Under the pieces are notes generated by a model. It was not told the origin of the DNA and searched no databases. It worked only from the letters and a program-made list of their open reading frames with translations. The position numbers were made by a program, and so were the translations under genes. A stretch of 64,000 nucleotides of DNA, taken from NCBI GenBank assembly GCA_964234715.1, contig OZ174277.1; one strand, 5' to 3'. This DNA comes from Podarcis melisellensis. Lineage: Eukaryota. This document shows positions 1-64,000 of this stretch, piece by piece (position 1 is the first letter of the stretch; every line of letters begins with the position of its first letter).

Positions 1-108
1 CCTGCTGGAAGGATGATGGGAATCTTCACACACATACAAAGGGAGAAGGACAGGGAGTTTCCAACAGTGTGGGATCACACACCATAGGAGAAGGCTCATC
101 TCTTTTAT

Positions 109-139
<31 letters not shown>

Positions 140-825
140 ATAGGGAGCTATAGGTGTCATTTCAGATACGAATGCTAATTCATGAATTATATTTAAGACC
201 TCACATGAACAATCTGAGTGAGCAGTAAAAGATGGGAGGAGGAAACTCACCCAGTTTTCAGCTTTTTGCCATGCTTTGTGCACAGCTGCTGCTGCTGCTG
301 TGGTAGTTGCTTGAGTTAATTCCACACTGCACTATCACTTGAATGCATGATTAAGTGTAATCTAATAACCCACCCTATGACATGAGGTGCAGGAATAATG
401 GAATACCATGGTAGCCTAAAGAGGCATAGTTTTATGATACCCATAGCTGTAAAGTCAAAACTTTTGAGGTCTATTTGCTTTCCCCTTCTTGAGAACAATA
501 AGAACATCTAACTGAAATCAGTGGTAGAATACTCATTGATTTTGATGGATTGGTTAGAAAATGGCTAAAACGAGTAGCAGCTGTTTTTAAAGTACCACAC
601 ATACATATATTCAACATCAATCTGGCCCAGATGCACTTAAAGGCAAAATGCTGATATTAGCTCTTCAGCTTCATCCCACAATCCTAAACATTTGTCATGG
701 ATCATCCACTGCAACACAGAACCCTTGCAACAGATTTACACTAACAATATTGGAGTGACACAGTGCTAGATATGCCCTTCTAATTATACATTTGCTGGGG
801 CAGCAGGTTTTAGAGATCAGACCAT

Positions 826-826
<1 letters not shown>

Positions 827-867
<41 letters not shown>
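827..867. repeat. (CT)n microsatellite
   Basis: Direct reading; a shorter one lies at ~110-129. Confidence 0.95.
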
Positions 868-871
<4 letters not shown>

Positions 872-1919
872 TAATCAATTTACCAGCATCTGGAAATATT
901 AACGAGGCCAGGAATCCCTCATAGAATTTAGAACAGGAAGACCATAGAGTACAGAATCCATGCACCAAACACATGTGCATATCTTAAAACACCAATTTGC
1001 CTTAACCGAGAAAGCCAATGTACTCATACTGCAATTTTCATTTGTTGCCTGCACAAATGCCTAGCCATGATCCACATATTAGTTATACTTCCACATGACT
1101 GAATATCATCTTGATCCATAAGACAGTACAAAGGTAAATGGATTGAAGCTAATAGGTAATATGACCCAAAACCAATACAGGAAAGAAAGCGACATTGGTT
1201 TGAATGGAACTGCTGTGTACTGGGTTTAGGATCAGTTTGAAAGGACCACGGAATAACCTCATGTATTTCAACTAGGCTGAATGATGCCTGGCAGTCATGT
1301 CCCAATGTGAATACACAAATATAGGCAGAAAAGAAGTCACACTGTAAAGAGAAGGTAAGCAATGAATATGCAGAACACAACAATTATCACCAGCTAAATC
1401 AGGGTTTTTAGAGCACTCACATGGCATATAGGTCAGTTCAAATCTTCAAGAATAATACCTTAAGGCTGAAATCTTTTGTGCTATTTACTTGGGAGTAAGT
1501 TCCACTAAACTCAATGGAGCTTAGTTCTGAGTAATAAAAATAAAAGTGTGCTATAACTATTTTCATACCTCCCATTGAATGTCGGTATGCTACCAAAAAT
1601 GACAAAAATACAATCCCATCACAACACCAATTTGAGCCAGAATCTGTGTTTTTGATGTATCATGTCTTTGAGGTTTTTTAGCTCTGAAATTTACACAACT
1701 TTGCTACACAAAATGCTAATTATTGAGAGGGAAGGTTATCAAAGGGAAGTTTGAAAGGGGGGTTCTTTGGCAACATAGGCAACATGTTGAATAATTTATT
1801 TGGCTCTTATCTGCAATTAAAAAAAAACACCTTAATTTTTTTTGGACAAAAAAAGAGCAAATGTATTCAGCTATACAAAAACAGAATGCAATTATAATAT
1901 AAATGTAGTTTATTCATAC

Positions 1920-2022
1920 CTTATTATGTGTCTGCGTTTGTCCAACCAGTATAAGAATATTTGATGAGATAATAGACAGGCAGAAATTAATTAGAATTAT
2001 TGACCTCTCAGATCTGATGTAT
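1920..2022 (-). CDS. ADGRB3: ADGRB3/BAI3 internal coding exon (ICL1-TM2), 103 nt
   Basis: The minus strand reads ttctttggacag|A TAC ATC AGA TCT GAG AGG ... CAT AAT AAG|gtatga = (R)[34 protein letters not shown], matching ADGRB3 as I recall it. Canonical AG/GT; phase is compatible with the exon at 6283-6386. Too short to appear in the ORF track. Confidence 0.96.
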
Positions 2023-4452
2023 CTGTCCAAAGAAAGACACACAAAAAAGGCTATCTAAATACATTGCATACCAATATTGTAATTTTTTTAAAAAAATCTG
2101 ACATTTTTAAAAGTTTTAAATAGCACTTCTGAAAAATAAAATGCCTTCTGTCAGAAGTCTGAAGATAACTTTTTAAATCATTATTTTTTATTATTAATAA
2201 TAGCATTGGATAAGAAAAAAACAAGTTCTCCATAATTCTCCAACAATTCCAAGAGATTTGCTACATGTGTGTTGGTAATTGGACTTCATAGCCCTTGATG
2301 TTTATGATACAGCATTTTGAAATTAGCAACTCGCACCACCTAGTTCTAGAGCAATATAGCTGCTTATGACTGGTTGCAGCCCTCTGGGAAATGATTTACA
2401 GAAGCCCTACTCAAATTAGTGCTTTTGCTCAGCTGCCACTCATTTCAATAAGACACTCACTGCTTATTGTGTGATAGGAATATTTGAGCATATAAATTTA
2501 ATCCACTCATTAATTATGATGCTAGGTTATACCGGTACTTACAAAATAGCTTGTGTATAGAAGCTAGAATACAGATAATTTATGCTACTGCCAAATAATG
2601 CATTAAGTTGACAGTCCACATACACACCACTGCCAATAGTTGCTTTGCCAGTAATTTAGGAAACTTTTTTAGTGTGTGAAAGTTCAAATTTTGTATATAT
2701 TACATACACTTTTGCATGCTGTCTGATACAGAGAATCATTCAGAGCAAAATATTATGGTTGAGGATCAAGTAGTATCTACCAAAAAGTAGCCATCTTTCA
2801 ATTATTGGCTCTGCTGCACAAGATGCCTCCCCCTGTTCTTTGCTGAACCCCTTTCCCAACTGCAGCAGGTGTGCAAACACCACACCAGCCTTGCACAATG
2901 AAGAATATTAGTTTTGCATTGAGAAAACTTTTTTGAAGGGTGCATGGACATTAGTCCACTTCAGTAAATTATGAAAGCATTATGAGTACTAGCCAACTTA
3001 AGTTTTACTTAGAGTAGACCCACTGAAATTAATGAACCTAACTTAGTCATGTTTATTAATTTCAATGGGCTTACCCTGAGTAAATCTTAGTTGAATACTA
3101 CCCCATGTGATCTAATTTTATTGTTGCACTAGGGAACTGAACATCATATGATCAACACAAGTCCATTTCACTTCTAACAAAAAATAGAGCTAAGTAAGCA
3201 AACTTGTAAAGTCTTTTTTTTTAAGTCATAGGAATAATTTCACTGGAATAGGAAACCAAATAATTTGTTGCCCCAAACCCTGATACTTTCATCTGTCCTT
3301 GCCAGTGAAAAAATGTTGCCTTGAGATATTCCTGTGTTAAATTATCAATGTGATGTACAACCCAGTTGTGCTGAAAATATTTAAGCACATCTCTATGGAC
3401 TCTGATATCAATCCAAATTCTTCTACTCAACTGGGTTGTGGATCAACTAGAAATATGTTGGGGTTTCTAGTGGTTTGCTTTGCATTAAGTCGGGAATGTT
3501 CTGCTGGCAGCCCATGGTGCAAATCTGTTCTCCAAAACAATTTTATCTGCCCATTGTTACTCCTCCTGGTTTCTAATCAAAGTGTTGTGAGAGCCTGAGC
3601 ATACTTTCATTCATAAATAACTAATAGTGTGTGAGAAAGAGCCATTCCACTCTTTAATGTTACATCTCTCTTTCAGTGCATGTGCCCCATAATTGTGAAG
3701 TAAGGCAGACAGATGCAAAAGAGGGCAGGATTCCCACAGCTGCAATAGATGTGCAGGAGATGAAATTTCAGCTGTTGTAGCTTGCCATGCAATTTAAGCT
3801 GTTGCAATGTCCTCTTCTGCAGAACTATTAAGGGTGGGGAAGCCTTGTCCTATTTTGCATCTGGTCACCCTACTGTAAAGCCTTTATGGCTAGGAAGTAA
3901 AACATGATTGTACCATACATGAAAGTATGCATGTTTGTTCCTATCTTCAGAATTAACTTTTAGAAAGTTAAAAGAAGAAAGTATTGGTTTGTGTGGCCAA
4001 AATCCCTGCCACCTATTGGGATCCTGCCCTTAGAACAAAGTGGACTCCTCAGATATATGTCTTTCCCTGTACTAAAGAAAACTCACTGTAGGTAAGAATC
4101 CCACATGCTATCCAAGGATTCAAATAATTCAGGCTTTGCTCCATTTTGTTGTTGATGATGTTTGTGCATTACTACTTTTAGTAAAGACTGGGGTGCACAT
4201 TTCCACTCATTTTGGAAACAAACAACCTCAGTTGGGTATAACATTCATGGTTATAGACAGCACCAAGTTTATCATTTAGAGACTGATACTAACTCTAGGC
4301 TTCCCTAGTTTTAGACTCCATCAAGTGCTAGAAAAGTAATCCCACAATGCACCGGGCCAGCTCTGCCAAATAATTAGGTGTGAGGACAGTGATGTATTAC
4401 CCCTCAAGTTCCCCCACCATGATGCTACTAGGCTCACTGTGTTTGTTTAGAT

Positions 4453-4645
4453 CAGAGCTTTCCAAACTGTGTGTCGCGACACATTAGTGTGTCAACTGCA
4501 GGGTGTAAGTGTGTCACGCAAATGCTCCCAGCGCTCCTCCTGGGGCTGAAAAGGGGTTAGTTTAACCTCCAGTTTGCTACAGTGTCACAGAACGATACAT
4601 TTCTTAAAAAGTGTGTCACAAGCATGAAAAGTTTGGAAGGCTCTG
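4453..4645. mobile_element. hAT-type MITE
   Basis: TIR cagagctttccaaact / agtttggaaggctctg; 8-bp TSD gtttagat/atttagat. Confidence 0.85.
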
Positions 4646-5496
4646 ATTTAGATAAATGTGTAACTATGAGAGTATTCACCTATGGTTTTTATGTGGATTT
4701 AATCATTTATTTGTTTCATCAGTGTCATGTAGCAATAAATAGTACTGATAAACCATCAGTTAGTACAACAATGTTCTTTTAAAACTATTTTAAAAATAAT
4801 AATTTCAAGAAGTGTCCACTTGGGTAAGGATGAGCTGTAATCATAATTCACTGTCATTTTACAACTCAGAGACAGATTCATCCCCCCTACTTCTAAACTG
4901 CAGCAGCTTCAGTTGGAATTTCTCCATGGCTTTCATTTGTGAATGTGATCTATGGGCAGCTCACACAGTCAATCCTCAAGATGATCCATGAGGATGCGTT
5001 CGCATAAGAGCTGTGATAAGGAATGTGCGACCATCCAGATTTTGTTGGATGACAGCTCCCACAATCTCTGGCTATTGGCTGTGTTGAGATTTGGATGGGA
5101 ATTGGAATCCAACAACTGGAAGGCCACAGATTTCCCCATCTCTCACACAGAGCATGTCGTGGATCTCATCAAATAGAGCTGGGCATGTGGAAATCACTAT
5201 AGGAAATCTCAGTTTGTGTGGGACGTTCACTGTGCAAATGTTCACCTGGGGACACTCAAGGAACAGTGTGTTAAGGCAAAATCGAATGTGTGAAGTTGCC
5301 TCAGGTCAGAAATTACTGAGGAACCTTTGAGACCCAAAGTCTGAGTGATAAAGCAAACAAAAGCAGCATTTGTTTGTGTCATAAGGCCAGGATTCTGGAG
5401 TAGATATCATCTAACTTCACATTTTAAAAAGAAATCACTGATTAGAAGTGTGATTACAATGAAGGGCTATCACTTCGACCCAGAGCTCTTTTCATC

Positions 5497-5930
5497 TTAT
5501 TTACTTACAATTTATTTATTTTCTATTTATATACTGCCCTTTATCAAAAGATCCCATGGTGATGTACAATGTTTAAAACATATTTTACAGAGAATAATAA
5601 TGAAAGCATAATACAAATCATAATAGACAGCATAATAACAAAACAAATTTAATAACAATCCTTCCCTCACCATCTTCAACAGGCCATGCATTATTTAATG
5701 GCTGAAGCCCTGGGTAAAAAGGAATGCTTTCCCCTGGTACCTAAAGATATGTAAAGATGGCACCAGGCAAGCCTCTTTCGGGAGAGCATTCCACAGATGG
5801 GGAGCTACTACAGAAAAGGCCTGTTCTTGTGCTGCCACCCTTCAAACCTCTCGAGAAGGGTCTCAAATGTCAAGTACAGGGCCTGGGCCTGTTCATATGG
5901 GGGAGATGCAGTCCTTAATGTATCCCATAT
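5497..5930 (-). mobile_element. L2-type LINE 3' fragment
   Basis: tttatttatt tail and gggagagcattccacagatggggagc..acagaaaaggcc body typical of squamate L2. L2-like tails also at ~14465-14567 (+) and ~21700-21800 (-). Confidence 0.6.
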
Positions 5931-6282
5931 GTAGGATTCTCAACTGAAATGGCAGGTCCACACACTCTTCTCCAGTGAATTGAAAGGGGAAACCCCTGAC
6001 AGTGGTGGAGCTCTGAATGTGGCTCCCCAGTGTTGAGAAGAAATGGTGATAATAATAGCAGATATCATTAATGCTGAATAGGAAGAGAAAATAGGGCATT
6101 TGATCACCACCAGGCCAAGCTTGAACAGAAACCGTGTCAACCTAATCAGACTTATTAATACGTTACAACTCTTCTGCAGTAGCGATCTTGTTTTTCCTAG
6201 ATTAATAGAAACCCTTCTTCAATGACCCCTCAGTTCTGAATAATTGCACATTTCTATAAACCCACACGATTCAATTACATAC

Positions 6283-6386
6283 CTCCATAGTGCTGCATAG
6301 ACAACTGCTAGGGTGATCAAAGCCAAGCATGAAAGGCCACTGCCTACTATAAGGGTTACTGAGGGAGCACCAGATGATTCCATGAT
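6283..6386 (-). CDS. ADGRB3: ADGRB3/BAI3 internal coding exon (TM1), 104 nt
   Basis: cccacag|ATC ATG GAA TCA ... CTA TGG AG|gtatgt = [34 protein letters not shown](R), inside ORF 6219-6521. Ends in phase 2, joining the A at 2022. Confidence 0.96.
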
Positions 6387-7988
6387 CTGTGGGTCATAAC
6401 AAACATCTATCAGATAAAACCATGTTCCAGTAACTAAACCATAAAACCAAAACAGGAGAGATGGATATCTGATGTAGTGATTAGCCACATCATCTAAGTA
6501 GCATTGCCAACAAGTAACCACGTCTCTCTACTTCAGCCTCTGTCCTAGCTCCTAAAGTACCCGAGGCCTGGGTATTTACAGAATACCAAGACAGTAACCC
6601 CACTGGTCTTTGATGATATCCTCAGTAGTCTATTTTATCTCATGAAAATAAATACATGAAATTTTTTTAAAAGAGAGAATAGGGAAAGCCAATAGTCTGA
6701 TGGCCACCCATAACATTAACTGACATTAAAAAGCTCTCTAGGTTTTGCTTTGAGGGGAAAAAACTTCACAAGTAAAAATTGTTTTCCTCCTTGAAAGGCA
6801 GATGTATTTGGATAGCAATGTTCTAAACAAATTGTGTGATTTATTCTGACAAATGTAATGCCAACTAATTTCTTATCCAAAATACAAGATCAAACTTTCT
6901 AACTCTACCAGTAACTTTGCCTTAAAGCCAGCATTCATTTTCTTTCTGTCTCTTAGGAGCTAAGAGAGTACCAATTTATGAAAAAAAGAGAACAAAACAT
7001 ATGCATCATTTGTAAGATCTGGACCTCTGAAACAATAGCACTTCTAATGTTTAATATTTATAGGAGCTGAAGTATAAATGACCTTGAGGCAGAATAACCA
7101 TTTTTTTTGAGCTATGAAATTACCTCCAACACCCCACCTTTGCCCTACACACAAGCATTTACACTGGTTTTGTTGGTTTTGTTTTGTTTCAAAATGTACA
7201 AATTCAAAACAATTAGACCAGGAAGTTTGCAGTGATCTGCTGCTTGATTTAGCAGTGTGCTGCTGAAAAGCCTCAAGGCTCCAGTATAAATTGCATTTTA
7301 TCAAGATACAATTTGTAACCAAGGTGAGGCAAACTGTATATCTTATCCAGGTTTTTAAGTTTATTTCTGCCAAATACTTCTAGTTTACTGCTGAGAAGAC
7401 CCTTGGCCACACACTGAAAATCTTTTTCCCTTAAAGCTTCAAGGTGCTTCCTCTTTAAAACAAAAAACACCAACCAACCTATTTTATAGGCATTAATACT
7501 GTTGATTTCCTATTTCTCGATCTTCATCATTGCATTCATACTAGAGGGTCTATTTTACAAGATATCAACAGACAGCATAGATTCCTTGTAATGCCCAATG
7601 CAGAACTGCAATCTGTTTAACTAGTGTAGCTAGGTTCCTGCTTCTACCAGCAACAATAAAAAAACCTTGTATATTCTTTTTTCCCTTCTTTTTTTTTTAA
7701 AAAAGAAAACCCAGGACTGTAATACATTACATTACAGTTGCTAAGTTTTCTCTAAGAAAACAGGAGTACCTCAGCACTTGAAACTGACTAGCATTTAGTT
7801 ATAAGGCAAAACCAGCAATTCGTTCCTCAAAACTAAGAACTGCTAATAGATAAGAGAAAAGCCAGTCTTTTCCAGACCTGCAACGCTGATACAATTTCTC
7901 ATCTGAGTTAATGCTGGACACATAAAAACACACACCAAAAACCCTCCCAGTCATTGCATTAAACTCAGGGCTTTTTTCTTCTTCTTCT

Positions 7989-8128
7989 NNNNNNNNNNNN
8001 NNNNNNNNNNNNNNNNNNNNNNNNNNNNNNNNNNNNNNNNNNNNNNNNNNNNNNNNNNNNNNNNNNNNNNNNNNNNNNNNNNNNNNNNNNNNNNNNNNNN
8101 NNNNNNNNNNNNNNNNNNNNNNNNNNNN
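7989..8128. other. Assembly gap (140 N)
   Basis: Run of N. Confidence 1.
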
Positions 8129-8138
8129 AGAGTCGTTC
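8012..8138 (-). CDS. ADGRB3: ADGRB3 GPS/Stachel exon, mostly inside assembly gap (3' end inferred)
   Basis: A long polypyrimidine tract and tgcag| (AG at 8140-8139) are followed by G AAC GAC TCT = (x)NDS, matching ADGRB3 '..TNESLGTWSTQGC..'. The rest falls in N 7989-8128. The end at 8012 assumes the 127-nt human exon size (from memory), which fits the gap and the required phases. Confidence 0.75.
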
Positions 8139-8427
8139 CTGCAAGAAGAGAGAGGGAGGGAGACAGAGAAAGAGGGAGGGAGGGAGAAAGAGAGAGAGAA
8201 AGAAAATCGGGATAATTACGGCTGACGGTCAATTCCTTGAAGAGAAAATGCAGTTTAATTGAGAGCAGAGTCTAGTGTGGTTCCCGGACAGAAGAGATCT
8301 ACTTGTTGTTGAATAGGACTTAATTTAGATGCATCTCCAGCTGTACAGTAATGCGGGGAGGGGGGCGAGAGAGGCGGCGAGGGAGGGGGACAGAAGGCAA
8401 GCAGGCAGCTCGGCGGCGCGCAGTGAG

Positions 8428-8451
8428 CTGTCCAGAGCTCTTGGTGCTGAA
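8428..8451 (-). promoter_or_regulatory. Non-canonical (split) REST/NRSF RE1 site
   Basis: Minus strand TTCAGCACC-aagagctct-GGACAG(CTC): both RE1 half sites exact, with a 9-nt spacer instead of 2. Confidence 0.55.
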
Positions 8452-8637
8452 AGGGCTCTGTAAGAGCTCTCTCGGCTCGCCGTAGAAGCGGAAGCCTTCC
8501 CCGCTGCCCGCCGCTTTCCCAACTGCTCAGATCACTGCGAAAACTCATAGCGGGGGGAAATAAAACAAAAGACCCTTGTGGTTCCCCCACCCCCCGTCTT
8601 TCATACCAGCTCTGCCACGTTTTTGTGAAGCTATTAC

Positions 8638-8999
8638 CTCGCTCCCTCTCTTCCGTGCGTGTGTGTGTGTAATTTAAATGCAGATGGCTCTGTAATATCT
8701 GTCTGATTAACACTGGTTAGATTGGCCAATTCTGGGTCTTCTTTTTTTCTGGCTAGGATTTCGTAGGTGGTGTAGCTATTTTGTTCTCCTTGTGGGTTTT
8801 CAAGCTCAGCCTTGCGGATTTCACCCTGGAAACGGGCGGCAGCGGCTGATTCCTTCTCCAACTCTTCCCTTTTTCGCCTGAGCTCCAGCGCAGGGGTGGA
8901 TTTCAGCAGGGCAGCGCATCGTTCAAGAGACACCAGTTCGCCCTCCAGACATCCCTCCGTCCAACTCGCCCTGCTTCCCTCCCTCCTTTTCCTTTCCAT
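8638..8999 (-). CDS. Candidate alternative first coding exon of a short ADGRB3 isoform (120 aa + 2 nt)
   Basis: ACCATGG Kozak (ATG 8999-8997), open frame MERKRREGS...HGREGA, ending at GAG|GTAATA donor (GT 8637-8636) in phase 2. Joining to 8138 gives AG+G AAC GAC TCT (R-N-D-S) in frame. Confidence 0.5.
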
Positions 9000-10092
9000 G
9001 GTACTGGTGGGTGTGTGGCGGAGGAGGGGAGGGGGGGACACGGGACACACAAGCGCGAAGAGATCGTTTGCTGGGGCTTTATCCACTACCACCCTGTTCT
9101 TAAAGGGGAGGGGGGAGAGCCTCAAGAAAAAAAAGAAAACGCCACCCTTGATTTGATTAGCAATTTAAAAAGTACAAAAGCTTCTTCTCTAATCCTCCCC
9201 GGTAGAGCAATAAAATGGTATCAACCCGCGTTTTCCTTGTGCAGAGAAAAAGAGCAAGGCGGGAGTAGGGGTGGGTAGTGGGTGGGAAGAGAGAATCGCC
9301 TTGTTTTTCCATGTGAATCAAAGGGGTTACGGGGTCTCTCCTCAAGGAGAACTGCTCGGCTTCTTCGGACTCAAACCAGTTTTCACGCATTTAATGTTTT
9401 GCGAATTGGAACAGGCGGGTGTCGTTTCCTTCCCCCTCACATGCCTTCGCACAAGCTCTCTCGCCCCCTCCCCCCGGTTTCCAGAACCAGGCTTCGTATG
9501 CAGGGATTCATGTATTGCCTAAGCTATCTGTGCACGGATGCCAGGAAGTCTCCTGCAAGCAACAGCGAGTGCTGTCAATTCCATCCCCAAGGCACTTAAA
9601 AACAAGGGGGAGGAGGAGGTGGCGAGAGAAGGAGAGGGAGGGGAAGAGCGCTTTCACCTTCAAATTCCTCCTCCTTTCAACTCCCTTTGAACCAGCCCTC
9701 CTGCTCTGGCTTTCCCACGTCTGTTCGCGGCGATGACTGCGAGCGCGGACTCTGGAGCCCCGGCCATTTGTGCTCCGAAGCGCGCGCCCTCCTATCCCAC
9801 CAGGCGCCACTTGCCTTCCACACCCCGCGAGCTCAATAGTTGGCACTACAAATGGCTTCGGAGCCGAGTCATAAACAAAGCAAAAGACGGGGGCGGGGGT
9901 GAAGAGAGTCCCCCAAACTGCGCTATTCAGGATCTCCTTCGGTACCCTGTCCAGGCCAGCTGTAGCCTTCAAACTCACAAACGCCTAAAAACTCCAGGAC
10001 TATTTTCCTTTAAATTGTGTGTGTGTTTGAAAAATTAGTATTTATGTTGTAATTCACACAGACATATATAATTGGTATATATTGTCTAATTT

Positions 10093-10093
<1 letters not shown>

Positions 10094-10138
<45 letters not shown>
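10094..10138. repeat. (CA)n microsatellite at the edge of the CpG island
   Basis: Direct reading. Confidence 0.95.
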
Positions 10139-10142
<4 letters not shown>

Positions 10143-12602
10143 TCATATACTGGAATCTACCTGCTACTGATTAACCTCACCTACTCAATTTATTAATCCC
10201 TCTGAATCTTGTCTTGTTGTGACACGCTGTTAAAGCCCAAATGAAATACATTTATCAGGGGTGATTAAATATTAAAGAAGATGGGAGCTTAAGGGAAACT
10301 GACGTGGCTTAACACATAAAGGCAGTGTTATTATCCATTCTCAGAGACGTTTAATACACTCAGGGGTGAACTGGCCATGGAAAGGATAGGGCAGCTGCCT
10401 GAGAGGTGGATCTCATGAAAGCTACCATTTCCCAGAGTTGATTAGTGCAGCTGGACTGGCTCGCTTGATTGCCACCATACCTTGTCACAACCCTCAGTTT
10501 GTTTCTAAATTACACCACTTGTATCCAACTCCTAGGTTTGCAGAAACACTACAAGCTGGAGAGCAGAGTGAGATTTTCTCGGCCTTCTAAGAACAGGTAA
10601 ATTGGCTCACACACCCATTAGGCTTAGATAATGTAAGACTCTTTGCCCCTAACCCCCAAAGCCCCATTGGGCAAAGTTTTGCCTGCATATTGTAGACTTC
10701 TGTTTTCTTTTTCTTCTCCTTCTTCTCCAATATGCTAACTCGAACTCCACAACTACAATTTTCCTGAGGTTTGAGGCTGGCTTGTCTGATGGCAGAGAGG
10801 GACAGAAGAGACCGGGAAGCCCTACTGACTGTACAGAATTTACAATGCAGCCCTTTGGACACTGCATTCATCTGAGCTACTCTGCAAGTTACTTTTGCAG
10901 CCAGACTGCCTTTGAAAAATCACCTCTCCTGGGCCTGATTCCCATGCCTCATGTCATCAGAACCACTCTACCTAGTTGTCTAGAATGCCATGCAGTTACT
11001 TCCAATGCCAGCATCAGAGGCCTTGATGGAGGTGAGGTTGTAGCATGGGAAATACTCATGAGATCAAGGCAACAATGTAGTGCAGATTATGGAACTTCAA
11101 CATGCTTCTACTGAAACATGAAAGCCAGCCTTGGGGAAACGGCTTTGCAGCAAGCAAGCATACTGCAAAGGCAAGCTGCACATTGGACCTAAGCTAGCTG
11201 AAATGTGAAGGATGTGCCATTTATATTTATTTACTATGAAGAACTGCTCTACCATGTGTGCTGCTCTACCAAACACAGAAGTGCAATTTTGACCCATGGG
11301 ATTCAGAAAGGAAAGCAAATATTGAATATTTATACACCATTGTGTCAGTAATTTCCCAAAAAGTGGGCCAGTATTAACATGCATGGCCGATTCAAAGAGG
11401 TTTGGCTAAGTCCACCTATTGAGCTCATACTGAACTGTGAATTGACCCATGGGCATTTCTGTTTGTACTCTCAAGCCATTGCATTGCAACTGGACAATGC
11501 AATGGAGGGAGAGAGGCCTTAAATGAGCGTTGAAGGTATTAGTGAGCATGGGGAATGAATACAAGCAGAACTTACCCCTTCCTGCAGTGTGTGGAATGAT
11601 GCATGTGTGTGGAGAGGTTATGGCCCATCCTGGGTGAAGTGAGGTGTCTGTGGACTGGGCTGGCCACTGCCATGCCACAACTCCAATTTGGGCAACTGTG
11701 GCATCAGGAGCTGCCTTTGCAGAGACATGGAAACCTGCTCATGTCTCTCCTTAGGCAAAGTGCTCAGGCATTAACAGACCACCCAAGGACAACTGCAGCA
11801 AAGAAATCCAGGTCAGTACCTCGGGTGGATAAGAACCAAATTATCTCCCTGCACACATACCCTCCAAAATTTATTCCGTCTTATTGGTTTATGATTTGAA
11901 TGTACATGTTTTAAAAGTTGTGTCCATTATACTTCATGGGCTTACTCCATCTCTTTTTTGCTATCCACAGGGACTTCATTTGAAGATATTAACGCATGGG
12001 TGACCTAGTTTGCCTCTGGAGTCACGTTCAGTAATTGACATTTCCAAGTACAGGTGGGAAAGACTCCCATGTGAAATGCTTTGCAACTCAGTGTAGATGA
12101 CACCCAAGACTGATGAACAAATGGCAATACCAGCATCCCTATGTTGTTTACAGAAGGGGAGAGAATAAAACCAATTGACTGAGTGGACTAAAACCTGCTC
12201 TACTTTGGATCCAAGCCACCATGATTTTTGCAAACTGTCTCCTGAGTATCTTACTGACATGCTTTCTTTATTTGCCTTATGGGAATGCCTGATGTTAAGA
12301 CTGACACAGAGCAGGGTTCAATATTGTCAAAAGTTCATCTCTCATGAATATGGTTTTGAGCTCCACACTTGGAGAAGGGTAACAAAATCTTATTGGCAGT
12401 TCTGGCTTTTCAAAAAAAGGAAAATGAAACAGCAGTCATGAAAACTTGCAGAAAGTTATAGCAGAGAATTGACAGAATAAGGATAATAAATCAAGGCTGC
12501 ATAATAATGTGACTAGTTAAATTTATTCCACAGCTTCATTGTTCACAACATACATTTGTGTATGGGGAGTATATTCCTGTGTATTTATTTAGAGGGGTAT
12601 AT

Positions 12603-12836
12603 GGGATGTTAGGGGAGGGGGGTCATACCTCTGGCGGGGGACACGTCGTGCGCCTTCTGGGGTAGTTTGTCAATCTTTGGTCCCCACCCTGCACTCAGCT
12701 CTCACCTGTGGCTCCTAGAACCTGTCAGCATGAGACAGCAGCAACACCCTGGGAACAGCTTTGACTGGCTGGCTAAACCAGGTGAGGATAGCCATGGGGT
12801 CTCAAACACTCAGTGAGTTAGGAATTGCCCCTGCAT
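12603..12836 (+). mobile_element. 5' region of a non-LTR element (Vingi/RTE-like), copy 1, with HDV-like ribozyme fold
   Basis: Homologous to 58142-58350 from the same 5' boundary; P1/P2/P3/P1.1/P4 and GCTAA can be assigned. Family name from memory. Confidence 0.6.
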
Positions 12837-13065
12837 TCCCCTGTCTGAGTCAAGATAATGCAACTGTATATTGGTACTTCTGGGGCTCATGTTTTAATCT
12901 GTTTATATTCCTTAAATGGAATCTTGGGGAATGTATTCTGTGTGGTGAGTGGCATTCTACCATGGAGAATTCTCAGTAGCACCACAAAAGTTTAATTTTA
13001 AATTCCTTGGGGAAAGCTATGAATTAGAAAGCAGTTAACTTTAAAGGTTTGCTATTCATATATAT

Positions 13066-13431
13066 GAGGGACGCGGGTGGCACTGTGGGTAAAACCTCAG
13101 TGCCTAGGACTTGCCGATCGTATGGTCGGCGGTTCGAATCCCAGCGGCGGGGTGAGCTCCCGTCATTCGGTCCCAGCTCCTGCCCACCTAGCAGTTCGAA
13201 AGCACCCCTAAGTGCAAGTAGATAAATAGGTACCGCTTTATAGCAGGAAGGAAACGGTGTTTCCATGTGCTGCGCTGGTGCTGGCTCACCAGATGCAGCT
13301 TGTCACGCTGGCCACATGACCCGGAAGTGTCCTAGGACGGTGCCGGCTCACGGCCTCTAGAGCGAGATGAGCAAGCAATCCCAGAGTCAGACACGACTGG
13401 CCCGTACGGGCAGGGGTACCTTTACCTTTAC
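13066..13431 (+). mobile_element. Full-length Sauria SINE with 14-bp TSD
   Basis: tRNA-like head (gggacgcgggtggc...ggttcgaatcc), ACCTTT tail, TSD ctattcatatatat at 13052-13065 and 13432-13445. Confidence 0.93.
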
Positions 13432-14525
13432 CTATTCATATATATCCTAAATAAACTGTGTCAAAATTAAATTATTTTAATCCCACAGCACTTGAATTCT
13501 GTTTGATTTGAAGAAGGCACAATTTCTTTCTTAGGGATGGTTATTCAGCTGTCACCACAGTATGTTTGAAACTTTCAAGATATCTGGCCACAATAATGGT
13601 ACCAGACTTGTCCTCCTTCCTATTTCCCCCCCCAAAAACCTATCCAATCATGCTTCCTTTTGTTCTTTGAACTTCCCTGAGGTTCCTCTATTGAGTCACT
13701 GGCTCAGGCATGTAACTCTGACCTCAAACCACAAAAGCAGCAGCAAATACTCAATGCTCCCAGCTGGAGCCATCAGCTTTTACAAGAGAGGCAGAGCTGC
13801 TGCCCTGAAGGAATGCCCCTTGTTGGTTTATGGGGAACAGCCTGCCACAGCAGTATGTCATATTGGTCTCATTGCAGAGCATCACACAGGATGCTGTATT
13901 TGCTGAACACATATTTGCTGTACAAAGATGTAACGACATGTGATAGCATGTGTCTCACCCTTTTATCAGGGCAACTCTGCTTGCTTATTCGGACCTAGGA
14001 TTTAGCCTTGGAACCAATTAAGTTATTGATAAAGAGGACAGTATCCTGTTTCCTATTGGGAATGTTTTCCTAATTATTCCTTCTTTTGTTATAAGGTTAT
14101 ATTATAAAGCAAGGTATATGTGTTTTTGTGTAATAGTTATAAAGTGGCACACCTACCAATATTGCTTGCTGGTTCTATGTCAAGTTAAAAATTAAAAATG
14201 CTTTAGCTAAATTTATTTGCCCAGGTTGACCAGTTTCAGAATGGTGCAATACAATTCTCAGCTAGGGCGACTTCTGTGACTTTAGCATCATCCTGATACA
14301 ATTTTAATTGTTTCAGGATTGCGTTTTTATTGTTGTGAACTACCTTAGAGGCAGAAGATGGCCTATAAATGTATTTCCTTATGTCCGATAATATATTCAA
14401 ATATATGAATATTTTTGAATATTCAAATATTTGAATATTTTACTATATTTTTGGTTTTGGTTTTTATGGAAGCCGCCCAGAGTGGCTGGGGAGGCCGAGC
14501 CAGATGGGCGGGGTATAAATAATAA

Positions 14526-14526
<1 letters not shown>

Positions 14527-14567
<41 letters not shown>
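14527..14567. repeat. (ATT)n microsatellite (LINE tail)
   Basis: Direct reading; follows an L2-like 3' end. Confidence 0.9.
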
Positions 14568-17500
14568 TGAAAATGATCCCTGTTTATGAGGACTTTGAGT
14601 CTCAGGACTGCCTATCTATATGATGAGGTTTTAGCAAAATGAATGCCAAGTTATTTCCCATTCATCGTACATAATCACAGCATCTTCTTTTGAGATTAAC
14701 CTTCTCTTTTGGAGATATTGCAGTCACCTAGCACTGGATGTACTGTATATTGTGCATGAGAAAACACTGCATTCCTCAAGGTTGTTCATCCTATTCCTAT
14801 TTCTGGTCTATTCATTAGCAATTTGACAGCCTGTGTTATCACAAGCCAACAACAAAGCAATACAGTAAAATTATTAATAAACAGAAGAGTAAAAACATGC
14901 AATGCCCTGAAAGCCAGAGTTTACATACTATGACAAAATAAATAAGATTCTGAGCATGAGCATATTTAATTCTTCGGTTCCTCAGTGACTGAGCATTCCC
15001 CTTCTCCAAATCCACAGTACTGGAGTGCTCTTTCAGCTCCATCCTTTTGTCAAATGTTACTTTTAATTTTTATTTATTTGAGTTTACATGCTGGTTATGC
15101 ACTTCCCTGTTGGGCTAAGTCTGCACTTGAAACAATAATTCAGCCCCATTCAAGACCCACATTTTAGATTGAGATGAGACCTGGTGCTTTAAAATGTTAC
15201 CTTTGAGCATCTTTGTGCAGCAAGAATCACGCACAAAGATGGCAGTGCCAAAATTGATCACAGAGTTATGATCAGGCCGCACACGATGAACTTGTAGCCA
15301 CATTTTGTAGATAGCATGCCCATGCATGAGTCTTAAGTCTTGTTGAAATATATGCTGCAAATGTCATATTAACTGCAGTGCTATTTTGTATAATTAAAAA
15401 TAATGATTACTGAGAATGTGCCAGGGTACTACTGTAAAATACTATTCATGTAGCAATGCATTTATCACATAATGTACACCAATTACCACATTATTCTCCT
15501 CTGATGAATCCTTGCCAATATAAGAAAAAAAGGATTTGTTTATTACTGAGTGGATTGTTATTCCCTTACTCACATTGGTGACTCCTGATTCTAGTTACTA
15601 ATTAACTGAGTAATTGCACACCAGTGTGCTTCCAGGATATAAAGCCTACTCTTATGTGCTATGGGCTTACTTTAGTGATGCAGGATGGTGCAGAAAACTT
15701 CCACTATTGTCAGATAGTTATGGAAATTTATGCACAGGAAGACTGACCACAAAATCCTTAACACCACATTTAGAAAAACAATTATGCCATCTTTGATTTT
15801 CACATCAAACACCACTTGGCCAGATGCTATGTGTAAACATGGAAGGAAGACTCAGGATCTGCCTTGTTGAGAAAAGTGCTTTCTTTCAATCTGTCTTTGG
15901 AAAGGGCAGGCCAGGAATCTTGCCTCAGAATGGTACTCTTACTTCACTCCTTTAGTCAGAAAGAGAACCTTTGTTCTCCTTACTAGAATTCAGCTAGTCA
16001 GAATATTGGAAACAGATTCACAACCTCAGTCATTTCACCTCCTTTACTCTTCCAGTGCACTCCATTGCTATAGGGTAGCGCAGGGATGGGGGAGGTCCTC
16101 TGATCCTTCAGACTTTATGGGACTTCAACTCCCATCAGCCCCAGTCAGTATGGCCTATAATCAGGGATGATGGGATTTGGTAGTCCAGCAACACCTAGAT
16201 GGCCACAGGTTCCCCATCCTTGGTACACAGTTCAGTGAAGAGTGTGCTTAGGGTGTGCTGAAGCCCACTGAAATCAATAATCTCAAACAGGCCTAACTCT
16301 ATGTTGAATCATGGTCATTGAGTTGAATCTCACAACCAGTTGCAAGGGAATTTGTGTAAGGGGAATCTTCATATCCCTCCTTCAGGCCACAGCAGCTAAT
16401 AACATTTTCTCTGAAAAGTTCATATCAATGCATTTTAAACTCCCAAGTGACTCATTTGATTAGCATCTTTCTTATGCTTCATTTAAACAAGGGGGGAAAT
16501 ACTGAATATATGAAATGAACAAATACCAGAATATGGATATAAATATTCTGCCATTCAAATACCCATTGAGTCTGTACAGTTTGGATTACGGACTGCAGTT
16601 GAAATCAGACAGATTAGCAATTATATTTTCCCTTCTCAAGTATATAGGAGGATTTCAGCATTTTGGTTAATGTAACTAAACACCCTCTGGATGTGTACGT
16701 TTGCCAATAAAACAAAACAAAAAGCCCTGAGATTTTCTCTTCCTGATCTCTAAATCAAAAATTAATCCCATTTAAATATTATTTTTGCAAAACAAATGTG
16801 TATCTGGGCTAGAAACCAAATTTTAACCCAATGAGATTTGAAGCTGCTCAGGAAATAAACCTTAGGAAAAGAAACTCAACTCCATAGGATTTATCACAGT
16901 AACACTAAAGTAATGAGCATATGCTATGTATTGCAGTAGCTCAGTTATAATGCCTGGACAGCCAAACAAGATCTTCATACCAGCTTTGCTGCCTTCTATT
17001 CTGTATTAAATAGGTAGATATTTCCCCCTGGACTTATGTAAAATTCATGAGGTGTGGATTTAGTATTGACATGGAACACTGGAAAGGAAGTGATTGACGC
17101 TGTAGGGGGAGAGCACAATCTGAACTATAATTTGGCCATTTTTCTATCTTCATTCATTCCAGATATAAACTATATACATTTTGCCTGCTTCAAAGACATT
17201 ATGAGGCCGATGACAGATACTGAGACCCACTGGTGCCAAACTGTGGATCCCAGCAATTATGACACCAAGGTCACACACAAAAAGCACATTTGTGCTCCAC
17301 AGGAGATATCAGGATTCAGACATCTTGGGCCAATAAACAAATGGTTTACTGGACTGGAAGTGAGTTGTGTTACTATATTTCCTTGACTTTCCCTTTCTCT
17401 TGTCCCTTCATGCATTTGGCTTCAGCTATTTCCTGGTTCTTTAAGCCATGGTCTCCTGCAATGTTTGAACTGGCCAGAACAGAGGTGTGGAGACCGTTGT

Positions 17501-17884
17501 CTCATTTTGTGAATGGAAGCTCCTACCATTAATGGAATGAAAAATTAGGACCCAAGGCTATGAATCTACAAAGATTCACATTAAGGCTGCAGTCCTGTAC
17601 ACACTACTGGCATCCTACTGAAGACAATGGGTGTGATTAAACTAAGCTGTTGTGTGTGCAGAACTGTCCACTCATTAAATGGGACTTCTCCCTTCTTCTC
17701 CACATGCACTGCGTGCCCCTTAAATTTGCTATGGGGGTTATGGGGACCCCCCTCAGAACAGGCTTAGGGGGTACATGGGGAGGAGCAAGGCCATAGCTAG
17801 GGGTTGTGAGGTGGACCCCCACCAGGGGTGCAGGCGATGCCCCCCCCAAAAAAAAATTGGCTGAAAAATATGTCCATAAATATA

Positions 17885-18124
17885 CAGTGGTACCTCGGGT
17901 TAAGTACTTAATTCATTCTGGAGGTCCGTTCTTAACCTGAAACTGTTCTTAACCTGAAGCACCACTTTAGCTAATGGGTCCTCCAGTTGCTGCCACGCCG
18001 CCGGAACACAATTTCTGTTCTCATCCTGAAGCAAAGTTCTTAACCTGAGGCAATATTTCTGGGTTAGTGGAGTCTGTAACCTGAAGTGTATGTAACCTGA
18101 AGATTGTAACCCAAGGTACCACTG
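17885..18124. mobile_element. Tc1/Mariner-type MITE
   Basis: TIR CAGTGGTACCT, TA TSD on both sides, internal (g)taacctgaa repeats. Confidence 0.9.
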
Positions 18125-19446
18125 TAAATATATCGATTATTGCCTCATAAGAAATGGTTTTAAATAGGGTGAGAATTAAATGGCATGGAAAGAGATGAAA
18201 GGAAGGGGGAGTTCTGTTGCACACATTCAAATCCTTGCGCTAATGGAACTACTTCGTTGGATAAGGTCCAGGGTAGATCCTTCAAGCCTGAAGTCTACCC
18301 ACTCTTGCTTTTAATCTATAGATTATAGGTGATGAAGATTTTTTTTGTGATTTTCTCCCAACATGTACCATGGCCTCTAGTCATGTGCTGCCTTATTAAA
18401 GTGCTTATTGCCACAGGCCTAAAATAGAAACATAAAAACTCTTCCTGGAAATTAAAAATTGTGTGTTTGCCAATGATTGGTGAAAGACTGCTGCTGCTGT
18501 TAATTTTCCCTTAAATGACAGGGATATTTAAAAATGCTACATAGGGTCACTATAAACTTTGGCAGCGTGGGCAAGCTACTAATCTTCTACATGTAGCCTT
18601 GGACAGTTGGGGTGCAGAATAAGCAATAAATAGGCATATGCAAAAACACTGAGGACAGAAAGGACAATGTATTTCATTTCCATATACTTTATCAAAGACT
18701 TTCTGTACACAGGATCTTCCTTCTCCCCATAGCCTGGGCACTCCATACTTCCATGGCATAAGAAGTAGGAGTGCACAGCAGTTTCAGTGAATCCTGAGCC
18801 AAATCAGGGTGCTTTGGAGCAATTCAGAGCTTGGCCGAGCTGATATAGGATTTGTATGAGGCAACATAAACTGAAGCAGGGACCACCAGAAAAACTTCTT
18901 GATGCCTCGGCAATTTGGACCGAAAACAAGAGCAAAACAAACCAATAATCAAAAACACTGCTAAAAGCAAAAACAAACATCTCTAAGCTTATAATATCAA
19001 GAAAAGGCTGGGTGCAGCGAGGGAAAGATCTGCAGAAGGGGGCCGTACTGTTGTGAGCATAACTTGTCTTCAACAGAATTTTGTATTTAGATGCTCACCT
19101 GTTTGGGTCCCTGCTCTCTTAATGCCAAACTTCTGAAAGGTGCTTGCTCAGTAGATCTGTGGCCTGCTTTCCCAGCCTGCTGTGGCATGCTGCACTCATT
19201 TCTCATTCCTGGTTTCTGCTGCAGGAACAACTGAATGATGCTCCTGAGCATAATCACTTTGTTTGTTTTTTAAAAATGCTGCTGGTATTGAACACTGGTC
19301 ACTATCAAGTTGCAAAGTGATGTCATAAATCTTTACTCAGGTGGAAGTCCCACTGAACTAAAGGGGGCTTACTTCTGAGAAAACACACATAAGGTGGAAT
19401 TGGGCTGTCCGTGATGTTAGTCTCCTGTGCCACAAGGGAAGGAAGA

Positions 19447-19745
19447 AGGGCTGTAGTTCAATGGTAGAGCATCTGCCTTCCACATCCCCGGTTCAAACTG
19501 CAGAATCACTTGGTGTACCTGGGAAAGATCCCTGCTATGAACCATAGAAAGCTGCTGCCCCTCAATGTAATCCAGGGTTTCCCAAACTTGGGTTTTTGGA
19601 GTACAACTCCCATGACCCCAGTGGTCAGGGATGATGGGAATTGTAGTCCAAAAACAGCTGGAGACCCAAGTTTGGGGAAACCCTGAGTAGACTATGCTGA
19701 GCTAAATGGACCATCAACTTGATTTGGTATAAGACAACTTCCTAC
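19447..19745 (+). mobile_element. tRNA-derived squamate SINE (Squam3-like) carrying a nested hAT MITE (19573-19685)
   Basis: Head gggctgtagttcaatggtagagcat...ggttcaa, tail ctgagctaaatggacc...gtataagacaacttcct. Other copies at ~30199-30352 (-) and ~35845-35972 (+). Confidence 0.7.
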
Positions 19746-19990
19746 AAAAATCTCAGACACTTGCTTATAGTTCTCAGAACCAGTCCCAACACAAACATGG
19801 TATTAACATACTAATACTAGTAAAACAACTAAATATTAATACAAAATAGTAAGCATGATTCTTTCCCCATATCCTTAAGAGTCTCCAACAAAGCCAATGG
19901 TATGAGGTCTTTGCATTATGAAGCCCTGGTTTATTCCTCTGCAACACAAGGTAGAAATGTAGCTGAAATGGGTAGGTGCAAGATTTAGAC

Positions 19991-20126
19991 CAGTGTTTTC
20001 CAAACTTGGATCTCCAACTGTTTTTGAACTGCAGTTCCCATTATCCCTGACCACTGGCTCTGCTAACTAAGGATAATGGGAGTTGAAGTCCAAAACCAGC
20101 TGGAGAGGTAAATTTGGGAAACACTA
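19991..20126. mobile_element. Palindromic hAT-type MITE
   Basis: cagtgttttccaaact...atttgggaaacacta; perfect 8-bp TSD atttagac. Related copies near 5010-5125, 16081-16222, 19573-19685, 50515-50600 and 62757-62880. Confidence 0.85.
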
Positions 20127-22802
20127 ATTTAGACTAATCACATATTAATTAGAATTATAAAATAATTTAAGTGCATGACATGGATAACAACACTAAAGAG
20201 AATCAGCCACAGCCATAAATCAAGTATCAATTGAGCTACATAATACTAAAATGCTGTTTCCAACTAGGAGTGCCTCATCTAGCCCATCAACACCAAGTTT
20301 AAAGAATGTGCTTCTAGAAAGTATTGAGGCTCTATCTTGGGGGTGTCTCCAAGATACGAAATTCCCACATTTGTGAAGTTGACTTTCTACATGTGCTTGT
20401 GGAGTGGAGTGGACTTGTAAACTCAATGCATTCAAAAGATTGTTCTTGAAGATCGTGATGGAAAATAAGTCACATAGCAGTCTTTAACTGATCAAGATAT
20501 GCTGAGCAGTGAATTCCTTTCCCCTGCCACCTGAGAAGGATTCTGACTGGATGTTTGCAACTCTTTTATGATCCTTTATGATCCTTCACGCTACACCAAA
20601 AGAAGACGAAAAAAAGAGCTACAGCTGGAGCAAGGAAACAAACCCACAACCCGTTGATTGAAGTGCTCAGTGACAGACTGAGAAGGATATGAATGGCTAT
20701 ATTTGAAAGCTCCTTCATCTCTGTGGAATACCCTAAATCTGCCAAATTTTTTGACTATCAACTGCCACATTTAGTTCAAAACATCCATCAAAGGACTGTG
20801 CAACAATGTATTCAGTGCTGCGAGAAAGCAATCCATTACACTGCTAAATGGCTCTGTATTTAACATTTGCACAGGCATAACTGCTTAAGATGCTATGATA
20901 ATCACCAAATGACAACAGCATGATCAGTGTCACATCAGGTTTTGGCTTTAGGGTCGAAACAGACGCAACAGGAAGGTCTCTGATCAGATCTCCTGGCTGC
21001 CATCCCCACTTTGAGGCAGCTGTGAGGGCTGCTAATTTGATCAGGGAAAGAGTACTGGGGTAGGAGGGTTACTACTCTCTTCAAAACCATTTCCATGATC
21101 TACATCTACTCCCAAACCTCCTGTTAGACCCATGTGGAGAAATGCAGATACTAGCACCAAGCCTCTAGTTTTCAAAAGGCAAATAAAAGAAAAAAGGAGG
21201 TGATCCTCAAACAGGTGTAAAGAATAAATGAATTTTTATTAAGTTGTCCAATGCAGTTTGAGAAAATCTTCATCAGGAGTGATGCCTGTAACTTATCCTA
21301 GAACCAAAAATGAATATTGTGCTGGTCTGGATACTTTGGAAGGACATTTCTGTCCCAGCACATCAAATTAGAAGTATGTTGAGCAAATTAATAAAGCTTA
21401 CATCTGTCTTAGGCAGCTGGATGAGGGTCACCTCATTTTGATGTTGCTTTCCTCTATCTTCTACTTTCACAATACAGCATTGTGGGGTGGTTTAGAGCAG
21501 AGAAAGTGCATTTGGGTGGGAGCCCTAACACCACTCCCAGCATTGCTTTCTGGTCAAATTCGCAGTCTTTCGGCTATGCTGAAGTAAAGACAACATATTA
21601 GAAGATTCAATCACAGATATCCCGCATTGCATCTGTTTGGGCCATTTGTTCCAACACAACTTGGTGTTTATTTTTCAACAAGACTGGAGCTAACTTCTAA
21701 CAACAACAACAACAACAATTTTATTATTTCTATGCCACCCATCTGACTGGGTTGCCCCAGCCACTCTGGGCAGCTCCCCCCAAAATATTAAAAATATAAA
21801 AATACCCATACTTAGGCTTGCGCACTAAAACTGAACATGTAAAAAGTCTACACTTCAATGGGGATCAGTCTCTGTGCAGAAGTAACCAAACTGCACTCTT
21901 TCTTGTTGTGCAAGCAATTGACATTCTCCTGCATTCTCCTGATACATAGTGGTTTGTGAGAGTGCCATAAAAATGCAGAATGCAATTAATTTATATTAGG
22001 TTACTTTCTTCGGAATTATATTTAGATTACTTAATATATGGAGTTTATTATCCTGAATAAATTTTCCAGAGCACTCAATAATGATGAATATAGAATAGTT
22101 ATTGAGGAAGGCAGAGGGGAGTCATCATCTCTGAGACCTGCCCTCCTACCTAGCTAGGTGGTGGTGCCACCTGATGATTAAGGACAAGTCACTTCTCCAA
22201 AACTGACTGCAAAAATTAGAGGATTCTTACCAAAGAACATGGCAGCAAACCCAAAATCAAAAACAAGCTCACACACCAGAAAACAAAAATCCATTATAGG
22301 CCATAACAGGCCTATAAAAACAAACTAGCGCACATCAACTGGATTGCATGCCTGTAAAACAGAACTAAAAACCGTAAGTTATATAGAGGGAGAAATTATA
22401 AGAATGCATCTCAGGGAGCCTAACCCACATATTCCTGTTGTTCAGAAAGAAGCATGGCTTCAATGAACACCTGTGGTGGTAGGCTGCCCTCAAGGACATG
22501 AATTAACAAGAATGATAACATTCCCACTTTCTCTGAGGAAAGGTAAGAGAACAATCATCCTCTGAGATGAATAATGGCAAGTCTGCTCACAGGGAGGTAG
22601 CTCAGGGAAAGATGGAGATAGTGTCCAGCACTTTCAGAGATGCTGATGAAATTTCACAGAGTTTGTGCTACCCAACCTATACTCCCTTGTCACATATGAC
22701 TTTGGGAGCCCTCTCACCCTCTGAAGGAATAACTGCTGAAGAGGACAGTGCTGCAATATAACATGTTAAGTGGAGGAGGACAAAGATGAAGGAGGGGACT
22801 TG

Positions 22803-23010
22803 AGCCAATGTGGTGCAGTTGATAAGGTGTTGGACTAGGATGTGGGAAAACAGGGTTCAAATCCCCATTGAGCCATAAAGTTAATTGGGTGACCTTAGGC
22901 CAGTGACTATTCTTCAGCCTAACCTATCTCAGAGGGTTGTTGTGAGCATCAAATGGGGAGGAGGAGAACCATGCACACTGCCTTCTGGGTGAAAGGCAGG
23001 ATGTCAATGT
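22803..23010 (+). mobile_element. MIR-like CORE SINE
   Basis: tRNA-like A/B boxes followed by CORE-like gggtgaccttaggccagtgact...agggttgttgtgag. Confidence 0.7.
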
Positions 23011-23489
23011 GGCAAATAAGTGGGGGAAGCCCACCATCTTGAGCTAAAAGGGGGAAAATGCATAACAAGTAGTGAGATTGTGAAAGGGGAGAGTTAATTT
23101 GAAGCTGGCTGTATGAAAACAACAACAGCAACAACAAAGGGAGACCTGCAAGAAAAGGTAGTAGTATAATCCCGCCCCTAAGAGGAATGTCCATATTCAG
23201 GGCTTGCAGGGCATGGGGACGTTTCAGGAAGCAGGAAAGGAAAAAAGGAAACCCTTTTCTTTCCTGCTCTCTGAAAGTCTTTCCTTATTATAGGTAAAGG
23301 TAAAGGGACCCCTGACCATTAGGTCCAGTCGTGGCCGACTCTAGGGTTGCGGCGCTTATCTTGCTTTATTGGCCAAGGAAGCTGGCGTACAGCTTTTGGG
23401 TCATGTGGCCAGCATGACTAAGCCACTTCTGGTGAACCAGAGCAGCGCACGGAGACGCTGTTTACCTTCCCGCCGGAGCAGTACCTATT

Positions 23490-23897
23490 TGTGATGGGAC
23501 GATGAGCTGCTTGTGCGTAAAATGCAAGTCCCTCAGAGTTTGATCAGGTTTTCAAACCTCTGCCTGTGACGGAGCCCCTCCAGCATGGCTGCGTCAATCA
23601 CTAGTAGAATCCGAAAGTGGCTGCTTTCGGAATCGTTTCCAACATAAAAGCTCCTTAACGGAAACACGTCGTCTGGCCTCTCGGCGTGACAGTTTCCGTC
23701 GAGGTGTGGGTGTCCCTATAGGAGGTCCTGAGACCTCCCCACTGTTTTCGCTGGAAGCGTCTCTGAGCCATCCCTCCGACTCACTTTCCCTTGGAGTTCT
23801 TGCTCGCCCTCTACTGGTTCCCTCTTCCGCTGCTACTCCTCTCTCAACCTCAGTGAGCCTTTGCGCCTCCGGCGCTTGAGATGGCAGTTCCCTGACA
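23490..23897 (-). repeat. 3' LTR (408 bp)
   Basis: TGTCAGG...CATCACA on the minus strand, preceded by a polypurine tract. Confidence 0.97.
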
Positions 23898-26800
23898 TCC
23901 ACCTCCCCTCCAGGGCCCCCTTCACCCCCTCCCGTCTCCTCTCCTACTGGCGGTGAGGAGGTAAAACCCCTGAAAGAACCTCCCTCATCTTCCGACGTCG
24001 CGAACACTTCCCTCCACTTGTTGCTGTTCCTACTCTCTAGGTACTCTTCGTCATCGGAGTCCACTCCCTCTTCCAACTCCGACTCCGCGAACCCTTCCAT
24101 TTCCTCTTCCTCATCGGTGGTGCCGAAATACTCCCTCCTAAACCTTGCTATCGGCTGAGGTTTCCTCGGGAACCTTTGGTGGAACGTTTCTGTTAAAACC
24201 TCGTCATTGACTTCCTCTGCACTTACCCAGGTGTTTTCTGACTCCGGTTCCCCTTCCCACGCCACTAAATACTCCACCTGATTTCCCTTCCACCTGGAAT
24301 CGAGGATTTCCGCTACATGATTGCGGCGTTCCCTCTCTTCCAAGGCTGGTCCCCTGACGTACTCCCCTTCACGTCCCCCCCTGTATGGTGACAGTAACGA
24401 CCTGTGGAACACTGGGTGCAATTTCATGTGGTTGGGTAATCGGAGTTTGAAAGCTACCGGGTTGACCTGCTGAATGACCTCAAAGGGTCCCAATCTTCTG
24501 GGCCTCAATTTCTTACAACCCCCTTTGAACGGCAACCCTTGGGTTGACAACCACACTTGATCCCCCACCCTTATGGTTTCACCTTCCCTTCTGTTCTTGT
24601 CTGCCTGCTTCTTATATTGTGCCTTAGCCCTTTCTAAGTTGAGCTGGAGCTGATGATGGATCGCTTCCATCTCTTCTACAAAATGTTCAGCCGCTGGGAC
24701 GCTCCATCTCTCCCCTCCTTCCCCTGGAAATGCCCTGGGGTGACACCCGTAATTAGCCAAAAAGGGACTCATCCCTGTGGACACATTCTCCGCATTATTG
24801 TAGGCAAATTCTGCCAACGCCAACTTTTCGACCCAATCGTTCTCTCTGTCATTGACATAACACCTCAGATATTGTTGAAGAATGCCATTTGCTCTTTCCG
24901 CCTGCCCGTTGGTTTCAGGGTGCCGGGCAGTTGAAAAATTGACTTCCACGTGCAGCAAGCTCATGAGCTTCCTCCAGAACCTGGAAGTAAATTGTTTGCC
25001 GCGATCTGAGATCACCCTCAAGGGAGCCCCGTGCAACCTAAAGATGTGTCCTACAAACAACTTCGCTGTTTCTTCCGCTGTGACTGCATGTGAGCATGCT
25101 ACAAAGTGGCACATCTTAGTTAACAGGTCTACTACTACCATGATGGCTGTTTTCCCCTTGGACTTTGGCAGATCCGTCATAAAATCTATTGATATCGCTT
25201 CCCAAGGCCGTTCTGGTGTGGGTAATGGTTCTAATAACCCTGCCGGCGCCCTTCTTTCCCCTTTGGCTCGCTGACATTGGTCACACCCTCTTACATACTC
25301 TCTTACATCTTCCCTCACCTTAGGCCACCAAAATTCCCTGGTAACCAACCACATGGTCTTGTGTTGTCCAAAATGTCCCGCCGTGGGGCTATCATGCAAC
25401 TGCTTGAGTACTCTCCCCCTCAATTCACCTTCGGGTATATACAGTGCCCCTTTGTAATACAATGCCCCATTTCTTTCCTCAAAACCTCCGGGACTCTCGC
25501 CCTCCCCCCTGAGACCTCTGAGCTTATCCTGGGCATATTCATCATTTTCCGTTTCCTCTACCAGTTCTCGTTGCCCCACCAACGCCGCCCCACACACCCA
25601 CCGGTCCTCAGGGATGACATGTCTCTCTTCGATCACCCCCTCCCCTTCCCAATACTCTGGTTTGCGTGAGAGCGCGTCCGCCCTGACGTTTTCTGGGCCT
25701 GGCACATAACAAATTTCAAAGTTGAATTTGGAGAATTCCTGTGCCCATCTCACTTGTCGTTGGTTGAGCACTCGAGCTGTTCTCCAATACTCTAAATTCT
25801 TGTGGTCGGTGCACACTTGCACCTTGTGTTGTGCCCCAATTAATAAATGTCTCCACCTCCGGAATGCTTCGTGAATGGCAAGTAGTTCCCTGTCATACAC
25901 CGTGTAATTCCTCTCGGATTTATTCAGCTTCCGCGAGAAGAAGGCACACGGTCTCCACTCCGACGCACTCCTCCCCGGTTGAAGAAGGACCGCCCCTACC
26001 GCCCGGTCGGATGCATCGGTTTCCACTCTCATGGGTTTTCGTAAATCCACATGCAGAAGTTGTTCTTCCGAGGCGAAAGCCCTTTTCAGTTCTTCAAAGG
26101 CTCGATCCGCCTCTACCGTCCAAACAAATTTCTTCTTGCTGCTGAGGCAGTCGGTGATGGGCGCCGTCAAGTGGGCAAAGTTCTTGATGAACTTCCTATA
26201 AAAGTTCCCAAACCCCAAGAATCTTTGCACGTCCTTCTTGGTCTTCGGTGTCTTCCATTCCAGTACCGCTTGGACCTTGCCTGGATCCATGGCCAATCCC
26301 TTGTCTGACAAGCGGTACCCCAGGAATTCCACCTCCTTGGTGTGGAACTGGCACTTCTCCAGTTTCACCCACAGCTGGTTGGCTTGCAGCCTGCCCAACA
26401 CTTCTCGAACGTCCCTCACATGCTGTTCCTCATCTTCCGAATACACCAACACGTCGTCTAAAAAGGCCACACAATTCTTGTAGAGCAAAGGTCCCAGAAC
26501 GTGGTTTATAAAAGCTTGAAAACACGCGGAGCCCCCTTGTAGACCGAAGGGCATAACGAGGTATTCAAAGGCTCCCAAAGGGGTAAACATGGTGGTCTTC
26601 CATTCATCTCCCTTCCTTATGCGTATCAGATTGTACGCCCCCCGCAGGTCCAGCTTTGTAAAGATCTTTCCCTTCCTTACTCTGGTCAAAATGTCATCAA
26701 TTCGGGGCATAGGGAAAGCCAGGGGCTCCGACACTGCATTGAGGGCCCTAAAGTCACACACCAGTCTCGGTTTGTCTGTGTTCTTTTTGTCCACAAAAAA

Positions 26801-27685
26801 CACTGGGCTGCCCCCCACCGCTCGGGACTCTCTGATGAAACCTCGCTTCAGGTTTTTGTCAATGAACTCCCTCAGCTCCTGCATCTCCCTGTCTGACATG
26901 GCGTACAGCTTGCCTACTGGGAGTTGGGCCCCAGGGATTAGGTTGATTTGACAGTCAAAGGGTCTATGCGGTGGCAGTTTGTCTGCTTCCCTTTCGCTGA
27001 ATACGTTGCTCAGATCTGCGTATTGCGGGGGCACCTTCCCTTTGTCCATTACTTCCATCCCGGCTAGGGTGACTCTGTCTCCTCCCGAAACCTTCCCCTC
27101 CTTGCAGTGTTCTAGGCAATGCGCTGACCCAAAGGAGACCACCCTCTGATGCCAGCCCACTAGCGGATCGTGTAGCGCCAGCCAGCTCATCCCCAAAATG
27201 ATGGGCGCTCCTCCCAGGGTGGCCACATTAAACGCTATCTGTTCGGTGTGCCTTGCCACCCTCATTATCATCGGGACAGTCTGTTGGCTAACTTCTCCCC
27301 CCAACAGCTCTCTGCCGTCAATCGTAGTCACCTGCAAGGGGTTACTTAAAGGGATGGTCTGTATCTGATGCTCAGCTGCAAACTCCTTACTCATGAAATT
27401 ACAGGAGCTGCCTGAATCCAAAAGCGCCTTGATCTTTAGTGGGTGTCCGTTTGGCAGTTCTAGTAACACCTCTATCACTAAAGCGGGTCTGGGAGGTTCC
27501 GGTGTGGGCACTTTCACTGCTCTTTGGCCTGGCTGCTGTGCCCCGACGGTGGCAGCCAGGCGTTGGCTTTTACTTGCTCCTTGCCTTCCTCTTCCTTTCC
27601 CCCAACAGCTCCTGCCATCCCTTGCCATTCCTTTCTTTGTGGGCAGACTCTGGCAAAGTGCCCTGGCTGTTGGCAGAGATAACAT
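23594..27685 (-). CDS. pol: Pol (protease, RT, RNase H, integrase, chromodomain, acidic/basic C-terminal extension), in the -1 frame relative to gag
   Basis: LLDSGS protease; MPFGL and FLDD RT; TDASD/DRELLAI/TDH RNase H; HHCC, D-D-E and GPF integrase; EILDSR..YLVAWEG..NTW chromodomain. No stops. The start is probably reached by frameshift, not initiation. Confidence 0.96.
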   Translation of the reverse strand: MLSLPTARALCQSLPTKKGMARDGRSCWGKGRGRQGASKSQRLAATVGAQQPGQRAVKVPTPEPPRPALVIEVLLELPNGHPLKIKALLDSGSSCNFMSKEFAAEHQIQTIPLSNPLQVTTIDGRELLGGEVSQQTVPMIMRVARHTEQIAFNVATLGGAPIILGMSWLALHDPLVGWHQRVVSFGSAHCLEHCKEGKVSGGDRVTLAGMEVMDKGKVPPQYADLSNVFSEREADKLPPHRPFDCQINLIPGAQLPVGKLYAMSDREMQELREFIDKNLKRGFIRESRAVGGSPVFFVDKKNTDKPRLVCDFRALNAVSEPLAFPMPRIDDILTRVRKGKIFTKLDLRGAYNLIRIRKGDEWKTTMFTPLGAFEYLVMPFGLQGGSACFQAFINHVLGPLLYKNCVAFLDDVLVYSEDEEQHVRDVREVLGRLQANQLWVKLEKCQFHTKEVEFLGYRLSDKGLAMDPGKVQAVLEWKTPKTKKDVQRFLGFGNFYRKFIKNFAHLTAPITDCLSSKKKFVWTVEADRAFEELKRAFASEEQLLHVDLRKPMRVETDASDRAVGAVLLQPGRSASEWRPCAFFSRKLNKSERNYTVYDRELLAIHEAFRRWRHLLIGAQHKVQVCTDHKNLEYWRTARVLNQRQVRWAQEFSKFNFEICYVPGPENVRADALSRKPEYWEGEGVIEERHVIPEDRWVCGAALVGQRELVEETENDEYAQDKLRGLRGEGESPGGFEERNGALYYKGALYIPEGELRGRVLKQLHDSPTAGHFGQHKTMWLVTREFWWPKVREDVREYVRGCDQCQRAKGERRAPAGLLEPLPTPERPWEAISIDFMTDLPKSKGKTAIMVVVDLLTKMCHFVACSHAVTAEETAKLFVGHIFRLHGAPLRVISDRGKQFTSRFWRKLMSLLHVEVNFSTARHPETNGQAERANGILQQYLRCYVNDRENDWVEKLALAEFAYNNAENVSTGMSPFLANYGCHPRAFPGEGGERWSVPAAEHFVEEMEAIHHQLQLNLERAKAQYKKQADKNRREGETIRVGDQVWLSTQGLPFKGGCKKLRPRRLGPFEVIQQVNPVAFKLRLPNHMKLHPVFHRSLLSPYRGGREGEYVRGPALEERERRNHVAEILDSRWKGNQVEYLVAWEGEPESENTWVSAEEVNDEVLTETFHQRFPRKPQPIARFRREYFGTTDEEEEMEGFAESELEEGVDSDDEEYLESRNSNKWREVFATSEDEGGSFRGFTSSPPVGEETGGGEGGPGGEVDVRELPSQAPEAQRLTEVERGVAAEEGTSRGRARTPRESESEGWLRDASSENSGEVSGPPIGTPTPRRKLSRREARRRVSVKELLCWKRFRKQPLSDSTSD
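23898..23911 (-). other. Polypurine tract
   Basis: GGAGGGGAGGTGGA immediately before the TG of the 3' LTR. Confidence 0.85.
27506..27574 (-). other. -1 ribosomal frameshift signal (A_GUA_AAA + H-type pseudoknot)
   Basis: Stem 1 GCCTGGCTGC/GCAGCCAGGC (27561-27552 / 27536-27527); loop GGGCAC pairs with downstream GTGCCC (27511-27506); 6-nt spacer after AGTAAAA; lies in the gag/pol overlap. Confidence 0.65.
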
Positions 27686-28533
27686 CTCTTGGCGCTCTTT
27701 CCCTCCTTCTTCCGCCCTTCACTGGGATTTGAAACTGCGCGCGCCCGCGCTGTTCCAACTTCCATCGGCTCTGCCGGCGGGAAAGGTGGCTCTGGAATGT
27801 CTGGAATGCGGAACTCCCTCCAACGGTCTCCTTTCCCTTCCCGCTTTTCCAAAGCCCTCGCCTCCTGGCGCGCTCCTATGGACAGCGCAGATTTGGTTAA
27901 CTGGTCCATAGACTCCGCCCTGGGCCCCCGGGAAAGCTCATCTTTGACGGTTGAAGAAAGCCCCTCTTCGAAAAGCATTTGGATGGGCTCCGCCGATAGG
28001 TCCCACCCCAATTTATGAATCAGCATAGTAAATTCAGTCCAGTACTCACGGACAGATCTGCTTCCTTGCTGGCAAGCCATTAACTGCCTTCGCACCACCC
28101 CCTGCTCAATATCGCTGGAAAACATCAGGTCCATGGCACGAAAAAACTTCCTCGTGTCCTTTAGGATCTCATTATTCGCTGCCATCAGGGGTCTAACCCA
28201 ATCTTTCGCCCCGGATTCGAGATGGCCAATCACAAAAGCCACTCGCGATTCCTCGTCGGGGAAGTCATCAAACTGCAAGTTTAGAGCGTATTGCATCTCT
28301 GTCCTAAAGGCATGATAATTCCTGGGATCCCCCCCGAATTTCTGCACCAATCCTGGCACCTTTCTGGCGAGCGGGGTGGTTTTCTCCTTTCCCTTTTCTG
28401 CATCCTGAGCCCTCCTCTCCTCAAGCCTCGCCGTTTGCAGCGCCAACTGGATCTCCAACGCCCTGTACCTTTCTTCCAGGCTTGGACCCCCTCCAGCTGC
28501 TCCTGCTCCTCCGGTTCCGGCTGGGTTGCTCAT
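27514..28533 (-). CDS. gag: Gag, 339 aa (retrotransposon capsid + CCHC zinc knuckle)
   Basis: First ATG after the PBS (MSNPAG); the ORF-track start at 28617 is a TTG inside the LTR. Contains a Ty3/PEG10-like capsid region, the EPMEVG motif and CYLCQQPGHFARVC. Confidence 0.93.
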   Translation of the reverse strand: MSNPAGTGGAGAAGGGPSLEERYRALEIQLALQTARLEERRAQDAEKGKEKTTPLARKVPGLVQKFGGDPRNYHAFRTEMQYALNLQFDDFPDEESRVAFVIGHLESGAKDWVRPLMAANNEILKDTRKFFRAMDLMFSSDIEQGVVRRQLMACQQGSRSVREYWTEFTMLIHKLGWDLSAEPIQMLFEEGLSSTVKDELSRGPRAESMDQLTKSALSIGARQEARALEKREGKGDRWREFRIPDIPEPPFPPAEPMEVGTARARAVSNPSEGRKKEGKSAKRCYLCQQPGHFARVCPQRKEWQGMAGAVGGKEEEGKEQVKANAWLPPSGHSSQAKEQ

Positions 28534-28566
28534 GATGCTTCTCCCTGCACAAGCTGGCTTTCGGTG

Positions 28567-28577
28567 ACTTTCGGATT
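28567..28577 (-). other. Self-priming primer-binding site (non-tRNA)
   Basis: AATCCGAAAGT, 2 nt after the 5' LTR, with no TGG. Exactly complementary to ACTTTCGGATT inside the LTR (28708-28698). Confidence 0.8.
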
Positions 28578-28579
28578 GC

Positions 28580-28987
28580 TGTGATGGGACGATGAGCTGC
28601 TTGTGCGTAAAATGCAAGTCCCTCAGAGTTTGATCAGGTTTTCAAACCTCTGCCTGTGACGGAGCCCCTCCAGCATGGCTGCGTCAATCACTAGTAGAAT
28701 CCGAAAGTGGCTGCTTTCGGAATCTTTTCCAACATAAAAGCTCCTTAACGGAAACACGTCGTCTGGCCTCTCGGCGTGACAGTTTCCGTCGAGGTGTGGG
28801 TGTCCCTATAGGAGGTCCTGAGACCTCCCCACTGTTTTCGCTGGAAGCGTCTCTGAGCCATCCCTCCGACTCACTTTCCCTTGGAGTTCTTGCTCGCCCT
28901 CTACTGGTTCCCTCTTCCGCTGCTACTCCTCTCTCAACCTCAGTGAGCCTTTGCGCCTCCGGCGCTTGAGATGGCAGTTCCCTGACA
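28580..28987 (-). repeat. 5' LTR (408 bp)
   Basis: Direct repeat of 23490-23897, differing only at 28725 (T) vs 23635 (G). Confidence 0.97.
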
Positions 28988-31900
28988 CTATTTATCTACT
29001 CGCACTTTTGATGTGCTTTCAAACTGCTAGGTTGGCAGGAGCTGGGACCGAGCAACAGGAGCTCACCCCATCACGGGGATTTGAACCGCCAACCTTCTGA
29101 TCGGCAAGCCCTAGGCTCTGTGGTTTAACCCACAGTGCCACTCAGGTTCAGGGCTGACTGCTTTGATCAACCAGATGCATATGGGAAGCACACAGGTATG
29201 ACATGAGTGTATGAGCCCTCTCCTCACTTATGAACTCCAGTAATTAGTAGAGTTTGGAGACAACCAATAGTCATCCTGCCTAGTACTCACGGATAGCCTC
29301 CAGGTGTTTTTCTAATTGCCCCTTTAAAACTATTCAAGTTGGTGGACATGTCCACATCTTGTGGTAGCAAATTCCATTGACTAACTATGCGTTGTGTAAA
29401 AAACAGTACTTTCTTTAGTGTGTCCTGAGTCTGGGATTGAACTTTGGAGCCCGATCCAGAGAAGAACTCTAAACAGGCTCTGGGATTTTATAGCATTCTA
29501 CTAACAGTTTAATCACTGCAAGGAAAAGATTTCATTAATTGGGAGAGGGAGTTTATCAGAAACGTTAGTTGTTCATTCTGCTCACGTAGAAGTCAAATTC
29601 TTATTGATTTCCATGAATCCTAAATTAGGCCACCGTAGCAGCTCGGCTCTGCAGCTTTCTGTTAATACCTCCAGACAGATATGGTAGAATTGCTTGCTTT
29701 CACAAAGTGCTGCATTGTCAAATGTTTGTATTCCACCCCCCCCCCCCAAAGGGAAAGCTATTGTACTGTTAAATATTTGTTGTATTTCCAGTAGTGGGTT
29801 TAAGAAATGGCATAGAAGCAGAACTGTGCCCGTTTATATTCAGAAATCATCTACACTATACTGCCCAAAGGCTAAATTCATACAAAAATATGATTCTACC
29901 CTCCAAAATTCAAACCTGGTTCTTAACTATACAAAATACATGGGTGCTCTTACAGGTGTGAAGAGTGAGTTTGCTTGTGTAGAACTAGGCACCTGCCTCT
30001 TTACAAACTTGGAATGGACAGTCTGATCCTTCCCTGCTTTGCCACCTATCAAATGTTTAAATCGATGATTCTAAGGTACAAAGCAACATTTTACGTGAAG
30101 CCCTTGCATGTTTCTCACAAAGCACATGCTCAACAGTTCTCCGCCATCTTCTTTTCACACAAGGGAGTTCTGATGCCAACTGCAGTACTGGGGACATAGG
30201 AGACTGCCTTATATTGAGTCAGAGCCCTTTATCAGTCTAGCTCAGTATTCTACATGGACTGGTGGCAACTCTCCAGGGTTTCGGGCAGGGAACATTCTCA
30301 ACCTTACTTGGAAATGCTGGGAATTGTACCTGGGACCTTCTGTATGCAAAGGGAGGCTTTAACCCTTTCAATCCCATGTTGTTATCTCCCCCACATTTTT
30401 GCTATCCCCACCCCTTCCCCAAGTGCTATTTCCTGCAAATAAACAGGTCCCTGCTCTGCCTTTGTTACAGAATGAAGGTATCAGGACCAAGGGGTTGTGC
30501 CAAAGGAAGGAAACATTTACATCAAAGAAGAGAGAGGGGAGGAGAGATGTAGACAAGGTGGGTTCCAGCAGGACCATTTTCCCCAAAGAGGAAGTACCAA
30601 GACAGTGATAGAAGGGTATCTAATGAAAGGGGTTTTCCAGGGGAACAAAAGAGGTGGAGATGGCCAGACTACTTTCTCAAAAGAGAGGCACTGAATGGTT
30701 GTATTTGGTGCTAGATGTAAGCCTGCAGATGAAAGCAGAGCTCTTGGTATTGCTAGTGATTGAGTAGCAGGGTGTTGCCCTGATTGCATTAGAACTTGAG
30801 GGAGATTGGCTTTTGAGAGTTCCAGACTTTCCCAGCTCAGGGCAATTAGGGTGGCAACTTCCACTTTTTGGGCCAATCAAGGTTGGCAGTCAGCCTTAGC
30901 TGTCAATCATTATTGTCCTGGTTAGAACCCATTGCCAGCTTAGCAACTATTAGAAAAAGATGGCGCTAGGGACGACAAAGTAGACATGATTTGGCAACAG
31001 AGCTTCTGATGTGAACTTGAAAGTTTCTGAAACTAAAATAGCTGTGTCAACATGGTCTATCATGCTTTTATAACACTTTGAAGGTAATGGTCAACACAGC
31101 TTATATTAGACTGACTTGTTTTATGTTGGTTTTATGCTGTAACAATGAAAGGAAGCTTTCTCTTGAAAAAAAAATGAAGGAAATAAATAAGAAAATATTT
31201 GAGATATATACCCAGAAGAGGTCCCTGCAGAGTGATGTCTCCACAAAGGCTTGAATGGACAAGTTTCCAGCCTGAGCATTTCACCATCCTGTACCTAAAA
31301 ATGTCACTGCTTTGAAGTCCTGCCCTGGAGAGTCCTGCAGAGACTGAAGAAGGAACTGTGCAAAAGGAAAATTCTCAGTGCTCTTTTTAGACACATAGTG
31401 AAGCTTCCAGCCTTGCAAGGCTGTGTGGAATCAAAATTTTTAGGTCTGACATTTTAAACAAAATGTATATAGAAAGAACTTTTACAGTGACAGTGTATTT
31501 AGGTCGTTCAAAACATTTTTATCGTTTTCTCTTGAGATCTATCTCACGGGGTTCTTGGATGCCCAGAGAACATAAAGTATGAGCTTGCAGAAATCCCCAA
31601 AGGTTGGGACAGTTCAAATGCCTAGTGTAGTCCCACTGTGATTAATAGGGGGACATGAGTGCAAGCGAACATGAACTGCCTTGAGGCCCCTTTGGGCCCA
31701 AAGGCAGGGATAAAAATAAATTAAAAGTGACCTGAGAGCCAAGTCCTGAATCACTGCACCAGCAAATAAGTTAGGGCACAGGGTGAGTTGTTCCACTTGT
31801 AAGACTTCTGACACAAGACCTGGTGTTACATTGGCTTTACAGGGTCATTATGCTGTTATTTCAGACATGCATGTCGACCCCACCAAACTCATTGGTATAC

Positions 31901-34449
31901 TTGGGCATCTGCCAGGGTCCATATCCTAGGAGGAGGAGAGCTGCCTACCCCCTCACCCATCTTCCCCCTCTGGTGCTTTTTAATGAGCTGCTTCTGAGGT
32001 ACAGGTGTGTGAGAGAGTGGGAAGAGTCATTGGCAAGTAGGGTGAAGAAAAATACAATCAGAGAAGGGAAGAAGTAGGAAACAGTTAAGTTTAAAGGATT
32101 TTATGTGTATGTTGGAATTTGAGTTTTATTTGAGATGCTTCTACATTGGGCTTTTTCAAGGCGGGGCTTCAGGGATGCAATTGTGAAGTTTCAGTTACCA
32201 ATGCGATTCTTATATTCTGTGGCCACTTACCTCTGGGGTAGGTGAGGGGAATCTTCAAATTGCAAAATGAAACAAACAGCACCATCTACTCACTTGCCAA
32301 GGCACAATTTGATGCAACAAAGCATCTCACAGAAAGCAGAGGTTATACCACATCTCACTTAGATGAATCCAGCAGCTCATTGTATCCTCGGTACTCGTTC
32401 ACGTCTTTTGGACCTTCTGTTTGATAATCTTATGGAGGCGTGGGAAAGTTTCTGAGAGACTGCAGTGCAGCATACTACCCAGCACAGTAGCAACTTAGCA
32501 AGGAAGCAAATGATTCTGTCAGACCTCTGTGGGTGTTGCTCTGCACCCAGAGTTCTCAGACACTAAATGTGGGAAATGCATATAAATGGAGCTTTGAAGA
32601 CACCTCCCCCTCCTTTTATTAAATCTCTGCCTTTTAAAGCAAAAACGTATCTGCAAGGTCAGTGTGTTCCTTTTTCTAAGTTTATTTGGAAAAGTTGTCT
32701 TAAGAAAAGTTGGTCGTGCTCTAGGCTTCTTTAAAACATATATAGAGGGTAAAGTCCACATGTACACATATATTCAGAATATACCAATGACAGAAACCCA
32801 TTGTCACAACTATATTCCCCTGAACTTTTGATATGGACAGAGCAAATGAAACTCTTTCCAGGCATTTAGCTTGACCTAAGGTAAGGGAGGCAAATCACCA
32901 AGGTTATTTAGTGGGGTGAGGGCACCAGGAATCCTTTTCCCAACCTTTGTGTATTTAATGCAAAAGTAAGAAAGAGGCTTCTAACTACTTTCATCTGAAT
33001 GTGATTAGAAACATCTGCCAAGAGTCAATAATTCTGCATTATCAGGATCCCCGAACGTACAAATATTTTTTGACTGCACCCAGTTGAATGTTGAGAAGGA
33101 TGCTCTTCAGGCCTTTGTTTCTCTATGAATGAAAGTCTGAGAAGTGCTGTTACACATGGGGCAACTGGGGAAGGTTTGTGTGCACCCTTGCCCCTCTACA
33201 CACTTTGAACCCTTGCGTGTTCAGCTCTTGACTCTCTCCCTGATCTACGTTCAACATTTTCCTGGCAAAATTGTTGCTTCGGTATCTGCAAATGATATGA
33301 GATGAGATTTAAGGAGTTAGGCCCCTCTCATAAAAAGTGTTGCAGCCAGCAACAAATCTGCTGCTAACACAAGTGGGTTTTTAAAGGCGGTTTTCCTCTG
33401 TTGCGCCAAAAGATGTTTGTGCTAGGAAAAATACTGCAACAAGGTGTAGGACGAAGGGTTTGTAAATTTTACATGCAGGAATGAAGCAGCTAGATGGCTC
33501 TGCCCCACTGCAACAGGTGGTCAATGCAGCTGTTGTGGTATGAATTTCTGTTTACGGTGCAGCCTTGAAGTGATAGTCAAGATTGGGTTAAGGCATTTAG
33601 ACCATAACCTAAATGAGAAAAACAAATTTAAGTTGATTTATTCAAACATGATGCTTTCCAGTGTAATCATCTAACTGATTCGTGGTGAGGCCAAGCTTCT
33701 CTGAGCATCTTTGTGGTGGGACAGAGGATTCACAGTGGTTTCCATGAAATACATCTACTAAATCAAGTTAAATTGGAACTGGCTTTGAGATGTGCGTAGG
33801 GTATTGTTATCCCGGTTTGAATCAGGGCGTAAAGAGGGAAGGGCAGGTGAGCGGATCCCTTTGCTCTAAAATTAAGATGTTGATCTCTGATTTTTCTAAG
33901 GTAGGCCACTGTGTTGCCTGCTTATCTCTCATGTTAGCTTGCTCTCACCAAATCAAGAAATGCTCTGTATGCCAGAGTTATTTCTTAGATGTGCTGCTAT
34001 TCACTCCCTTTGAAGAAAATTGTATTTAACAGCATGGCAATGACTCATGAGATTTCTACTCTGTGGAAAACACCTATAAATATATTAGCCAAAAATGTTT
34101 TTTCTCCTTCCCCGAAGCATAAACATCAGCTTTGTCTTTCTACTTAATGTGCAGGCAGCTGTCTCACACCTCAGCTCTAGAGTCCCAGATGAATGATGAA
34201 ATTAGGAGTTTTAATAAATGGTCAGGCGTTTTTATGAAGCTTTGATTATTGCTCAAAGTATTATGTCACCCCAAGCTCTAAAACGGCAATGTCCTGAAAA
34301 GCTTGTATGGCACAATTTTGTCCACCAATCAGGGGCCAATTCAGAAATGATTCTGGAGAAGAATGTAAACCTACCCATGTTACACAGTTCACTTTTATAC
34401 AAGCCTTTGTGGTTGTATGTATGTCATGTGTATGTATATATGTATATGT

Positions 34450-34640
34450 ACCCTGATGTTGGGAAAGATTGAGGGCAGAAGAAGGGGACAACAAAGGATG
34501 AGATGGATGGACAGTGTTCTAGAAGCTACCAACATGAGTTTGACCAAACTGCGGGAGGCAGTGGCAGACAGGAGTGCCTGGCGTGCTCTGGTCTATGGGG
34601 TCACGGAGTCGGACAAAACTAGACAACAACAACAACAACA
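34450..34640 (+). mobile_element. BovB (RTE) LINE 3' fragment
   Basis: Encodes TLMLGKIEGRRRGQQRMRWMD..L.KLREAV.DR.AWRA; (CAA)n tail. Confidence 0.92.
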
Positions 34641-34650
34641 TGTGTGTACC

Positions 34651-34682
<32 letters not shown>

Positions 34683-35674
34683 TCAATTGCACTTCTATAA
34701 CATGACAAGAGTAAGAAATTGCACTATAGATGTCCTAGGCCAACAATATATGTGTGTGTGTGACAACTAGTCCTAAGCTAATCCAGAAGGCAGCTGTTTC
34801 TGTTGTCGTGCTTCTAATGCATAACTTTGCATTTTTCTTTGACAGCAGACCTTTTTAGTGCTGTTTAATGATAGCAAACTCTAAATCACACACTTGTGAA
34901 CTGACAAGCTCCACTTTTTTTGTCATTTCAGTGGATGCAACATGATTTGAGTGGTGATAAATTGGTTCTTGGTGATTTTTATCTCACATATGGTCCAGAT
35001 GGAGCACTCTTTCAACTCTGGAGTAATTTTAATAGTTCATATTTGTACTCTTGTCAAGCTATTTTTTTTATCATAAGCAGTTTAGGATCTGGACTGCCTG
35101 GTATATCTGCAGAGTGCTTGATAAATTAGGGCCTTGAGGCATGAAGAGACCCGTGAGCATGACATTAATAAGGCACATAAGAAAACAAACCTAATATTGC
35201 CTGGGCTCCTTTGGGAGGAAGGGTGGGAAATAAATTCAATAAATGAATAATATGGCTTGTTGTGAATTGTGCATATACATGGCTGGATAAGGAGTGCAGA
35301 GCTCTCAACCTGTTCTCCACCACAACACTAAACACAGACCAGCCTTCCTATTCTCAATAAGAGAGTATGCCAAACATGGGCACACCTTCTACTCTTACAC
35401 ATAACACTGCATGTGATGATGCAAAACCATTAATGTTTGTGGTGAGGTCCCATTGGGAAACCATGCTCAGAAAAGGGAAACCAAAATGATCAAGTAGACA
35501 GAGCGGCTGCCCTATAAGGAAAAGCTGCAGCAATTGGGGTTTGGTTGTTTAGAGAAACAGGAAGTAAGCTGTGGCATAATAGACGTGTATAAAAGCATAC
35601 ATGTACATGAAGAAAGAGGGCAGAGAAAGATTTGCCTCTTTCATAAACTGGACATCCAGTGAAGCTGGACATTG

Positions 35675-36055
35675 GAAGATAAAAGAAAGTACTTCTTCAC
35701 ACTGCACACAGTTAAACAATGGCACACGCTCCCACAGGAGGCAGTGATAACCACCAACTTGGATAGCTTTTGAAGAGGATTAGACAAATTCATGAAGGAT
35801 AAGGCTATGTGGCTACTAACCATGATGGCTACATTCTGCCTCCATGGTTCAATCCCCAGCAACATCTCAAAGTAGGGCTGGGAAAAGACTCCCTGCCTGA
35901 CACCCTGGAGAAGACACTGCCAGCCCGTGCTGACAATACTGAGCTAGCTGGATCAATATCAGGCAGCTCCTATTCAAAGATGAGATTCCTGCATTATAGA
36001 GGGTTGGACTATAAGACCCTTAGGGGTACCTTCCAGCTCCACAATTCTATGATCT
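35675..36055 (+). mobile_element. CR1 3' fragments with SINE remnant
   Basis: aaagtacttcttcacac...gaggattagacaaattcatg (CR1 ORF2 end) and ccttccagctccacaattctatgat tail. Similar CR1 pieces at ~29290-29430 (-) and ~59320-59505 (-). Confidence 0.7.
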
Positions 36056-36904
36056 TCTCAATGATCAACTCTTGAAAAGCCACAGAAGAACATGAGGGCT
36101 CCTTAAGACACATTTTGAAAGCCAACTTCTTGGAGCATTCCCATGACGACGTTCAGCACCCACAAGAAGCTTGAGTTGATGTCATGCCCCCTTTCCCTAC
36201 AACTGAATGAGAAAGTGTGGCAGCAGAGTGCTTCTGATTCAATTATACTTTGTAATTCTTCTCCCATTGTTGGCTTCAAGGGCAAAGCCATCCATCAACC
36301 TACTGCAAAATGGCTGTATAGAAACAGATGTTAGTGTTATTTACACAAATGGTAAATTTGCAGAGGAAGACAAAGGCTAATTGCAGTCTTAAATACTCTA
36401 AATAAAGGATGCACATTAAGAACAAATTTGATATGGAACTCAGTTAAAGCCCATTTCACATTTACACACTGGGCCATTATAAAATCACAGCTAACCTTCC
36501 CTATATAAAAATGATATATATAATTTGCTGTTTTTTTCTGAAGTAAGATGCAAAAGGCGGGGGGACATTTGTAGGTTCCAGGGTGTGTGTACTTCATTTT
36601 GCTTTGGCCTAGTTGATTTTGTTACCGTAATCCAGTTTCAGGGCCCCCACCACTTGTATTTGTTTGTTTGTTTGATACGGTTTTGCAGTATTTAGTCACC
36701 CCTCATAGCCTTGCCCACCTGGAACCAAACAGTCTCTTTTTCAACCTGGTCTCTGGGTCCCAAAGCATCATAAACAGTGGTGCTTTGCCATAGGTAAACC
36801 CCAACCTCTCTCACCACGAAAGGAACACAAGTGAATAGCAGAGAACCTGTACAAGCGACGCTGACACAAAACCCCACATATATTAAGTAAAATAGAAACA
36901 CCGC

Positions 36905-37072
36905 CACCTGACCCCACCCCCACTCACCTTTCCCCCCTCCACCTCAACAAATGAATAATGTCTCAACAAATGAAACTGATCTGTAAAAAATGTTACTTGA
37001 AAAAAGAGAGAGAGAGATTGCACATACTTTTGTAAACCAAGAAAATCTTTAATAAAAATACATTAAAAAAAA
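36905..37072 (+). mobile_element. L1-like 3' UTR fragment
   Basis: C-rich segment, tgtaaaccaagaaaatctttAATAAAaatacatt and an A tail. Confidence 0.5.
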
Positions 37073-37199
37073 CCAGTGGTGCTTTGGTGAGGGAACTACT
37101 AGCAAAGCATAACAAGAGCCCCTCCCACCTCTTGTATTCACTTGAGCATTTAGTATTATCTTTTACTTTCTGGGTGTATGGAAGAAAGTTAAATTCCTT

Positions 37200-37290
37200 G
37201 AAGAGTCCTTGAACTAACACAGCAAACCCAAGTGTTTTTTTATGGGAAGAGTCCTTGAACTAACAGCAAACCCAAGTGTTTTTTCGTGGG
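37200..37290. repeat. ~46-bp tandem duplication
   Basis: gaagagtccttgaactaac(ac)agcaaacccaagtgtttttt..tggg occurs twice. Confidence 0.9.
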
Positions 37291-38843
37291 ATTCATATAT
37301 AAATTAAAGGGTCCAGTAACTTTCTTTGCTGCAGCAGAAACAATCTATATTGGTGCTCACCAATATAGTACATTTCAATGCATATCAATTTACCTATCTT
37401 CTATATATTCCTGAACTTCTGATTTCAGGCTGAGGTCCTGAATTGTCTGAAGTTAGCTCTCAGGACTCAGTGCAGTTTACAGTCTGTTTACCAACCGCAG
37501 TACATCCCCCCCCCCCCTCCATGGTATAGCATCACCTTCTGCCTTGCATTTAAAAAGTGAATCTCATACAGAAACATTTCCCTGGACCACTTGTTTCTCA
37601 ATAAGTGCCCCTCAACTGCTTGTTCAGCATCAACAGTGATGGGTTAGCTGTTGCAGCCTTACTGAGTTGGCCCCAAGTCTAGCAAATTTACTTTGCCCCT
37701 TTCTCCAGCTGTCCTTCCCCAATCGCATTAAGCATAATGGATAGCATAGAAAGCTGAATGATACATATGAAAACAGATCTCTCTCTCTCTCTCTCTGGTC
37801 CTCACATGGGAATGTCTTTCCAGAATCCCCACCGATACTACTCAGCTTCACCATGCAGACAGAGAATGAGGATTCCTCAATGAAGTTTAGCTATGTTATA
37901 ATTTCATCATGCAAAGAACGACAACATTGTGTCTGGTCTTTTTGTTCATCTAGTGACTCCTAGGTAGGCAGAAGACTCCGTGCAAGAGATTTTAGGAAAG
38001 ATGTTGCCTGTTATTAAGGCTCAGTTCACAAGAAGTATATATTTGTGTAACATTGTTTGAGCCTGAAGACCAATCTAGATGTGAAGTATAAAGATTTATT
38101 ATTGTGTTTCCTAGCTGTGATGTGGGAGGAGGATCCCAATTAGATTGGTGCTGCATATCTGCTGCATCTCAGACTGTTTCCCCAATCTGCATAGAAGCTT
38201 TGAGGGCAATTTAGACAAGGACAATGACATGAGGAAATAGGTTATTTCAATATAACAGCACCTGGGCTCCATTTGCTTTGGGGCTCTTCTTCCCCACAAT
38301 TTTTACAAAAGAATTAGGAGATTGAGTATTTGGCTTGAGTGAAGTTCCTCCTGTGCTTAGCTATGGAACCTGGGATTCATGCCAGGATACAACACTGGAG
38401 GATATTATAAACATGGGTTAACTGCACATGGGCAGAGTGTTATTCCCTCACCAGCAAAAAGAATACTTGGATATGTAGCATCGGCAGACAAAGCTTCTAG
38501 CTCCAAGCTGTTTAGCCATACCACCACCTCTGTTCTTTTGCAAATTAAGCCCTGTGACGCTTCATTCCCCCAGCCACCCATGAAACCACTCTTGCCAGTG
38601 CCACACTCTGGCCTTGCTTTCTAATCGGCACATGTGTTCCCTAGACAACCTGGTTTATCAATGCAGCCTTACATTAATATTCTAGGGGAAAGCATATTGA
38701 TGCTCTAAAATTATCTCATAATATTCCTTCTGCCACATCTGCAATATTTGCTTGCCAAACTAATGTGAAGGTTTGGATTGTAGAAATTTTCCATCATTTA
38801 TCATTTGCAAAATATGGACCAGACTAGAAATTGAGAGCTATTC

Positions 38844-39037
38844 CAGAGCTTTCCGTGGTGGTAACACACTTTTTAGACATGCATCATTTTATGAAATAGC
38901 AATTCAGTTTTACAAGCCTAGAGGTTAAACTAACCCATTTCCAACCCCGTGAGGAGCATGGGGAGTGTTCACGCAACACATCTTCACACTGTAGCCGACA
39001 CCCTATTGTGTCGTAACACAAAGTTTGGAAAGCTCTG
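38844..39037. mobile_element. hAT-type MITE related to 4453-4645
   Basis: cagagctttcc ... agtttggaaagctctg; flanks agctattc/ccctattc. Confidence 0.75.
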
Positions 39038-42000
39038 CCCTATTCGCTTCTTATCAGTTATATTTGTGGTTCTCTTGAAGAGCATTTCAGAATGCATATG
39101 AAGTTTCAGGCTCAGTTTTCACATTATGAATTTTTAGTCACAGGAGTGCAGGGGGTTAATGGGACTATCAGAATGATGGGTTCTCATTCCTGCCACTTAG
39201 ATTCTGTTATGGCCTTCCTCAATAATTGAGCATGCCTTTGAGACGACAAATAGGTCTTAAAAAGCAGGCAAAATTTATATCTGGTGCATCCATAATGACA
39301 TGGGTGTTAATTCTTCCTATCACTCTTGCTCGCCTCGCATTGATCTGCCCTGTGCCACATGCAGGATTTCTTGCTAAAACACAACTGCCTATGGCAAAGT
39401 GCCACTCCAGAGGTGGACTCGTGACCCATTACTGGCAGACTAAGCATAACATGAGGAATTTAAACCCAAACACAAGGTTACCCTTTGCTTTCCATTGACC
39501 ACATCTGACCAAGGGCAAAATCAGAAAATAATTACAGGTGGCAGATCAGAGCACAGAATATATATCCAACTACAGAGAGCGGCATGAATGTAGGGGTCCC
39601 AAGGGAAACTTTTTAAAGTGCTTTAGGATCTCAGGGAAAAATAAGCCAGAGATGCAAAATAAGAAATGGAAAACAGCATGCATTTTTCAAGGCTTTCAAA
39701 GGTCCCCAAAATGGATCCAGTTACTATTCCTGAGCAGCTAGTAGTGTAGTGGAAATACTATATAATATTTATCCAGCATCAATAACAACTAGAGGTGGTG
39801 CACTGGCCAATGAAGCTGCTACCTTCCCTGCCTATAGAATTAAAATCCATAATAGACATGGCACTTAAGTAGGGGATGGAGGATGAATGATGTTACGAAG
39901 AAAAGATGAAATACCAAGTCAAAGGGAAGGGGGAAGCACACGAAGGAATTGTATTTCACAAAGGGAAAATACATGAAAGATTAGGTAGGTTTCAGCAGAT
40001 TTTAAAGATTGTTAGACTGGTGTAGATATTAGGGGGGGATGGAATTCCAGTACCAAGCCCTTTCCAATTTTAGATGAAGAAAGATGGCAATGATGTCACA
40101 ATCAGTCCCAAGAACACAAGAACAGCACTGCTGGATTGGATCAATGGTCCCACTGATGGATATAACCTGGTGTCATGAGCCTGGACCAGTTATCCTCAGA
40201 TGTAGAATCCTTCCACAACAGTAGCTCAGAGGAGGAGGAGGAGGAAGGAGATGAATAAACTCTCTTGTCTCTCCCATGTGGATTTGCTAACAGTGGAGGA
40301 TCAGGAAGGACCTGAGGAGCTTTCCCCAAATATGTTTCTGAAGCTTGGAACTCTGAGGCCTAGAAGAAGCCAACTGCTGCAGAAAAAGCAATCTGTCTTT
40401 ACTGGCCAGGGTGGGGCTTTCATCTTGGCTATCTGCTATGAAACACTACCGGTTGCTCCAAGAAGACTAAGACAACTTGCTTTTCCTCCCTCAGTTGTAG
40501 GACTTCTAACTGTGGTCCTAACCTTGCTTTATCTTAAGCCTGCAGCCTATTCCAGAACTCTGGGATACTGCTCTCCATCATCTTCCCTTGGTGGTGGACA
40601 TAATAATAGATACCTACTATATCAATTTGTCCTTGATTTCCATATATTAATTGTGGCTGGAGTGAAAAGAGCTACAGTCAGTGTCAGGGTCCCTTCAAAC
40701 CTATTTTTCAAAGTGGGTCAAAACATCCCATCCCTACCCTTAAGACCTCCTATGTGAAAATCTTTACCTGTGAAAAGACAGTGGGAGTTAACAGCAGTGG
40801 GGAAGATTTGCTAGACATAAGAGAGGCTGTACATGTTATCAACTCATGCAAATGTAAAGCATTATCCAAACAGGATGCTACCAATATACGATGAACAGAT
40901 AGAGCTTGATAACAAATTCTATTTGCTTTATAAGGATAATCTTCTATCAGAATGGTAGTGTGTTAATTTTGGACATTGGCGATCTGGGTTCAAATCCTAC
41001 CACAGCCATGACACCTAACCTTTCCTATAGCATGTATTTAATTTGTGTTTGGGGAAAACTAAGCCTAGCTTTATTGTAATCCAGTCTGAGACCATGGCAA
41101 GTGGTGAATCAAGGGTGGAAAAAGTAACCATGTGCATATGAACCATACTGCGATCTGCTCTTTTGTTCTTTCCATCATCATGTTTTCCAACATTCCTCTT
41201 AACATTTGCTTTCTCCCAGGTACCCCATTTGAAAAAATGTTACTAGTTCCTTGTCCACCAATGCCTGCAAAAGGTGCTGAAAGTGATATACCATGTTGCT
41301 CCTTTATACTAGGACCTTATCAGTGACATTGCAAAAGTGACCCATCTTGCAAATTTTAGCTGGCAAAACGGTCTGAAAACACAAAGATGCCTATAATGTT
41401 TCTTGCAGTATCTCTTTAGAAGCATAGTGCTGGTATCTGGTAAGCCCCTGTGTATACTTCCCACAGACTCACAGTGAAAAGGACAATACAATACATGCTA
41501 AAAAGGCCTAGATAACTCAGTATAATAATATCCTCCAGGCAAGTGATATTGGTATAAATGCTACAAGATTCCAGAATACAGCTAATAAGCTGCAGTTTGC
41601 TTCAAAAAGCAGCAGGAGTACCACCTCAATACATGTGTACTTTAACATCAGAAGTAAATAAACCTTTGGGCAATAAGTGAAATATGCTGGCCTAAGATTA
41701 CCCCAGAAAAAAGCCTCTAGTATAATCTCTCTCCCACAATGCCTGGAGAAGTTAAGAAACAAGGAATGACAAGTGAGACTTGCAATGAAATGTTGCAGTG
41801 TGGACAACGGAAGCAACAGAGGTCATAAAAATAAATGAATCATTGCCACTTTTATTTTCCTAGCCTTTCCCCCCAAAATATTTTTGGTTTTCGGTGTGAG
41901 ATGAGGAATGCAGCAACATTCCATGCATTTGTAAATCTTACTTACGCAAATGTTCTTGGCTTTGAAAAGTACATGAAAATCTAGCTATTTGCCAGTTATT

Positions 42001-44036
42001 CAATTTACATTTTTCAAACTATTGATTTAGGCTGCATTCTCACACAGTTTAAATCCCCAGTCAGTGGAAGAACAGCAACCTGAATGCAGGAGTGCATCTT
42101 AGTTTAAACATGTTCTATCTGGTCTAGTTATTCACGCCATGTACTAATTCACTCTCCTGACCTCTATCTTCATCTACCTTGACAGTCAATATGGGTGGTT
42201 TCATCTGTTGTGATCCATTGTCAGTAACACTCCCTTGCCATTAAGCTTGCTGCTAGACTTTATTTTGCACCTTTACAACCTTTCTAAAGGAAAGGTGGTG
42301 CAGCATCTTCACACTTTTGCCTGTGGAATAATACACTACCACCCTGACATAAAGGATGTAATATAAAATTTAGTGCATATTATTCCCGTGTGATCAAACT
42401 TAAGTATTACAAAGGTTTTAGGAGCTACTGTGTTGCTAAACTATAAAGCAAAATCTACAATGTCACTTGACACGATGTTAGAGCCCCAGAATCAAGAGTG
42501 ATAGCCATGTATGTACCAGAATTAGGCTCCGGCTTAAATCCTGTACACATTTACTTAAGATTAAGCCTCGCTGAAGGAACAGGGTCTTGTTCATAGGTAA
42601 ATATTGCTGGAATTGGGACATGAGTAACTGAGACTGGAACCAGATTGCGCATGTATTTACTTGATCTTTTCAGGATGTTTGTATACAGAAGTCCTACACA
42701 GTTCTGCCATTTCTTTCCGGTCACTTAAATATTTGCAATTAGTTTTTGTGTGTGTGTGGGTGCTATTTCATTCTCTTCTTTTTTGTGTCTTATCTTACTC
42801 TGCGCACTTGTAATTATGTACCTTTTATGAGGGTTCCTTCCAACTCTATAATTCTATGCATCTATGATCCTGGTGGCTCTTGGGTTTGGATTGCTCCCTA
42901 AATCTCACTGAAAGCATTGGCATGGGGCTTAGTCTGAAGTCTCATTTATTTCTATAAGACCAAAAGAAAAAGCCAGTTGCGGAATTTATTGAATTGCACC
43001 CATAGTGTAGATATAATATTTTGTTTCTTCTTGGAAGATGTGGCTTACGCCTAACGGAAATATGTGGCTGCATAAATTCTCTTGAATTATTATTATTATT
43101 ATTATTGATGAAAAGCCATTTAAACAACTTGCACAATTTGCAAGAAACCTGTTGCTAAATCTACTTTGCCAAGGCTGAATAAAACAAAATCCTGAAGTTC
43201 CAGAACTATAAGTTTTTAGAAGTCAACATCAAAATGCCCGGCTTTTGACTGCAAGTAAGGATAGAAAAAAACAAACACCACACATTCCTAGGTTCCAACA
43301 TCAAATCTATAGATGTGTGGAACTATTGCAAGGAATAGTTTTCTTATCAGAGTGTTTCCCTGCTGCAATAAGCTTTTTGTAAACTCCACCTGTGGCCATC
43401 ATACGCTGAAGTGGAAGTTAATGGAGAGGTTATTTCTTTCTTCCCATTCTTTTAGATGATTCTGAGAACTGCTAACAGGTTGAATCAAATGTCAGCTGAA
43501 ATCAATAACCTGGAGGTGAGAGTGTCTATGGACTAAATCAACCTTAGTGGAAGGAACAAAGTGGCCACAGGAGACAGAGTCCACTTAGAAAAACCGACGT
43601 CCTCCTCTGGCACTTAAAAGAAATTGCATCCTGCAGTTATGGGTATGTGCTGTAGGTTAGGAAGGACAGAAAATAACTCACCACACCATATTGTCCAGGT
43701 CCCTAATTGCTACATGGTTATTTTGTGTTGTTAAGAGCTTGTATGAAACATAATAAAAGAAGCCCTGAATTTGAATACTTCTATCAGTACATAAGCCAAA
43801 AACCAGCATGACTGTCAGTTCATGACACATTGCTCAAGGATGCAGACTACATAAGCTGCCTAAATCCTTATTGAGTTCAGTGGCACTCAAGCAGCCCAAG
43901 TGCTCCAAATCTTAGCCAGTCACTTGGATCTTAAGAACTGCAAGTAGAGTTATGCTTGCGGAGAGGGCTTTCCTGCCTCCCTCTCCCCCCACGGCTGACC
44001 TGCACACATACAAAGGCTACATTGGATTTGAAGGCC

Positions 44037-45287
44037 TTGTTGTTGTTTAGTCGTTTAGTCATGTCCCACTCTTCATGACCCCATGGACCAGAGCACGCCA
44101 GGCACTCCTGTCTTCCACTGCCTCCCGCAGTTTGGTCAAACTCATGCTGGTAGCTTCGAGAACACTGTCCAACCAGCTCGTCCTCTATCGTCCCCTTCTC
44201 CTTGTGCCCTCTATCTTTCCCAACATCAGGGTCTTTTCCAGGGAGTCTTCTCTTCTCATGAGGTGGCCAAAGTATTGGAGCCTCAGCTTCACGATCTGTC
44301 CTTCCAGTGAGCACTCAGGGCTGATTTCCTTAAGAATGGAGAGGTTTGATCTTCTTGCAGTCCATGGGACTCTCAAGAGTCTCCTCCAATTCAAAAGCAA
44401 ATTATTCGGCAATCAGCCTTCTTTATGGTCCAGCTCTCACTTCTATACACTACTGGAAAGTTGGATCCTCCTAACAGAGGGTCCATGTTGTGCTCGACCC
44501 CTGAAACTCTTCCCCAACTGGCTTGTGGGCGGGGCTTGCCCCGCTCTAAGCCGGTGGTGCTACAGTTATGCCAGCATCGTGGCAAAGGTTGGGGGTTGGG
44601 GGTATCTATTTGGTAGTGTGACATAGGGACCTCCTTTTGCTTTGCGCTGCTGAACACCCGCCCACTCACCCATTAATTAGGTCGTGTTTGGCCTTGCTTT
44701 GGACTTCGGTTGGTTTGGAACGGGGGCTGGGTAGGAATTTTTCCCAATGTGGCAGATTGGCTGTGACCACTTGGTTTTTGCCTACCTCTTAGCTATTGTC
44801 ACAACTTTGTAAGGTTAGGCGGTTAGGCACTGGTTATGGGGAATGTGGGGAGAAGAGGTGCGGCCATCACCTGCCCCTCCAATCAATAGGGTATTCCGTT
44901 AAAGGAATCTGGGGGTCTGGATCTCGTCCGAAGCCCGGAGAGGGGCCAGGGCCATGCCAGGACCCCTGGGAACCCCAGGGTGAGCACCAGTCAATATACT
45001 GACGGAGATCCCCCTGCTGGTTGTTTAACCTTACAGGCTTCCTGCAGGGTGGGGCAGGAGCCAGATATAGTTTGATATCAACGCCTAAGTCAATACCAGT
45101 CACATTTGTGTATTCAATAAAGTTGTGGCCAAAATTTGCCCATTAACATTTAAACTAAATTCTGTCTCCACGGTGTCTTTATTTCCATGAGGGATGGGTT
45201 TTGGGGCTTGGAGCACAAAACTATAGCTTTAACTATACGGACCTTTGTCGGCAAGGTGATGTCTCTACTTTTTAAGAAGCTGTCTAG
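44037..45287 (-). mobile_element. BovB LINE 3' fragment interrupted by an LTR-like insert (44037-44459 + 45221-45287)
   Basis: (TTG)n tail; minus-strand WRRLLRVPWTARRSN..LRLQYFGHLMRR and LKSRDITLPTKVRIVKA from the BovB RT C-terminal region on either side of the insert. Confidence 0.9.
44486..45220 (+). mobile_element. Solo-LTR-like sequence nested in BovB
   Basis: Termini tgttgtgctc.../...gagcacaaaa (imperfect inverted repeat); AATAAA 45116-45121 followed by a GT-rich tract; no clear TSD. Confidence 0.55.
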
Positions 45288-45709
45288 CATCTTAGGGCCT
45301 TGAGGGCCTATGGGAAAGGCAATCAATGTGGCATACAGGGTGGAAGCTGCAGCAAACAAGGTATCAGTGCAGAAGGCAGGCCCTGCTTGCTTGACCAGGA
45401 GTACCTTCCACTTGCACTAAGGCTCTGTTGAATGGAACACACCCAAGGAAACTATAAGATCACTCTGTTGCTCTTAATTAACTTTTGAATTGAGCAGCGG
45501 CTGCCTGTTCTTTATTGAGCATTCTTTACGGCAGGTTCCTACTTCATGAGATGCATGGACAGTGGCAATTTTCTATCCAGCAGTGAGTGTTCATCCTGAA
45601 TTGCTTGCACAAAGATTATAAATGTTTCCTGGCAATCAACTGTTTTCAGTGCATTTCACCATTCTAACTGCAAAAAAATCATTTCCTTTTCTTTTAAGAG
45701 GATTCATTG

Positions 45710-46230
45710 CATACCCTCCAACATTTCTCCAATGAAAATAGGGATGTCCTATTCCATAACAACATCAACAGTTTTAGTAGTTGAGTAGTTTCCAACAACT
45801 ACCACTCTGGGTGGCTTCCAACAAATATAAAAACATAATAAGACATTAAACATTAAAAACTTCCCTATACAGGGATGCCTTCTAAAGGTTGTACAGTGGT
45901 ACCTCAGGTTACAGATGCTTCAGGTTACAGACTCCGCTAACCCAGAAACAGTATCTCAGGTTAAGAACTTTGCTTCAGTATGAGAACAGAAATCGTGCAG
46001 CAGCAGCGCGGCGGCAGCAGGAGGCCCCAGAATGGATTAAGTTCTTAACCTGAGGTACCACTGTATAGATACTTATTTCCTTGGTTCATCTCCTTACCAT
46101 CCGACATTTCCCTGATGAAAATAGGGACTTCCTAAGGAAAAGTGGGACATTCCAGGATCAAATAAAAAACCAGGATAGCTTCTGAAAATCCACGTCTGTC
46201 CCTGGAAAATAGGGACACTTGGAGGGACTG
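45710..46230. mobile_element. Composite hAT-like MITE containing an L2 fragment and the nested Mariner MITE
   Basis: Ends cataccctccaa / ttggagggactg; the terminal block ..acattt..gatgaaaataggga.. is repeated at ~45710 and ~46095. Confidence 0.6.
45894..46063. mobile_element. Tc1/Mariner-type MITE, internally deleted
   Basis: Same TIRs and TA TSD; opposite orientation to the 17885 copy. Confidence 0.88.
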
Positions 46231-46394
46231 TCATTGTGCCAGAACACTTTAATGCGCTCTAATTGAGCAAACCTAAATTTCTGATATGTGATTCCATAAC
46301 TCCTGCAAGATACTGAGAGAGGTGATCTAGATAAATATGTCTCACTTTTCAAGGACTAAGCCCTCCCAAAGTGACTGACAATAGAACACCAATA

Positions 46395-48096
46395 GGGCTT
46401 CCGGGTTGGCGCCATCGCCGAATGGCGGACTCCCTCCGAGCTCCGGAGGGAGCCTGCTCGGCAGGGGCTGGGTCCTACCGCACCGGCGATGCGGGGACCC
46501 TTAAAAACCACGGCCACGGAGGCCGTGGACATGGAGACTCGGCTGGCACCGCTAGCGCCCTCCCGACTCGTGAAGGAGCCTTTTTAAAGGCTACGGATCG
46601 GGTGCCGGGGAGAAGCGTGGTGCTTTGAGTCCACCGCTATCCCTGCCGAGCGAAGCCGCATGCCATCCGGCGGAGAGCGCTGACTTCTTCCATTGAGAAT
46701 TCGGATTTTAACAACAACCCGTGAGTAATTTGGAAACCGGGTTTAAAAGGAGAGGAAAAAAAAAGAATTTTTTTTCGGATTTGGCACGAGCGGGGGGGGA
46801 TCCAAAAAGGAAGTCAGTCCCCCCCCCCCCCACTGTAAACCTTCCAAAACAAGGACTGGGAAACCAAGGTCCAAAAAGAATTGGATTGCTGATAAAAACT
46901 AAGAATTCCACGATGGGAAACTACAAGAACTGTGCTGGAGGAAGAATGGAGGGAGAAGGAAAACGTAAACCCCCCCCCCTGGGAACCGGGGTGATTGAGG
47001 AGAGAGCCTGGCGAAAAGCGAAGGAGATTTTGACAGCTGTCAAAGTAGCTGTCAAAGTCGGAAATTCGAAGAGGATTTTAGTACGAGGACTTTGCTGGTT
47101 AATTTTGTTACAATTTGTTACAATCTGTTAAAACTTGGATACAAAATGGCGAAAACATGGATAACAATCGGACTTTTGGATTAGAGAAAACAAAGTTACA
47201 ACAACCCCCCTAGAGGAGTTTCGGGACATTACAAAGAAGGTCGTAAGTGGAAAAATACCATCGGAATTTTACAGGACTGGTTATCTTCTGGGAAAGCTGC
47301 AAAACGGAAACAATATTGTGTCTACAGGGTGTTCAGCTAAAGGAGACAATAGAATTTTCTGTTGAAGAAAGGAAGGGACTGAACGCAAGTTTTTGTTCCT
47401 GAATAACAATAACCCCTGCAGACTTACTAAACTTCTGAATTAGAACGTTTTAGCAGCGGAACAAGAGGAAACTGGACTATAACTTGGAAAGAACAATAGG
47501 GGGAGTCTTATTAAAAGATTTGAAGTTAAATGGTTTTAAAATAATTTTAAAAATAATTATAAAAAGAAAAAGCCAACAAGGAGTTGGGGGAAAAATGTGA
47601 CTTATGGATTTTAAGAATTCCAGGCAGACAACAAGGATCAGGGGGAAACTAAACCGGGGACGGGGGGGGGGGGGAGAAATAGAATCCAAAGGCTTGTCAA
47701 CTATTTTCTGGATTGGCTTTTTTGTTTATCTATTATATTCTTTTCTTATTTCTTATTTTTTTATATTTCTATTGTGTGGGGTGTCTTTATCATCAAAAAA
47801 AGGGAAATTGTGGAACGGAAAGGGGGCGGGCCCTGTGGAGAGAATTTTTGTTTTCTATTAAGTGTATTGATGAGGATTGTATAAATTTAAATCTAAATTT
47901 GACTAATGGTTTAAACAAACTAAGTCTTAATTTGAATTGAGAGCTTGTAGAACCAACAATATGATAGGGGAATATGGTAGGGGTGGGGGAAGGAGGGAGT
48001 CCCGGAAAGTGGGTATATGAAAATAAGGCTTTGAATGTACTTTAACCTTTTCTTTCTGTATTTCTGAAAATCTTAATAAATATTATTATAAAAAAA
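46395..48096 (+). mobile_element. Non-autonomous L1-type retroelement (HAL1-like), 1.7 kb, 5'-complete
   Basis: 18-bp TSD gacaatagaacaccaata (46377-46394, 48097-48114); CpG-rich 5' end with CTTCCGG and ATGGCGG; AATAAA 48075-48080 and an A-rich tail; no long ORF. Confidence 0.8.
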
Positions 48097-50136
48097 GACA
48101 ATAGAACACCAATAATATATATATTGAAAGGAATAAAAATCCAGCAGAAAACTAAAATACATATATATGTCCAAATTGACTGACTTATGTAAGCTGTCTA
48201 CTCTTTCATGTACAGTGTATGTTCAGTTTTCAAAACCCAAAAACAAGTATTTATTTCTTCCACTGTGAGAGAGAAGGAGAGATAGAAAAATGGTCACTGC
48301 ATCCCATCAAGCAGGGACTTGCCATAAAAGCCCCATGGCACAATGTTTTTGTTGATTTTTAAGGCAAATAAGTTAATTCTGATGCTGATAGCAAACTCCT
48401 AAAATTATCAGCATATTACCGTAATTGCAGGAGTTTCTTCAATGACAAAGGTTGTAATCCACAAAGTCCACTATTTCTTCCTAGCAGCAGTTCCCATGTC
48501 AAACTAGACACCAGTAATGAGAAAACATGCACTGCTGGGGGGGAAATGCACCAAAAAGAACAAAATGTTACACCAACCCTTTGATATTTTAATGGAATGG
48601 TGTGGAAGAACATATTGTCATCTACCGCAAGCTCCAACATGTCTATGAAGGAGGTTCCATTTCCGTCCTGAGCTGCTGCTCTGCCTGATGCAGATATGTT
48701 ATGAACAAATGGTGCAGTAGGTGGGTGTTGCGTGTATTTATCCATACACAAAAGACAGGTACAATTTGACACTGCAGTTCTGTTGTCCACAGAGACAATC
48801 TGCGCTTGCAAGCTAAGAACTACTTATTAACACTGAGGGGGAAATGTAACGCCGCCTACACAGATCGTTTTCAAGTCAGATTTCCATATACTATGCCTCA
48901 TTTATTTACTTATATATTACATTTCCACCCAGCCTATTTGTAAAACAACACAACACAACAACAACAACAACAAAACCCCTCGGTATGGCATATAGTTGGG
49001 GGGGGGGGAGAAACAATTTTAATAATTAGCAATTTAGAATACATTAAAAAACCAGCATTCAAAATGAATATCCCAATTAAAAACTAATTCAAGATATGTA
49101 TCTCACAGCTTTCATTCATCTTATAAAACCTTCTTATATAAAAACATGTTGCAGCATCGGAGGGGAGGAATCTGCATAATTGGGCTCTGGTAGAAGTATG
49201 TCTCTTGGAAAGGAGTTCCATAATTGTGAGACCAGCACAATGATCACCGTAATACTCGCTGATTTGTATTCCAGTGCACAGAGGATACATTTAACAGAGA
49301 TCTTAGCCATTCTTACAGTATAATCCTACACATGTCTGCTCAAAAGTATGTCCCATTGAACTCAAATGTTGAAAGGATTTCAGCCTTAAAAATGTTTACA
49401 AGATGAGAGTTTAGCTAAAGGTATGCAGGACCAGGGCCATTTAGAACTTTGTAGATGGTCCTCAGAAGCTAGTTCAGTGATTGAAAGCACTGGTCTTACA
49501 TGATCTGCCCAACCTACCAGTATCAGATGAGGAGCCACCACATTATCACTAACTGGAGCTTATTGAATGCTCTTTCTCAGTAATACAACAATGATATTCT
49601 TGGGTGGCCTAGTTCACCATGAAGAACAGGAGGTGTAACTATCCTCCCTACCCCCACAATACATGCGGACAATATGTCCAAAGTCAGGCTCTGTGCATAA
49701 AATTAAATGTGCAAAGACCTCAAATGAATAGTTGATTCCCCAGAAAAGACCTGGAGAATTTATCATGCAGTTGAAACCCATGTATATTTGACACTAATTG
49801 CATAGGCAGAGCTTGGATATGTCACCCCCAGATTACTACCAATACTAACACCAATACTACGAGTATTATTGCTCTGTGCCTTGGTAGCTTGGTATACTAT
49901 GGGATTCCACAGGACTCTATTTATTCCCTCAGGTTGTTTAACAGGTTGTTGCTTAGAAGCAGACCAAGGTGTCATCAATACACAGAAGGCACCTAGCTCT
50001 ATCTCCCTTTTTCATTAATTCCAGGTGGATGCTCTAATCAGTGCTTGGACACAAGTGTGAACTGAATTAACTTTTTGAATGGTTCAGAGAAGTGTTAATG
50101 AGCAGTATAGAAATGTTGCAAACAAATTAATAAACA

Positions 50137-50270
50137 CATGTGACTCTTAATCTCAGGGTCCTGGGTTTGAGACCCGTTCTGGGCAAAAGATATCTGCATT
50201 GCAGGAGGTTGGGCTAGATGTCCCTCGTGGTCCCTTCCAACTCCACAATTTTACGATTTTATGATTCTAC
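50137..50270 (+). mobile_element. tRNA-Lys-derived SINE with CR1-type tail
   Basis: gactcttaatctcagggtc..ggttt anticodon/T-arm remnant followed by gtcccttccaactc..(attctatg)-like tail. Confidence 0.7.
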
Positions 50271-52719
50271 ACCAGAGAAGTAGTCCACCCCATAGAGTAT
50301 GTTCTACTTCGTTGGTTCTGTAAACAAATGGAGTTACATGGACAACAGAAAAAACAAAACCAGTCTGTTTCTGTGAATTTGGCCTTACTGGTAGAGAAAG
50401 AACCTCATTTGTTCCATCACTTTAACACAAACTGTTCACTTTCTGAAATAATGCGCAAGATCCTTCTCAAATCTGGTGCCCTCCAGATCTTGCTGGACTC
50501 CAACTCCCAACATTTCTGACCACTGATCACGCTGGATGGGGCTGATGGTGAGAAAGACTGGCAACATCTGAAGGGCATGAGGCTGGGGGCAGGCTGATGT
50601 AGAATAACTGGGCAGAACTCTTAACCATTTTTTTTTTCCTAATTTTGGAAACAAGCTGCTGAAGATCCTGACAACAGTGACCTACTTTAATGGCAATCAG
50701 TGGCACACACACAGTCGTCATGCTCTGATGATAAGCTAAAAAGGTGCAATCTTTTCCTCCCAATACCCAAGCACCATCCTCCACAACAACTAGGAGAGAA
50801 AATCATTAGTGCTATATGACTTCATACCACAAAAAGCTCTTTAATGCTGAATGAGTCTTGCTTCTACTGCTGCAAGTCATGGCAGAAAATAGCTGGCATT
50901 AGTGCTTGTCTTTCAAGCAGAGCATGTTTCTAAATACAAGGTGAACCAAAATATGATTCTGGAGCCATAATATTCCGATGAGAAAGATGCTTTGTAAAAC
51001 TTGCATAGTAAAAGAAGACTCAAGCAGCAAATCCTGGTTACTAAATTTATCTCAGCAGGATTGATGCAGACTTCTGTGCAGCCCAGGAGACCAAAATCTT
51101 TGCTTAACCAGTCAACCACAATACCTATGTTTACTGAGACCCATTGTTTGGAACACATATGACAGACACACATTTAAGATGTAACTGAAACTCTATCTCT
51201 CTCTCCCCCCCTCCACTAATGTTAATGGGTTGGGGCCAGACTTCCCATGAGCAGAATCCCACTCAAGAGATTCTTCTGCTGGAGATGTGGTGGTGGTGGT
51301 GGGGGGTGCCAAGTCCTCCTCCCTGCAGTCCCTGCATCCATGGAAAAGCTGCTCTCTGGAACAATGTGATAGGCAGCACTGGGAGTTCAGTGGGACAAGG
51401 GAGCCAGCAGAAATCACATCTCTCTCCTCCAGTGGGGAGAATCTGCTAGATCTCACTCATTTGGGCGAGTGAAAGGAACCTTTCCTTTTGAAGACTGGCA
51501 AGTCTGAATCTAACCCAAGGTTTGTAGAATTTGAAATGTTCTGATGCATCCTGATAAAACATTAACCATATGAGGTGTGCAGTTAACTTGGTTATGGTAA
51601 TGTTCTGTACCCAAGCCAACACTGAATTTATGGTAGTTCAAAATGGTGGCCCAATACCACCCAGGGTGAATTTTAGACTTGAATTCCCTGTTTGTAGGCA
51701 GCCCAGAAAATTGCTCAAATCAGTGGGGTGGTGGTATGAATTGCAACACTTGTGGCCTGCAATTTGTGTTTGTGTATGTGTGTATTCTTAGCTACACTTA
51801 AATAAATGAAGCCTATTTCTGAGTCAACATGCTTCCATTGTCTTGATAGTATTTCCCAACAAGTATGTATAGAAGCACAACTGTTCTACACAATCATTAG
51901 CCTGAATTCATGTTAAAAATAATGATATGCCAGATGAAGAAATGGGGGGAGGGAGATTGCTCAGCATAAATGCTTACAAGCAAGGGATGTGCTTTAGCAA
52001 AAGCTTTCATAAAATGTTTTGAAACTATTTTTATCTTCAATCTCATGAGTGAGCTTAATATCTCAGCCTGGGTGCATTGAATAATATCTGCTGGTAGTTC
52101 ATTCACTTGACACACTTTTCAGACTAACTGTTTCACTTCTGCAGATCTCAGGGCAGTGCCTTGATCACAGTGAGGTTGGTCATGTGTGTCCTTCAAATAT
52201 ATTTTTTCAGAGCCACAGTTCAAAAGCAAAAAGAACAAAGAAACATCTTAAAGCAGTATTGGGAGAAAGGAATTACATTTATGTCCTTCTATCCCACAGC
52301 ACATTCTGTCCACCGCTTTATGTTTTTTTTAAAGTCATATTATTTTCAGGCCCCTGCAGTGGTGTCACAGATTTGAAAGGGTCTCTCTGGAAAATGAAAG
52401 ATAAGGGTGTTTGTTTTTTTTAAGTGAAAGGGATGGTTTCAGTGACATGGGATTAGAAGTAAACTTTCTTTCTTCCCCTTCCTTCCAATCACTGAATAGA
52501 TAACAAAACACCTATCAAGTATAACAGCAATAAATAGCTAATCTGTGTTTATGTATGTTATTTATGTTTCCCTAAGACTTTACTTTTACTTGGTTATGTT
52601 GGTTGTGGCATTGCATAAATGGAATGAAAAATTGCCTGAAGCTGCTTCATTTATAACTCAGGGTGTAATCACTTTTGGTAAGTGGAATTGCTTGGAATGG
52701 AAGCACAGATGAAGGAACC

Positions 52720-52868
52720 TGTTATGTACTGAGTCGAATAGGATCCAAACTGCAGCAGTCTGATTGGTCCTAGAACAATAGGCTCCAAAAGGCAGCAGTC
52801 TGATTGGTCCTAGAACAATAGGCTCCAAAAGGCAGCAGTCTGATTGGTCCTAGAACAATGCAGCAGTA
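52720..52868 (+). repeat. LTR U3 fragment with 3 x 40-bp tandem repeats
   Basis: Starts tgttatgtactgag; unit aatagg(a/c)tccaaa..gcagcagtctgattggtcctagaac at 52737, 52777 and 52817, each with an inverted CCAAT box. Confidence 0.7.
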
Positions 52869-53099
52869 AGGCTTTATAATTTTAGGATGAAAAGAACTAA
52901 GGTGAGAAATCAGAAGTAAAATAAGTTAAACGTTTTTAGTAACTTAAATCCACGGAGCATAGATTTTTCTTTTTTCTTTTGCTAAGGTGCAGAAGTGAAG
53001 GTGGCCACACAGACTTCCTATTATTATGTAGCAGTTTCTAGCCAACATGAAAACAAGCCCATACTGCTGAAATAATTAGTCCCTTGTTGGTGACAGATA

Positions 53100-53281
53100 C
53101 AGTGGTACCTCGGGTTAAGTACTTAATTCTTTCCGGAGGTCCGTACTCCACGCCACCAGAGCCCAATTTCTGTTCTTATCCTGAAGCAAAGTTCTTAACC
53201 TGAAGCACTATTTCTGGCTTAGTGGAGTGTGTAACCTGAAGCGTATGTAACCTGAAGCGTATGTAACCCGAGGTACCACGG
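53100..53281. mobile_element. Tc1/Mariner-type MITE, internally deleted
   Basis: ta|cagtggtacctcggg ... cccgaggtaccacgg|ta. Confidence 0.88.
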
Positions 53282-55760
53282 TACAAGTTATCGCTGGCAG
53301 TTAAGATTATTGCTGAAGAGGAGCAGTAGTAGTATCAAATGATGGTGTACAGAAGGAGGAAGACTATCTGGAGTCAAATGAAAGAAGCATATCTTCCCTG
53401 AGTGGGAAGGAAACACAGAGATGAAATGTGGAGAATAGAGAAACTACAGACTGCACTTTCTCCTCCTCTCCCTACAGAACCAGTTACTAGACAATGTAGA
53501 CCCAAATTTAGAACTGGGCTGTTGTGATAGACTCAGATGGACAGGCACTGTTTGGATGTGAAACTTTATAAAGGTTAATGGATGGGAAACTCAAGCAGGC
53601 ACAGATCCAGAAAGTGATGCATTATCTCTTCGCTGAAGTGAGATATATTTTATTTATCCAGTTTCTGCCTTCGAAAATGTTAGCTTCCCTTTTAGAGACC
53701 AGCATTAGGTTGACTGATGAAGACTGATAAGCATACCCCTAAGTGCATGATCCAGGAATGACTCAGCTTGGCCTGGAGTCTACTGGACTTGCTTAGATAT
53801 CTAATGCGGCTTGATATAATATAGTCTTGGCAACATACTTTTGACTAAGCACATACACTCCAACAGGCCTTGGGGAATGTGCAAATCTATAGAGGATTTT
53901 GTACAAAATCTCCCTTCACCTCCACAACAACCTATATGCACCACTCATAGCAGAGGGAAACTGAGCAACAGATAAATGGAGACTGAAGCAACACTTTCTT
54001 TCTGCTGCTCCTCAGCTGATCTGAAGGAGGGAATCCCATGTCAACAATAGGCTGCATGTGGCCTGTAAGCTCACCTCTCAATGAGTCAAGGGATGAAGGC
54101 AGTAGCAGCCAATGTGGTAGATCATTACCTCCCAACACCTCTATTGCCTCAGCTTACGTGTATGATACTAGGTTTAGGGCAGCGCTGGGGTGATGTTGGG
54201 ACTGTGCTAATGCATAGGTGGAAATTCTGGATAAGTTCTGCAAGTACATCTGAGCAGCCCAATCTCGATAGCCTATGCTTCAGATCTAGGAAACCTGAGC
54301 AACACTGAGGACGGGAGGCTGGATGACTGTGTGGTGGGGTAGCACCACAGTAGCTGTTGAGAATGTGATATCGGTTGGAGAATACACAAAATGCATTTGA
54401 GATATGTACATTTCCCAAAACCTCCTGGAGAGTACTCAGTGGGCCAGAGATTCAGCTAAGTTGTCACACTAGTAGAAGCCAGTGCAACAATAACAGCACT
54501 TGGAGGAGGAGAGGGAAAACCATCCCATCAGTGCAAGTAGACTCATTGCGCTACATTGAATTTCACCCAATATGCCTAGAAAACCCAATGCTAACCCTAA
54601 ACAATGCAAAGAACTCAGTTATACATCCAGTTACATCACAGTAGGTCTTTTACCAATTTCTCTTAGGCTGCCAACCCTACATTCTATGCAAGACCAGGCC
54701 TGGAGGAAGTCAAAAGAGATTTACAGCAACACTGTTCAGATTATCATGCTTGGATAAATTCAAGATTTAAATTGTTATAAAGCAAGCTGTTCACTCTGTT
54801 GTTGTGACTATGTATTCAATCCCCATAATAATTACAGCAATGTATCAGCACAGGCCACATACCAAATACCACCCCCTCTCACCCCCTTTTGTGTTGATAT
54901 GATATGATATACCCTCAGTAAAAACCAAGCCCCCCAAGAACTCCCACCCCCTGTTTTGTTATGATTTTCTCAGGGTAAACTTACCTTCCTCAAAAAACTT
55001 TAAGGCAAGTTTTGTATATCATTCTAAGAATAGCTCCTCAGAAAGTGGCCTTGGGCAGTATTGTCTCTTGGAGAGCATGATGTCTTTTCTCTTTGACACC
55101 CAACATTATTATTTATTTATTATTTTTACCTACAAAAAATATTTGCCTGCGGACAATTACATGCATGCACCTGTGTCCTTCGCTGAGAGCAGTCGCCTTC
55201 GTGGGTCCATCTGAGTTTTGCATCCCCCATTCTAATCTGTCTTTTTTCAGCAAGACATTTGTTATCACTGCGGTCACTGTAATCATGACAGACCACTGCA
55301 ATGGCAACATGTGCACAGAGGTGCCTTTTCAATGTTCTCAATCTCCGGCAAGCCCCAAATAACATCATCCCACATGTCAGGTTTTAAATTACCATTTTCT
55401 GCTAGCAAATTTAACAGATCTCATATAGTAGCAGCAAACGTGCCATTTCATGTTTTGTGGAAACAAGATTATCAGCAAGGTTGAATGGTTTGACTCTTGG
55501 ATATACTAAAAGATTAAATTGCAAAAGGCAACCTATTGTAAGCACATTTATTTTGGATATACTCGAACTCTCATAGCATCACTATAGTTTCTTATTATCG
55601 ACAATGGTTAAGTGGTGGCTCCTTTTTTAAGCAAAGGAATCTTCATCTTTGTGTGGATACATAGGGTTGTGTGTGTGTGTTTTAGAAGTTGCATAGATAC
55701 TTTATTTTCTGTTTCTATTAAGCGTCTAACAATAAATAAATACTACAACAACTGCCACTA

Positions 55761-55986
55761 CAGTGGTACCTTGGGTTACAGACACTTCAGGTTACAGATG
55801 CTTCAGGTTACAGACTCTGCTAACCTGGAAGTAGTACCTCGGGTTAAGCTCTTTACCTCAGGACGAGAACAGGAATCACGGCAGTGGGAGGCCCCATTAG
55901 CTAAAGTGGTACCTCAGGTTAAGAACGGTTTCAGGTTAAGAATGGACCTCCAGAACGAATTAAGTTCTTAACCCGAGGTACCACTG
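55761..55986. mobile_element. Tc1/Mariner-type MITE
   Basis: ta|cagtggtacct ... aggtaccactg|ta. Confidence 0.9.
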
Positions 55987-58141
55987 TACTTCCACCACTA
56001 CCACCACTCCAACGTTGCATTAGCCTCTGGGTCCAGACCCAAAGAAGATAGAAGCACACTTAGTTGTGTAGGTGGTATAACAACGTTGCTTCTCTGTCTC
56101 CCCTGATATGACAGTGAAAAAGAGGCCTGGAAAGAAGGAACCTATGGACTATCTATTGCAGTAAGGAAACTTTTGGTAACAGGAGAAGAAGAAACAATGG
56201 CAGCTCTGTCTGAAACAAATGGCTCATTGAAAGTATTCAAAACCAGACAAACACCCACGGCCCAGTTTCGACTAAGCCATACAAGGAGTACTTTGCCTCT
56301 TGATAGCAGAAACATCTCCTGGCTTTCTGGAGCTGTGGTTTGAGGAAATAAATCTATGAGCTTGCCATTGTGCATGGAGCAGCAACCGGAATAATTTGAT
56401 CTAGGCTAAAACCACACATTGCTGCTCCACTGATTCCCCCACTTCCCCAAGGATGCAGATACTTAGGACTGCAGGCATACTTCGCTTTATTGCACTTCAC
56501 AGATATAGCTCCTTATGGGGATGCAGCTGCACCTGCAAGCAGCCCAGCTGCTTCTCAGGGAAGGAAGCCCCACTGCCCCTCTTCTGGCCATGGAAGTGTA
56601 TTTCCCTATAGGTCTTCAGCCTTAGATATTGTGAAATGAGTTCCTCTGCATTTTGTGATATTGTGAACTGAATTTTTCCTCTGCATTTCCAATTTCTTTT
56701 GGCCACATTCTATTATTGATCATACTTCACAGCAATCAGCTATTACCTAAGGTAAAAAAATCATTAATATGCTGTTTATGTTGTTTTTGAGGTCATTAAC
56801 AGAGATATTAAATAACTTCCTGTCTTGGCAATCATCTCTGAGCCATCCCTTTCAATGCCTCCTCTCAACCTTGTATGTTGTTTATTATTTCTGTAGAGTC
56901 TTTTAATCTCATTTTTCCGTGAGCACGATCACAAATAATGCCAATTATAATATGCAATTGAAGATCTGAAAGGATAGAGAACCAATTGCTGCATAGAAAC
57001 CCCAAATATATTATGTATGCATTATTCCACACATCCATTAATTTTGCAGTTGCATTCAAAAAGTAATCTAAACTGCACAATGAGGTGTTTTTTTTTTAAA
57101 AAAAATAATAAACCCTGTTGCCTACAATTATGTGAACATTGAGGTAGGAAATTTAAGCCTGCAATCCTATTCAGCTCCTTGTGAGTAAACACTATCCATG
57201 CCACCTAGTGCTGGAGGAAAATTTTGTTTGGTCCATAGTTATTAAGAGAGTTGACTCAGTTCACACCCTCTGAACTAATACAGTTTGGAACAATTATCAG
57301 ATTTCACACTTCTATAAATTTTGTGACACAGTTCTTGGCTCATATTGAAATACAACCTTGGTATGGAATTTTTTTAAAAAAAAAATTATAAGATTCAGGC
57401 AGAATCGGGACCAAACAGACTTAAAAGGAGCACATGTGAAGTTGACATGGACTAGAAACTGACTGATTTGCTCATATCTAATCCCATTCCATATATATAT
57501 AGGATGCATGTTGGCTGAAAATGTAATTTTCAAATGTAAGATTTTGAAGCTTTGTAAAAAATACAACATTCTGATTTTCTTCAGTGAACCAAGTCTTTTC
57601 AAAACCAATTAGCAGTGGCTATAGCCAAGTAAATATGCAAGAACCTAGAACATATTTCATCCAGACATAATCAGGTACATCTGTATTACATGCACCTTAA
57701 CTGGCTGAAAATATGTTTTACAGACTTTTCTCTTTTTCAGCTGCAGTAGTGCTATGAATCTGACCCCTAGGGCTTGCCAACAAAGTATTTGGAGCACTGG
57801 TATCCAAATTTAATTTGAACTCATTTGTAAAATGAGGTCAGCATCTCAGCTACAAAGAGCAATTATTTATTTCTTCTTCCTCTGCTACTTAATGGAGCAG
57901 CTTTCTTCCCAATATTGTTTTCTCTCTCTTGAATCAGTTTAAAAGTTACATTTGATTAAAAATTATGTTTTTGGAAGAAGGCATCTAAAATAATTCCATC
58001 CTCTAAATTTTGATATTACCTGTAACTGCTAAATTTCCAAAACAATTAGCACATAATACACCAACACTCCCATGATGTATATATGTATATATGTATATAT
58101 GTATATACATTTATCATGTATTTGTGTATGTATATGTATAT

Positions 58142-58803
58142 GGGGTGTTAGGGGAGCGGTAGTACCTCTTGTGGGGACATGTCATGCTCTTGTGGGGTAG
58201 TTTGTCACCTTTGGTCCCCACCCTGCACTCAGCTCTCATCCGTGGCTCCTAGAAGATGTCAGCATGTGACAGCAAATACAAGCTGGGAATGGCTTTGACT
58301 GGCCAGCTAAACCAGGTGAAGGCAGCTGATGGTGAATTATGGACTTCCCCTGCATGCAAAAACAGGCTTCAGTGGATTGGTCTCCAGACAAGAACAGTGG
58401 GTTCAACAAGGCAGTTTCTGCACAAGTTGTAGAGGGAAGTGAGGGTCAGATGGGGCCTGTTTCCATATAGAACAAGGAAAATTCTGATCCTAAACCTTCA
58501 CTGCTTTGCAGGATATCCTTGGAAGAAGGAAAGGCTAAGGAGTAAACCTGAGACAAATCTGGAGTGAAGTCCCTAAGATGGTTGGATGGCGCCTTGAACA
58601 CCTCCTTCCAGCAACTGCTTCCTGCAGTCATGCTGGTGCAAAACATATTGCTCTGCTTTCCTTCAAACTACATCAGTGAAGCCAAGAGGAAGGCAGCCCA
58701 GGACCTCCATACACACTGCCCAGGCTTGCACACATTGGAAGGTCACATTGGTGCTGCTAGCACAGCAGTTTGACTTCACCCCTGAGATGTACTCCATTGT
58801 CTC
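58142..58803 (+). mobile_element. 5' region of a non-LTR element (Vingi/RTE-like), copy 2, longer and more decayed
   Basis: Shares ggggtagtttgtc..ctttggtccccaccctgcactcagctctca..gtggctcctagaa..gctaaaccaggtga with copy 1; carries an aaggaaaattctgat 5'UTR motif; no ORF. Confidence 0.6.
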
Positions 58804-61253
58804 CCAAACATGACTGACCAGTGCTTTTTTCAGGGGGGGATGCAGGGGTATGCACACTCCTAAACATTTTGTGAATCCAAGTTTGGCCTCATGGAAGGGC
58901 AGTATTTCAATATGAGTAGGGAAACGAGAATATGCATTGGCAAAATTGATGTGGCCTGATCTTCTGAGCTGCTGCCCTGAGGAAGTAGGAGGCATGCACT
59001 TCTGCAACATCCATCATTTCAAGGATGTGGCTTGCATGGCAGAGGTTCTTCAAGAAATATGCCACCCTAGTTTAAGAACATAGGAAGAGCCCTTTTGAAT
59101 CAGACTAAAGGCTGATTCAACAAGATATCTATGGGAAGCCTATGAGTAAGACATGAGGAAAATGCCTCCCCCCCCCCCGTTATTTCACATACAAACTGAA
59201 GTTTGTATGTAGCCAACATGAATACTAGTCGCTGAATTTTGTCTCAGAGTAGAATGCATTCCTTACATGGACCACACAGCATGCTTTGATACAATCTTTC
59301 TTTCCAGATCAATTCCCTCTACTGTTAGGGAATTCTGCTTCTTAACATCAGTTGCTGATAACCACAGGAGGGCAGAGTGCTCTTGTTCCTGGATGCTGTT
59401 TGTGGGCTTCCCATAAGCATCTGGTTGGCCACTGTCAGTACAGAATGCTGGACTAGATGAGCCGTTGGCCATTGGCCTGGTCGAGCAGGCTCTTGTTATA
59501 TTCCTATAAGTTCAACCTTTCCTCACCTGCTGAAAAGGGAACTTTATTTGTCCAGTTCATGGTTTGTTTGGCATCTGGTCCTTCCTAGCAGCCTATACTC
59601 ACTTTTCTGGAAGTAAAACAGCAATCCTAATACCATTTCCCCAGGTATAAACCCCACTGATTTCAACAGGAGTTACTTTTGAGTAAGCATGGTTGGGATT
59701 GACTGAAGATAGATGGAATTTACTTTTGAGTAGATATTGGATTATGTTGTTAATCTCCCTGCCTGCAATCCTATTTTCAAAGAAATTAGGCAGGGATTAC
59801 TCACTGCTGTTTTTTGGCAGAAAAGTAATATTGATTAAAAAAAATTGCTCTGCAATGACCAACTGGTTTTGACAATAAGCTATTATATGCGGTGTATCTA
59901 TTTTTACATCCCTAGCTGTGGCAAACGTTTTTGTTTTGTTTTGATATTTTGCTACTGATGAGATTTTGCTTCTGATGAGAGAGGCTGAAATATGTCTAAA
60001 GCAGACCCTCTCCCAATCCATAGATATGGAAGTCACCCATAGTGAGAAGCATTGATTCTTTATTTCCCTTACAAATGTTCACTAGCTGCATTGTGATTTC
60101 CTGTAGCTATGTTTATGCTTGTCGTTTGAGAAACAGTATAGCATTGCTTCTGGAGTTATGCTTTTATAGCATGGGTGCCTTAAAACACGTTAGGAAGGTA
60201 GAAATGCTGCCTTAAAGTCAGGGACTGGGATTCCTGAATTCCCCTCCCCCTTCCCATGCACACCCTCCTTCTTCACTGCCAACTAAAACAGAGACTTTGG
60301 AAGCAATGCTTTTAGTACAGTTACTGTATATTAATGCTATTCCTAAGATTGCAATACATTATCAGCATGCCTCTTGCATAATACATTTTCCCCTCACTTA
60401 AAAATGACAGGCTTTCATGAAAGACCATTTTATTTAAATGCAAGTCATTACATTTAAACAAATGTCGCCTAGAAGTAAAACGTCTGTGTGTTCTGATGTG
60501 ATGCGCACCATTTTATAATAAGAATGAACATGTGGAAACCAAGTGAATTCACAGTGTTTATGCGTCTTTATTTGAAAAATACTGCTTTGGTGCCCACTGT
60601 TTTTCACTCCCTCAATGCTGCTTCAGTCACAGAGGGACGTCAGCCCTACTCAGGCATTATCCACTGGGGTTAAACAACTTGTGTATGGCTCGCAGGACTG
60701 CGCACGCAGCTGCCGCTGCTCCACATCTGCATCCCAGCCACCTCCACTTTTGACCATTGGACTTTTATCACAAGGCCTGAAGGGTTCACCTAACCACATT
60801 CTGCTAGACATGATTAGAAGCACCCCCATGACCGAGAACCTTGATTGCAAAGGGTCCCTGGTCACAGGGAGACTTCTAATGTAGCCAAATGCAACTGAAA
60901 GCCCCCTTCAGGCTTTGGGAGAAATGTGCAAAGGTCCGAAGAGGAGACAGTGTTAGGGAGCGGGGTGCAGCCAGTGTGCAGAATCCCACAGCCCCTGTGC
61001 AAGTTAATTCACTCTCGTTCTATGCCTGAGCACATTCAATGTATACACACAAAGGTGAACTCTATTTATACACAATACTCATGTACTCACACTATATACA
61101 TACATACCTTTCTGAAATAGATGGTCTAGTGTAAACTGTGCCTTTGATAATGCTGCTTAGTCTCATCTTGGCTGAAACTTTTCCCAACCAAAAGCGCACA
61201 GCCATTTCTGTCCCTAAACCTGTGTCATGATTAAGGCTGGGCTGGTTTTACCT

Positions 61254-61857
61254 NNNNNNNNNNNNNNNNNNNNNNNNNNNNNNNNNNNNNNNNNNNNNNN
61301 NNNNNNNNNNNNNNNNNNNNNNNNNNNNNNNNNNNNNNNNNNNNNNNNNNNNNNNNNNNNNNNNNNNNNNNNNNNNNNNNNNNNNNNNNNNNNNNNNNNN
61401 NNNNNNNNNNNNNNNNNNNNNNNNNNNNNNNNNNNNNNNNNNNNNNNNNNNNNNNNNNNNNNNNNNNNNNNNNNNNNNNNNNNNNNNNNNNNNNNNNNNN
61501 NNNNNNNNNNNNNNNNNNNNNNNNNNNNNNNNNNNNNNNNNNNNNNNNNNNNNNNNNNNNNNNNNNNNNNNNNNNNNNNNNNNNNNNNNNNNNNNNNNNN
61601 NNNNNNNNNNNNNNNNNNNNNNNNNNNNNNNNNNNNNNNNNNNNNNNNNNNNNNNNNNNNNNNNNNNNNNNNNNNNNNNNNNNNNNNNNNNNNNNNNNNN
61701 NNNNNNNNNNNNNNNNNNNNNNNNNNNNNNNNNNNNNNNNNNNNNNNNNNNNNNNNNNNNNNNNNNNNNNNNNNNNNNNNNNNNNNNNNNNNNNNNNNNN
61801 NNNNNNNNNNNNNNNNNNNNNNNNNNNNNNNNNNNNNNNNNNNNNNNNNNNNNNNNN
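61254..61857. other. Assembly gap (604 N)
   Basis: Run of N. Confidence 1.
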
Positions 61858-62296
61858 AGCTGCAATCACCAGGTGGAGAGGCAAGGCATTATAAGGGCAT
61901 GTGTAAGCTTGTTTACATCAGAGATGCACCCAGCTTTTAATAGTTGTTTTGATATGCTTAATAAGGATGAAGGATACATCATGCTGAATCTTTTGTTCCT
62001 TTTTTGATATTGTACTCCCTACTCCATGCAACTTAAGTTGTTGTTCCACTGCAAATTCCACTGTCAGCAACTCTACTCCAATAAGGGAATTTATTGCTGC
62101 CTCTGGGTCTATAATGTATTTGGTTTCCAGATGGGATATTTGGGCTGGCTGACATTGCTGTCTGTGACATTAGCTGCAAGGACGATGTTGATTGTTTTGA
62201 CTGTATAATAATGATCAATGCTCCATTTGCACCAAATCTTTAAATAGCAAAATCCACTGGCCTGGTTTGCCAACAGAGAATGGTACGCAATCTGTA

Positions 62297-62538
62297 CAGT
62301 GGTACCTCTGGTTACGTACTTAATTCGTTCTGGAGGTCTGTTCTTAACCTGAAACTGTTCTTAACCTGAAGCTCCACTTTAGCTAATGGGGTCTCCCGCT
62401 GCTGCTGTGCCACCGGAGCACGATTTCTGTTCTCATCCTGAAGCAAAGTTCTTAACCCGAGGTACTATTTCTGGGTTAGCAGAGTCTGTAACCTGACGTG
62501 TATGTCACCTGAAGCATATGTATCCCAAAGTACCACTG
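62297..62538. mobile_element. Tc1/Mariner-type MITE
   Basis: Colinear with 17885-18124; right TSD mutated to ca. Confidence 0.88.
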
Positions 62539-64000
62539 CATTTCAGAAATCCCTGTGCCCATGCTAGGGTGATGGCTAGAGTGATGAATTTAACTATGGG
62601 CAATCCAAATACAAATCTGGCTGTGACTAAGTTATTTTGCTTCAGCCTAACCTACCTCATAAAGTTTTGTGAAGCTAAAATAGTGTCGATTTCTGTGGAG
62701 GAAGGGTGAGATCCCAACCTATGATAAACAAATGTGTTTGCACACTGATGCTTTACAGCAACCATTGCCAACTTGGTGCCATCCAGATCTTTTGAACTAC
62801 AGCTCCTATCAGCCATGCTGGCTGGGGTGATGGGAACTGCAGCCCAAAGCATCTGAGAGGCACCAGGTTGTTGAAAGCTGCTTTAGGCAGTGATATTCTT
62901 CTAAAGAAGTGCCAGAACTCACCACAAACACCTCCCTCGTTCTCTTAGAATGGCAATGGCACCCACCTGACGGAAAATGAGTTCTGGCTGAAAAAAATGC
63001 CCTGATTTTAGGTCTATAACACCCAGATGTCTTGTATCAGCTCTAAACATGCCTTCTCAGAATAGGGCCACTGAGTTCATTGGGATTTAGGTATGTATAG
63101 TTTAGTGTGTTTAAATTTGTAGCTGGGCAGAGTGATCCAAACAATAAGGGGAGGAAGCGTGAAAGATGGATGATCTGCTTTCTTCCAGTGGCTTGGGCTT
63201 TTGTGTGTGTGTGTGTGGAAAGAATGGGGAACCAGCTCCAGTTTCAGGGCCTGTATATGCTTTCTCCTGTTTCAGGGGTGTGTTGGGGGAATGGGAAAGC
63301 TATGGAGACTTTGATCCAATCCTTCCCCTAGCATGCCCACCTTTTACCTCTACTGAAGTCAAGAGTTCCAAGGTCAGTAAGGAAGGTCTGCGGACGTTTC
63401 TGCAGTGGTGAACAAAGACCTTTAGGATCACATCTCTATGCTTGTCCACCCTTCACTTATCCCATGCCTAGAAAGCATGGGTCAGATCAGTTTTCCACTT
63501 ATTCCGTGCTTTATAAGGCAGTTTTCCATTTGCTCTGCCACTTTCCCTGGGAAAACCCATCTCTTTACCACTGAATCAGAGCAAATGTCATTCCATGGAA
63601 AACCTGATTGACAGCTGCTGTGATTCAAAGGTAAAGAATGGGTTTTCCCAGGGAAAAGCGGCAGTGGCAGTGGAGACAAGATCTCCGAGGAGTTCTCTTT
63701 CATTTTCTGTAGTAGCTTCTTGAATGGAATACCTTCCCCTCTGAAGTCTGTCTAGTACCAGCTTCGGCTCAGTTTCAGCATTAGGTTAAGACTTAGCTAT
63801 TTTCTGTGGCGCTTATGAAACTGTTCACTGTGAAATAATTGGGGTATCAGCCACTGTGCGTTATTGTTGTCTTCCATTCTTGTTTTATTTATGTAATTTT
63901 TTAAATGTATTCTTGCATCCTACCCTGAGAGCAATTTGATAGAGGGAATGTTATTAATATTTTAATAAATAAATAACTATCCCTTAGCCACAAAAGCGGT

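Follow-up and report, generated by a model that had tools for sequence, protein, structure and literature searches.

An intronic CpG island of the lizard Podarcis melisellensis (8139-9960) is probably the orthologue of a known internal promoter for head-less ADGRB3 transcripts. An internal promoter for an ectodomain-less receptor is not a new idea: it has been described in the literature for both the mouse orthologue and the paralogue ADGRB1. Positions refer to the window, which is the whole stretch of 64,000 nt that was analysed (contig OZ174277.1).

Base composition was calculated for 8139-9960. The island is 1822 nt long, with a GC content of 0.538, 85 CpG and a CpG o/e of 0.646, and it passes the Gardiner-Garden and Frommer test (at least 200 bp, GC at least 0.50, o/e at least 0.60). 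In the kilobases on either side the o/e is only 0.03-0.2. The edges of the island are sharp, its core lies at 8339-9938, and CpG are densest in the blocks 8339-8538 and 9739-9938. Promoter motifs are few: two GC boxes were found, and no TATA box is present in 8139-9960. All long frames of the island, on both strands, were scanned against Pfam without finding a family, a match to LEA_5 being at chance level (E 0.07). The island was delimited from its sequence alone. In cold-blooded vertebrates, islands called from sequence do not always agree with those that are non-methylated. A (CA/GT) microsatellite of ~24 units occupies 10094-10142, ~130 nt past the upstream edge of the island.

The host gene, a family-B 7TM gene, is on the minus strand, and the island adjoins the exon next before its TM1 exon (Table 1). 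The acceptor of the adjoining exon reads ttgcag/GAACGACTCT, with its AG at 8140-8139 (a slash marks a splice junction here and below). The exon begins at 8138 and is masked behind the acceptor by a run of N at 7989-8128. The next two exons are 104 and 103 nt long, and the introns are ~1.6 and ~4.3 kb. These exon sizes match mouse Adgrb3 exons 25 and 24, where the introns are ~1.7 and ~5 kb and the preceding exon 26 is 127 nt (PMC6667449 supplementary file 4). From mouse exon 26 we infer a length of 127 nt for the masked exon (8138..8012). With that length (1 mod 3) and a TM1 exon that starts in phase 0, the first base of the masked exon would complete a codon. The 104-nt exon encodes a TM1-like helix and carries a Met codon at 6383-6381 (minus strand), ~8 residues ahead of the helix. 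Exon 1920-2022 matched Pfam 7tm_2 at E 7.9e-6 and 25.7 bits (cut-off 20.6), over profile positions 32-63 of 250. A Pfam scan of the frame 6222-6527 gave no match, nor did a PDB search with the 34-aa exon, a short query. Since a TM1 exon and a 7tm_2 exon lie downstream, the masked exon should encode the residues just before TM1, that is, the GPS/Stachel region. The database match identifies a family-B 7TM gene; by its exon/intron geometry the gene is taken to be probably ADGRB3 rather than B1 or B2.

Table 1. Features of the host gene, the CpG island and the candidate first exons, in window coordinates.
Feature	Position	Strand	Basis or remark
Exon covering ICL1 and TM2, 103 nt	1920..2022	-	Pfam 7tm_2; splice sites read
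TM1 exon, 104 nt, phase 0 start	6283..6386	-	cccacag/ATC ATG GAA ... AG/GTATGT
Exon before TM1 exon (GPS/Stachel region)	7989..8138	-	Acceptor read; first 10 nt readable, rest N
CT-rich polypyrimidine tract (~70 nt) and acceptor of constitutive exon	8139..8210	-	Read in sequence
CpG island, candidate internal promoter	8139..9960	.	Composition only
Candidate intron, 499 nt, GAG/GTAATA to ttgcag/	8139..8637	-	Sites read in sequence
Candidate alternative first exon, coding part, 120 codons + 2 nt (AG)	8638..8999	-	ATG 8999
CA dinucleotide microsatellite, encodes HTHTH just before the donor	8655..8670	-	Read directly
Second in-phase pair, ATG 9511, 23 codons + 2 nt, CAT/GTGAGG (GT 9440-9439)	9439..9511	-	Best-scoring donor

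The position of the island was compared with that of the internal promoters described for adhesion GPCR genes. In mouse Adgrb3, first exons 27-34 have their starts 658, 859 or 929 nt ahead of the 127-nt exon; they are either continuous with it or spliced to it over 93, 107 or 391 nt (PMC6667449 supplementary file 4). Together, the displayed variants with these first exons account for ~56% of islet transcripts, and Bai3 is named among the genes in which a promoter separates off the C-terminal fragment (CTF) (Knierim 2019, PMC6667449). The lizard island occupies the matching place: it lies at the 3' end of its intron, directly upstream of the exon (127 nt by inference in the lizard) that precedes the 104-nt TM1 exon, in the geometry of mouse exons 26, 25 and 24 by which the gene itself was provisionally assigned. 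The mouse first exons fall within ~1 kb of the 127-nt exon, and their products are without the whole ectodomain. The orthology of the two promoters, which rests on position and not on alignment, is probable. The candidate lizard introns are 468 or 499 nt, longer than those of mouse, and for the mouse gene there is no report of a long new coding extension.

The paralogue ADGRB1 has an alternative promoter in intron 17, in human and mouse (Parag et al. 2024, PMC11711277). It spans ~2.2-2.5 kb where the intron meets the GPS exon, which is the paralogous position, although the gene is not an orthologue. New first exons splice to the GPS exon or extend it, the isoforms have no signal peptide, and the main start codon is in the following TM1 exon, with an occasional new in-frame ATG in the first exon. 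Activity of the ADGRB1 promoter was shown by chromatin marks, Iso-seq and a reporter assay, and the mouse Adgrb3 transcripts were observed, whereas the lizard island is known here as sequence. Transcription split between NTF and CTF is also described for Adgrd1, Lphn1, Celsr2, Gpr97, Emr1, Emr4 and Lphn2, and CTF-type variants were found in 67% of the adhesion GPCR genes analysed (Knierim 2019, PMC6667449). In these cases, as proposed for the lizard, an internal promoter parts the 7TM half from the adhesive half, but the genes and the intron positions are different.

The sequence-only reading had described a CpG island of ~1.8 kb directly upstream of the GPS exon, which the measured length and o/e bear out. 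It had also mentioned the intron-17 promoter of ADGRB1, in agreement with PMC11711277. Its proposal of an intronic promoter for an ectodomain-less ADGRB3 stands in part: position and published homology favour the promoter (PMC6667449, PMC11711277), and the coding first exon attached to it found no support.

Transcription, splicing and translation were predicted from the observed island, splice sites, exon phases and orthologous position. Minus-strand transcription would begin within the island. A weak donor (8637, 8606 or 9440) would then join the first exon to the acceptor at 8139, or the first exon would continue into the constitutive exon without splicing; both forms occur in mouse. The most likely start of translation would be Met 6383, which precedes TM1, or else a Met encoded by the masked exon. 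Met 6383-6381 is a likely start for head-less transcripts by analogy with ADGRB1 exon 19 (PMC11711277). The product would be a C-terminal fragment, consisting of the 7TM region and the tail, without the CUB, TSR, HormR and GAIN domains. A transcript would use ATG 8999 only if it started farther upstream and was spliced from donor 8637; 121 lineage-specific residues would then stand ahead of those of the GPS exon.

Protein data on mammalian BAI3 are available for comparison. A CTF-sized BAI3 band remains in mice with an exon-10 frameshift caused by a 7-bp deletion, as cited in two reports (PMC13062082, PMC13197933). Wild-type B3 has RLS at the GPS and is not self-cleaving (PMC13062082; its non-autoproteolysis is also given in a table of PMC13197933), and PMC13062082 points to alternative promoters for the persisting band. 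A band of ~73 kDa was described in brain (PMC10301052). Ectodomain-less BAI3 in neurons gave ~5-fold stronger signalling, yet blocked normal functions (PMC13322242). On the strength of that last study, constitutive activity is plausible for an ectodomain-less receptor in general, and the predicted lizard form may share it.

It is unlikely that the island serves as something other than a sense promoter. Candidates of that kind are an enhancer, a CpG island of the orphan or Polycomb type, and a promoter for a non-coding RNA, whether antisense or independent. A search of run records for the stretch brought up DNA runs that contain it and raw RNA runs of a close relative; none of the runs containing it is recorded as RNA, which would fit such an element, as would the weakness of the donors. 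The long frames on both strands also fit compositional bias better than genes. Against it stands the exact positional match to the internal promoters of mouse Adgrb3 and of human and mouse ADGRB1. In addition, no Rfam family was found at gathering threshold in 6330-64000, and no conserved plus-strand ORF points to another product. Five runs, which contained 26-28% of the sampled words, were considered as expression evidence and rejected; at 39-97 million letters they resemble reduced-representation DNA more than RNA-seq.

Quite improbable is a true coding first exon at 8999..8638, read in frame over the 499-nt intron, with a 121-residue hydrophilic N-terminus in place of the ADGRB3 ectodomain. 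What the sequence-only reading had seen at this site was found on the minus strand as described. The ATG at 8999-8997 stands in ACCATGG, which is a perfect Kozak context. The 120 sense codons that it opens end at GAG/GTAATA in phase 2 (GT 8637-8636). The proposed intron length of 499 nt is correct, and the join is in frame provided that the masked exon has the mouse length of 127 nt; the agreement of the phase with the inferred frame of that exon favours a coding exon. The second phase-2 donor of that reading, CTG/GTATGA (GT 8606-8605), was likewise recovered. It gives a 468-nt intron and ends the open frame 8258-8716, in which no Met lies upstream of the donor.

Translation from ATG 8999 depends on where transcripts start. 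No other ATG lies between 9311 and 8999, in favour of its use, and seven further ATGs lie upstream; only a transcript with its start from 9311 to 9000 has ATG 8999 as its first AUG. With transcription start sites placed as in mouse (~8796-9067), the 5' ends of many transcripts would fall at the ATG or downstream of it. There is a precedent in one human ADGRB1 transcript, in which a new in-frame ATG in the intron-17 first exon adds 7 residues (PMC11711277), against 121 in the lizard candidate.

Donor sites were scored with an approximate matrix, so the scores are good for ranking only: donors 8637 and 8606 are third and fourth of the 68 GT sites in the island (2.7 and 2.5 bits), the best is CAT/GTGAGG (3.5 bits), and all are weak. 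The donor at 8637 is without a G at +5. As the best-scoring donor is itself paired with ATG 9511, in-phase pairs of ATG and donor are not rare in the island.

Dinucleotide shuffles of the island served as the null model for the ORF. An open frame of at least 176 codons occurred in 16% of shuffles and an ATG-initiated ORF of at least 121 codons in 26%; by itself, the length of the ORF is ordinary. The island is generally stop-poor, with eight open frames of at least 100 codons over both strands, against 3.1 in shuffles. Only 0.25% of shuffles had an ATG followed by at least 120 codons and then by an in-phase donor that scored no lower than the observed one, with an approximate matrix and a donor score threshold chosen after the site had been seen. 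The rarity counts in favour of a coding exon; with at least 50 codons, the same in-phase arrangement of ATG and donor was found in 5.8%. The TAA that terminates the frame belongs to the donor motif AG/GTAA, so ending at the donor and being in phase 2 are one coincidence and not two.

The translated frame was then compared with known proteins. A word search among proteins of 66-210 aa found no relatives, and no Pfam family was found in the frame. An exhaustive HMMER search of 1.84 billion representatives of 50% clusters was also blank, which is weak evidence because such an isoform would be clustered under full-length ADGRB3 and could hide there. Single-sequence AF2 was uninformative, with a mean pLDDT of 65 and a pTM of 0.26; beyond two long helices, nothing was modelled with confidence. 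The Kyte-Doolittle maximum over 19 residues is 0.82 and no signal-peptide-like or transmembrane-like segment was found by this measure, as expected from the hydrophilic N-terminus without a signal peptide that had been proposed. Charged residues make up 42 of the 120 (20 K/R and 22 D/E). Counting the exon residues, ~170 residues would stand ahead of TM1. As a general rule for GPCR N-tails, that length without a signal peptide makes an N-out topology unlikely. The frame also contains the CA microsatellite (Table 1), in which gain or loss of a single unit would shift the reading frame.

With no relatives, no family, weak donors and a frameshift-prone repeat, the claim of a 120-codon coding first exon was not sustained, yet its arrangement remains rare in shuffles. 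A squamate-specific de novo coding first exon, mostly helical and charged, that is spliced in frame to the GPS/Stachel exon and caps the tethered-agonist region at a conserved internal promoter is a slim prospect. A GC-rich repeat or a piece of transposon as the source of the CpG is extremely improbable: the largest CpG-rich block of the window, at 23-29 kb, is indeed a transposon, but 8139-9960 has no transposon domain in any frame, no second copy in the window beyond a 40-nt low-complexity match, and no long tandem array.

Several further features were seen elsewhere in the window. A Ty3/gypsy LTR retrotransposon lies at 23490-28879 on the minus strand; it shares the intron with the island, is oriented like the gene, and explains the 6 kb of CpG-rich sequence at 23-29 kb. 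It has a gag frame of 375 aa (27517-28641) and a pol frame of 1374 aa (23597-27718) with protease, RT, RNase H, integrase and chromodomain. Its direct repeats of at least 300 nt (23490-23789 and 28580-28879) are 100% identical, so the insertion is probably very recent. Deep inside this intron, a CpG-rich stretch at 46000-47600 has a GC content of 0.46, an o/e of 0.72 and 60 CpG; no Pfam family was found in the 139-aa frame 46712-47128 (plus strand). Weaker CpG enrichments were seen at 13000-13999 (o/e 0.46) and 44000-44999 (o/e 0.35), and the 191-aa frame 44051-44623 (plus strand) contains no Pfam family. A run of 604 N at 61254-61857 is either a gap or a deliberate mask.

For specialists, an internal promoter of lizard ADGRB3 would be a confirmation in one more lineage and no surprise. 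It bears on the origin of the CTF-sized BAI3 band, as BAI3 does not cleave itself (PMC13062082), and on what ectodomain-less BAI3 does (PMC13322242). If the island is active, a CTF-only promoter of ADGRB3 would be common to mammals and squamates. Since ADGRB1 has a promoter in the paralogous intron, an active lizard island would also mean that the promoter may predate the duplication of the BAI genes. An origin that early would argue for head-less BAI receptors as an old, selected product rather than transcriptional noise.
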